A stretch of DNA of 63,879 bases, the filler included, from Reticulomyxa filosa (taxonomy: Eukaryota > Protista > Foraminifera), in the NCBI GenBank assembly GCA_000512085.1. It is 8 parts of 8 records of this genome, joined end to end, with 100 filler letters (N's around TTAATTAATTAA, not from the genome) between each part and the next. Parts side by side here need not be neighbours in the genome. Positions count along the whole stretch, not along the records: positions 1 to 26,372 come from ASPP01007960.1; 7 more parts are not named here. One strand, given 5' to 3'. This document shows, in pieces, positions 1-63,879 of the stretch (positions within the stretch are counted from its first letter, which is position 1; each line of letters opens with the position of its first letter). The notes beneath the pieces were generated by a model. That model saw only the letters and a list, made by a program, of their open reading frames with translations, did no database searches and was not told where the DNA came from. A program made the position numbers and the translations under genes.

Positions 1-85
1 TGTTCACTCGCATTTTTCTCTCTCTCTCTCTCACCCAATGATTGGTGTGTTTATATTTTTGCTAATCTCTTGCATTAAACAACAG

Positions 86-3000
86 GCACCCGCCATTCAA
101 AGTGCTGCACAAGAAGTGGAACAGCAATTCAAACATCGCAATGTTAAGAAAACACATGTTTTTCCTTTATTTCATTTTGTTTTTATTTATTTATTGAGCC
201 TTTCATTTGAAATGAAAACTAAAACTTTTGAAATACATAAAGACTTCAATAATCAACCTTCTGAGAGGGGGGAGGGGGGGTGTAACTGAAATTGAATAGA
301 GCGCGTTTGATACCTATGTACCCACGAGGCCAGAGATAGATCACGTTGGTACTCAAGAGTTTGAAAAGAGAACCGCAGATATAACCAGACATGTGTTAGC
401 CCGCCGAGATCGAGAAGAATTGGAACAAAGAGGAGTGTTACCGAAAAATTATTTGGGCCAGGTATTGATATTATTTGTTTATTTGTTTGTTTTGTCTTGT
501 GCAGTGAACGCCATCAAACTATAAACATTGCTCAGTTATATGGCGGCGAATCGCCCGCACCTGAGGAGGAGAAAAGACAAGGGAGAAGAAAAGCAAGAGA
601 GTCGTTACAGGTGTATCTAAAGCAAAGGCCATCGCTTATTGAAGTGCAACAGCGAGGAATTGGACATCCACTTTATTGGCAAGTCGATGACCCAGTTAAT
701 TATGGAATATATTATATATGTATATATGTATATATATATACATATATACATATACATATATATGCATATATAAATACAATAAACAGGACGAAGCAAGAAG
801 AATATTACAAGGAGAAGCTGAAAAAACGGAAAAGCATTTACAAACCTTTTTGACTCAACGAACAAAGCCGGAAGATGTTGTATATCGTGGCATTCTGCCG
901 GACACGGATTATTTCTTTGAAGACAAAGAAAGGGTTGAAGAGGCAAAGAAACGACGATTGGCAAGTAAAAAGAGCAACTTGTCGGAGCACTTTGCAAAAA
1001 AAGAGCAACAAAGAAGTGCGACGGGCGACAAGAACGACACAGTTGAGCCGATAACGGAAGAGGAAGAGAACCAGAGCAATACAATTGAAATAGCGATGGA
1101 AGGAGATACTTTCCCTGACCTAAACCAAATCGCAACAAGTCATCATCGCTATTCCAGTGCTGTGAACGATCTAAAAAATCATCTGCCATTTTCGAATGAA
1201 ACGGCGCAAGTGGTTGCGGAAACATTGATATCACGCATCGAACAAGCACGTCCAGATATTGCTTTTTGTCGTGATCCCAATTGCAAGGACCCATCGCACA
1301 GTCATATCCAGAACGACGTTCCAAATGATCGGAGAGAGTCGATGGAATTGCCCTATGGCAGGAGCAGCATTTCTCAGGCAGACACCGCCTTATTGGAACA
1401 GTCTCTCAGGCGTAGACAAAGCATTGCTGAGCTTGGACAAAAGGGTGTCATACGTAACTCTCACATTGCCAGAGGCTTGCAACCTGCTGCTGCTGATTTA
1501 GAGAATCGCTTGGAAAATCGAATGATCAGGCAGCAAATGGAAACTTTGGGATTGGTGCGAAGACCATCATTGGTTTAGTAATGTTGTATTTTTATTTTTT
1601 TTATTTTTTATTTTGTTTAAAGTTTGCCTCCACGCAAAAAAAAATAATAATGACAAAAAAAAAGGCTGATTCGCTTCAACCTCAAGCAGAAGCACTGGAA
1701 ACCCTGTTCCAACGGCGACAATTAGATATATCACCAACAGATGCCCATCCATTGAACTCCAAAACGGCGTTCAAAAACGAAGTGGCTCCGTCGATCACTG
1801 CAGCTGCCAAGGCGGTGAACCGAAGACGTATGAGCTTCAAGCTCAACCAAGCGTTGGCTGGCAGGAGAGATTATCAGAATCTGGTCGATGATGGAATTGT
1901 TCTAAGCGACCGAATCGCGCCGACGTTGCATGCGCAAGCACAGTCGTTGCAAGAGAAACTCAAAGAACGAGTCACAGAACATTACTTGAAGAGAAAAGGC
2001 GTTTTACCTGCGAAATTGGACTTGGATAGCGCCTTGCAAAGTGTGGCGGGCACTCTGCAAGAAAGCTTGGTCGTACGTCCATCTCTGGTGCATGACGAGG
2101 CATTTGTCCAAGCGATGGTACAACATGTCGATCTTGATTCAATAAGGCCAAAGGGAATTGTTGAAGAAATGGAAGAAATCGAGGTGTGTTCGATTGGAAC
2201 TTTGAGTATATATGTATATATACATATATTATATATATGTTTTTTTACTCCATTTCCATTCCTCTGTTGCTCAGGAATTTCAAGCAAAACGCGAAGACAT
2301 TACAAACAAATTGGCCCGACGGTTGTCCCTACGTGCAACTCCACAAGAACTGCAACAACGCAATGTGATTCCATTGGAAGGGGATTACTTTGACGACGCG
2401 TCTGGTGCGATTGAGTTGAAGGAAATTCGCCATCGATTGGCCAAAGAAGATTTGAAAAAGAAAATGTTCAATCGTGTGACGCCAAAAGAGTTGGTGCAAA
2501 GAGGACTGACACGGGAAGAATATCTGCAAATGGACAGAGAACAGGCAGATGTCGCAATCAAAGAATCCCGCAAAGGGGCAATCCAAGCTTTGTCCAAAAA
2601 ATTGAACGAACTTTATAATCCCTTTCAAAAATTGGAAACCATCGGAGTGGTTCCTCAGGGTTATTTCGAACAAAGAGTTACGTTGGGTCTTGTCTATTTG
2701 TTATTGTTATATGTAATACGTATATGTATACATATATACCAACGTATAGGCGGAAGATATCTCGTCCGGACATCGAAGACAAGAAAGTGTAGTACAAGAG
2801 CTGCAACAACGATTCCTGGAAAGGCCAGAATTTGCGGAGGTGGTCGCGGAAGGAATTGTGGACGAGTTGGGACGTCCGCAAAGACCTGATGATGAATGGA
2901 ATGACACATAAACAACGAACAAAGCGCAGATGAAAACGAATGGGGGTCGGATCGAGCGCAGGAAAAGCGATTGGAAGATTTAGAGCAGCGAATCTCGCGA

Positions 3001-6000
3001 CGCCCTGATCAGCAAGAGTTGATGAAAAAACAAATCTTGTATTCCACAGATATGGCCCCTGCCATTCAAAACAATGCCAAGCAATTGCAACGAGGCTTGC
3101 AACGACGCAAGTCAATTGACGATATTGTGGCGTTGGGCATTATCCACGACAATAGCCAAGCACCTGCCATTCAGTCTGCAGCCGACTCATTGGAAAAAGA
3201 AATCACGCGCCAACAGCTCAGCAAATCGATCAAGCAACGTCCAGATAAACTGTATTTGGAAAACAATCGCGTGCTTGTCAACGAGGAGGTCAATAAACAC
3301 GAAAAAAAATATGTCCGCGAAAAGTTGCAACAGCAATTAGGACGCGAACGTCGTCCGACCATGATGGACCTGGAACTGCGAGGGGTTGTCCCCGAAGGCT
3401 ATTTCTCCAGTGCCGAACGCGCAATTACCTTGCAACATCGAAACAGACAATCGGTCATCGATGACTTGAAATTACGTTTGGAGCAAAGGCCCGATTATTC
3501 CAGAATGCTTGCATCTGGACTTTTGCAAAAAGCTCTGGTATTTATTGTATAATCGTTGTGTATCTTTTTCTTTTTTTTTTAAAAAAAAAAAAAAAAAAAA
3601 GGGGGACATTGAATTTTTTTTATTTAAATAGGAACACCATGAGGCCAAACAACAACTGGAAAAATTCGCGAGTGAACTGGAATCCCCTGAAGCAAGAGCG
3701 AATGCGAAGGCAGCGAAATCAGCTTTGGAAGAGAAGTTGGACAGAGAGAGAAGACCAAGCTATGTCGACTTGCAGAAAAAAAATATACTGAAAAAATCAT
3801 TCAATCCAAATGTAGACGCAATGGCAAATGCATCGGCAAAGGCTGAATTGGAAAGACACGCCTTGGAACATAACTTGAAGTTTCAATTAGCATCGCGAAG
3901 AGATCCAGAAGACATGGTCGACTCTGGATATTTATACTATCCGGTCAATGACGAGCGAGCGCTTTCGCCTGGATTACACGGCGTTGCCCATGAATTGCAA
4001 GAGAATTTGAAAGAAAGACCACATGAGGAGTACTTGATTCAAAAAGGAATTATACACAAAGACGAGTCCCCTGACGATGAAAACCACCCCCGACAGGGCT
4101 ATCCCGATAATGCGACAGAAGAAGTCGAGGAAGAGGAGGAGGAACGCAACCAACACGCACAGGGACGACAAGTGACAACGACTCAGAAATCCTCCAATCG
4201 CTTCGCTTATCAAACAAAACCACAAAGATCACAAGACATGCCACAATTGATCCACCAAGATGTACATGAGCCGCATTTGGAAGTTGATGTGTTGGTACCG
4301 GAACCGGAATTGAGCGATGTTGCCATCAAGTCTTCTCCGCTGGCGTTCATGAATGTGCTTGATTCTCTCCAGGAGCTCAATGAAGCTAAAATTGATATTG
4401 CCAATAAGTACATAACCCAAATGAAAGACAAGGCAACAGTTTTGTAAAACAAATTGTATCGGCTTTTATTAGTACCTTTGGCTTTTGACATCACAATAAA
4501 AATAATGCAAATGTACATCCAAGTCAATTTGACCAGATAACAAATAAACTTTTTTTTTTTTTTCTCTTAGAAACTTTTTGAAACCAAGTCGTTGTTCCAA
4601 AAAATCGAGAAATATGGATTGGACCATTTGGATGTGGAATTTAAATCCTGTGGAGATGTGGACGCGGACTTGGAAGCACTGAAAAACGAACTGATCCAAT
4701 TGCAAACTGACTTGTACAAAATGGATGACGAATATCGGCCTGTGCATTCCAAGTTACGGCAAATCAACACAATAGGAAACGATTTGGAAAAGTACCAAGA
4801 CAACTACCAGTCGACCATGGCGCAGTTGAGACGTGTGCATACCAGGATCAATCAAGTGTTGCTGGAACACCAAACTCAACGTGACAGCGCCATGACGGCA
4901 TTGCAAGCAACGGAATTGCAACAAGCAGTAATGAAATCAAAAATTAGTGACAAAATCGCAGAGACGTTAGTGAACATTGATCGGTTGGAACAACAATTGA
5001 GAGAAGCAAAAGAAGAGCGAATTGCGGCCCAATCTTATGCCACCTCCGTGACTGGCTTGTACCGAAGCTATTTTGGCACGGCACAACAAGAGCATCAATT
5101 CGAACAGGAGTGCAAATCTCCAAAGGAATTGGAACTCGAAGACGAATTGAACATGTCCAAAAACTTTTTGACTGGGTTGAACGAATTTCTGAAAGGATTG
5201 AAAAAATTGAGAAAAGAACAAAGAAACAAAGTTGCCCATTTGGAACAAGTCATCGAACAGTTCCACAAACAAAGGGCTGCTGTCGCCGAAAAAATCGGAA
5301 CTTTAGAAAGTGAAGCTATCGAAAAGTTGCGCACTATTCGTCATCAATTCATTGCACCGTTGCAAGAGCAATTGATTTTACAAGATAGACCACAGAATCA
5401 ATTTCTTCTTCAGTTACTATCATCTTTAATATATACATATACATATATGCATGTATATATTACATAATATATAAGAGGATGTTTTCATTTGCTCTTTTAT
5501 AAGTGTTTTTCTTTTGTCTTGTACAGAGAGAGCAATGACAACGAAACTAAAACATATGGTGGTCCTGCGTTATCATTGGAAGATATCCTGAAAAAACGAG
5601 TCAACCGAATGAATCAAGTGTACAAAAAATTACGCGACTTAGAAAGCAGGGCGATGACAACTGGAAGTCGTGAGTATTTGCGTGGGTTGACAGAAATCAC
5701 TGAGTTACAAGTCATTATGAGAAACCAGTATTTGAAATACTTTTTCACTACCTTTGTTACCAAGGCCAATCAAATGTTCCATGACTTGCAACTAGCATCA
5801 ATTGCAATTACTGAAAAAACTTCCAGTTGGGAATTATATGTCTTAAAAAAAAAAAAAAGAAAGGACTCGATTTGAGTTTTAGACCAAAAAAAGTTGAACG
5901 AATTGTGTTGCACAGGTGCCAATGATCCAAGTGTCACCAATCTGTCCGGGGTCAAAACGTTGGTTCGAGTGTTAGAACGCAACAAACGATCCGTCCATCT

Positions 6001-6379
6001 AGCAGAGGATATAGAAGAAGCGATGAGATTTGTGGAGGCAATGCCTGACCGCGAAATAGTCATTATGCAAGTCGCTCGACACTTGGCACTTGCGACGCCA
6101 TACAAACAGTTCATCACTGGCAAACATCGCCCTCCTAGCATGATGCCATCGCTCCCAGAAAATGATAACCGTGATCTGAATAACTCTTACGTGCTTCTGG
6201 AACTTTTCATTACAAAGTTGTTGGAAGAATGGATTGGTTCAGTGTGCAATGCTTTTGGCAAGACAATCGCAACAAGTGTAAGGATAGCACTTGAGGATGA
6301 TGTCATTGCCCAAGTGCGGCCTTCCAATGCAGCAAGACTGATTATTAACTGTGTCTGGGGCTTGGATAGTGCCTTGTAA
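86..6379 (+). CDS. Large multi-exon RPEL-repeat protein (putative G-actin binding) with C-terminal coiled coil; 5' end outside window
   Basis: GT-AG introns join the ORFs in frame (e.g. exons 86-142, 300-461, 536-694, 788-~1572, 1665-2183, 2275-2677, 2750-~3537, 3632-~4438, 4571-). Many R-P-x-x-x-E-L-x-x-[RK]-x-I-L-like motifs (RRPDQQELMKKQIL, ERPHEEYLIQKGII, LRATPQELQQRNVIP). One apparent frameshift at 2905-2909. Confidence 0.8.
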
Positions 6380-6881
6380 TTAGATAAACTGATACAAAAT
6401 ATAACAATATAAAAATACTCTTTATTTCTGTGTTAAGTACCATTCTAATGTATAGTGGTTTGTGCAGAAAATGAATGTTTACAAATGCCTTTTTTTTTCA
6501 CCTGAGAGTTTTGTGTTGAGGTTTTGTGCGATTGATGTTGAGATAACTTTGTATGAGTCTATGTGTCCATTTGGAGTTTAACTGGACCTTTAACCAGAAC
6601 GAATTTTGACACTCAAAACACTCTTTGTCATTTCACAATCCATTTCGTGGCGATATTACTACTTTTTCTTTTAATCAATAATTCTCAGCAAAAGTCAAGT
6701 ATTTTAGTAAAAATTACAAATATTTTGAGTTTGTGCAACCAATCGTGGAAAGTAATAATTGCATTTGTTCGTTGAAGATTCTAAAGGTATGTAAAATAAA
6801 AACCAGCCCGAACGTTTAAAAAAATTTTTTTGCGCCCAGGCTTGGCTATACCGAAACAAATAAATATTACTAAACGATTTA

Positions 6882-8396
6882 ATGTCCACAAAAAAAAAGA
6901 GTAGAGATCCACTATTCCGAGAGAAAGTGACGAATTTTAGCAAAGAGTTGACAGACTTTGCCCAAAAAAACGGAAACACAGGTAAAAAACGGCCTTCAAA
7001 TCAACATCAGTGCTTTGTTTGTGCTTGTAGAACGTACACATCAGAGTCACTTTTTTTTCTCTTATCTATTCTCGTTTGTTAAGTTGTAAAAATAGAGCCA
7101 GAAGCACATAACAAACATACAGATTACAAAAAAAAAATACGCTTTCACACTTGCCCAAAGTGTGAAATGAAGCCAATACTCGATGTTATCAAAATGCGAG
7201 TAACCAGAGAATATCTTTTTCCCTGTATATGTATGGAAAAAAGTGCATCAACAAACACCAATAAGCATATATGTTGCACTGAGACACCGGCGCGGATGAT
7301 TAGCGATTTATCTGACGGACACAAAGTATACATTGATATGTTTTGTAAAATAAGTCATGTAAATGGAAACGAATGCACAACCAAGATCTCTTGGAAAAGA
7401 ATACAACAAACAACGTGGAACAGAAATAGCCAGCCACAAGTTTAGTAACTGTTCAGATGTTTTATTGTTTTTGTATGTTTGATTTATCATTAGGCATAAC
7501 AAAAGATTATAATTTTTTTATACGTATAATTCATTTATTGTTTTAGATTTATTGTACTAAGCCCCATAAAAAAAATGTTACAGTGCGATAATATTCGTAT
7601 CACTGCAATAAAAAAGGCATTCGCCACTATTGGAAGCAGTAGTTGGGGTGATATAGAATTACATGTGACAGGGCCCGATTTAGTAAAAAAAAAACCTTAC
7701 ACAAGATTGGGGGTAGGATTAAACATGATTTCGAGAAAAGATTGGAGACCTGGATTCCTGTTTATGAGCACTACGGACCCAACATTACAGGCCGATATAA
7801 AATTAGAACTCAGTTTTCCGAATTTGTTTGAAGGTTTGTTGTCCTTTTTTTTTATCGCACGGACTCAGTCTTTTTTTTTTTTTTGTACCTCCGAATAGTA
7901 AAAAAAAAAAGATCAAAGCTGTTTGCTTTTTGACAAAAAAGGGGAAATTTTGTTGGCCTGGCCAAAACAAGATTGTCCTCAAGAATATGAAACAGTGTTT
8001 CATATCAAAAATACCTCAAATTTTAAAGATATGGTCCTTTTTAGCAAGTACGATAATATCCTTTACCACAATGACATTCAAAATCAATTTGTTGAAATGG
8101 AAGAAAAACAATTAAAAAAAAAAAATGAAAGGCACGTCATAAATGTAAGTGAAAGCAATTATGACCATGACTCAGATCTGAATATGTTAATTGCTGGTCC
8201 TGTTTCGCTTGATTTTGATATGATTGATTTGCGCCTGAGTACGCATAAAGAATGGCTTGCTTTCCAATCCAGTGATGAAATATATAGCACGCAAGATGAT
8301 TTTGTATCAACGGATAAATACTTTAATTTTGAAACAATGTCTGGGTTTGATTCAAACGTATTTTTTGACGAATCCAGCGAATATTTAAATAACTAG
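6882..8396 (+). CDS. Hypothetical 4-exon protein with Cys-rich N-terminal half
   Basis: ORFs 6882, 7167, 7575 and 7923 join through phase-compatible GT-AG introns; no family motif recognised. Confidence 0.55.
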
Positions 8397-9266
8397 TATA
8401 GTAGAAATGTGACAAAAGCTTAACAAAATTTTTTCGTAGCAAGTACAAAAATTTTTTGTTTGCCTATTTTTTTAATGTTTTTACAATAAAGTTCTTTGTT
8501 ATTGTTCTAATCTAAATATTGATATGTCCCACAATTTCTTCACATAAAAAGATGTTTTCAAAACATAGACAATTTCAATTGATCTAAAAAAAAATTTATG
8601 CCGAATGGCCAATCATGGAAACTGTGTATCAGTAAAGCAGGTCTAATCGAAAAAACTCAGAAACTTGATTATCAATGCTGAATGATTGACGCAAGTGGCA
8701 ATATTGTGCTTGGTGACGCAATAAGGACAAAAAATTTGCAGTTATAAAAACATTTTATATATCCAAATAACAGCCAACGAAGAATCACAGGGTTTCATTT
8801 CACTACTTTTTTTAAAATTTTTTTTATTTAAAAACACGTCATTTTTGAAAAGAAAATGTCTATAGCAACAAAATCCTAGAAATAGAATCATAAGTCCCAA
8901 GAGTGCAATTTTCATGAATTATTGTTATGAAATATAATGAGACTTTTACTTCTACAAGTGACTTTTTTTGACAACTTAGTCATAAAATTTTTAAGGTGTT
9001 TCAAATAATTTTAATGTTTTACTGCAATTTTTTTTATCGTTACGCTTTGAGCAAGATCTGTATACTTACTTGTACCTCTCAAATTTTTTGTATCACAGGT
9101 TGCATACGTAGCGTTTCTTACCATCTGTTTTGGTAGGTTTTTAAGCAACGGAAAGACATTTTTGGATTTTTTCCGCTAAAATATTGACAAAAAACAAAGT
9201 AAAAAACTTGAAGTTTAAACGAAAGGTTTAACAAACTGGAAAAGTTCCATTTTGCGAAAATTATCG

Positions 9267-12200
9267 ATGCCAGTTTAGTCTCTCCTCTCTCTGGACTATC
9301 TTATCTGAGAAAATAGGACCAAAAGGACAAATATGCAAACAAAAAAAACATAAAAACAAACTGTTGCTGGATATTTTAGGTCCAAAAACGCCGATTGCAG
9401 CAGGTTTTTATTATTTTTGTTAACACAAAGTTTTTTATTGTGCATCAACAAAAAAAGATTGTTGACTGACATAATGAAAACAAGGATGCTGGTGAGACTG
9501 AGACGTCTCAAAAACGTCGTCGATATAATTCGGAACAAGTGTCCGAGTCTAAATTACCGAATTCGCCAGCGGAAGAAACAGAGGTGAATCCTCCAAAGCG
9601 CAGGAGACGAACCCACCGGCGATCAGAAAAAAACACAATCTCAGACAATGAAGTTTAGTTTGGGGAAAAGAAAAAAACACTCAAAAAAATTTGCAAACAA
9701 AACAAAAACGGTATTAAAAAATTTATATTCCTCTGTTTGTTATACAACATTTATGTCGGTGTTTTTTAAATAAAAACAAGAAAACAGCACAATCAAAAAT
9801 CCGAAATGAAACGGATGATGTTGAATACCCCAACAGTGATGATGGTGTGGCGCAACAGTTATATGGTGTCACACCAAGCAATGAAAAAGACGAAGACGAG
9901 GAACAAAACAATGAGATATCACCGAAAACAAAAGAAAAAGAAAAGAAAGGAGGAAAAAATGCTGACAAAGAAAATTCGAGCAAAGTGATAAATAAAGGTA
10001 ACAAAAAGGATTCAAGGCGTCGTGAATCAGCAGTTAAAAAAAAATGTTTTTTTTTCTTTTTACAGATAATAACAGAACACAGCTCATGTTCAACCAATCA
10101 AAAACAAAAAAAGCTTGAAAAATTGGCAGAAACGAGCGAGGCAAACAGCAGCAACATTGGAAAAAATGATAAATCGAAGCAAGGTGCAGAAAATACAATA
10201 GAATCATCACCACCGCCGCCACTGCCGTTACAACAACGCTCACAAGAGCAAGACGAGACGATGTCTCTTCCAAAAGTGACGAAGCAACCTATTCGCTCCG
10301 CCACATTAAGTGACTTGAACAAACACACAAATGAGTTTTTCAAACATGCCAAATATTTAAGTGCCTCTATTCAAGCACTTAAACCACTCATGAACAAATC
10401 CCTGACCTTTAAACAAGAACAGGTGCATAACCGTATGTTTTTGTTTGTCCTTGCTTTTTTTATTATAAACAAAATAAACATATCAATGCATATATATAAT
10501 AAATATGAAAAGATGACGAACTATAATGAACTTTTGAAAGAATGCAAAAAAGTGAGCGAACAATTTGAAAAAGGGATATCGGATTTAAGCAATAGAGTAA
10601 AACATTTGATGGAGGAAAAAAAGAAGTCCGACGACAAAGTGAAGGCACAATTTCAAACGTTGCATCAGCGCTATGAAGAATTGGCAAAGAAAGCTGCTAC
10701 AAAAGATCCAGTGTTAGCACAAGAGAATCAATCCTTGAAAGCCACTCTTGAAAGTTATTTACTTATTATTATTATTATTTTTTGTTTAAATGAAAAATCG
10801 AATATAAATATAAAAATGTACAAGTATAGACCAACAAGAACAAGTGGCATCACTGGAAAGCGAATTGCAAGAAGTAAAAAAACAATTGCAAGACTGCCAG
10901 GAACAAAATAGTCAAAAAGATATTGAAATGGAAGCACAAATGTCAGAATTACGACTCAGACATACACACGAGCTGGAAATAATCGCAGCAAAATATAAAA
11001 TTGAAGAAAATCGATTGGAAATGAAATATCGAAATTTGGAAATCCAAATGAGCGATTATAAAGAAGAAATGAAACGAAAAGCAAGAGAGGAAGCAACTCA
11101 AACTGCAATTGTTATTGGACAATTAGAAAGAGAAAATGATGCATTAAAAGAGGAAATTCAATCATTGAAATCAGTTCCTTTATTAACTTTTGATTTCTTT
11201 TTTTAAAAAAAAAGCAATGCAGCGTCAAAGCCAATAGAAACAAATAAATCAATAAATTAATAACAAAAGGTAAATTCCAAGATAATGGCAAATAACTCCG
11301 AGCAAACGAATGCACAGTCACATCAAAATGCGATGCTGGAACAAGGACAAGAAACAGAAGTCAATGGAATGCTTGACACTCCAAATAGTGCTATGATTAG
11401 TCCTTGCTATGGTGACGTCAGCAGTTTAATAAATGCGGTTCAGACACGAAGATCTTCCATGCCTATTCGATCTCCATTGTCGGTACGCTCTCAACATGTT
11501 TTGGAAGTAGAATCTCGTATTGAATCGCTCAAACAGGAATTTGAAAAGTCTAAACTTGATATTACTAGTTATCAACATCAATGTTAAGTTTGTATTTTCC
11601 AATTGCTTCAAACCACTTCTGAAGATATGGTTTAGTATATAAGATTGTTTTCTAACGTCTTGATTTTAAACAAATAGTGAATGAAAACAAAAAAGAAACA
11701 AAAACATTGCAAGAACAATTGGAAGAGGCACAAATACAACATCGAAACGCATTGAGAGAACAAGAGATATTGATGCAAGTGGTTGGACTGTATGAAATGA
11801 TAACTGCAACAAAGATTAAATGCATAGATGATCCAATTTTGCAAGATGCACCGACATCAGAACGAGTTGACACATCTGGGAATGGAGCCAGTGGTCACTG
11901 TTCTCCTCAAACCAATTTGTCCAATGACAAAAATATAAATGAAAAAGAAAATAGTGACCCTGAACAATCTACAAAAGAAAATCCAAACTCTGAATCTGCA
12001 GTTAATGACTGCATTGAACATCGTGCTGTTCGATTTGAATGCAAATCGCTGAACCCTCAGACAAACTCGAGTTATATACTATATATTATTTCTGGTATAC
12101 GCGAACTTATTGCACACAAATATAATTTGATAAATAGTGTTGACGTTTATATTGAGCACCTACATTAATTTTGTTGATTACAATCTCATCAGTGCGCATA

Positions 12201-12498
12201 ATTTTGATTCATTACCTGAATTTTTGGCGTCTGAAATGTTAAACATATATTATTGTTATTTATCTTAATAATATGTATAACTGAATGTTTTTTGTGAAAC
12301 AGGTCATTTTATGATAGTTCTGCTCCATTATTTATAAAAGAGTTGCTAGATGTTTTATTTGGAAAAAATAAAATTGTTCCTTTAGACAGTGATATGACGA
12401 GAAGTTTTTTATCAACAAATCGACCACCTTCAAAACAAACTTCCTTCACCAATGCATCCACAAATAATACCGTTGATTTACTTACAATATCCAATTAA
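9267..12498 (+). CDS. Long coiled-coil protein with C-terminal Csm1/Pcs1 (monopolin)-like RWD domain
   Basis: The spliced C-terminus reads LYEMITATKIK...VRFECKSLNPQTNSMLTFILSTYINFVDYNLISAHNFDSLPEFLASEMSFYDSSAPLFIKELLDVL, matching the recalled Csm1/TITAN9 pattern. Stop at 12496-12498. Start is uncertain because of an in-frame TGA at 9467. Confidence 0.6.
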
Positions 12499-12852
12499 AG
12501 TATATCCTCAATAAAAGGTGTGGTTAAACGGTTTTATGATTGTTATGCCAAATATTTTCAGTTGCAAATTTTTGAATTTTTCAACAACAAAAACACATTG
12601 TTTTGTGCGTCGCGTTTGTATGTATGTTAGTGGGAATTAAATTTTCATTTCTTCCCAATATGCTTTTCCGTGTTACTTTGTTTTTTTTATTTACATCTTG
12701 AATCAGAATACTGACCATTTTCTCTCTTCTTCAAAAACATTTTTTGAGTGAACAACGTTGAAATATACAATATATTACTCAATCTCAAAGTTTTCTCTTT
12801 TTACTTTTTTGTATTTAAAAGATATACAACGGCCAAAACATCTCACAAATCT

Positions 12853-15450
12853 TCAATGTTTTTCGATGTCATGGTTATTGGGATTTACATCTGTTTTGGA
12901 TACTTTACATAAGCGTTTGAAGCATCCATGGAAACTGTCTTCAATATCATCTTCATATTCAACAACTTGCCCTTTCAAGTTTTCAAGCCAAGGTCTTTGA
13001 GCGGCTAGTTGTGTTGACAACACAGTGAAGAGTGCTTTACGAACTCTTTTTGCAGCGGAAGCCAATCTGGTCAAGTACAATAACAAAGCAGTCCAACAAG
13101 TAATACTCACGAGAAAGGCAACCCATACAGACCATACATATTGGCTTGATACATCGACAGGAAGGCCTGTTAATATGTTTATATGTGCATGCACACGTAG
13201 ATATTATTGTTTGCAAATGATGAAGGCGAATAAATACTGTTTCTTTTTATTAGATTTCCAAGACCTACCAAGGACAAACTTTCCACCATAAATGTTAAGT
13301 ATAGTTTTTTGTGTGGCGTTGACAACGGCCAATCCTCCAGCTACTTGAAGCGAAGCAAGGATAAGTTCAGCTAAACAATGAATATAATCAGTCCAAAAGG
13401 AATTAGCAACTTTGTTTGCATTTTCTTTTTCTTGTTGGTTTTCATCTAGAACGTGATGTGGATCCCACCTATAAATTCGAGTCCGTTGGATTGTTTATTT
13501 TTGGTTCCCTTCCTCAATAAGTAAACAATAAATTGAACATAGATTTTTGAATCACATAACCAATTTTCAAACAATTCATAAGCTGCCCACACTCCACCTT
13601 TAATTTTTTTATTCCAAAGAAACAGCCACTTTCTCCACCAGTATTCAGAAAGGACATTGAGAGTCACAAGTACAAGAGCAACAATCCAGAGCACGATAGT
13701 GGAGCCAATTCCATGACCGACGCAGAGTAACACGGTTGAGACGAGGCTATCTCTCCAAGCCAATCCAACAATATACTGCCATTGTCCATTCCAAATATCA
13801 CCTAAGAGTGCCCGGGCACGACTATCCATTTGCAAGGCGATATGTTTGTCCTTTGGCACCATGAAATCATAGCGTTTGGAAAAAGTGTTCAAATAACTTC
13901 CCAGCATTGTGATAAACGCAGTGTAAGCCCACAGTGACGCGACCTGATCGGTGGCCACATTTTGGCCATATATACCCTTGATTACTGATAGGAACACTGT
14001 ACTCCAAGCCTCACCGATTATATACATGCTTGCCGTTTTGACTAAATCGACCACATTTCGCCTTTTCATTTGTTTGTTGGTGTCGCAGTGGTAATAATAG
14101 ATTGAAATAATGTATGTTCTGACACAATGTTTTTAAACTTGGCAGCAAAGCGAAGAATTTGTCGTCTTAGCGATTGCCAATGCTGTTGCTTCAGTCCATC
14201 ATATAAAATCTCTTCTTCCTTTTCAATCCAATCTCCCATTTTCAGTGCCACGTACGCGCCCAACACACTGACAAAGATTGCGTAGAGGAGAGACAATCCG
14301 ATTGTCGTTGTCTTTTTTCCTGTTACTTTGGCAAATGTCAATTCAACGGCATTATCCAATGCTAGGGCTATCGTTCATACATTTTTAATTGGATACAAAA
14401 CAAAGAGCTCAGTCCAAATTCTATTGAACGCAAGGGTGACAAGGGAATTCAAAGCAAATCAAAACTAACCAACAACATTGCCACTTGTGGAAATGAATAA
14501 TTCTGTCATTCGATCAAAAAATGAACGTGCTTCCGTCTCTACAAAATTCAACACCCTTCTGGCATTCCCCAGTTCGTCCTGATCTATGCGTCGTTGAGAA
14601 GCCTGTTTTTTCAATTGATTTTGTTTTTCTTGTTCGGTTTTGTCACCTTTTAGCGCTTTTCTATTTATTTATTATTAGTTATTTGTACCCACACAGTGGG
14701 ATACATTGTAATATGTTGGAGCACGTTCGAGGGGGGAAGGGGAGAAGGGGGAAAAAGAAAAAAAAGACCTTAGGGGCATTTTCAAATTAAGTTCTTTTGC
14801 TATTTTAGCAGGATTACTGTACAGTCGTTCAGCAGAATGAACAGTGAAGGCAACTATAAAAATGACTATAAAATAAACCCACGCTGCAATGACCTGATCA
14901 ATTCCTTTTCCAGTAAAATTAAAATCGTCGATGTTACGGCTGTTGTCATTATCCCAGCGCTCCCCCATGAGGCATTACCTTTTGTTTTTCAAGGAAAGTG
15001 TTTGTATACGTCAAGAGAAAGGGAAAACGATTGGTCCGTGGATTCACGAAATGCACAAGGTACAGAAAAAAAATCTTTTTTTTTTTTTTGCGTCAATCAC
15101 AAATTGCATATTTGCGTGATCATGATTGTGCTGTTCTAACACAAACCTTGGATATCGTCGGCAAACCGTGTAAGCAATGCTTCCCAAAGCATTGCTTCCT
15201 CAGCTTCATTTGATCCAATATTACCCGACTTATCTTTGTTGTCTATGCTCGATATTGAGGACGTTTCTATTCCTACTTCTCGTGTCTCGCTCGGTGACGC
15301 TGCTGTGTTCTCTTTTGCTTCGCTGTTTGTTGTTGCTTGTTGTTGACTTGGAGTTACAACTGGTTCTAGTGTCAACGGTTGTGGCGTTGGTACTTCAATT
15401 GATGTTGGGTTGGGATCCAACCCCGCTGCATTTTGAGGAGGGCTTGTCAT
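12853..15450 (-). CDS. Multi-exon polytopic membrane protein built from 4-5 tandem two-helix repeats
   Basis: Hydrophobic ORFs 15136-15450, 14675-14968, 14066-14359, 13446-14069 and 12853-13194 plus intervening exons splice in frame; one junction near 14960-15010 is unresolved. Recurrent VVALALDNA / IIGEAWSTV / IVGLAWRDS / AGGLAVVNA motif. Confidence 0.65.
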
Positions 15451-15812
15451 TTTACAGAGATTATTATGCTATCAATAGCAACGCTATCGATCAACAAATT
15501 CATACAATTCAGTACCTTCCTCAAAACAACGCTCAATTTTTGTCCTTTCTCTTTGTTTGTTATATTTTAACGTTTGGATTATCATTTTTATCAATGCAAA
15601 GCTTTTCGATCTTTCACGTTTTAAGTGCGATAAAATATCTCTCAAAAACGGTTTGAAAAAAAGGATGAACTCCATTTATTGTTGTTTTAGCAAAGGGTGG
15701 CAAAGCGCTACTGTTCTAATTTAAAAGCTGCAAAATTAAGAGGTATGATTAGGCACTACAGGGGGAAAAAATGGAGCACAATCTAATTTGATGCGATAAA
15801 GAACATATTTTA

Positions 15813-18800
15813 TCAAATCAACTTTTGAATGGTGAGTTTTAGCGTCGGGTAGCCTATAGAACATCAGAATATGTTTTGTGTTGTTTTATTTTTGAAAGAG
15901 AAAGAGCATAAATTTGAAGAAACTTTGGTGATCAGTGCAAACGACAAATACGGACGGTGCAGTAAGATTGTCAACCATGGTCTCATACTCTTGCTTAATA
16001 CCGGTGGCGTGGGGCTTGTCAGGGGGTCTAACATAGTCCGACTTGCCAAGAGCACTTTCTCCACAGATAACTCGACAGTACAGTAACTCGGCACGACGGG
16101 TGATAGGATCGAATTGCACGTACCCATTACGGATAACATAGCTGCAGTCTTTGGCAAAGTAAACCCCGCTTCCGTATGCGTGGTTTGTACTGAACTCTCT
16201 TAGAAAGCCCTGGAGATTATTGTTGCACATTATACGATATTGTTTGCAAACAGATTAAAGTTACAATAAGAAAAGGACAGTGATTATATGTCATACTTTG
16301 TGGACAATCTTTTCCACGGTGTCACAGGTCGCGCCTTATTGGAAAGATATGTAATGTTATCCACACACACAAACAAATGAACAAAGTGACAAAACAAAAA
16401 TAGAAAGAGATGAATATATACCGTGCCACAACATTTGAACATTGTCAGTATTACGGGGGAATCTTTTAGTTGTCAGCCAATTGTCTTCAATTTATTTTAT
16501 TATTATTTGAATTATTATTTATGACACAATAACAACTGCATTATTTTATTTGCATAAAAGAAAAAAAAAAGTAACGATAAAGTGTGTGGTGATGTTTCCA
16601 TATTTCATCATTTTGAACGAAGCAAATCTCAATAATTTTATAATCATGTCTCAGGGTATTGTTAAACTCAATGAAAGCTTTGCGAGCTTCGGCATGTCTT
16701 TGAGCGCTGGCTTTCAAAAAAATAACATCGTTTTTGTTGCCAGGTTCCCACCAATCAGGATACAAGTTCTGATCTTGTGCTTTGGAATTCAAACACAAAC
16801 CAACACAAACATTTGTAAATAGATACGTATGATCGTATTACAAACACAGAAATGTGGCCCTCACTTGAAAGGCATGAGAGATGTACAAAATTGTTTTTTG
16901 TTTCTGTTTGTCTCGGCAAAACTTTTGACGGATTGAACTCGTTGAACACGTCTTTTTTTGTTGGTACGTATATTCAATTGGACTGCCTCAGTCGGTGATT
17001 TTTTTGTCACTTGATAGGTAAATTTGGAGAAGGTGAATACAATCTGTATTAGTTTTATTTTATTCGTTCAAAATACAAACAAACATTATTTTCAATCTAT
17101 TTGATGCAAACAAACATTTTCTCCAATGTTGGCTGCTTCTAATTTTTGCGACAGTTCCTTGTCATAAGTTATGTAATCACCGACGTCATCCTGCCATTTC
17201 TGTCCAATTTCCCCCCCCAAAAAAAACAGAATGTATTGAAAAGTGAAAGCAAATCACAAGGAAGAACTTGATGAAAATATACATGTATATATATATATAT
17301 ACCCAGTGCACTTCATAAAGTTGATTTTGGAATAATTGGACACGTTTCTTGTACTGTTCTAATTCTTTAATTTTCGATTGTTCTTCCAAATCCCGTTTGG
17401 TTTCTTCTTCGTGTTTTTTCTCTGTGTTTGGTGTGTGCACAGACCAAGTTGGCTTGCTGAATTGATGTTCTGCCAAGCAACAGTCACAATTTACAAATAA
17501 AAGAACATAACTGAGACACTCAAACATTTTTTTCGGGGAGTTGTAATCGATGGAGACATTCGGCGCAAATTTACGCAAAGCCTTTTCTAATTCACTTCGA
17601 AACTAGGACAATGAAAAAGCAACACATAATTTGCGCAGCATTGATAGCGAAAAAGAACTAAACTTCGTCAAGAGAAAATTCAAAGGTAAAATGTTCTTTT
17701 GAGATATCGTAGGTGTGTATAATAAAATCGATTTTGGGATCCAAAGGAAAGTGCTGCGATATCCACGCGTGAATATCGTCGTTTGTACGGAGATTGTTTG
17801 GGAGATGAGTAACGGTAAGGAATGCGGCATTATTCACATGAGTATCTTGACAATTGGACGCGGTACATCCCAACGCAGAGTTGAATTTGGTGCAAATGGC
17901 TTTGGGTGGGAGTTGGAACTGCATGCGCTCTTCCTTTAGACTTTGCAGACGAGCCAAGACAATTGCACTGCTCACTTTTTCTTTGAACTGCGTGTCGTTA
18001 CTCGAAACAATGGCCTCCAATTCCTTCTCATTCTTCTCCAATAGCACTTTTGTAATCTGCTCCACCGAATTGGGATACAAGCTATTTACTCTTTCATATA
18101 ACTTCGAAATTAAATCACCCTTTGATGGGGGACTCGACTGTTCATTCTGTTTGTTATCTTTTTCGTCCAGATTCGACGGCCCTTTTTGTGTTTCCTCTCC
18201 TTCCCGTTCACACAATACATTGCACAATAGTACGTATACAGTCTTTTTTTTTTATATCTGTTTATTTGTTTGCGGTTTGGATTTCTTGTTCCTTACCTTT
18301 GGGAGTCATCTGTTCAGGACTAGGAGCAGCACGTGATGGATTGCTTGCACTCATTTTTCCTTTTTTTTTTTTGGATGCATGTAAATAGGTTTTATTTCGC
18401 ATAGAATAAAAGTGGATCTTTAGATAGAGAGCTTTTCTCGTGTTATTTAACTTAAACACTCGCATTCGGCTTGTAGCGTTGTATGCAGCGAGTACTCCAC
18501 GCCGACCTCGTTTTTCCATAGTTCGTTTTGGAAATATGCTTTTATTTGATCTCTTGTCTATCAACAAACGATAAAAAAAAAAAAGGTCCTCCAATCTCCT
18601 CTTATTCCCTTTTGCTTAACTTGTGAATTCGAAAATTCGATGGTAAAACACGTCGGAAATCGCGGAATGGCATGGATCACATAGAATTCTTTGCCAAGTT
18701 GTTGATCAATCCAACATTCAATGTGACGATGACTTTCGATGTAACGGGGGACATTGTACACCGTCAAGCATATCGCCGGTTTTATATGTCTGCGAGTGCA

Positions 18801-19605
18801 TTGTTTCTTGCATCCGCTTATAGAGTTAAAATATTTGCAAAATGTAGATTGTCGAGTATACTCTCCACGTCTATATTCTTCTTCTTCTTCTTCTTCTTCT
18901 TCTTCTTCTCTTTCTCCTCTTCGTCCTCTTGATTCTTTTTTCTTGTCCTTGTTCACTAATTGTTTGCAGCGTATATCACAATATGTATGTATTTGTCTTA
19001 TTCTTCAACACGTATACCACACATGCACAACACACTCCACTCCTTCCCTCTTTTCCATTTTTTAACAAACTGCTTGGTCTGACGTATGCTTCGTATGGTG
19101 TTTCGTGACCAAATCCGAACTTATTCCATCCACCGATTGGCGCGTGTGAATAAGGACAACCGAGACCCAAAGTACATACGCTCGATCTTTCCAACTGTGG
19201 ACATTTTTTCTTTTTTTGTGCTTCATCTGCTATGTGCGCAAATTTACATGCACTGCCTTTTCGACAGCCCCTTACGTTATAATCGCGACACTTGCGTACG
19301 GATCCAGGTCCAGATCCGAATCCGCCGCCTCTTTGCTTTGATGCTTTGCCTCTTTGATTCCTCCCAGCTCTTTTTCTCTTTTTTTGAAATTTCTGATCAC
19401 TAAACACTTCTCGTTCTTTTGTTTCCTCACCTTCTTTACTTATCTGTGGTTGATCAATTGCATCCATTGTGTCATTGTCTTCTGGTTCTGGAGAAGGAGT
19501 CGGGGTTGGTGTATGAAAGTTTGTTTGCACTTTACGTGCCATTCGTTCGCTTGTTTTTTTAACATGATCCGAATGTGCTTTTTCTAAATCGAATATGTAC
19601 GACAT
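15813..19605 (-). CDS. ZAP/PARP12-like ADP-ribosyltransferase: CCCH zinc fingers, two RRM-like modules, MLLE (PABC) domain, WWE, PARP catalytic domain
   Basis: Phase-consistent splicing across about 12 introns. CCCH motifs CRDYNVRGCRKGSACKFAH, CPQLERSSVCTLGLGCPYSH, CKYFNSISGCKKQCTRRH, CTKFNSALGCTASNCQDTH. WWE: KWQDDVGDYITYDKELSQKLE...QLNIRTNKKRRVQR. PARP: MLWHG...YGSGVYFA...CRVICG...VDNLTAPSVFVV...QSYP. Confidence 0.85.
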
Positions 19606-19951
19606 TAATTTTTTATATGCCCTAAGCGTTAACTTTGTAGAACTGACAAAAGGACTAACCCACGTCTAAAACTTTGCATGTTATTATTTTTACATCAATA
19701 GTCTTTGTGTTTTGCTTGTTAACATACAATTGTACGTTTTAGTCTCGCAAATAAACTTTTATTTATTCCAAATAAATAAAATTTTTTTGCACAAGAAAAA
19801 AATACCCAAGAAAATTGGTTATACTGACAAAAACGTTAAAAATCTCAAAATATTGACGAGTACAATTTGTTTGTCGTTTTTCTTTAGCGAAACCCTACGT
19901 GACAACCCCTTTTCGTCTTGTCCATCACGTTATTACTGAACTGAAAGGGGG

Positions 19952-20430
19952 ATGGAACAAACAAAGCAACCCCTAAAAGAGGATAAAGAGACCACATTCT
20001 CGTCAAATTCAAATACAAGCTCGGGAAAACCCTCGAAAAAAACAGACAGTCCCGTTTTAAGGATGTGGTTCGAAGCCCAACAAGAACTACAGCAAGGCAA
20101 AGTTCCTGCCGTAGTACTAAAAAATAAGACCTCTCTGAAAAATGTTGGCCGTCCCCAGAAGACTCCAGTGACTACTAAAACTTTGCAAAAAGTGATTGAT
20201 CAAAGTTCGTCCAAAGGAAAACAAGCCGTCGATGACGACGGTGATGATGTTAGTGATGAGGAGGACGATGAAATAAATGATGAAGTAAATGATGACTCAC
20301 CTAATGAAGTGCATCGTGAAAATGGCTATTATTCGGATGAAAAGCAGGAAGAAAATGACATTGAACATGTAATCACAGCCGAAGTTGTTGAAAATGTAAC
20401 CATTGGGATTGTTGGCAAAGGTTGTTGCGT
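19952..20430 (+). CDS. Hypothetical acidic, low-complexity protein (first exon; probable short second exon near 20655)
   Basis: ATG-initiated ORF with D/E-rich tract; likely GT donor after GIVGK. Confidence 0.45.
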
Positions 20431-21541
20431 TATCACTTGAAGGGGGGGGTGCATGTGTATTGTATGTGTATGGCACGTTTCTTTATTTGTCGTTGATCTT
20501 TTTGGTTTTTAAAAGTGTAGTCTCAAATTGCCTTTTAATTGATTTTAGTTTTGCAGTTTTATCTTTATTTTTATTTTTAGTTGTGTTTTCTAATTTTATT
20601 ATAGAATATATGTGTTTCTTTTAGATAGTTTTGTTTTGTTTTTGGTTGGATGGAGATTTGAGAGCCAATACATTGTGTTTACCACAAGATCGGATGACTA
20701 GATCTTCGATCAAGCAAACTGTTAATTTTTTTGTTTAATTCTTTTTGACTTTTTTCATCATTTGACTAAAAGGAAACATTTTCATATATACTTTTCTCAT
20801 CGTCACAAGTCACAAAAGTATTCTCATGGGCTGTGAAATGCACAATGATAATTAAAAAAGTTATTATTAATTTTGTTCGTGCATCAGTTTTGATATTTGT
20901 AGTTGAAGCATTTTGTTTCAAGTATCTATTTGTGCTTTTTCCTGCACTTTGGAGTTCTTTTCTATTTTTATTTCCTTTTCGTTCTCTTGTTCTCGTTATT
21001 TAATCATTTTAGTTTTAATGCAATCTCTTCAAAAGAGCAGCCATATTACTCCCCACGATCTGCTATTCCATCCTCTTTATTCTTTTCTTACCACCGTACG
21101 GGACGTTGCTGTGTAATGTTTACTTGAAAAATGGATAACTATCATTGAATCTATTTTTGTATAGAACAAATTAGAATAACAATAATATAGCCATGTGTGT
21201 CTGATGTTGACAATTTTAAAATTAATTATTATGATTGTAACAAGCATACTTGCTCATAGTCATTTAGTTGATAAACTTGAATGCGATTGAAGATTGGTTG
21301 ATATTACTTTAAAAATGAAAAAAAGCTAAAACATAAAACATAAAAAATAAAAAATTAAAACAATCATCCATTGATGTAGTAGCATTATTTAGACTGTTTG
21401 AGGATTGATGAGATGCAATGATAATTTGACAAATTGGCGTGCATTACAGAAAGAACAAAAAGATAGATATTTGAATGTAAATATACTTTAGCAACATAAA
21501 TCAAAATAATGAATGGTTTGTGCTTGCTAAAAAAAAAGAAA

Positions 21542-23170
21542 TTAAGTTTTCAAACACGATTGATAAGGAGGAACTTTTTTAAAAAAAGCAGCGAGATCAG
21601 TGGGATCAATGTACCATACAGAAGGATCTCTTGCGTGTTGAACAAAGCGAACGGGAACAACCCAGTTGTTTAACTCATGTTGAATGCGTTGAGACTGTCG
21701 AGATTGATTTGCGTTGGCGCTCTTGTCTATTCTCGAGTGAGTTCCTTTTCCACAAATGATGGAGATGATGCCATTATGGAAATACTTGGACAAAGCATGC
21801 CTTTGAAAAGTGACCAAGTAGCGTAAAATGAAAGTGGTGGAAATGTGAGACATCAAATGGAAATCCAACACAGCACCTGAGATGAAAGGATGAGCCACCC
21901 ATATTGGAAGAGAGTGCCGACACTGCGGAGTGGACCACAAGAACTCGAATTTGGGAACAGCCTTGAGCCAATCATCTTTATGTAGTAGGATGAAGGCTTG
22001 AAGGAGCAGGTCCATTTCCTTTAGAGGGACAGTACGAAAGTTGGGTAATTCAATAGGGAATAGTGGAGAAAGTTCGTTCAAGAATATGTGCAAAAAGGAT
22101 TGGAAATGTTGTTGTCTCTCCTTCTCATTCTCTGCGAGTTCCATCATTCGAATATATCCAATGCATTGAAATACAATAATCTTTTGATCATTGATATTTA
22201 TTCTGCCGTATTTGGCCAACTTGCACACCCGTTTGTAATAAAAGTCAAACATCTCCTGCACTTTGTTGGCTTGCAACAGTGAAGCCATTACAATAGTCGT
22301 CCACACTTCGAGCGAGTTGTATACGTCTGTAGATGTTTGCAATTGCTTTTCCATTGTGTTCCAGATATTCATCATTTTATCCAATTCTCCTGCTTTGCCG
22401 TACACATTCAACATTGCTCCCAACAATTCCGGCGAGTCGGCTCGTATGAGCCGTTGGTCTCGATTTTGTATAAGCTTTTCTGCTGTTTCCACTTGACATG
22501 CATTTGCACACACTGTCAACAATAACGAATAGCACACGCCGTCCGGAGCAATGCCAAACTTGTCTTGCATCATGTTAAAGTACTTTAGTGCTTTTTCCAC
22601 GTTTCCTCTTTCTTTGTGTGCCTTGATCATCGCTGTAAACAATATCACATTCGGCTTCTCTCGCATTGTCTCGCACTCGTTTTCAAACCACTTTTCAAAA
22701 TATTGATCTGCCAAGCTGTGTCTATCACACATCGCCCAAAAGTTCAATACGCTTGCACAAAATATTACATTCAGCTGTACTTTATACTCCTCCGCAAGTT
22801 CCACCACTTCGAGTACGTCTCTCCAACTATTATGCCTCTCGAACAGTAATTTCACTGCCGCCGAATATAGTATTACATTCCAATTAGACGGATCTTTCAG
22901 AAAGTTAAATATACTGTCTTTTTCCATATATCGCATGTCGTCGACTTTTTCTTTCATATGTTGTGGGATTTCTGCTTTCGTTAATGCTCCATTTACACCA
23001 CGCATTCTTTTTCGAGAGGCTGCGTCATCCTTTATTTGCTTCACAAAGATATCTTTTTGGTTTTGCACAAACTTCAGAGGGACATGATATAATCGTCTTA
23101 TCACATTTTTACATAATTTGCTTTCGAGATTTCTTTGCAAAAAAATTTTCTTGACAACGTGGTGCTGCAT
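21542..23170 (-). CDS. Pentatricopeptide-repeat protein with C-terminal Smr domain (PPR-Smr), probably mitochondrial
   Basis: Intronless 542-aa ORF. PPR repeats (PNVILFTAMIKAH...KALKYFNMM; PDGVCYSLLLTVCA; LLGAMLNVYGKAGELDKMMNIWNTM). Smr motifs VLDFHLMS and IICGKGTHS. Basic N-terminus (VIRRLYH). Confidence 0.85.
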   Translation of the reverse strand: MQHHVVKKIFLQRNLESKLCKNVIRRLYHVPLKFVQNQKDIFVKQIKDDAASRKRMRGVNGALTKAEIPQHMKEKVDDMRYMEKDSIFNFLKDPSNWNVILYSAAVKLLFERHNSWRDVLEVVELAEEYKVQLNVIFCASVLNFWAMCDRHSLADQYFEKWFENECETMREKPNVILFTAMIKAHKERGNVEKALKYFNMMQDKFGIAPDGVCYSLLLTVCANACQVETAEKLIQNRDQRLIRADSPELLGAMLNVYGKAGELDKMMNIWNTMEKQLQTSTDVYNSLEVWTTIVMASLLQANKVQEMFDFYYKRVCKLAKYGRININDQKIIVFQCIGYIRMMELAENEKERQQHFQSFLHIFLNELSPLFPIELPNFRTVPLKEMDLLLQAFILLHKDDWLKAVPKFEFLWSTPQCRHSLPIWVAHPFISGAVLDFHLMSHISTTFILRYLVTFQRHALSKYFHNGIISIICGKGTHSRIDKSANANQSRQSQRIQHELNNWVVPVRFVQHARDPSVWYIDPTDLAAFFKKVPPYQSCLKT

Positions 23171-23703
23171 TACAAGTACGCAATTTTGTTAAGGTCGTCC
23201 CTTTTTTTGTGTATGTTCGGAACGTCAAAGACCGTTTGAGCCCAAAAATACTGTCACATGCACTATCCCATATCTTATTGATGATATCAATTATAGCTCA
23301 ATTTCAAAAACAAAATCCTACACCGAGACAAGACAATATTCGTTGAGATCTTAAACGCAAAGAAAATGACAGAAACTTCTGTCAACTTGCTATCACTGAA
23401 ATTGTGCCAGTTTTTGTAAAAATAGAAAGTAAATTTAGTTTAAAAACACATGAAAGTTCATGACCGTTGTGTTTTGCTGATGTCAGTCGAAAAAAAGTCT
23501 CCACTTAAAAAAAACTCAACTCACTCGCACTTTATCGTAACTTTCGTGCTTTTCTTCAACGTTTGCAACTTTTTATATTCTTCGAAAAATATATAAAACT
23601 TTTAATAAAGGTTAGTTCTTTTGTTATGTTGACAAGTTTTCTGTTCATTTGTTTCGGACTTTAAACAAACTGAATAAAAAATAAAAATGAAAGACAAACG
23701 AAA

Positions 23704-24473
23704 ATGTCAAAACGAAAATCGTCAGAGAAATTGTCATGGGGAGAAATAAAGATGGAAAATTTAAATTTGAAAGATCTAAGAACATTGTTGTCGAATAGAG
23801 AAACAGGCAAAGTCCCAGGAGTGCGTAAAGAAATGGAAGATATGTTGAAAACCAAACCATTAGAAATTGATTATAAAGAGGACATGACAATCAAACAGCT
23901 TCAAGTGGAGCTGAAACTTTTGGGATTGGATGCTACTCCAGCCAAAAAAGATGTGTTATTGCAAAGGCTCGCAGGCGATATTGACGCCCCTCCAAAGAAA
24001 AAAACTAAAAGTACACCCAGGGCAAGAAAACACAAAGCACACGGCGCTAAAATATTTGTCACCATTTCAGACGAAGGTATCCCGATCACATACATTCGCC
24101 ACCAAAAAAATTTTTCGAAATTTGTCCGAGCTTTTTTTTCAAAAAAAAATTGGAAGCGGGGTTTTGAAACATACTTTTGATTGGCGGAGTTAATTCATTG
24201 GAAGATGTGATTTTGTTTTATTTAGCCAAAGATGAAGAAGGACCAAAAGTGATCGGAGTTTATGCATTCGAACAAGCGGCTTATAATGCCGCGATTGGGA
24301 AACTCTTGGAAGTGCTTAAAAAAAAAGATGAAAAGCGATACGAAGAGGTTCGCAAGGATGCGGAAGGACCAGCTTCGGCTGATCTGTTTAAGAAAGTATT
24401 GGCAAAATGTGCTTCTTCTTACAACTCAGGAGAAGCTCCTGACGTCAGAGTTATTGAAAAGAAAGTGCAATAA
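23704..24473 (+). CDS. SAP-domain protein, 2 exons (intron about 24076-24224)
   Basis: SAP-like MTIKQLQVELKLLGLDATPAKKDVLLQRL preceded by a similar LNLKDLRTLL helix; phase-1 intron joins the two ORFs. Confidence 0.7.
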
Positions 24474-24850
24474 TGTGACGTTAAAATGTTGAATAAAAAG
24501 GTCTTGTGGATGGACAACAAACTCTTGAATTTTTACTGAAAAAAGGTAAAAACATTTATTGAATATTTCAATTGTTGGGAAAATTTTAGAAAGTTTTTCT
24601 CTAAATTATGTCCATTGGACGTATTCGTTCAATTTTTCAAAAAATAATCAACTAAAGCCAAACATGGTTCGAATAAATATTTATTCTGGGACTGTAAAAA
24701 GTTAGATGAATCATCGTAGAATTTTTCCATTATAAAAAAGTACAGCTCTTTACGGAAGCTATATGAACTTATGAAATCCCTTTTTGCAAAAAAGCTTTGT
24801 TTGCTTTTTTTGTTGTTTTGTGTTTCTAAGATCAAACTGAAAGTGTGGAC

Positions 24851-25062
24851 ATGGCAAACTTTTCGGTTGAGCAAATCCGAAGCATGACGGACGGCCAAAC
24901 CAACGTCGACAACGTTTCTGTTGCAAAGGTTGTCAAGGAAAATTGACATTAACTGATCCAACGCGGGTGATAGTACTATTGACAAACGAAAGCTAGTCCG
25001 ATTTATGGATTTCTGCTATAATAAGTAGGTACGAATGTAAATAAAGCACGTTAAGTCGACAT
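24851..25062 (+). pseudogene. EEF2: Degenerate 5' fragment of translation elongation factor 2
   Basis: MANFSVEQIRSMTDGQTNVDNVSV..GKLTLTD...VRFMD...VKST resembles eEF2 MVNFTVDQIR..NIRNMSV..HGKSTLTD..RFTD..TIKST, with frameshifts and stops. Confidence 0.7.
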
Positions 25063-26372
25063 TCGATGTGATAATAACATTGATAATGGACTGATTGTAA
25101 ATTACATTGAAGTGATGTATGCAAACTAAAGCATTATTACGTAAAGTAATTTCGGAATGATCAAATAAATATTGCTATTGACAAATTAAATGTGTAACTT
25201 GAAGTAATAATAAAAAGTGAATAATTACTATGTTTGTAATTCATTTGCAATAGTGTTTGGAATTAGAATTATTGTTTAGCAAGATTTCGGAAAATTAGAA
25301 GTATAAAAAACAAAATGTTGAAAGAAGAATATTTGCGATTGAAGCAAATAATAAAATAAATAGACTAAAAGTAATACAAGAAACAAAGTATTGTTTTCAG
25401 TTAATAAAGATTTATTATGTTTAATAGAACGTTTAGTGAAAAGTTAATAAATATTGGAAAATAATACATTTAATTATATTATATAATACAAAGATTATTT
25501 AACTTCAAATTTAAAAATATTATATTACACGAAAAATATATAATTAACTTTATAATAAGAAGCTGAACTTGATGATGAATTAAAAAGTAAAATAATCATA
25601 AATAAGTTCACAATAATATAATAATGTTAAAAAGAAACAAAGGATATATAAATATTAATATTATAATGAAAATTATTTGAATATATTAACTGTACTTCTG
25701 TTTCCACATTAAATGATATTATTTATGAATTGGTTGTATATTGAATAAATTTACTGAATAACTTGACTACTTACTTGATTGTAATTACAACGGCTGTGAC
25801 TGCGATATTAAATTGATTATCAAGAATGTTAATATGGTATTAGTATGTAATATGTGAATTTACAATAAATACAACATACTTGATATGGTTTAAATTATAG
25901 TAAGTAAAAAATTTACAATTGACTTGATGTTAGATTATTTATTTGAATCATTGTTGTATAAAAAAATAAAATAATGACATTGATGTTTATAAAAGTATTT
26001 GAATATAACTAAATATTTGGTGGTTAAGGCAGATTAGCGTGTTAATTTCATTACTCGATCGATTTTTAGTTCCCATTTGCGCAATCGTCTATGCTAATTC
26101 TCTTTTTAACGACTTAATTTCTTTTATGCTTTTCTTTTGTTTTCTGGGTTTGTTATTATTTTATTTAGGCTTCGCTTCATTTCTTTGACTATTGTTGACA
26201 GCATCAGCATATGAATATTTCTTTGATTGATTCCGCACATTAGGTTTATTGAAATGCTTTGCAAAGCATCTTTTTCTTCAATAATATAGTTTCTTTTTTA
26301 GTCAATTTAATTTAAGTTTTCTCTTGCCTTGCGAATCACTTCACATTTCACTGAATCACTTGGATTGCACAA

Positions 26373-26472
26373 NNNNNNNNNNNNNNNNNNNNNNNNNNNN
26401 NNNNNNNNNNNNNNNNTTAATTAATTAANNNNNNNNNNNNNNNNNNNNNNNNNNNNNNNNNNNNNNNNNNNN
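26373..26472. other. Artificial contig spacer (44N-TTAATTAATTAA-44N)
   Basis: Identical 100-bp six-frame-stop linker occurs 7 times in the window. Confidence 0.97.
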
Positions 26473-26802
26473 AATAACAAATGATTGTTGCTTCCACCAA
26501 TCACTGCACGTACTCCATTATAATTCTCATTTCCATATTTTTCAATGACAATTGGATATAATTTCATTACTGTCTTTGTTTTTGTCTGACGTTTTACTAC
26601 ACAGTGCCCAAATAATTTAACTTTACTTGGATACTCACAGATAAACTTGTATTCGTTTTTGAGTGTGACAAGAACAACAAGCTCTTTCGCCTCTACCCCC
26701 CCACAAATAAGGAGTTCATGTTTGTGTAGTATACATTGAGATTGATGAAGTAAAGTTCGTAACTCCTTCAAACTTTGAAAGAGTTGTGTTTCGATTACCC
26801 AT
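26473..26802 (-). pseudogene. Kelch-repeat family fragment, degenerate
   Basis: LKELRTLLHQSQCILHKHELLICGG...LFGHCVVK...GVRAVIGGSNNHLL; frameshifted from an MGN- start; truncated by the contig end. Confidence 0.6.
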
Positions 26803-27536
26803 GTTGTTAATAGTTTTAAGAAAGGGGATTTAACATGATCCTTTTGAAAAAATTACGAAACGCATTCTACTAAATTATTCGAGCAAAAACTTGGTTTTTG
26901 AAATAAAATTTAAATTGAGTTGAATTAAATTAATTAAAAATTTTCATAATTATTTCTTGAAATATTCAACTAAAATTACATAAGTAGCTTTTCCTTTGGA
27001 TTGAATTTACAAAGTTGATCATAAATAATTTTTTTTGTTGTAAGGAAGACAAATGTATAAGAAATAAAAGCTATTTTCAATCAAATATTAACATTAAATG
27101 AATAATCATAAATATGAATACTTATTTATTTTATTCAAAATACAATGTATTCTGTTTTTGAACAATGGATTGCTCTGCTTGCACAGATCTAATAAAAAAT
27201 TCACAACAAGTAAAATTATATTATCATTCTATGATCAATATTTTTTAATTTGAAGATTTTTGAATTGTAGAATTGCGGTTACTGATTATTGCAATGTCCA
27301 AACATATTACAAAATGTACATTTATATTTCTTTTCAAAATGTTTCTTATTTACATCTTAGTTCAGCTTTTCCTTTTATAAACAAAAGTTCAAGCATTTTT
27401 TTCATCTTGTATCATGAATGATTATCTCAAGAGAAAACTAAAAAAAGTTACAAAAATGAACTTAAACTTATCAACGAAAGTTAAGTCCAAATTGCCTTTT
27501 AGTTTTTATATTTATATTACTTATCGTTGTAGCTGT

Positions 27537-27806
27537 AACTGAAACAGTCAGAAGAAGAGATTCAAGTAATTATTTATCATTGGATTAGAAAATTAAACAT
27601 TAAATCAGGATGGATCAAAGACTTTGACAAATTTGTTGTCAATTATGTTAGTCCATTATCCTTTTTTTAAATAATAATCAAATATTCAAATATTTATTTA
27701 ACATATGCATCTATTGTCTTCATGTTTGACACGTTCGTTCATCATCCAAATTAATTAATACCTTCACTGGACATACAAGTATTGTGTGGAGTATTGATTA
27801 TTCAAC
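27537..27806 (+). pseudogene. WD40-repeat family N-terminal fragment
   Basis: EEEIQVIIYHWIRKLNIKSGWIKDFDKFVVNY then SSKLINTFTGHTSIVWSIDYS (GH of the first WD repeat); apparent frameshift near 27735. Confidence 0.65.
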
Positions 27807-27906
27807 NNNNNNNNNNNNNNNNNNNNNNNNNNNNNNNNNNNNNNNNNNNNTTAATTAATTAANNNNNNNNNNNNNNNNNNNNNNNNNNNNNNNNNNNNNN
27901 NNNNNN
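27807..27906. other. Artificial contig spacer
   Basis: 44N-TTAATTAATTAA-44N. Confidence 0.97.
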
Positions 27907-28205
27907 TGTGGCAATTGTGGTAGTTGCTGCTATTGTTGGATTGGGATGTGTGGTTGTTGCAATTGTGGTTGTTGTGGTGATTGTGGTGTTGTTTGTGGTC
28001 GTAGTAATGGTGGTGATAGTGATGGTGATTATGGTGGCGTTGGTACTGGTCGTAATTGTGGTTGTATTAATAATGGTGGTGATGGTGATGGTAATGATGG
28101 TGGTGTTAGTACTGGTCGTACTAATGGTGGTAATAATGGTGGTAGTGATTGCGATTGTGGCTGTTGCTGTTGCTGTTGTGGTTGTGGCTGTTGCGGTTTT
28201 GTGTC
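27907..28205 (-). repeat. Degenerate tandem repeat encoding a Pro/Gln-rich tract on the minus strand
   Basis: Plus-strand TTGTGG and TGGTGG reiteration; minus frame reads PQQPQPQQQ...LPPLLPPLVRPVLTPP. Confidence 0.65.
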
Positions 28206-29269
28206 ATTGATGACGTGATCGGCCTTGGGCCTCCATCTTGTTGCGCAGCCGATTGCTGCCTTCGTGTAGTGAGGTTCAATAGCCCTAAGTTCAACTCCAT
28301 ATCGAAGTTGGTGCTGTCGTCTATTTGGAGTCATCATGTTATTGTGTGTGTATGTTAAAAAAAACATATTGTGTACTTGGTCTTGTTTTTTTTTAAGAAA
28401 TACTTGCATAAAGGTCATGCCTTTGTTGTTGGTCATGTCTTCTTCTTTTTCTTTTTTTCCAAAATTAGCGGTTGGTTGTTCTGGATAGCGGTGCAGAAAT
28501 AGTCCTTTTTTTTAAGAAAAAGTCCCTTTGTTTCTTCCTCTTTGTTTGTTGCTTGAGTGTCTGTTTGTGTGTTTGTGTGTCTACACTGCGGACTTTTCGT
28601 TTTGCAGTCTTCTATATGCTTTCTGTCAAAAAAACAGTTGCCTCTTTTCGCAACAAGTCTTCTTAATGTTGGCTGCATAAGTAGTGCTGCATAGATGCGA
28701 AAAAAGTATCGAAAGAAATGCAGTCAATTCCTTTCATTATTGTGTTAATTGTTATTTGCAAGCCAACTGGATAAGAAATGCCGTTTTGCCTTTACCTTTT
28801 TTCTTTAGGACAGGTTTTTAAGAAAACTTCTTTTTCTGGTTGAAGTAAAAAAGACATAAAAATTGTGTGCTCGAAAGAATATTTATTTCTCAGAAATGCA
28901 AACTTTTCATCAAAAATCTAATCTTTTGCTTTTTTATACAATATTTCCACATCCAATCTCCTTGCAAATTAATTCCTGGTTTTGTTTCTCCAATTCTGAT
29001 TTCTCTTTGTATATTATTATTATTATTATTATTATTATTGAATATAACCATTGTATTTTCTTGTGTTTGTTCTTGCTCTTGTTCTTGTTTTTATTCATCA
29101 TCCCAAAACAAAAATATAAAGATAAAAAAAAATATTATAAAATAAGTTTATCGTTACCTATTCGATACTCTCCAATCCATTACTTTTGCTTTTATCCTTT
29201 TTTTAACATAAAAAAAAAACACACACACCAGTTATGATAAAACAAGATATGTTGTTATTATTGTTGTAA

Positions 29270-29470
29270 TATACCTCATTTTCGACAGATAATTGAACAA
29301 GTTCTTTTATCACCAATTCGATATTTCCATTGTTATTCATTATTTTCTGTTTCAACTCTTCTTTATTCATTGAATCACCGAATAATCGAATCAATATTTT
29401 TATTTCCTTAATATATTTTCCTTTTTCATTTGTATCATTATAGTTGTTATCTTGCATGCCTCCATTACAT
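29270..29470 (-). pseudogene. Fragment of an uncharacterised gene, probably a repeated-family relic
   Basis: Protein-like exon IKILIRLFGDSMNKEELKQKIMNNNGNIELVIKELVQ, with a downstream piece EIGETKPGINLQG near 28960-28995. Confidence 0.35.
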
Positions 29471-30476
29471 TTCACCTTTCCTATTGAAATATAGTTCAAC
29501 AACATTCCTTTGTTTCATACAATCATAAATATCAATAATAGTTTGTTATCATAACTAGTATTTTGGGAATAAACAGTAAATATTCCAAATGATCCACTAT
29601 CTACATTCCCATAATGCATCATCGAGTTTTCTACCTGTATTGCAATTACGTAGCTGTCTCTAAAAATAGTTACAAAGTGGGTGCTGTTTCACGATGGAAA
29701 TATATATGTATATAAGAACTCTCTTTAACAAAACCGCAAAATGAATTTGGTTTCTTTGAGTACCTATATATTGTGGATAACACACAAAGCAAAGCTTGTT
29801 TTGTTGTGTTTCCTCTAAGTCTACAAACAATATTGAAAGACCGCTGTATGGAATGTCCGTTGTTTTTTAAGCGTCAGAAAAGCAGAAAACACAGAATAAA
29901 GCTACTTGTTGTTGTAATGAGTTGACAAATGTACTAAAAGATGTACAGGAATAGCAGATGTCTTTATGAGGCAGCAAGAGGCAGCAAGAGGCCAAGGTTC
30001 AAAAGGGAAAAACCGTATATGAACTGGAAAAAAAAACACACCACTCTTTGAAACTGCATTATGTTTTTTTTATTTAGGAAAAAGATGTTGCGAAAATCAA
30101 ATGCACGAATAGCTCGATTATTATATTATGGCGTATTAAACTTTAACTCATACATAAAAAATTATACTAAACTGGTCCAAAAAAAAATCATCAAAACAGC
30201 TTTTGCTCTGTTTTTATGTTTATGCTTGCGTCCGAAATGCCACGTTAAAAAATGTTTTAGTTAAAGAGTTTGAAATGTATTTAGACGCATGGCTAGGTGT
30301 GGTACTGTTATAAAACTATTTTCAAACATTTTTACATTACCAAAACAATTTGCTTGCGTCAAAAATAAAACTTCTGTTTTTGCTCTTTTGAAGTTTTTTC
30401 GGAACGTTGTGGAAGGAACGTTAAAATCAAAAAATCAAATTTATATATTTATAATCTGCTCTAAAATGTTGTTTTT

Positions 30477-30576
30477 NNNNNNNNNNNNNNNNNNNNNNNN
30501 NNNNNNNNNNNNNNNNNNNNTTAATTAATTAANNNNNNNNNNNNNNNNNNNNNNNNNNNNNNNNNNNNNNNNNNNN
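30477..30576. other. Artificial contig spacer
   Basis: 44N-TTAATTAATTAA-44N. Confidence 0.97.
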
Positions 30577-31279
30577 AATTACCCTCGACAGAGTGCACAT
30601 TTTCTTTAGACAAAGGACACAGGATTTTTTAAAGTTAATTTGATGTTTTGTGCAATTCATACTTTGATTATTTTATAATTGTGAAATCAAAGAAAAAACG
30701 CTTTATGTTATCATTAATGTAAATATATATTTGTATATGATTGACGTGTTGTCTTGAAGATATGAAGCTCTTTAAGAGATTTTTTTTTTGGAAAAAAGGT
30801 TTCTGCTTGGATTTGTTGTTTATGATTGTGGTCAGTTAATAAATATGGCATAAATATTAATAATTTTACTTAAAATCTCTTAATAATGAAAATGTAAATT
30901 TTAGACAAAACTCAGAATAAGAAAAGATGTCTTTTGGTGTACAATGTTCTGAAAATAGGAATTGAAGATTATCACGTAGGGTAAGTCTCTTATGAATGGC
31001 AAGTTCTGAGTGAACTTTGATCTTCAAGTAGTTTTGGTAGATCCCTTCATGGATAAGAAAAGTTTTAGATTCTTTATCTTAGTCAGCGCATTATTTGGAG
31101 AATGGAACAAATTGACTTTGGAAATATATAATTGACAGCTAAAAAAAGATCCACTAAAATGAATCCCTATGAACATTCATGTGTTTGTTTATGGCTTTTC
31201 TTTTATGGAACCCTTTTTAAAGAGAATTGTTTAAATTTTAAGTCCATTAAATTTAAACTTTTTTAAAAAGAAGAAGTTA

Positions 31280-31570
31280 ATGCTTGGACTAGAAGAAGAC
31301 CAAGAAAAGACAAATACATTCAAAGAATGTTATGACAAAGAGTGTACGGCGTTGTTAAACGAACAAGTACCCTTAAAAAGTTTTCAATGCTTATTGTGTG
31401 AATAAATTGCATACAATGCAATTGAATTAACTTGTAATGAGCAGAAGACCATCAAGATGCTTTGGTGATTGGAAAACAATTTCTCAAACAATATTTAAAC
31501 AAACAATCAATATCCTGTTGGTAATCGCTACATTGTAATTACATAAAAAACCGAACAATAAGAAAGCAAA
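31280..31570 (+). pseudogene. Degenerate RING/TRAF-type zinc-finger N-terminus
   Basis: KECYDKE..LLNEQVPLKSFQCLLCE*IAYNAIELTC..HQDALVIGKQFLKQYL; in-frame TAA and frameshifts. Confidence 0.55.
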
Positions 31571-31616
31571 AACTTTGACAATCAAATTTTATTTAAAACG
31601 ATGTGTTAATTTGCTT

Positions 31617-31940
31617 TTAATTTTTATTTACAATTTCAAGTACATAGGCATACGCACTTGAACAATATTTCCATTGCAGGGTCTTTGGAAACTCCGCCAT
31701 TTCATTATCATAAAAATATACATTATCTAACCAATTTACAAATAACTGTTTTTCAATTTCTTGCTTTTGACCTTCCTTGCGAGCAACTTCTCGCCAGTTA
31801 TTCAGTATCCTTTTCACAATTGCTATTGGAGTCTTTTGAACAAACAAATCAAGTTGCGTTTTCAGGTCATCAGTTAATGGTAACTGGTACGCTGGTAGCA
31901 CATGTTTGTCAATAGTGTCGTCATTGGTAGTTTCTGTCTT
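31617..31940 (-). CDS. 3' fragment of hypothetical protein at contig end
   Basis: Open, protein-like frame running from the spacer to the stop at 31617. Confidence 0.4.
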   Translation of the reverse strand, partial: KTETTNDDTIDKHVLPAYQLPLTDDLKTQLDLFVQKTPIAIVKRILNNWREVARKEGQKQEIEKQLFVNWLDNVYFYDNEMAEFPKTLQWKYCSSAYAYVLEIVNKN

Positions 31941-32040
31941 NNNNNNNNNNNNNNNNNNNNNNNNNNNNNNNNNNNNNNNNNNNNTTAATTAATTAANNNN
32001 NNNNNNNNNNNNNNNNNNNNNNNNNNNNNNNNNNNNNNNN
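31941..32040. other. Artificial contig spacer
   Basis: 44N-TTAATTAATTAA-44N. Confidence 0.97.
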
Positions 32041-32547
32041 GTAATGTTTTTAGTATTTTGTTGATTTTCCTTGTGGCATTGGCTAATACTCTTTTTAAAA
32101 ATCTTTTACGACAATATTAATTTGTCTTGAAATTATAGCGTAACAATTACAATTTCAGTACTTAGTCTTTTAAAACATCTTGAAACTTCGTTTCATTGTT
32201 GGATTTCCATACACTTTTTTTTTTAAACAGTCGCTTTTTTCCAATCAAAAACGATATCGTCTGTCTGGCATGGACAAATAACAGTTCAAGAAAAAATTGA
32301 TATTTCCATAAATTCAGGACACCGTAGCTATTCATTTATTTTATTTGTAAATTTTTCTCAGATTGAGAATTAGATAAAACAAATAACATAGTTAAACAGC
32401 AAACACTATTTTTTTAGTTGTCTTAAACATGTAACTTGAAATTATGTTTAATTTTTTTGTGTCACTAAAAAATGAAAACACCTTCACAACCGAGAAGTAT
32501 TTCTTTATTTTCAATTTTCCAATTAAGATTATGTTTTGATTTTTCAA

Positions 32548-35455
32548 ATGGCCGTCGTTTCACCAGGCAAGAATGTCAAAGGTGTAATATTTTTTATTGC
32601 ATTTGAACCATAGTAGAAACAATCCAACACAAAAAAATGATGTCAAATTATTTGTATGTGTTGTATTTGTTTCATGAATCATTCCAATTAATGGTAGTTT
32701 TTTAGAGAAGACACAATAACTCAGATATGTGATTGTTCTATCTTTTCTTTTGTAAAAGAAATGAATATATGAAGTTAGTTTTGCATTGGAAACATAACAC
32801 TTTAATGAGAATGAGATATCATTCTTTGACTAGATCTTATTTCTCTGGAATGCTTTTTCCATTGGTGCATCGCTTGTTCATACCAAAGGTTAAGCAAGTA
32901 ATGAGCACGAGCGACCTTGGGTTGAACTTTTTTCTTTCATCAACACAAACCCGTTTTCACTCTTTTCATACTTTTATAAGTACAAGACTCAATCTTCAAG
33001 AGGAATTAAATAATGGATTTTTTGTAAGCCCATTTCTATTTTTTTTAATTTATTTTAACTTAGAAACACTTACACCACTCTACAGGAAAAAAAGATATTT
33101 ACCAAGTTGGCAGCCCAAAGATGAAACGACAGCGAATGGATTACAACGATCGGAAGAGCCACAAAGGTTGTCCACTCCGAATACAAGCAAAGACGACCAA
33201 ATCCTCGTTAAGTGTAATACGAGTGGTAAGAAAAATTTTGGGATCGAGGGCAGATTTCAGTCAAACTTAAACGAGTTGAAAGACATCAATGATCGTTTCA
33301 ACCACATCTTGGGATATGAATTTGGAAATCGCCAACAGCCGAATGAAAAATTGACGCAGCAGTTGATGGATGACCGAACAAAACATCAAAAGGACATCAC
33401 CCAACTGAGAAAGGCGTTCCAAGAGAAAGAGAAAAAGCACTTGGACAAAATCAGCGACTTGAAATTTGAAGTTGATTCGTTGAAACAGTTAAGATTTGTG
33501 TAATACGAAAAAAAAGAAAAAAAAAATTTTTCGTTGTTGATTGGGTGACATGTTTTGAAAATTTTGTTGGGACAAAGTAAGCATTCAAAAATTGGAATGT
33601 ATTTGTTGACATAGGGAAAAAGAAGAAGCTGCAAAAGACAACGAAGAGTTAAAGCATCAATGTGACCAATGGCGAGAAAAGCACGCGTGTTTGGCACAAA
33701 AATGCAATGACCTTCAGAGAGACTTAGACGAGGTTCGCTTGTTACAAACTATTTACTTCACATATCTTGTTTGTTTGCTATGTTGTTCTGGAAAATGTAT
33801 CATAAACATGTTTCCGAGATATGTGTTATTTTGTTTGATATGACGCGTGGGAATACTTTGTTGCAAGCCGATTTTTTGTTGGTTGGATTGCATTGTGTTG
33901 TGAATGAATGTGGGAAAAACATAAAAAAATAACAGTTGAGCAGTCAATTTGATTTGAAACAAGAAGTGCTAGAAAACAAACTTAAAGTACTTCAGAATGA
34001 ACGAGACACGCTACTTCGTTTGGAGTGTTCACAAGACGATGAGGGAAAAATGGCGTATGTCAAACAGAATTTTTTTCAAGAAATTGGAAAGGTAACCCGT
34101 TTGATACGTGTATGTTTGCTAAAAATTATTATCTGCTTTTGTTGGTTGTATTTTGATTGGGAGAACAGATACGCAAAAATACAATTGAGTATTATGAAAA
34201 CCTGCGTCGTGAATATGTGAAAAACTTGGAGGAATCTTACAAAAGCGAAGTGAACAAAATGCGGAAGGAAAAGGATGGCTTATTGAAACAATTGGAAAAT
34301 GCCAGAGATGAATTGAAGACAATGGCAAAGAGCTACACGGAGTTAGGAGAAGAGCGTCTGCAGTATTTAAAAGAAATGGAACGCGCGAAAAAGGAAAAAG
34401 ATATTGCAGTTGCATGTCTTCATTCTCGCATGCAAGAAAAGGACAAAGAGATAGAAAACGTACGACACCAGATGGATGAAATTCAAAATGCGTACAATAG
34501 ACTTTGGCTAAATTATGATCACACTGCAGGCCAAAACGTTGCATTGAATCAAGAAATTGAGGTTTGATCTTTTGTTGTTGAAAAAGCATCAAAAAATAAG
34601 CTATTCGTTGTTTGCTGTTGAAAACAGAAATTAAAAGAGCTTTGCGAGCGAATTGAACAGCAATACAATATCGAAAATCCTATGGGCTTTCGCTCTGGGA
34701 TACAAAGAATATATGAACAAAGAGGTGCTGATGAAAGCAGCTACTCAGGTGATTCGGTAACCGACCATGACAACTGTTGCCCCGGTGAAACTCTTGGTGA
34801 GGTGGCGCTTGAAACGTTTTCTCACAACAAAAACGAAATGTTCCCTTTGATCGTCAAGTCATGTCAATTTCACGGGGATTGGAAAGGTTTAGAGCTTGAA
34901 AATATTTTTCTTTAAATTTAAGAGTTGAAGGATGGCACTTAACGAATCAAAACAATAAATTGAAGATACCTCTGCCAAATCACTTTTCTCCACGTTAGTT
35001 AACAACCTGGCTCTCTTTGTGTCTTTGGACTGGATTCCTAAGTGTGATGCATGTTATACGCTGAATAAAACAGGAAGCATTATTCGAATTGGATTTGGAA
35101 AAAAGTTGAATGATTGTGATATCATTTTAAAACCAGAGATTTACAGTGACTTGAAAAAAGCACTGAAATTTGGTTACGTGACAAATTTGATAATGGTATG
35201 CTCTTGACAAGGCTACCTGAAGAAGTTTGGGAATTGGAACTGTAAGGATATTGTCGATCTCCTTCTGTTCCTTTAGTGTGTTATCTTTGTTTTTTATTTT
35301 TGCGTATAGCAACAAATGTGTAATCTTTTGGAAATTAAAGTATTGTTTTTTCTTTTTTTCTTTTCTTTGTTAATTTTTTGTGGTTGTTTGTTTTTTCATC
35401 GCAGCTGCTTGCACCATGCTGCAATACTTTTTTCGGTGACTTTTTTTCGTATTAA
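32548..35455 (+). CDS. Hypothetical multi-exon coiled-coil protein
   Basis: E/K/Q-rich heptad ORFs (33090-33500, 33936, 34157, 34682, 35019) separated by GT-AG introns; ends approximate. Confidence 0.55.
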
Positions 35456-35567
35456 AAAACTGATCAAATATAACTTGGAAATTTTCACTCTGAAAGTACT
35501 GTTACATGAATCCTTTCTATGCATTCGTACGACAAAATCTAAAATAAATAGAGTTTTAGAAAAAGAA

Positions 35568-37286
35568 ATGCTTGGACTTACTAAAGACTTACTACACAGG
35601 TTTAATTCAAATCCTATGTAGTTTAACCAACAAAAAATTTGGCAACTCAAAAAAAGGTACGAATCTGCAGAAATGAATAGCGATATACTAAATGGATTTC
35701 GCCTTCTTGGCACAGCGTGGGTTGTTATATTTCACTGCCACTTCTTCAGTGGTTTGTTTGTATTTCATCCTTCGACTCCAACCGTTCGCAGTCTCAACAA
35801 TTTTCCAGTTTTACGTGAAATGTTGATTAACCCCAGTGGTATTTTTTCCGTGCTCTTTTTTTTCCCCTGTTGAGATAATTTATTTTATTTTTTTTGGTGA
35901 ATGAAGCCGTGGACATGTTTTGGATAATGTCCGGTTACTTATGTGTAACACAAGTGGAAAAAATCGAGCGTAGCGTACGTACGTACGGATGGTACTTTGT
36001 AAATCGATTACTGCGATTGTACCCGTTGTACATCGCTACAAGTTTGTTTTTATACTTTTCGGGTCCGGAGTGTAACCACTGGTACGAACTATTACGTTCG
36101 CTGCTGTTCATGGGTCTGACATTCCGCACCAATGGTGGCATGTCTTGCGAAGGAGTAAGTTGGACCATCTCACCAGATGTACACTACTACTTGTTTATCA
36201 TGATCATGACACTATGTTTTCGCGAGTTCCAATTTTTTTTTTTTTTTTTTTTTTGAAAAAATTTTGATTAAAAAAAAAAAAATCTAACACATACATACAC
36301 ACACACGCAAAAGTTGTACCTTTCGAAAAAAGGTATTTTGGGGAGTACTTTTGTTGTCATGGATCTACACACTACACGTGTCAATATCGAAGCAGTTGAC
36401 TTATTCGCATGTGTCTACGGGCCCATCGACCGTGTTTTATGCAGAAGTGATCCTAGATGGAAAAGCGGCCGAGTGTTTCAACGAGATGACGTGGGCTAGC
36501 TTGTTGCCAAGATTGACCCAAGACGAGCAAGTGAAGAGATTGCAACTGTTCAAGAAAGGAGATGAGACGATGACATACGTATACTTTACGAGCTTGTGTC
36601 ACGGATCATCAATGTTATTAGGAGCAATATTAGGCCTGGACATCCTGCAAGTATCATCTCGCAACGCCCCAATCAATTGGAAAGATGTCATCCGTCCGAA
36701 GCATTTGGTGCTTGCCATCACAGGATTGGTAGTGCCCTTAGGATATCCTGGCATGCTTGGATTCGCATGTTGGTCGCAATACCAAGATACGCTATTGGAT
36801 TACATTTGGACGGCCAGCCTTCACAAATTATTTGCCCTTGGCTTCTATGGATGTCTATTCATCCTTTTAATCTGCCATAATCATCGCAGTCTGGTCGCGC
36901 CTTGGATCACTCGCATTTGCGATATGCTCAGCTGGCGTCTATTTGAGTGGATTCATCCGTATACGTTTGGCATTTATCAGTTCCATCACTTTGTCGTGGT
37001 GTTGCTGCTGTGGACAGGATGCCATCCCAACATGGAGTGGATCCATTTCTTGTTTGCTTCTCGTGACCCACACAGTGGACACGTCTTGTCGTGGCATCCC
37101 AAAGTCAATCAAAATGGGGAGCCCATTTATGGCTATCTTTATTTACTCATGCTTTTCTCTTTTGTCTTTGTACTTACCACCGCCTTTGCTTTTTGCACTT
37201 TTTGGCTCTTGGAGTATCCTGTCGAGTACTTTAGATACAACTTTATTCGACCAAAATATACAATTGCAAAAAAGAAACTACTTTGA
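35568..37286 (+). CDS. Acyltransferase-3 family membrane O-acyltransferase (NRF-6/OafA-like)
   Basis: ILNGFRLLGTAWVVIFH, AVDMFWIMSGYL, YFVNRLLRLYPLY, SWTISPDVHYY, YTFGIYQFH, LLEYP; C-terminal KKLL dilysine motif; 3 introns. Confidence 0.85.
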
Positions 37287-37737
37287 AAAACTTGTTTTTT
37301 TCTTCCCCCCCCCCCCTTCCCCCTTTCCTCGCTTCACCTTCTCTTCTTTGCTTGTTTGATTATTTATTTAGAAAACTTATCGTAATTGTATTTTTTTTTT
37401 TTTTTTAAACGCTTTTTTTTTTCTTCCAGTTAATTCAAACCACATTTTTTCTGTGCTTAGATGAATGTCCAAATATTCGAATATACCTTCTCTTTTGGAC
37501 TAAAAGCTTTGTGCTTCGACAAGCGTTCAAATGACGGGGTGAGCTGGTCTCGTCCCCTCAAGCAAGTACTTCACAAAATCCAAGCGCAAAATATTCATAT
37601 GTTGTCAGCATAACGGGAGAGGGGGGTCACTATTTGCAAGCTTCTTACTTAAAACGTACCTCAGGCAACAAAAGTTGCTCAAAAAAAAAAAAAAAAGGAT
37701 TGTCCATTTGAACTAAAACTATAATTGATCCAAAGAT

Positions 37738-38004
37738 ATGTCAACCACAACAGATCGGTACCACATAATGGCTCAGTTAGAGCATTTACAAAGCAAATAT
37801 GTCGGGACAGGACATTCAGATATAACAAGGCATGAGTGGTTGCAAAACCAACACCGAGACAGTTATGCATCTTACATTGGCCATCATTCACTGTTGCATT
37901 ATTTTTCAATCGCAGAAAACGAGGCTGTGGGAAGAATGCGTTATAAATTGTTGCAGAGAATGATTGCGCCATGTGGACCTCCTCCAAAACCAGATGAAGA
38001 ATAA
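37738..38004 (+). CDS. SF3B5: Splicing factor 3B subunit 5 (SF3b10)
   Basis: 88 aa: QLEHLQSKYVGTGHSD..EWLQNQHRDSYASYIGH...ENEAVGRMRY...PCGPPP. Confidence 0.97.
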   Translation: MSTTTDRYHIMAQLEHLQSKYVGTGHSDITRHEWLQNQHRDSYASYIGHHSLLHYFSIAENEAVGRMRYKLLQRMIAPCGPPPKPDEE

Positions 38005-38454
38005 GAAAAGCTATTTTTTACGCGAATTTACGTGTCCTTTTTTTAAAAAAAGGGGAAATTATCCTTTAGGACCTTTATCAGCAACTTTGATTGTTTACAA
38101 AGCATTTGATGTCTCTCGGTTAAAAAAAGCAAGTGATTCAGCAAATTAAAAATTTCAAATGGATTCAATAAATTAAAAGCTTTTGCTATCAGTTACATAT
38201 GCCACACTTACATCTTTCAATCGTAGAACGAAGCCAACCCGTCACATGTTATATTCCAATATCTCTTAATTTGAAAAAACTGCACTAATTTTTTTTGCTT
38301 CTTATACTTTCACTATGCTATTCCTTTTTTGTCAATAATTGATGTGTTCACAAAAATCTATCGATCAAAGTTACCTTAATTTGCACTCTCAAAAGGGGTC
38401 ACCATGTTGAAATAAAGAAAAAAAATTCAATTCGTCTCACGTTTGAATAAATCT

Positions 38455-40051
38455 ATGGAAAAAAGATCTCAAGGATTGATTGAGTATAAGACACTTATTT
38501 ATGAAGATGATAATGACATGGCACAAAAGTTGTTAACAACCAAATGCTCAGCCAAAATGCAAGAAGTTCACAAAGACATAATGAAGCATCAATACAAGCA
38601 AAAGGAAGTGCATTGGTCATCACTGGCTTGTGCACAAATGGCATTTTCATATTTGGCGTCAAGTCACGATAGTTCTTCCTTTCAAGAAATAGTGTACGAA
38701 GGATACATCCACAACGCATTAGAGGTGTCTACGGAATTGAGTCAAAGACAACTCAGTCAAGTCCTGCAATGTTTTATTGCCGAGCAAAACTTGCCATTGA
38801 AAATAGAGCCTGTTCAAGGTGACCAAAAACATACACTGAAAAAGACTTTTTTGGCGGACTTGGCATCGTACGGTGTATGTCCAAATACGAACAAGCCTGG
38901 AAAAATGGAAAGTAAAGAAACAGAGCCTGTGATCGAGGAGAAGTCGGCGACGTCTTCAGACTCCAAACAACAAAAGACACGACAGCCCTATGTGTTGTTA
39001 TGCTGTTTCGAGAGAAAGAGTCAAAGGGATTCCCAAGAACAGTGGGCGTTGATTAGTGCTGTTACGACCGACATGCAATATATTCACATTGTCGGAACTG
39101 ACTCCGAACTTTTTCAATCCCATTGGATTGCCACAAATGATTTGACTGCCCTCATAAACGCTACATATGCTGATACTGATGTTCATCGAGGATATATCAA
39201 AGTTTAAAAATCGTATGTGAATTTTTTTTTTATTAACACTCACAATATATTTAATGTGTTGGTATTTCTTTTGCTTTTGCTGTTGTATACGTCATATGCA
39301 TGTATGTATATATGTATGTGTATGTGAAAAGGTACAATTGCTGCCGAATAACGAGGATAGCGATGACAATTCTGAGTATACGTACGTTCGTCCTGCTTCG
39401 TGGATGGACGCGTTGTTGTTGAGTCGTATACAGGTCGAGGCTTGGCGGAATACGTATAAAGATATTATCACGCCCAAATTTTTGTATGGTAAACACATGA
39501 CTGTTTCTTACAAGTATGAGCACTGGGAAGAGATATTGGACGAATCCAAGTCGCAAAAATTTACTTGGATTTTATGCATGCGCCCATTCACTTTGATATT
39601 GGGCTATGCGACGGTTGGATATAGCGGTACGTATACGTCCAAGAAGATTCTGCCGGAAGTGTATCGACAGCTGGAAACCACTGGGTTGCAATTGTATCAT
39701 TGCGAACTCCATACTTTGTATTTGCATCCCAATGCGCCCAAACGCAAAGGGTTGGGACAAATACTCTTTACCCATTGCTTTGATTTTATGGCAAAGTACT
39801 TGCCCAAAAAGAACAACGGAAATCAAAGTACCTCGGATGTAAATACAAAACAAACTCAAGACATTACCCAAAAAGCTGGATTTATAGTGGCGATGTCTAT
39901 TTGGTGTCTTTATGATAATGCTATTGGAATGGGGTTTTATCTTAAACAAGGGTGCCAAGTGATCAGTGATCATAATAGAGCTCATTTTGGTGGGTGTGTG
40001 TACAGATACACTGGTCTTTGTTACTGCAAGCAATTCAAGGGACCAGTTTAA
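38455..40051 (+). CDS. Fusion of a catalytically degenerate phytochelatin-synthase-like domain and a GNAT N-acetyltransferase (intron 39202-39331)
   Basis: Exon 1: QKEVHWSSLACAQMAFSYL...EQWALISAV...IHIVGTDSELFQSHWIATNDL...RGYI. Phase-0 intron GTTTAA...GAAAAG. Exon 2: VRPASWMDA..IQVEAWRNTY..ELHTLYLHP..GLGQILF..WCLYDNAIGMGFYLKQG. Confidence 0.7.
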
Positions 40052-40538
40052 TGCAAACTTTTCATTTTCTTTGATTACTTTGTGTGCGCGTGTTTTTGCA
40101 CCAATTAAAAAAAATATCATCCATTGTTTTTTTTTATCTTGAAAAATATATGTTTGTTGAAGAATAAGTACAAAATCAAATTCTTTCTTGGCAATCCAAA
40201 AAATGAATTCATTTTTATAAAAATTGACAACACATATTTTTGTTTGGATATATGCGTGAGATTTTTTTTTTTGGATGCTTTTATCAAACACAATAAAATG
40301 ACCAAGATAAGGACAATTGGCAATCAAAAAGCATTATTGCAAATTTGATTGAAAACAAGCTAAAAGTTTAAGAATATCTACTACTGTATGTCTCAGTGTA
40401 CAAAAATAAGATTTGATCCTTTTTTCATGGGTGTGGTTACTTTGAAATTTTTGTGGAGTAATAGATGTTTGCAGAAAATGATGTAATGTTTAGCAGCTCC
40501 ACAGCTGTTGATTTTTTTTTTTTGAAACGAAAAAGAAA

Positions 40539-41812
40539 TTATTTTTGTACATTTTGAGCATCTTCAAAGTCCCAAAGTTCTTGCCAAGATTGGTTTTGAT
40601 ACCATCGATAGACTTCTCCTCGTAGCAAACGATGATTTTTATCGAGTTGATTGATTTGTTGAATATGTGGTTCGATCAAATTGACTTTGAGTGCTTGAGC
40701 AGTTTGTTGAATCATCGATTCTTCAGTAGCGTTTGGAATGCAGACAACACCGCGATCCAAGTGCCAGCGAAGGACGACTTGAGCAGGTGAGGCCTGTACT
40801 TGTTGAGCAATACTGGTTAAGAGTGGATCCTTAAGCACATCAGGGTCGTCCTCTCTTTGTGTTTGCAAAAAGTGAATAAAAAAAAAAAAAAATAAAAAAA
40901 AAAATTAATTAATCAAAATACCAAAAGTATAAAAAAAAAAAAAAAAAATGGAACAAACCTTTGTGGTATTCCCAAAGGCGTAGTAGCACAGAGAGTAATT
41001 TGATGAAACTGTGCAAACGCGCGCATTTTCGGCTGTTGGAAGTATGGGTGCAATTCGACTTGATTAATGCAAGGTTTTGGTAATTTCCAATCTTCGCAAA
41101 ATTCGAACAGTAAAGACAACTTGGTCATCGAGCAGTTGGCAACGCCGACACAGCGAACAAGTTTTTGGGCCACTAGTTCGTGCAGCAGTTTGTATGTGAA
41201 TCCATAGCTTTCAATGTCAAATGCTGTTGGCACTGACTTGGGGTGATTGCGAAATGGCCATTCGATTAAAATACTATCCAAGTAATTCACACCCAAATTT
41301 TTTATCGTTTCTTCTACTGCGAACGCAGGTGCCCCGTCCCCTTTTTTTTTTTTTTTTTTTTTCTCAAGTGTGCCCTTTGCTCTCTTACTTTTGTCCTCAC
41401 AATCATTCACATATAAATACAAACCAACTGAAGGCGGATGCTCCGAGTTTTTTAGCTTCGAGGTGATCCATATGTCTTCCCGCTTTAATCCTTTGCCAAA
41501 GTGGTCTCGTAACACTTGGCCGATTTCTTTCTCGTTTTCATTCGAACGCGCACAATCCAAATGTCGGTACCCCACTTTCAACGCTCCGTCCGTTGCTTTG
41601 CCTATCTTGCTGTTGTCTTCACCCCTGGTCCCAAACCCCACCGCTGGAATTATACAGTTGCTTCCTGGACGGGTGTGGGACAGCTTATATCCATCTGTCA
41701 GCTTTTGCACCGACTTTGTATGTGACGATATAGCCGTAAATGACGAAAAATAATGACTTCCTATTTTTCGTTGATTATTTATTAGGTTTTTTGTTGAAGT
41801 TCGTAATGCCAT
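40539..41812 (-). CDS. Aldo-keto reductase-fold protein with mitochondrial-type presequence and altered catalytic residues; 3 exons
   Basis: IPAVGFGT, GYRHLDCA, KREDIWITSKL, INQVELHPYFQQ, SPAQVVLRWHLDRG; Ser/Thr/Arg/Lys-rich N-terminus with no acidic residues. Confidence 0.88.
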
Positions 41813-42784
41813 ATTTTTTTATTATCGAAAAAAAAAAAGGAAAAAGTTCTGAGAAGGCGTTTGGCTTCTTTTGTCCAACATGACATGTCCCTCTTTTAAA
41901 AATAAACGTTACTATATTCTTTGCACTAATTGTTATAAAACCATCGCATTACGACAAACGACACCGTTTCCAACAAAGAAATCAGCCATACTTTTTAAAA
42001 ATTAAAAACAATTTTAAAAATTATGTATGTAAAAACAGGTTTAAAAATAAGTGGCAAGATAGTATTTTTAAAAATTAGGATGCTCATTGTTGTTTTATGC
42101 GAAAAATCTTTTTTTTGTGAGAACAATTTAATTTCTTTCTTTATATTGAACAAATCTAAAACTTGTCCATCAGGAACTTAAGGCCCCGTGACAAAAATTC
42201 ACTCCTTTTTATTTATTTATTTGTTCTCCTCTTTTTTTGTACCTTACCAGCTCAGTTTTCAATTGTTTATTTATGTAGACAAATGATTTTCTTAGAAATT
42301 GTTTCAGAAAGAAAAAAAAGGTAGTAAAAAAAAACAAAATGATAAAACAAAACTGTTAAAATTGTCACAAATGCAATCACCTAAAAAAAAACAATTTAGC
42401 ATTAAGATATTGATTAAAGGTTTTTATGTTGGAGTCTTTGGTTGACAAGAGGAAAGAGCACACAACAGTAAAAGAAGAAGTGCAATTGAAAACCACAAAT
42501 TGCGCAAACGCATTTTATTAAGGAAATCACAAAAAAGAGCTTTAGGGAGTGTTTAATATTTTTTTTTTTTTTTGGAGGGAGGAAATAAAACCAAAAACAT
42601 CAAACATTTTTTTTTGTGTTCAATTTTTTATGCATTGATACTGCACACCTCGTCCCTCGATAGAGGAAAGAGGGACGAGAGGAGAAGAGAAAAAGCAACA
42701 CTTTTTTTTTTTAATAAAAAAAAATTAAAAAAAAAAAAAAATAAAGATAAGAAAAAAAACAAAAAAATGTCTGAATTTGTTTTA

Positions 42785-44047
42785 TTAAGCCCAAATGCGT
42801 AAGACTTTATCCCAACATCCAGTAGCGACTGCATGACCATCAGGCGAAACTTGTAAGCATGAAGCTCTGGTGGGATGATCCAGACGACACTCCTTTTCCG
42901 AGGTGATAGTATTCCACGCGACACAATATGGATCCTCGTCATATCCAGCAATCAGATAATATCCTGAGCGAGAAAAGTCCACACTTGTGACACTACAATA
43001 TAACTCTTTATCCGAATATACCGCCATCTGTCGATACGCCCGCAAATCAAACAGTCGACATGAAGCATCATCCGAGCCAGAAACAAACGTCTTTCCATCT
43101 GGGAACCATTGTACACTGACAGCATTTCATATGTATATTATATAATATACAAATATCTTTTTATTATTGAAAAAGAGAGAGGAGAGTGTGTATGTGCTAT
43201 CTTCTTTGTTCAAAAGATTAATACAATTGAGTATCAATTTCGAAAAAGAAGGGGGGTTGAAATAAGTAACATGGACCATTGGTTTTTTTTTTTTTTTTTG
43301 TTTAAAAAATTTATGTAAAAAAAAAAAATATATATATGTATATGTATATATAATATAAAGTTCATATTGAATCCACAAACACCTGTTAATGTCAGACGAA
43401 TGCTTTTTAAAGTTGGCCACGCATTTGTTGCTTTGCCTGTAATCCCACACTTTTGCCATGGCATCGATGGCCCCTGACACAAATGTATGATTTTCTGGGA
43501 ACACGGCGACAGATTGGACATCGCCCGTGTGTTCCATGAATGTGGCGATAGGACGTTGTTTATCGATATCCCAATAAATGCAAGAGGCGTCGCCGGACGC
43601 TGTTATTATCGTCTTATCGTTCACAAACCGGCAACAACTCAAATATCCGTGGTGGCTTTGCAATTCGCGATGAGGTTGCTACGATGAGTGCAATATATAC
43701 ATATGTACGTGTATCATTTGTATGTGTATATTTATTTCTTTTATTTATTTGTTATGTTTAGAAATTTATTGGGAAAAAAACTCTTTGAATATATTATTAT
43801 CAACTTTATTTATAAAAAAGAAAAAAAAATTTTTCTACTTCTTTTCCTTCCCCCCTCTTTGCCTTTCTCCGGATACGTACAAAAAAAATTCTTGATCCAA
43901 AGGTTTTTTTTTTTTTTTTTTTATAATAAATCAATAAATCAAATAAAAAAAAAAAATACACAACTTTGACTTCCCAACCGACACTATCTTTGACATTGAA
44001 AATGGTGCACAAATTATCCAACCCTCCACTGGCAATAAAAGTCCCTT
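42785..44047 (-). CDS. GNB: Heterotrimeric G-protein beta subunit, 3' part (5' truncated by contig end)
   Basis: IASGGLDNLCTIF, HHGYLSCCRF, ITASGDASCIYWD, HTGDV, FVSGSDDASCRLFDLRA, TSVDFSRSG, ATGCWDKVLRIWA. Confidence 0.95.
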
Positions 44048-44147
44048 NNNNNNNNNNNNNNNNNNNNNNNNNNNNNNNNNNNNNNNNNNNNTTAATTAAT
44101 TAANNNNNNNNNNNNNNNNNNNNNNNNNNNNNNNNNNNNNNNNNNNN
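44048..44147. other. Artificial contig spacer
   Basis: 44N-TTAATTAATTAA-44N. Confidence 0.97.
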
Positions 44148-44329
44148 TTTTTTTACTTTTATGTTTATCACAAGACAAACAAAGAAACTTATAAATGAGT
44201 GATGTGAAGTAATCCACTGATTAAAAATTCAACATTTAATTGCATAAAACTTGGAAGTATGTTTTTATAACTCGTAGTCGTTATTCTTTTTGTATTTGCT
44301 TGTTTTTTGCTTCCACTTTTGCTTCTCAT

Positions 44330-45375
44330 CTATGTTATCAGGGAGTAGCAGCCCTGTATCGCTCGTTTCATTTGTGGTTGGTGCATTGTTGACAGCAGGT
44401 GCACCGTTGCTGGTCGGATTTTTGATAGCTTAGTTTTCTCAGATACTAATTTTTCGATCGGAGCCAAGATTTTGATGCTATCTTCCAAATCTTTTTGTGT
44501 CAATCTATAACCGCTTGGACTATTGTATTTACCTTTTCCAACAATTTTTCCTTCAATTTTTTTTTTTTTTAAGTAAGAAGTGTGTATATAATCATTCCAA
44601 AAAAAGTACAAACTACAAATTTTAAAAATTTAAATTGAATAAATTTTTTTTTTGTATATTGAACAGTATATAAAATTATCACGTCCACAAAACTTGTGCA
44701 GTATTTCGCTTATGCAAATTTCTTAGCTTTTGCAAATCCTCAATTCAGCCTTGCATTTCTTGTCGTGCAAAGTCACATTGTGTCCACAATCGGTGCGAGT
44801 CATCAACGCGCCTTCTTGAATTTTCAACTTTTCTTCCAATCGTTTGTTGTCTACTGCTTTCAATATCTCACTAATCAACATCAAAAAAAAAATAGTGGTG
44901 ATTACGTATACAATATATACATAAAAAAAATAACACATACAACGTCACTTGCAACCTGTTAAGACATTGAATATTCGCTCATATCTTTGCTGGTCATTCG
45001 CCACAAGCACTTGTTGTTGTGCAGCAGCATGATCAAAAAATAATTTATACATTATCAGTTATACACACATATAGCGTACAAAAAATATATATGTATAATA
45101 TATAACAAATATCATATGTATGATTATATGTTCGTGCAAGTAACGTTTTGCAAGCCATATTGTCATGGACCAACTTGATTCGCACATTATTGACGACAAA
45201 GGCCTTTTCTTCAGTGGCGGCAGCATCTGCATTGGAAATAGCTCATGAGTGGGAGCGACATCAAAGGCGATAATATGCACCATTTTGAAGATTTCGTCTT
45301 GCCATTGTTGATTTAAGCTCACCACTTATTGCAACTCTCTTTGGTCGGAAAAAAGTTTGGCGATGCCAGCTTCTG
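44330..45375 (-). other. Probable spliced gene fragment of unknown function
   Basis: GC-richer protein-like blocks alternate with AT-rich intron-like blocks; no consistent gene model could be built. Confidence 0.3.
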
Positions 45376-45779
45376 TAACATAAATAAAAAGTCATACAGT
45401 CGAACAGGTGAAATTCCGGTGAAAAAATATTGCTTTGGCACAGAGTTGAACTGCAATTAGTTTTAAATGAGCCATAATGACCTTAAATAAGTATGACTGA
45501 GAATTTGCTTATAATGAAATTGCATTGAAAATTATACAAACCCACAAATATATTTAAGCAATTAAAGTGTTCCTCTTTCCAAAATACCACTTGGTTGGCT
45601 TGTGTGATGTTTAATCTTGGAGCATTGTAATGAAGAATGAGTCAAGGACTAAAGGCCTATAAAAGGACCTAAGTGTTGATAACAAAATGAAAATATATAA
45701 AAAAATTTGAAATGACCAAACCAATTTGGGACGATATACAATAGGTTGCCAACACATTTGTGAAATTCCCTGATACTTT

Positions 45780-46750
45780 TCTTCGAGACAATATTGACAA
45801 GATTTCCACATTTCGTCAGCGAGAACTTTTTATACAACTCAAAGTTAACAGTTCCTGTGATTTTGGCAGAATCACCGACTCTATCATCAAATCATCACGC
45901 TTCCACCACCTTTCACAATATGCTTAGTAGTACGATCGGAAATCATTTCATTAGATCTTTGCCAAATGTATTCTTTTCCTTCACTTCCGAAACAGTTTAT
46001 TTTCGTTTCATCAGAAAAAATCACTTTTCTCCACTCACTTTTGGTCCATGATTTGTGTTTTTTGGCGAACTCTAAACGTAACTTTTTATGAAGCTTAGTT
46101 AACCGATGCTTTTTGATATGTATGCGATCATTTAAACACTGGGATTTTAAAATGTTCTTCACAGTGCTCACGTAGAACATTTTTTTATATGTTCGTGCGA
46201 GTAGTCGCTGCAAATCTACTGCTGTTTGTGCCTCTCCAGTAAATTAAGCGCATCTCTATCAGTCCACGTTTTAGGACATCAGAACATCTTTTGCGTGTAA
46301 TCGTTCCACTGTTGATGATGCTGATTTAAACTTTTTTTGCTTTGTCATGATTTATCCCAAATTGCTGGCCAACCTCACGATACGATACATTCCCATACTT
46401 ATTCTTTCAAATAAAATTCCTTGTTGTATTCCATACAGCTTGCGAATCATGATTAGAAGCCAAAAGATAACAATAAAAACAAAAAACTTGTTGGAATGTT
46501 GGAAAAGAAAAGTTTATATGGAAAATTGTGACCGCAACTAAAGCAAGTCCAACAGTGAAAATACCCCCTTACAATCATTTTTCAACAACTTTTCTAAATT
46601 TTTCTTTATTGTTTTTTACATACTACTTATAAAGTGTAAATGTGTATCCAGTAAACCAGAAAAATAATCACAATTTTCTACTCAAATTTTCGTTAGAAAC
46701 ACAAAAAGTTCATATTTTAGGGTTGTCTAATTTTTTTTGTCGCAACTGTA
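45780..46750 (-). mobile_element. Truncated Tc1/mariner DNA transposon (degenerate transposase, one candidate terminus)
   Basis: LTKLHKKLRLEFAKKHKSWTKSEWRKVIFSDETKINCFGSEG...KGGGSVMI followed by stops. TA-CAGTTGCGACAAAAAAAATTAGACAA on the minus strand from 46750 looks like a Tc1 end. Confidence 0.85.
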
Positions 46751-47723
46751 TCTATTAGTCATGCTGTCTTTAATATGGTTTTGATTTTGTGTTATCATAT
46801 AAAATGAGTTTTTAACTATTTATTGTTAATAAATTTATTTTCAACAAACTGATCCTTAAAGATTGACTACATAAATTAATTTCGAAAAAATAATCAAACT
46901 ATATTTGACAGACATTTTTTGCTCAAATAGCTTTTTTGTAGATAAATATAATTCGAGTATATTCACATTGATGCTTGCGTGATATTATAGCGATTGTACA
47001 AACTGTTAACATAATGTTAAAAAATATGCTAGAAGAGAATATGGCGAACGACAAAAGTTGCATAAAGACAAATTCATTATTACAGTTGAAAAATATTTGT
47101 GTGCTATTTTACAACAAGTTGACTAAATACAACATGTATTCATTTGCATAAAAAAATAGAAATTCACTTTCTGGAAAGGAAATAAAAAGTTATATGTATA
47201 TCTTTGTGAACTTTCTGTAAAGATCAGTTTTTGCGTATACGTTAGTAAATGTTATTTAAAAAAATATTGCACTTGGAAGGAATGTTCTTTCTGCTTGATG
47301 CATTCTGTTATATGCTTACAATAACTAAGTAAAATAAGACTTATTTCGAAGAAAAATTCAACAATTGCAGCTTTCTTGAGTACAATTGATATTCACTGTT
47401 TGATCAAATATTTTTTAGTATATTTAATGTACCTTCTGCGCTTTCTTGATTGAGAATTGATATTTAAACCAATTTCTAGAATTTTGATATCAATACAAAT
47501 TAAACTCTTTTTTTTTAGACAGCATGCTGCTTCAAATAAATTGAAATATTAAAAAATTGTGAAATATATATAAATGATCGGCAAAAAACGAAACAAACAA
47601 CTTTGTTTTGTTTAAAAAATGCAAATTGGAGAAAAAAGTTTTACTCACCAATAGATTAAATAACTTGAAAACCAAAAAAAGCCGGCCAACAATGCACACA
47701 ATTACAATAACAAAAACAAACAC

Positions 47724-48521
47724 TCAAAAGATAAATGGCAAAGCCGTTGTTCCCGACAAATTTGAAGACTCCATCTCAGTCGACTGTGTTCTATTGATTA
47801 AAAAAAGCACAAAAGTGATGGATGCACTCCGATTTATAATCCCAGCCTCTGAAAATAAAGTAACAAATACAAACACAATGCATAACAACGACAAAATATT
47901 TTCCAAATCGAAATATAGTTGCATAGCATTGCTGTTATTATTTTCTTGAGAAAGTTTGGCGCTCTGAACAAATTGGCGCAAAGTTCGTAGCAATTCAACT
48001 AAATGATTTCTCTCTCCTTTCAATTCATCAATTCTGATATGTATTTCTGCATTCCTTAGCTGCAAATTTCGAATTTGCTGGGGTGCATGAAAAAATGAAT
48101 CAGAATCAAAAAACTCACTATTAAATCTATTATTCCCATCAGCATTAAAAGAGAAACTGAAGTCAGCATTTTCACCTGGTATTAAATGCTCTTTTATCCT
48201 ACCCAATTTTTTGCCAGGAGTTTGTGCAATATCCTCAGCATTTAAAAAGTATTGTCTCGTGTCATCTTTATGAACACTTTGAGTGAAGAAATTACTTGAG
48301 AGTGAACGTACGTATCTCTTAGTTGTGCTGGGTCGCTGCGAGGGCGACTTACGTTCAACCTTTTCATTGACCAGGACCCAATGTTTGAATTATTTTCCCC
48401 CGCACTTCCCACCATAAAGTCTGTCATCTTTGACAATTCATTTTCATTCGGTAGCTCTTGAATTGTCGAATTTGTGGAACATTTCCAACTACTCCTTTTC
48501 ACAAGTGTTGGAATTCTTTCA

Positions 48522-48555
<34 letters not shown>

Positions 48556-49127
48556 TAACAGGAAATAAAAAATGATGACACAGCAAAAAAAAGGGGTTAC
48601 AAAAGAAAAATTGTTAGATGAGCGGAGAGAAACGAACCTGCACACGTCGAAGACTTTCGGATTTTTTGACTAGTATGTTTGTGAGTGGCGATTGGAGTTT
48701 TGAATAAGTGTTTCCTGAGTGTTGATAAGGTAGCTGCTTTTATTGCTGGTGTAGCTTCTTGTTTCTTTTGGTGTCTCCTATTTATTTTTCCCCCAGATAG
48801 ATTCTTGATTTTTTGACCTTTCCTTAAAGGTTAATACCATAAGCACAAAATATATATATATATATATATAAAACACTTTTTAACGAATAAAGACTATAGA
48901 GAGGCCTTCGGACACTACGGTTTCGTGTTTCAGTCGAAGGTACAGGTCGGTCCCTTTCAGTAGGACACACAGAAGACAACAAGCGAGAAGGAGTAGACAT
49001 CAGATCATTCCTCACACCTCCAACACGATTTTTTATTTGTGTTGGTGATTGAACATCCTCCACAGAAATCGATGGACCAGAAATCATCTTGTGTTCTGGG
49101 AGCCAGTTTCCCGAGCAGTTCGGACAT
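47724..49127 (-). CDS. Hypothetical multi-exon protein with short coiled coil and C-terminal hydrophobic helices
   Basis: ORFs 48824, 48242 and 47724 separated by intron-like AT runs; start MSELLGKLAPEHK at 49127. Confidence 0.5.
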
Positions 49128-49407
49128 TCATGTTTTTACTTCTTAATATGATTTAATTGTTCAAACTGGTGACTCAATTGTTGGCATACAAAATCTCTTT
49201 CAAACAAATTTCAAAAATTTGTTCAGCGATTTTCAACTGTTTGGACTCAGAAAGCCGATATTAGGATATGATTCAACAGTACTGCTTAATTTGTAATTTT
49301 GTTTAAAGGCTGTAAGTGAAGACAAATACTCGAAACAAACTCACAGTTTGAGTTTTCGTCTTCTTAGCCCCTAAGTAAGTTTAATACATTTCCGTCAAAT
49401 CCTTAAA

Positions 49408-52095
49408 ATGACAGTCAGACCTGAAGAACAAAAACAACTTTTATTGGACAATGAAAACGACAGTATTGACAACGAAGACCCGTAAGTGCTTGTGTTTGCA
49501 GCTGCAAGAAACAGTAAACAAAGGGTGAATTGCGGGGGTGTTTGATTATAGACTTATTCACCAATTACCAAAAGAGTTGAGTAAGAACAAGCAATTTCTT
49601 TTTTTAAATGCAGACCATACAAATGACACCAACTTAAGTCTGGATCTCCAAACATTAGACTGAGACAGTACGTGGTGAAGCCAAGCGAAAACAAAGACAC
49701 AATTGCATTTGTAGCACGTGATGCAGTTTACAGTGCTGTGCACGCATCGTTGGCTACGTTACTGTGTTGTTATTCTGTATGCCGCATGGTTGTCGTGAAA
49801 CAAGTACGAATTTTTTTTTTTCCTTCGATTTTGCCATGGCCACTTAAAAAAAAAAAATTGCTTTGTGAAACTTTTTTTTTTAATAGGGCCAAATTGCTCT
49901 GACTCAATATGGTGATGAGCCTCAATTATTAGGCCCTGGAAGACACGTCCTCTTGAGTCCTTGGAACGAATTGTTGGCAGTAGTCAATGAAACCGATCAG
50001 GTTATTCGCCACGGTCCGATCTTTATCATTAAAGTGAAGCGTGGTGAACTTGGCTACGGTGTTGATTTAAACGACGGTCATCCAATATTGTTGTCGCAAG
50101 GTAATTTTTATTTGGTCGGCTTTGTTTTTGCTACCAAATAATTCCATTTTTTTTTTTTTTTATTTTTTAATAAATTAAACTTAAAAAAAAAAAAAATAGG
50201 AAAACATATTATTCGCTCAAACACCTTTGTGTGGAATGGTTTCATCACTTTGCGAGACCGTCGTACCCGCTTGGATCAAATTGAAGTGATTCGTGTTGAA
50301 ATGGGTATTGATACGTACACATAACAAGCTTTTTTTTTTTGAGTTTGCGATTTTATGTTTTTGAAGCGCAAGCATCTTTTTTTTTGGGGGGGGTGATTGT
50401 TAACAGGTTGGGTAGGCTATTGCTTTCGTGCAGGAAATTTGACGATTTTGGAACCAGGACTGCACTTGATTACTCCTCCAGATCGATTTGGTGATTTCTT
50501 GTCCACACAATTGTCAATATTGGATTTGCCAGAAGGAGTGCATGATACTTCGGATTACGTTCCTTTGGCAATTAAAGCAGGTAATTTTGGGGGCTGTTTT
50601 TTTTTTTATATAGTGATCATTCGAAATGACGTATAAAAAAAAAAATGCTTGTCTACAGCCGTGTTTTATCGTGTAATTGATCCAAGAAAGGCCTTGTTGA
50701 ATATCCAAAATATTCAACAACAAATTATTGAAACATCGGTGGCAACATTGGCCGGTATCATTCGTAGCTCCTCTTTATCCGATGTGGCTTCGCGCTCTCA
50801 ACCATTTTACAACGATCCAAAGAAAAAAGGCGAAAGCAAAGATCCTGAAAGCAAGGAAGAAGAAACCCATCAATATGGTCAACACATTGGTAGTTTTCTT
50901 TTCTTTCACCACCCCTTCTTTTTGAATTAAATTGAACGAATTGTATTTTGGAATTGTTATAGCTTCTCAAGCATCACCTCAACCTTTCTTCCAACATGTG
51001 CATGGTAAGCGAAGGAAAAATATAATCATGCAATTAAACTAATATACTTGACAAACCTTGCAACACTTGATACATTTTACAGATGAGTTTATTACGTTGC
51101 TGCATGATCACGTTTTGAACAGCTGGGGAATCGAAATCCAGAACATTCGGTATTTTATTTTTGTTTATTATACACAAAATAGTTATTATTACTTTACCTT
51201 TTTTTTTTGCTTTGTGTTCGTAGAATTGAATCACTGAAGATCTTCGATAACCAATTGCAAAAAGACATCAGGTAAATTTTGGTACATTATTTTTGGGAGC
51301 TTTCTTGATGATAATATATTTACAACAACAAAAAGTGCTCAAGCTATTGACGTATCCAAGCAGCACAACCGATTCATTATGTTGCAAAAGCAACAAGCTA
51401 TCGTTACAGGTTTGTGCTTTCATCTTGTTCAACCGTGTTATCTCTTTCATTTAAGCTTGATGTGGACTGTGTACAGTGGAAGCTGAAACGAGAGCAACCC
51501 AAACCCGTATCGATACGGAAGCAGGTTTGTTTCTTTTTGTCTTGTTGGCCGGACTTGGAAAATAAGTGAGTTATTTACTTTGTGATTGCATACTTGGATA
51601 GCGACAAGCATGATCAGGTCGAAAGCTCAAGCTGAGGCCGGTATGTCATTGTAAAATAACTTTTTAGAAATTATCAAACATTTCAATACAATAACAAAAA
51701 TAGATTCGGTTGTCATCAAGGCAAAAGCCGAAAAAGAAGCATTGCGACTCAAGGGTCTTGGTGAAAAAGATTATGCCAGGTAAAAACGATCTTTTTAATA
51801 GAAAGGAAGAGGGAAGGGAAAGAAAAAATGTGTTGTGATCCCACTACTACAGCCAAGTGGAGTCAACGAATTTGGGTCGCCAACTAGCAGGTATTTTTTT
51901 TGTATTTACCCGACTTCTTTTTGAGACTTATTTTAAAATTGTTTTTCTATAGCCATGCAAGTGCAAGCGGATGCATTGAGAGGATTGAAACAAGTGGCGT
52001 ACGTGCCTCACTTGCCTGGATTATTGGCCAAGGGACAAGGAGTATTTAATGCCACTGATGTAATCATGCCAAGCCTTGAAGCACCAAACAACTAA
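49408..52095 (+). CDS. SPFH/band-7 (PHB) domain protein, vacuolin/stomatin-like, about 14 introns
   Basis: N-terminal repeats (LLGPGRHVL, ILLSQGKHII, ILEPGLHLI), then TSDYVPLAIKAAVFYRVIDPRKALLNI..IIETSVATLAGIIRSSSL, then AE-rich coiled coil (KAQAEA..IKAKAEKEA). Confidence 0.85.
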
Positions 52096-54026
52096 AACAG
52101 ATATGAAGAATAAAAGGGCAGAGGGTACCCTTAGTTGTCAATAAATCTCTGTTGGAGTGGCACTTGCGGTAGTTTTGGAACAATTTGCCACAACAATGAA
52201 TTTAAATAAAACTTTATGAACAAATACGTTTCAGTAGTTCTTGTAAAAACTCCTTCACCATTCCGCCCAAAAAAGGGACGAGTTTCATTCAAAAATCTTA
52301 AATAACTTGAATTTGTTTGTTACTTTCCAAAAATATTTCTTTAAAATAGATCGATCATTGAAAATGAGTTACCCAAGTTTTTCAAAAAAGTTCATATATT
52401 TTTTCATCACGAGGAAAAAATCAAAGAATGACTATTGTTGAAGATTTTTTTAGCGAGAATTAAGATATTATCCTAGTTAAAAAATAGCATCTCGTTCCAA
52501 AAGGGACAAAGTACGCTAAAGAAAAACAAAAAACAAAAGGAAAATTCGTTTATGATCTTGAGCAAAATCTCAATAAATGATATCTTGAAATTTTCGACTA
52601 GTATAAAAATTAATTTCAAGCAGCTTTAAAAAAGTTTATTTTCTTTTGGCCTTTATTTGCTTTCGCAACTAATGTTGTTTATATTAAAATTCTTTCATAT
52701 ACTGCTAGATGTTGAAGTATATATCTGTTTCACTCTTTGATATAATTAAGAATACAACTTTTTTGTAAATTTGTGTATATAATTAAAAATGTTGAACATG
52801 AATTTTTTTTCATTATATTTAGTACTTTTCAATTTCAACTTCTTCATTTTCTTTGACACAATAATTTTTTCTTGTTAAAACTAATAATATGTTCATTTCT
52901 TTATATGTCTTGATTGTAGTTATATTTATCAAAATTGAATTCTTTTTCAAATATATTCCATTTTCATCTAGGCATATTCTGTTTACAATGCATGGTTCGA
53001 TAAGTTTATTTTTTCTTCATTTGTGATCTAGAACAATTACAGTATTTTTTCAGAAATAGTACAATTAATTATGAATACTACATTAAGACAAAATTTCAAA
53101 TTATAAGTCAATACATTAAAAAACATATAAATATTTGCTTAATAATAATTGTAAATAATTTTGTTTAATCCAAATTCAAAACGAAATTTAATTTGTAGTG
53201 CTAGAATCCAACAGTTGATTATCAATTTAATTCTTGATTACTTGTTTTTAAATGCAAAAATGTTAAAACAGGAAGTTTTGTCATTTAAGGAAAAACGCAC
53301 TTAAATGTGAAAAAAAACTTAAATTAAAAATGATAGTTTTTGGGATAAACTAGACCCCTTTTGATTATCCTGTTAAATTTTGAACTTTCTTGTTTTCTTT
53401 TTAGCCAGGTCTAGGTTTAATATACAACAATAATGATATTGTTACTGGTCGAGTGATAAAACAACTAGTATATCATATTGAAACTACTAAACGTTGAATG
53501 TATTCTATTTATATCAAGATTCAATCAATTGTGTAAAATATTGTTCAAAACAAGGTAATATCCAAATTTGTGGATAATTTTTCGAACAAAAAAAATTTGT
53601 TTGAATTACTTGAATCTTTGTTAATATTTTTTTGTCATTTTTAAATAAGTAATTATATATGTGCAATTCTGCTAAAAATGCAAATAAATAACTTTAAGTT
53701 TGAAATCGTTTTTTTTGTACGATTCTAAGAATTGAACTTTTTAAAATTTTCAAAAAAAGAAATAGCTTTGAAGACAGTTGACATACACAAATTAAAAATG
53801 GCGAAAGTTTAGTTTGTAAATAAATGAATAGGGCAACGTAAAAGCTGTCGACTGACGTTCCCCAAGTGATTTTTGGCTATAGCTTTGTTCACTTAGTACT
53901 TTTTCTGAATGGTTGATTTCAAAAAACTTTTGATCACAAAATGTGGATCTCTAAGTTAAGTGGAATGAAAAGACACATTCAAATACTATTAAAAAACCCA
54001 GTAAAATTTTCCCCAATGTTGTGTCT

Positions 54027-57000
54027 TTATTTCAGTGACTGCTTAATCCTCTTTTGTAGTAACGAGCTGACCAATGATCGAATTTCTTGATTTTGGCACT
54101 GCACTAACTTTGCGACATAAGGAAATAGTGCATTTACTTTGGATTGAAACTCTTTGTCATTGAAGCGTTCTTTGTTCAACAAAAATTCTAAAAATGAAAT
54201 GACTACTGGAAGCAGATAGCGTAAGTCATTTTGTGGTCTCTTTTGGTCACATTCTCTCACGTATAACAGTTGCATTAATTGTATTCCTAAAGGAATCAAT
54301 CGATATTCTGCCAATTGTTTGATATCTTTCGCTTTAATTAACTTGGAGCCTTGTCCTGCATTGATCTTAAATTGGAACAGTACTGTCAATCGACACATTG
54401 CAGCGTCAGACTCCATGCGATATAATAGTGCCGCAATTGTATGTTCCGGAGGAAAATCTTTGTTTTTATTTACATAACAAGAAACAAAAATAAAGTACAA
54501 AATATGTATCTTTTTTTTTTTTTTTGTATTACTTGAGGTTGCGGCCAAATAATCCATTAATGCCTTGTTTCGAGTTAACGTTATTGCGTATTCTTGCACA
54601 TACTCAAATGCATTCAAAACTTCAACACATTGATGCTTTGTTAGAAAAAGGAAAGAATTTTGTAATATCTATTTTGAAAGGAAAAGAAAACACACAAAAG
54701 TAAATGTTTAAAGTAATTTTGTTAGGATAGAAGCTGAAAATAATTTTCTTCCAAACTTGGCGCAATAGTTGCAACAAATTCAAGACAGCTTCTGCTTGAA
54801 TTACCAATCCTTTTGAATTCGATAAATTGTTTGCGAAAGTGGGCATTTCAGTTTTATTTACCTATTTTGACATTTTAAATTCGTTTTGGGCAAACTAAAT
54901 AATAAAATCAACAAACAAGTAAAAATAAGTTGAATAAATAATAACTTCTGTATTGTTTGTATCTCCAGCAGACTCGGTTTTTGTCTGTGATTGAACGAAT
55001 TTTTTCAGAGTTTTTGATCTCAAGCGGTGTGGCAACGTTTGATTTAATGCCTGAATAATGTCCCCGATGACAATGGACCAATGATTGGTAGTGAAGCGAG
55101 TGGCATTAACATCCACAAGTCTGCTCAAGCATTGCAGTCCAATTCGCGACGCTTCAGACGATTGTTTCTGATATACATAAAAAAAAAATGAAGTTTTGAA
55201 ATGATGAACCCTCATGATACAATTGCATTTGAGCTCGATGCAAAGATTGAAATACATATACAAAAAAAAAAAGAAACGTGGGATACATACCATAGAAATG
55301 AAACTGGTCAATAGACACACTACGTCATGCAAGAGCGTCTGATCAACAACAAAGAATTGGTTGAACAATTCAACCATTGCCGACAAGGCCGGATGACATG
55401 TGGTCTCCAGCCATGCACACTCTTCTCGCACAATTGTTTGTATCGATATTTTGCTGGTGAGGGCGGCCTCCGCATCATCCGATATGGACCGAGAGCGAGG
55501 TCTTGGATTCGGTTCGTTGTTGTCACTTCCTTGGATCTGTTTTTTCTCTGTCGTTTTAAACTCATCATTGTTGTTATCGTTAACATTGGTATCCGTGTTG
55601 GCATTACCATCATTCCTATTTTCATGTTTGTCTTGGTCCTGGTCTTTATTTTTATTTTTACTTTTACTTTTATTTTTACTTTTACTTTTATTTTATTTTT
55701 ATTTTTATTTTTTGCTTTGTTTTTGCTATTGTTATTGAGAACAGAGTCTTCAGACAATCCAACGGAAAGACGAGTCGGTTTGATATCCTTCCAATCGTTG
55801 GACTCATCCGCGTGATATTTTTCGTCCTCGTGGATCGGCTTGGACAGCAGTTTGGTCTCTTTGAACAGCAATTCTCCAGAGGGGAGGAGCGTGGGCCCCA
55901 TGGATTGTCGCAGCTCGGCAAAGATGGGAAAGACGAGCCGTTGGAATGCCCTCGTCCACATGAGTTGGTCAAAGATGACGCCATGTGTTCGCAGCAATCG
56001 AAAGAGCACAGACAAGGCGTAGCCTCTCACTTCCAATCGATAGTCACTCACGGTTCTGCTCAAACCCAGCAAACACAGGAACCACGCTTTGATCAGTGGT
56101 CTGCCCATGTCGGGACATCCACCGGTCAACGAGTTGCTTAGATAGACCATCGAAAGTCCGCCCGAGGCGGCCAGCGAAGTCCATTGCATTTCACTCTCCT
56201 GCAATACACTGCTCGTGGCCGCATTCGATGGTAAAAAGCGATCACACGCAAATAGAAACTGCCCCGTCTTGCTCAAACAATCAATAGCGAAGCTGGACAG
56301 TTTCGTGAATCGATTTGCCACAAATGCGATCAATGTATCTATGCAATCGGCTAACGCGTCCGTTCGCAATAACTTTAAGCGTCGAATGCTCTCTTCCATT
56401 CCCAATCGAGATGTGTCGTCACGATTATTCTCCATTTCCCGACTGCTCTCATTTGCTTCTGGTAATTTCGATTCGTTATTATTTGAAGATGATATTTTCA
56501 TCTCTGTTGTCTTATTTGCATTTGCATTGAGAAGGGGCAATGACAACAATAACTCATCTTCGGACATCTTCGACAATGGACGTGCTGACACTTGTTCGAT
56601 AAGTGGGAAATACAAATCTATCGCTGTCATCAATGTGTCAAAGCAACTGGTCACCAACTGCTCGTTGTTATCACGAGCAGCAGCACCAAGCACTGCAAAT
56701 ACGCATTTCCATCCCGATTTTATGTTGCGATGTCGCGACTTTATCAGCCGTGCCATGCACTGCACTAGTAATTCGCGGACATCACCCGACGTGGTTTCAA
56801 GAATTATCAGTTGAAATGGTTTTAGAAAATCTTTTTGAAACTATCCATTGTTTTCAAAAAAAAAAAAAAACATATCTTTTTTTTTTTTTTTTTTTTTTAA
56901 AAAAATAAAATCTTAACATTGAAGTTTGACAACTCATCTTTTTCCAGAAATTTATCTGCCAATTGTCTCAATGAATCAATTGCAGACAACGAAATACGCA

Positions 57001-57384
57001 AGTTGGGATGTGTCCCGGCGAAACAGAAATGATCCGCCAATATTTTCCATATTCTCAACCACACAAATCGTATTCGATCCATGTTGTAGTGGGCTATCTG
57101 TTTCACCAACGGAGATATATACACAGATTTTGACATTTGGGGTGAAAAGACTCGCCTCAACTCAATCGCACATAACTTCCACAATTTTTTGGAGACAAAA
57201 CACTCTAGGACTTGTTTCACTCAATAGTTCTTTCCTCGAAACTGTGCAAAGATGCTCGACAAAGTGAACAATAGCATCGGGATTGAGTTTCGATGACCGT
57301 GTGAAAATTTTGTCAATCGTTGCTTGTTCAATCTATTGTAGAACGCAAGTAATCAAATATATACATATGTATATATATATATAT

Positions 57385-57415
<31 letters not shown>

Positions 57416-60223
57416 TTGCTTTATTTGAACTCAACATTTTGTGTAACCAAACGAGCATTGAAATCGCCCTGAAATCGCAAAATGCCATCTTGTCCCATAC
57501 GAGTTCGACTTTGCAACATTTTTTGTTCGTATTGGGACGTAGACACAAGAGTGCCTCCAGCAGCGTTGCTGGATGCACCTGTGGACGTGGTGGGTTCAAT
57601 CGAGTGCTGTTCGTGTGTAATGGCCTCGGGGACATTGGTTAACAGATGGGACCCTTGTTTGACGATGGTAGGGGGATGATCCGGAGTGAACTGATTGGCT
57701 TGCGTGTACAAATGGGCATCCGAAACCGCGTTGGAAGACATCAAAAACAAGACTTCGATCTCGGATATACACCGCAAGATATGAGCCCACGAACTGCGCA
57801 AGTGATCACCTTCACAACTGTAGTAAGCCAAAGTCACACATCTCTTCTCTTCTTTTCTCCAAAAAAAAAAAATTTGATGCAAAAGGATAATACTCAACTA
57901 GGCAATGTCGAGAAGCACTTGAATGGCTTCTACGTTTTTGTTTTTCATGGCCTGCAAGGTGCCCAGCAATGTGAATCTCGCCAAGGAATTGACAAAGGCA
58001 TCGCACTCGATATCCATGTCCAATTGGCCAGCCAAGCGAATGCAACAGCGATATCCTCGCAAGCAGGATTTAATGTGTCGAGATACTTCATTGGTTTCAA
58101 ACACAACTCCAAATGTGGCCAATGCGGACATCCAAGACGCCGAAAACATCAATTTACAGACATTTGCGTCTGCCTAGGAAGTTTGGAGGTAGGAAGGGGA
58201 TGACAATATATTTATTAGTAATCGCTTTGTTTTTAGATTAATTTCCTTTAAAACAAGAAAATTATAAAAAAAAAAAAAAAAAACAAAACAACGTAACATC
58301 ATGAACACTAATAAATTTTTCATGGGTCTTTTGTTGGCGGGTCATTTTGATTTTTTTTTTAATATCTCGTATCATTCGTCTGGACTCGACTCGTAGCAAA
58401 TCAAGCTTTTGTCGAGAAGACAACTTGTCTTCTTTCTCTCGTATCTCTTCCACATCATCGTGGCCGGGGAGCTTCATTTCCTTCGCAACAATGTTATCAT
58501 AAATGTGAGACAACAGCTCTGCCGATAACGTTTCATCTTTAGTTGCACCTTTGGTCTGGAGGACAAACTCTTCCTTTGTCATCTTTTTTTTGACTTTGGG
58601 ACTGTGGACATTGACATGGAGCAGAATACAGGAATACGCCAAAATGTATGCAATGTCGGCGTTGGGAAAGACATCGGGGTTGTCTTCGCAATAGCGATCT
58701 GCAAAACGCTGCAAAATACGATCAATCTTCTGTCCCTCACCAGGCAAAAAAAATGACGCACATAGCACACGCAAGGCATCGACAAAGTCCATATTGGCTA
58801 GTTGTATGCGATTGATGTACTCGTGCATCACTTTTTGGTTCAGTGGTTTTTCACCGCCCAAGTATTCCCCAATTTGAATTTTTGACAGTTGGGATTGTGT
58901 CAGCAAGAACTCTGCGATCGAGGTGGGATCATCATTGAGAAATCCATTTTCCATTAAATACTTTATTCCCTATTATTATAATATACATATATACATATAA
59001 ATATATATTGTATATATATTTATATATATATACAATATATATATGTATATGGCAAAACAAAACTTGGCTTGGCTTAATATTGAACTTGACAACACCAGTC
59101 TTTAAAGTTGCTTGCTGTTTGGTATGTCTTTCAAATTTCTCTTGATAGCTGTTGATTTTATGAATACTGTGTGACTGTGAGGTTGTAGTCGTTGTTGTTG
59201 CTGTTGCTGTTGCTGTAGTTGCTGTTGCTGTTGTTGCTGTTATTGTAGGTGCGATCAGACTACTTGCAGACGCGGTGATGGCTGTGACAGGGGGTGGATA
59301 GATGTCTTTGTCTGGAATGGTAGCACTTTTGCTGGCAGATTCGAGAATCGTGGAATTATCCAAGTGTCCCATGGAGTAATGGTAGTCGTCATTGTGATAG
59401 AGATCTTGCGATAAAATGGTTTGTGACTTGCTTTGCGAGTCCTCTCGGTTGTCCAAATGATGCTCTTCTTTTTCTCTTGTCTCTTTCCACTGCAACAATC
59501 CCTCCATGATTTTCACAAAGCATGACAACGCGGCATGTTTCAAATCGTCGGCCTCCTCTTGATTTATCCAATCACGAGACTCCAATTTGCTTTGGCCAAT
59601 GTTTTCAATCGTGGAAATGATCCGCTGAAACACTTTTGGACACCCGGCCTCGTCGCTGCAATCATAATTTAAAAACAAGGATACGGTCGTGTTGCCATCT
59701 GCACAAATGTCTTGCAAGGCTTTTAACACCTCCAACTTTTGAGTGAATGTCGAATTTGGATTGTTTGTCAGCAATAAAAAGCTATCAAACAAATTCCAAT
59801 TTCGGATTTCAAGTTCTGTTTAAACCGTTGCACTACTGCTCTAAACGTGGCCATTGCCATTCTTTTATATACATACATGTATATACATATATGTACATAT
59901 GTGTACATATGTGTATTCCAAACAAACCAAAATGTAAAAAAAAGTATCGCAAATACGATTAGAAGCGTACGTAAATAAAAAAAACATGTGTATTCAACTG
60001 AATGATTGTATCGACGGTGGACGTCACATTGGCACAAAGAGTGGGTACTAAATTAGTTCGAATCAGCTCAATAAATCGTTTGGTCTCTGCCAAGGAAGGA
60101 CCGACATGTTGCATCGAAGAATGCAATAATTGTAATGCCAATAATCGACTTCGAATGTGAATGTGATCGTCATGTCGTTGAAATAGCGATGCAAATTGAT
60201 GATTCACAATCAACTTTCTCTGT

Positions 60224-60256
<33 letters not shown>

Positions 60257-60391
60257 GTGTATAGCTCCTCCTCTCTTTTTTCAAGCATACAACTTAACAT
60301 CCACTTGTTGTTTAGCGGCCAATCTGCACAGTTCTTCCAAAACTATAAATGCGTCTTTTTGCAATTTGTGTAGAATGGACGTCAGTTGTTC
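54027..60391 (-). CDS. BIG1/BIG2-type large Sec7 ARF guanine-nucleotide exchange factor (5' truncated)
   Basis: HUS box LFLNYDC; Sec7 [31 protein letters not shown]; HDS motifs [47 protein letters not shown]. One frameshift near 55690. Confidence 0.93.
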
Positions 60392-60491
60392 NNNNNNNNN
60401 NNNNNNNNNNNNNNNNNNNNNNNNNNNNNNNNNNNTTAATTAATTAANNNNNNNNNNNNNNNNNNNNNNNNNNNNNNNNNNNNNNNNNNNN
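60392..60491. other. Artificial contig spacer
   Basis: 44N-TTAATTAATTAA-44N. Confidence 0.97.
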
Positions 60492-61257
60492 TTATTATTA
60501 TTATTATTATTGTTGTTGTTGTTGTTGTTGTTCACAGATGCGTCTCTGCTGTTGGTTGTCGTTGGCATTGGCAATGGCACAAACAACATCGAGTCAGTCG
60601 CGTTGCCGGTGCTCTCTTGCAAGTCCGAACGCAGACTGATGCCAATGTCCAATGACACTTTGCCCGTGACCGTGGAAGACAGCGCCTTTTCGCGAGGCGT
60701 GGTGATTTGCGAGGTCTGCGCGGCCGTGTGCAACGGCGCAATTGTCGCGTTGTCGGGCGCCGCCTCCAACTGTCGCAATGTCGTTTGCTTCACAATTCCA
60801 ATCGTTTGCATCAGCGCTTGCGCTAGGGCCGGGTCCAGTGTGGGCGCATAATTGAATAGGGATGCCTTTCTTTGACGCTCACTCGACGCAACTCGAGATC
60901 TATCTGTCACTGAATATCGATTCTTTTCATTATTATTATTATTATTGTTATTATTATTGTTATTATTATTGTTATTATTATTGTTATTATTATTATCATT
61001 ATTATTATCATTATTATTATCATTATTATTGTTATTGTTTTTTTTATAATTGTTCGGATTCTTTAGTATTGTCACTTGCGGTTCATTTTCTCCGAGTGAA
61101 GTGCCAACATCGATATGCGCGAGGATTTCCGGCGCAAGATAGGCCAATGTCCCGACCTGCGTTGTCATCATGATTGGGTTGATGGCCAAATTATTTGAAT
61201 TTTGACTTTGTGGGGAACTAACATTTGACTCTATTTTACCATCTATTTGCTCATGGG

Positions 61258-61288
<31 letters not shown>

Positions 61289-61626
61289 CTGTGTTTCTAT
61301 GTCAATGACAGTGCTTTGTTGTGGCTCTCGTTGTGGTTGTTTTTCTTCTTCTTTATGTTCTTCTTTTTGTTGCTGTTCTTGTCCTTGTTTCAGATGATCA
61401 TCATCTTCACCATAGCGTCCGAGCTCAAGTTCCAGTGTATGACTCTGGGCATAAGAACGTGCGTCTTCATTGCCACCTTCGTCCCCTTTCTGCAGCTGCA
61501 GAGGATCGAAGATCTTGTTGCCGAGTTTGGCTTGGCTTCTTTGATACGCCTCAGGGATGTCTTTCAACATCACGATATCGCTACCCTTTTCATGTGATTC
61601 GGTATCTTTCATGATGTTCTCATTGG

Positions 61627-61687
<61 letters not shown>

Positions 61688-62410
61688 GTTATTATTATTG
61701 TTGTTGTTGCTACTGTGGTGAGTGCTGAGACCGGCATCATCTGTGTTGTCTGTTTTCATGCCAATCATACCAAACAATGTGGTCTTTTTCTTTAGGAACG
61801 ACGGAGGCTCGTATTCAGTCGCCGTGTTACGTCCGAGTGTGGTGTCAGTCACACTAGTTTTATCACCTGCGCTTTGACGCTTTTCGAGTCCGAGCCAGGG
61901 TATGTTGCTCACCCATGTGTTCTTCTTTTTCGGCCCCGTCAATTCGACCTGTGGGTCCGATCCCATTGTAAACAAACGTGCCGGCTGAGGTAACACAAAT
62001 TTCTCCACGCGTCCCAAGCGTCGTGCACTTCCAAAGTCGCACACTTTTGCTATGTATTTCTGCTCTTTCTCGTTGTAATGCACCAGTACATTTGCTGTCT
62101 GTTTATTGTTATTATTATTATTATTATTATTATTGCTTTATTATCTTTATCATTTTATCTTATTCCCTTCTCTCTCCCCCCCTTTTTTTTTTCAAACACA
62201 CGTGCAAAGCACCTTTAAATCTCTGTGGATCAGCCCATGCGAGTGGATACAAGCCATGCCTTTGGCCACGTGAATGAGTAGCTGAAGTCGATTGGCAAAG
62301 GTCCTTGCATTTTCGTATTGTTTGTCTGAGCCACGAAATAGCAACCTTGTCAAGTCTCCGCAACTACAATACTCGTAGATCAAACATAATTCCGGGGGCC
62401 TTAGGCATAT
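60492..62410 (-). CDS. Protein kinase (TKL-like), internal fragment with huge low-complexity inserts
   Basis: IYEYCSCGDL, HVAKGMACIHSHGLIHRDLK | TANVLV..AKVCDFGSAR ... TTQVGTLAYLAPEIL; intron about 62098-62212. Confidence 0.85.
61628..61710. repeat. (AAT/AAC)n coding microsatellite (poly-Asn); similar tracts at about 60930-61040 and 60492-60532, poly-Gln at about 61260-61290
   Basis: Directly visible trinucleotide runs. Confidence 0.9.
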
Positions 62411-62449
<39 letters not shown>

Positions 62450-62549
62450 NNNNNNNNNNNNNNNNNNNNNNNNNNNNNNNNNNNNNNNNNNNNTTAATTA
62501 ATTAANNNNNNNNNNNNNNNNNNNNNNNNNNNNNNNNNNNNNNNNNNNN
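62450..62549. other. Artificial contig spacer
   Basis: 44N-TTAATTAATTAA-44N. Confidence 0.97.
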
Positions 62550-63879
62550 CATTAATCATTTATCATTTGAATATTTCATCTTGTGTTTCAAAACGTATCA
62601 ATGATTTTTTATTTGAATTGTTGTTTTTACAACATATCAATTCCAATTCTCAAATATCTCAATGTTTTCATGTCAATCCCAATATGATCTTTTTAATTGA
62701 AATTCCATCTACATTGGATCATTCAGATTTTACTTTATCACTGGAAACTTTTTTTTCTACTGTCAAATTTCCAATTGTTCACGTATCTCCTCAGAATAAT
62801 GAATTTGAATTTGGAAAAGAGGCGCAATATGTCATCAAATGGCTGCAAGAATTTTTTAATGGAAATTTGAAGTTTTTTCAAATGATCTTTGTTTTACATT
62901 TTTCCTACAAAAAATAAAACAAAAAATGCAATAAATATATCCTTGTGTATTTTCAAGGTGTTCTGAAAAAAAACAACGAGATATTGATCCTGATACAATA
63001 CTCGATCTTGAAAAAGACAAAATGAGAAAATTTATGGAAAATCACTTTGATGAAATAGCCAAATCAAAGCCAATCCATCAATGTTCTTTTTTTAAATATT
63101 TATATCAGCAACTTAGACCTTTGGTACAACCAAAATTGAAAAAGCAGTTTTTGGAAATAAATGCAAAATCCATTCAATGGAGACATGAGATTACCAAATC
63201 AGTAATTGAGACGGCGAAAATATTGTGCTGTTGTCAGTATAATTACATAAAACAGAATGTAGAAGAAAAAGAACAAAAAATTGAAAGCACTGGTCAAGAA
63301 GAGTTTTATTTGTGTAAGAAATGGCATGACTCTAAAGAATGTTGTTTTTTGGTCAATCAAGATGGAGGTTAATTGTTTATTTGTATATGTGTTGATGTGT
63401 TTACAAGTGAAATTTTTTATGTTAAGCGTTTGTATATTTGTTGTTTCTCCACAGAAAGTATTTCGGTATTGGTTAATAATATGAAAAACATGAATCAAAA
63501 GCAATTGGATGAATTCCAAAAGTTGAAATTTCATTTGTTCGATTGGCAACAAGATTTGAAAAAAAGAGAATCAATCTTGCAAGTTTTGCATATTTTTGTT
63601 TAATTTTAGATTTACATTTTCACTTTTCCAATGATACAAAAAAAATTGAAAAAGGAGAAGATGGAACAGCCAGAGTCACAAAATGAAAAAGAAAAACGAT
63701 TGAGATTATTGTTTCGCATTTTGGGGATTCCAACTCAGGGAACAATGAAAGAATGTGAAGAGAAAAAATTGGAAACGACACAAGATCTTCATGAACAAAT
63801 TGTGAACAAATTACGCAATGATAAGGAATGGTCGGATTATGTATTGACATTTGACAATATTCTGAAGATGATCGCTATT
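62550..63879 (+). CDS. Internal fragment of an RNF213 (mysterin)-like giant AAA+ protein
   Basis: YHLNISSCVSKRINDFLFELLFLQHINS...HVNPNMIFLIEIP resembles the recalled RNF213 segment HLDVTSSV...FLFKLLILQYL...NPCHLYIVEI; further spliced exons follow. Confidence 0.55.

What the first reader, a model, noticed from the sequence alone, without database searches (positions are those of the whole stretch)
15813..19605. One gene encodes a ZAP/PARP12-like RNA-sensing ADP-ribosyltransferase with extra MLLE and duplicated CCCH-RRM modules
Seen: about six separate-looking ORFs plus small exons missed by the ORF track (e.g. 17116-17199, 16923-17043) splice with consistent phases into CCCH-CCCH-[CCCH+RRM-like]-MLLE-[CCCH+RRM-like]-coiled coil-WWE-PARP. 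Known: CCCH+WWE+PARP is the architecture of vertebrate antiviral PARP12/PARP13(ZAP)/PARP7. Inference: this protist protein may be an independently assembled RNA-surveillance or stress-granule effector. I know of no PARP that also carries MLLE.
Basis: partly seen in the sequence, partly recalled or inferred. Interest (0 to 1): 0.85.

Follow-up and report, generated by a model that had tools for sequence, protein, structure and literature searches.

The report
Foraminiferan PARP with CCCH and MLLE
One 14-exon gene of the foraminifer Reticulomyxa filosa joins four CCCH zinc fingers, a PABP-type MLLE domain, a WWE domain and a mono-ADP-ribosyltransferase (PARP) domain, a domain combination not found elsewhere here; its function has not been tested.

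Summary
On the minus strand, 19605 to 15813, fourteen exons join through thirteen GT-AG introns of 42-143 nt (mean 86 nt) into a stop-free CDS of about 889 aa. The assembly is Reticulomyxa filosa (101.9 Mb, 50,809 contigs).

Domains:
- Supported: four CCCH fingers, an MLLE domain (sequence plus predicted fold), WWE, and a PARP catalytic domain with an H-Y-V triad, nearest to PARP14/15/12/10.
- Not settled: the 'RRM-like' halves are only a beta-alpha-beta-beta unit completed by the next exon. The coiled coil was not tested.

No RNA run was listed for the window. The single-gene reading rests on other evidence:
- The same exon order recurs at paralogous loci; five contigs place the CCCH module upstream of WWE.
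- There is no in-frame ATG between residues 561 and 772.
- A 1582-nt intron-free homologous contig carries the MLLE-like region, a CCCH finger, the coiled coil, WWE and PARP, and matches seven of the window's splice junctions.

The gene is one member of a lineage-expanded family, not a one-off. The fingers are not PARP12-type and the PARP domain does not group with the PARP12-like representative, so the resemblance to ZAP/PARP12 looks convergent. An RNA-surveillance role is inference only. This is a new variant of a known kind.

The parts
19071..19605 (-). Exon E1. Start ATG at 19605, a basic region with one RGG, CCCH finger 1 (19234-19290) and CCCH finger 2 (19144-19203). The donor is GTTTGT after 19071; an alternative donor GTGGAG lies after 19041, in the same phase.
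   Evidence: zf-CCCH 26.9 bits; patterns; phases. Paralog C26869 also starts M-S-Y. C10646 carries the E1-like and E2-like parts in one open exon.
18621..18955 (-). Exon E2: a Glu-rich stretch, CCCH finger 3 (18786-18839), then a beta-alpha-beta-beta half-domain. Donor GTTAAG.
   Evidence: Module profile 120 bits; alignments A2-A4; 51% identity to C10646.
18452..18557 (-). Exon E2b: the 35-aa tail of module 1 (inferred helix and strand), ending in ECL. It is followed by a conserved phase-1 donor A|GTTAAA.
   Evidence: Conserved in C26869 (43% identity) and C10646 (50%). Six tail exons share the same acceptor and phase-1 donor pattern.
18297..18359 (-). Exon E2c: a 63-nt linker exon with donor GTAAGG. 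It is optional, because skipping it keeps the frame.
   Evidence: Phases. No conserved counterpart was found in the paralogs.
17664..18199 (-). Exon E3: linker, MLLE domain (17961-18107), CCCH finger 4 (17838-17894) and the second beta-alpha-beta-beta half-domain. Donor GTTTAG.
   Evidence: MLLE 26.2-28 bits; fold; 34% identity to C26869; 36% identity over 122 aa to L028.
17512..17602 (-). Exon D1: the 30-aa tail of module 2, homologous to E2b. Phase-1 donor A|GTTATG.
   Evidence: 59% identity to C4939; 66% identity to L028; donor pattern.
17303..17469 (-). Exon D2: a charged, probably coiled-coil segment. It ends with the first Trp of the WWE motif. Donor GTATAT.
   Evidence: A 42-nt intron separates it from D1. 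The ...SW|EWEDD match in P0002 and ...ISW| in C4939 fix the donor. The coiled coil itself was not tested.
17116..17199 (-). Exon W1: first half of the WWE domain.
   Evidence: WWE 16 bits alone; 19.7-22.2 bits across the intron; conserved in five paralogs.
16923..17043 (-). Exon W2: second half of the WWE domain.
   Evidence: The junction is continuous in P0002.
16576..16779 (-). Exon P1: N-terminal part of the PARP domain (YPDWW ...).
   Evidence: 41% identity to C4939. The junction to P2 is continuous in C14009 and P0002.
16422..16484 (-). Exon P2: carries the triad His (LWHG).
   Evidence: H192 and G193 are nearly invariant in alignment A5.
16297..16334 (-). Exon P3: a 38-nt mini-exon. Donor GTATGA.
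   Evidence: 82% identity to C4939. Continuous in P0002 and C14009.
15924..16209 (-). Exon P4: PARP core with the triad Tyr (GVYFA) and Val at the third triad position (PSVFVV).
   Evidence: PARP 23.1 bits; PARP14 1e-10 with alignment; the paralogs have Ile at this position.
15813..15853 (-). Exon P5: the last 13 residues (YPTLKLTI...) and the TGA stop at 15815-15813.
   Evidence: The junction HQ|SYP is continuous in C14009 and P0002.

Best explanation
The minus strand from 19605 to 15813 holds one protein-coding gene of Reticulomyxa filosa, with 14 exons and a product of about 889 aa. [quoted passage not shown]

Shown here: the exon structure, the domain identities except the RRM-like fold and the coiled coil, membership in a lineage-expanded paralogous family, and a homologue that carries both halves on one intron-free molecule.

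Inferred: the protein binds RNA through its fingers. It docks PAM2-motif partners of the poly(A)-binding-protein network through MLLE and reads ADP-ribose through WWE. It mono-ADP-ribosylates itself or nearby mRNP proteins, because it lacks the catalytic Glu needed for chain elongation. That would make it an RNA-linked mono-ADP-ribosyltransferase that works like PARP12, PARP7 or PARP14 but was assembled separately.
For: - Gene model: thirteen canonical introns, consistent phases, no stop, and an exon/intron GC contrast. Intron size fits the species average.
- Colinear paralogs: C10646 has modules, fingers, an E2-like exon, E2b, D2, W1, W2 and P1-P4 in the same order with intron-sized gaps. C7887 has module, WWE and PARP. 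C13299 and C6541 have the module upstream of WWE.
- Tail exons: all six end in the same phase-1 donor, so the frame continues.
- No in-frame Met lies between residue 561 (D1) and residue 772 (P2), so WWE-PARP cannot start on its own.
- L028, a 1582-nt Logan contig, has no introns. It carries an MLLE-like region, a CCCH finger, the D1 tail, the coiled coil, WWE and PARP. Its product P0002 matches seven window junctions from D2|W1 to P4|P5.
- Domains.
- Triad: His and Tyr are present and Val aligns with Leu of PARP14.
Against: - No RNA run was listed for this genome stretch, so no transcript of the window itself was seen.
- In L028 the two halves lie in different frames (0 and 2) at an A7 run exactly at the D1|D2 junction. 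L028 also lacks about 40 aa of the alpha/beta half-domain.
- The MLLE, WWE and single-exon PARP scores in the window sit at or just below Pfam cut-offs.
- RNA binding, PAM2 binding, ADP-ribose binding and catalysis are all untested.
- The only human PARP with Val at the third triad position is ZAP, which is inactive (my own knowledge, not checked here). ZAP also lacks the triad His, which this protein keeps.
Confidence: 0.75

Rival explanations
1. Two adjacent same-strand genes: an upstream CCCH/MLLE RNA-binding protein gene and a separate downstream coiled-coil-WWE-PARP gene, split after exon E2b or after D1.
For: - No transcript evidence exists for the window.
- WWE-PARP-only loci exist in the genome, for example C436, which encodes the annotated protein RFI_00403 (P0006).
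- In L028 the halves are in different frames, and a gene caller produced a separate 319-aa protein.
- Read without splicing, E2b runs into a TAA two codons past ECL, and exon E2c contains an ATG.
Against: - Only 42 nt separate D1 from D2, and only 92 nt and 97 nt flank E2c, against a median intergenic distance of 426 bp.
- No in-frame ATG lies between residues 561 and 772.
- The ATG used in L028 arises from the codons GAA TGT; the window has GAG TGT there.
- D1 is the homologue of E2b and completes the module begun in E3.
- The same order recurs on five contigs.
- A split at E2c would still leave MLLE, CCCH, WWE and PARP in one gene.
Confidence: 0.1
2. A decaying or non-functional copy of an expanded family, or a catalytically dead scaffold like ZAP, rather than an active enzyme.
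For: - The family is large, and some copies look damaged. The C26869 module changes frame, L028 has a frame change and a deletion, and C7887 lacks the GVYFA Tyr motif.
- The window has Val where its paralogs have Ile.
Against: - The window copy is intact over 14 exons and 13 canonical splice sites.
- The triad His and Tyr and the flanking motifs are conserved.
- Val, Ile and Leu are all aliphatic, and Ile and Leu occupy this position in the active mono-ARTs PARP10, PARP12 and PARP14 (my own knowledge, not checked here).
Confidence: 0.12

Closest known systems
Vertebrate PARP12 / PARP13 (ZAP) / PARP7
   Same: N-terminal CCCH fingers, then WWE, then a C-terminal PARP domain without the catalytic Glu. 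PDB matches for exon P4: PARP12 at 3e-9 and ZAP at 1e-7.
   Different: - The fingers do not match the PARP12-type tandem model PF25261.
- There is one WWE, not two.
- It has extra [CCCH + alpha/beta] modules, an MLLE and a helical linker.
- Its PARP domain does not group with the PARP12-like representative.
- CCCH PARPs are reported to arise within animals (PMC4245714).
PARP14 / PARP15 / PARP10 (clade 3 mono-ARTs)
   Same: These are the best catalytic-domain matches: PARP14 at 1e-10 for exon P4 and 1e-16 for the homologue P0002. PARP14 and PARP10 also combine RNA-binding-type domains with WWE and PARP.
   Different: The window gene has no macrodomain, KH or UIM. PARP14-type RRM models are not matched. 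The CCCH fingers and MLLE are absent from those proteins.
MLLE/PABC domains of PABP, UBR5/EDD and Ustilago Rrm4
   Same: The fold and the xITxxLLE signature are shared. Top structural matches are Leishmania PABP1 (Z 8.7), EDD (Z 8.6) and Rrm4 MLLE2 (Z 8.3). Foldseek probability is 1.0 at 22-30% identity.
   Different: The sequence is divergent, scoring 26-28 bits in the window and 41.5 bits in paralog C26869. The domain sits inside a PARP protein. PAM2 binding is untested.
Other R. filosa CCCH-module / WWE / PARP loci (C10646, C7887, C13299, C6541; C26869 plus C4939)
   Same: They share the module, exon order, intron positions and PARP subfamily, at 50-60% identity in exon P4.
   Different: C10646 and C7887 gave no match in the MLLE scan of the genome. 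Only C26869, whose contig ends inside the gene, shares the MLLE insertion.

Membership tests
PARP catalytic domain (PF00644), clade 3 mono-ART type | Sequence match to the catalytic domain | tested here: met
   Exon P4 alone scores 23.1 bits against a cut-off of 26.7. PDB matches: PARP14/15 at 1e-10, PARP12 at 3e-9. The spliced homologue P0002 scores 57.4 bits. The domain is split over five exons, so the window could not be scored whole.
PARP catalytic domain (PF00644), clade 3 mono-ART type | H-Y-[I/L/V] triad: His and Tyr kept, catalytic Glu replaced | tested here: met
   LWHG lies in exon P2 and GVYFA in P4. Val in PSVFVV aligns with Leu of PARP14 PSLFV.
PARP catalytic domain (PF00644), clade 3 mono-ART type | NAD+-dependent ADP-ribosyl transfer | not testable with these tools
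   Needs an enzyme assay.
PARP12 / ZAP / PARP7 subfamily | PARP12-type N-terminal CCCH tandem (PF25261) | tested here: not met
   Exon E1 hits only generic zf-CCCH models. The control P0021 scores 126.9 bits on PF25261.
PARP12 / ZAP / PARP7 subfamily | PARP domain groups with PARP12/13/7 | tested here: not met
   The PDB ranks PARP14 at or above PARP12. In the tree the foram group is separated, at 97% SH-aLRT, from the set holding P0021 and the macro-PARPs. Limits: quick search, unrooted, one PARP12-like row, and the homologue P0002 standing in for the window.
PARP12 / ZAP / PARP7 subfamily | WWE directly upstream of PARP | tested here: met
   WWE lies at 17305-16939 and PARP starts at 16779.
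MLLE / PABC (PF00658) | Sequence match and five-helix fold | tested here: met
   Scores of 26.2 and 28.0 bits against a cut-off of 27; paralog at 41.5 bits. Model pLDDT is 86-96. All top structural matches are MLLE domains.
MLLE / PABC (PF00658) | Binds PAM2 peptides | not testable with these tools
   No PAM2-like motif was found in cis. Partners are unknown.
WWE (PF02825) | Sequence match over the whole domain | tested here: met
   19.7 bits, or 22.2 with neighbours, against a cut-off of 21.1 when read across the intron. The homologue P0002 scores 29.7 bits. This is borderline in the window itself.
RRM | Pfam RRM match or a beta-alpha-beta-beta-alpha-beta fold with clear RRM neighbours | tested here: inconclusive
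   No Pfam hit. The model of the exon-encoded part (pLDDT 81.7) is beta-alpha-beta-beta. The best match is Z 4.2, to the LINE-1 ORF1p RRM; other weak rows are RRMs or ferredoxin-like folds, and Foldseek finds nothing significant. The last helix and strand lie in the next exon and could not be joined by reference.
zf-CCCH (PF00642) | C-x8-C-x5-C-x3-H spacing and a profile match | tested here: met
   Finger 1 scores 26.9 bits against a cut-off of 20.5. Four patterns were found, with middle spacings x5, x5, x3 and x4.

The most novel reading that the evidence does not exclude
Foraminifera evolved their own ZAP/PARP12-like arm. This would be an expanded, fast-diversifying family of RNA-binding mono-ADP-ribosyltransferases. 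Some members, such as this one, also carry a PABP-type MLLE, so they can sit on the poly(A)/PAM2 network and mark or silence foreign or aberrant mRNAs. That would be convergent with vertebrate antiviral PARPs.
Probability: 0.2. Interest if true: 0.75.

Novelty: new variant of a known kind. Interest (0 to 1): 0.55.

Why it matters
CCCH-WWE-PARP proteins (ZAP, PARP12, PARP7) are treated as an animal innovation linked to antiviral defence and stress granules. A separately assembled version in a foraminifer would show that coupling RNA recognition to ADP-ribosylation arose more than once.

This version adds a PABP-type MLLE domain, a combination not described in the surveys read here. It belongs to a family of many copies, which offers a natural set of domain variants for studying how mono-ARTs are targeted to mRNPs.

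The locus also shows that R. filosa genes with many short exons can be recovered by using paralogs as guides.

Tried and rejected
- RNA evidence: the look-up of sequencing runs listed no run, so read laying could not be used.
- The search for homologous proteins found nothing with exon E3 or with the L028 N-terminal product. This is uninformative, given that tool's word and length limits.
- ESM Atlas gave no usable hit for exon E2.
- Overlap between the end of C26869 and the start of C4939: none was found, so joining them remains a guess.
- RRM fold: searches with a model of the module alone were inconclusive.
- A first reading of the P3 donor suggested a 1-nt phase clash. It was my misreading: the donor is AAA|GTATGA and the phases fit.
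- The donors GTGGAG (E1) and GTGCAC (D2) were replaced by GTTTGT and GTATAT after comparison with P0002 and C4939.
- The joined spliced protein was not sent to any search, family or fold tool. The exons were joined only inside scripts, to count phases, stops, Met positions and short motifs.
- SRR31189384 appears in no paper of the library, so its organism and library type are unknown.
Full report
**Source.** The window's assembly has 101,867,045 bases in 50,809 contigs. That matches the published Reticulomyxa filosa draft: 101.9 Mb, 50,809 scaffolds, average intron 87 bp, median intergenic distance 426 bp (PMC13746701). Database proteins identical to paralogous contigs carry R. filosa names. 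One example is RFI_00403, on a 20,476-nt contig that corresponds to C436.

**Gene model.** All coding signal lies on the minus strand. I placed exon boundaries at GT and AG sites that keep the frames open, then adjusted them against paralogs.
- The result is 14 exons from ATG 19605 to TGA 15813, with 13 GT-AG introns of 42-143 nt (mean 86 nt). There is no internal stop, and the product is 889 aa, or 896 aa with two alternative donors.
- Exon GC is 41.7% and intron GC 29.9%.
- Open points: the E1 donor (19071 or 19041, same phase), the 63-nt exon 18359-18297 (in frame whether kept or skipped), and the E3 acceptor.

**Domains, searched exon by exon.**
- *CCCH:* E1 gives zf-CCCH at 26.9 bits, above the cut-off. 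Four CCCH patterns are present.
- *MLLE:* E3 gives 26.2 bits and 28.0 bits in the genome scan, against a cut-off of 27. An AlphaFold2 model of E3 has pLDDT 86-96 over this part. Foldseek's 12 best matches are all PABC/MLLE domains with probability 1.0. An unbiased VIA-align scan of 48,161 chains puts three MLLE domains on top at Z 8.3-8.7, about 2 Z units above unrelated rows.
- *WWE:* it spans the last codon of D2 plus W1 and W2. It scores 19.7 bits, or 22.2 with neighbours, when read across the intron.
- *PARP:* the domain spans P1-P5. Exon P4 alone scores 23.1 bits. In the PDB it matches PARP14/15 at 1e-10, PARP12 at 3e-9, ZAP at 1e-7 and PARP10 at 5e-7.
- *Triad:* His (LWHG, exon P2), Tyr (GVYFA) and Val (PSVFVV, aligned with Leu of PARP14). 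The paralogs have Ile at the third position. A mono-ADP-ribosyltransferase is therefore expected; this is inferred from established PARP biochemistry.

**The 'RRM-like' parts.** Each CCCH finger 3 and 4 is fused to a unit that a separate model (pLDDT 81.7) predicts as beta-alpha-beta-beta. The following short 'tail' exon (E2b or D1) would add a helix and a strand, which is my inference. No Pfam RRM model matches. Structure searches give only weak rows: the best is Z 4.2 to the LINE-1 ORF1p RRM, with several other RRMs and ferredoxin-like folds. RRM-like is therefore plausible but not shown. The coiled coil in D2 was not tested.

**One gene or several?** No RNA run was listed, so I used comparative evidence.
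1. *Paralogs repeat the order.* C10646 carries two modules, three fingers, an E2-like exon (51% identity), E2b (50%), D2, W1, W2 and P1-P4, colinear with intron-sized gaps and without an MLLE. C7887 carries module, WWE and PARP. C13299 and C6541 carry the module upstream of WWE.
2. *Paralogs close individual junctions.* E1-like and E2-like parts share one open exon in C10646. P1|P2, P2|P3 and P4|P5 are uninterrupted in C14009.
3. *Tail exons are internal exons.* All six examined start after an AG acceptor and end in the same phase-1 donor, A|GTT..., right after a conserved ...ECL.
4. *No independent start.* The model has no Met between residue 561 (D1) and residue 772 (P2). D1 and D2 are only 42 nt apart.
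5. *An outside homologue.*
   - A profile of P4 exons searched against 1.84 billion representatives found P0002.
   - P0002 is encoded on L028, a 1582-nt Logan contig of run SRR31189384. L028 has no introns, and its best DNA match in the genome is the window gene, at 71% identity.
   - P0002 reads straight through seven of the window's junctions, from D2|W1 to P4|P5. It scores PARP 57.4 bits and WWE 29.7 bits.
   - Upstream on the same contig lies an MLLE-like region plus a CCCH finger, 36% identical to E3 over 122 aa (E 3e-23). The D1 tail follows at 66% identity.
   - Both halves therefore lie on one intron-free molecule in a relative or in an unassembled paralog.
   - Two caveats apply. The halves are in frames 0 and 2, switching at an A7 run exactly at the D1|D2 junction. 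About 40 aa of the alpha/beta unit are also missing.

**A second MLLE copy.** C26869 has E1-like, E2-like and E2b exons and an MLLE-CCCH exon (MLLE 41.5 bits), and then the contig ends. C4939 begins with D1, D2, W1 and P1-P4 and is the closest PARP paralog, at 59-60% identity. They may be two halves of one gene, but no overlap was found.

**Comparison with known families.** Perina et al. 2014 (PMC4245714) place CCCH PARPs (PARP7/12/13) within animals. For Rhizaria they list only clade 3 PARPs with ZnF-RBZ, H_lectin or transmembrane domains.
- Among the 150 nearest PARP representatives, the partner domains were WWE, macro, PARP14-type RRM/KH, ankyrin, CSD and RanBP fingers. One protein, P0021, is PARP12-like.
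- None of them matched the MLLE queries.
- A literature search for PARP + MLLE + WWE gave one unrelated paper.
- The window's fingers do not hit PF25261.
- In a quick PARP-domain tree the foram group, represented by P0002, is separated at 97% SH-aLRT from the set holding P0021 and the macro-PARPs. The tree is unrooted, has a single PARP12-like row, and uses no joined window sequence.
- The protein therefore works like a PARP12/ZAP-type protein in layout, but it fails the membership tests for that subfamily.

**Mechanism (inferred).** The fingers and the basic N-terminus bind RNA. MLLE docks PAM2-motif partners, WWE reads ADP-ribose, and the H-Y-V domain mono-ADP-ribosylates itself or neighbouring mRNP proteins. 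The family is large in this assembly: at least 27 matches to the P4 exon, 17 matches to the CCCH module, 40 WWE matches and 33 MLLE matches. That size is compatible with a conflict-driven role, but nothing here tests function.

**Verdict.** This is a new domain-architecture variant of a known enzyme kind, of moderate to good interest.

Noticed in passing
L028:560-600: In the intron-free homologue, the MLLE/CCCH half (frame 0) and the WWE-PARP half (frame 2) meet at CTT CAA AAA AAC ATC. A_AAA_AAC has the form of a -1 slippery heptamer in the right register, and it lies exactly at the position of the window's D1|D2 splice junction. This may be a homopolymer or assembly error, a splice variant, or frameshifting. 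The window itself is in frame.
   Followed up: partly
L028:480-500: The homologue lacks about 40 aa (helix 1, strands 2 and 3) of the alpha/beta unit that follows the CCCH finger, and goes straight on to the D1-like tail, in frame. This could be exon skipping or a degenerate module.
   Followed up: partly
L025:3900-3991 and L018:1-150: Contig C26869 ends inside an intron just after an MLLE-CCCH module exon. Contig C4939 starts just before the matching D1-like tail exon. They are probably two halves of one sister gene, split by an assembly break, but no overlap was found.
   Followed up: partly
L025:2730-2810: The E2-like module of C26869 changes reading frame in mid-domain, near a run of T. 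This could be a sequencing error or a damaged copy.
   Followed up: no
G000 genome-wide: The R. filosa assembly holds many WWE (40), MLLE (33) and clade 3 PARP-exon (27) matches. Apart from the window's own contig, only C24253 appears in more than one of the Pfam-family scans (WWE and PARP).
   Followed up: partly
L027:2300-2810 and 4100-4720; proteins P0003, P0007: Some PARP paralogs (C14009, C5287) are flanked by repeated Cys-rich units of the form C-x2-C ... C-x2-C ... C-x2-C, which look like ZZ-type zinc fingers. This is another domain combination in the family and was not checked with Pfam.
   Followed up: no
window:2212-4444 (+) and 21545-23170 (-): Neighbouring genes: ORFs with RPEL repeats (29.9 and 23.1 bits) and a 542-aa PPR-repeat protein (PPR_2, 53.8 bits). 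Both seem unrelated to the PARP gene.
   Followed up: partly
window:25001-26000: GC falls to 20.7%, with a strong GC skew (0.31), near the end of the contig piece.
   Followed up: no
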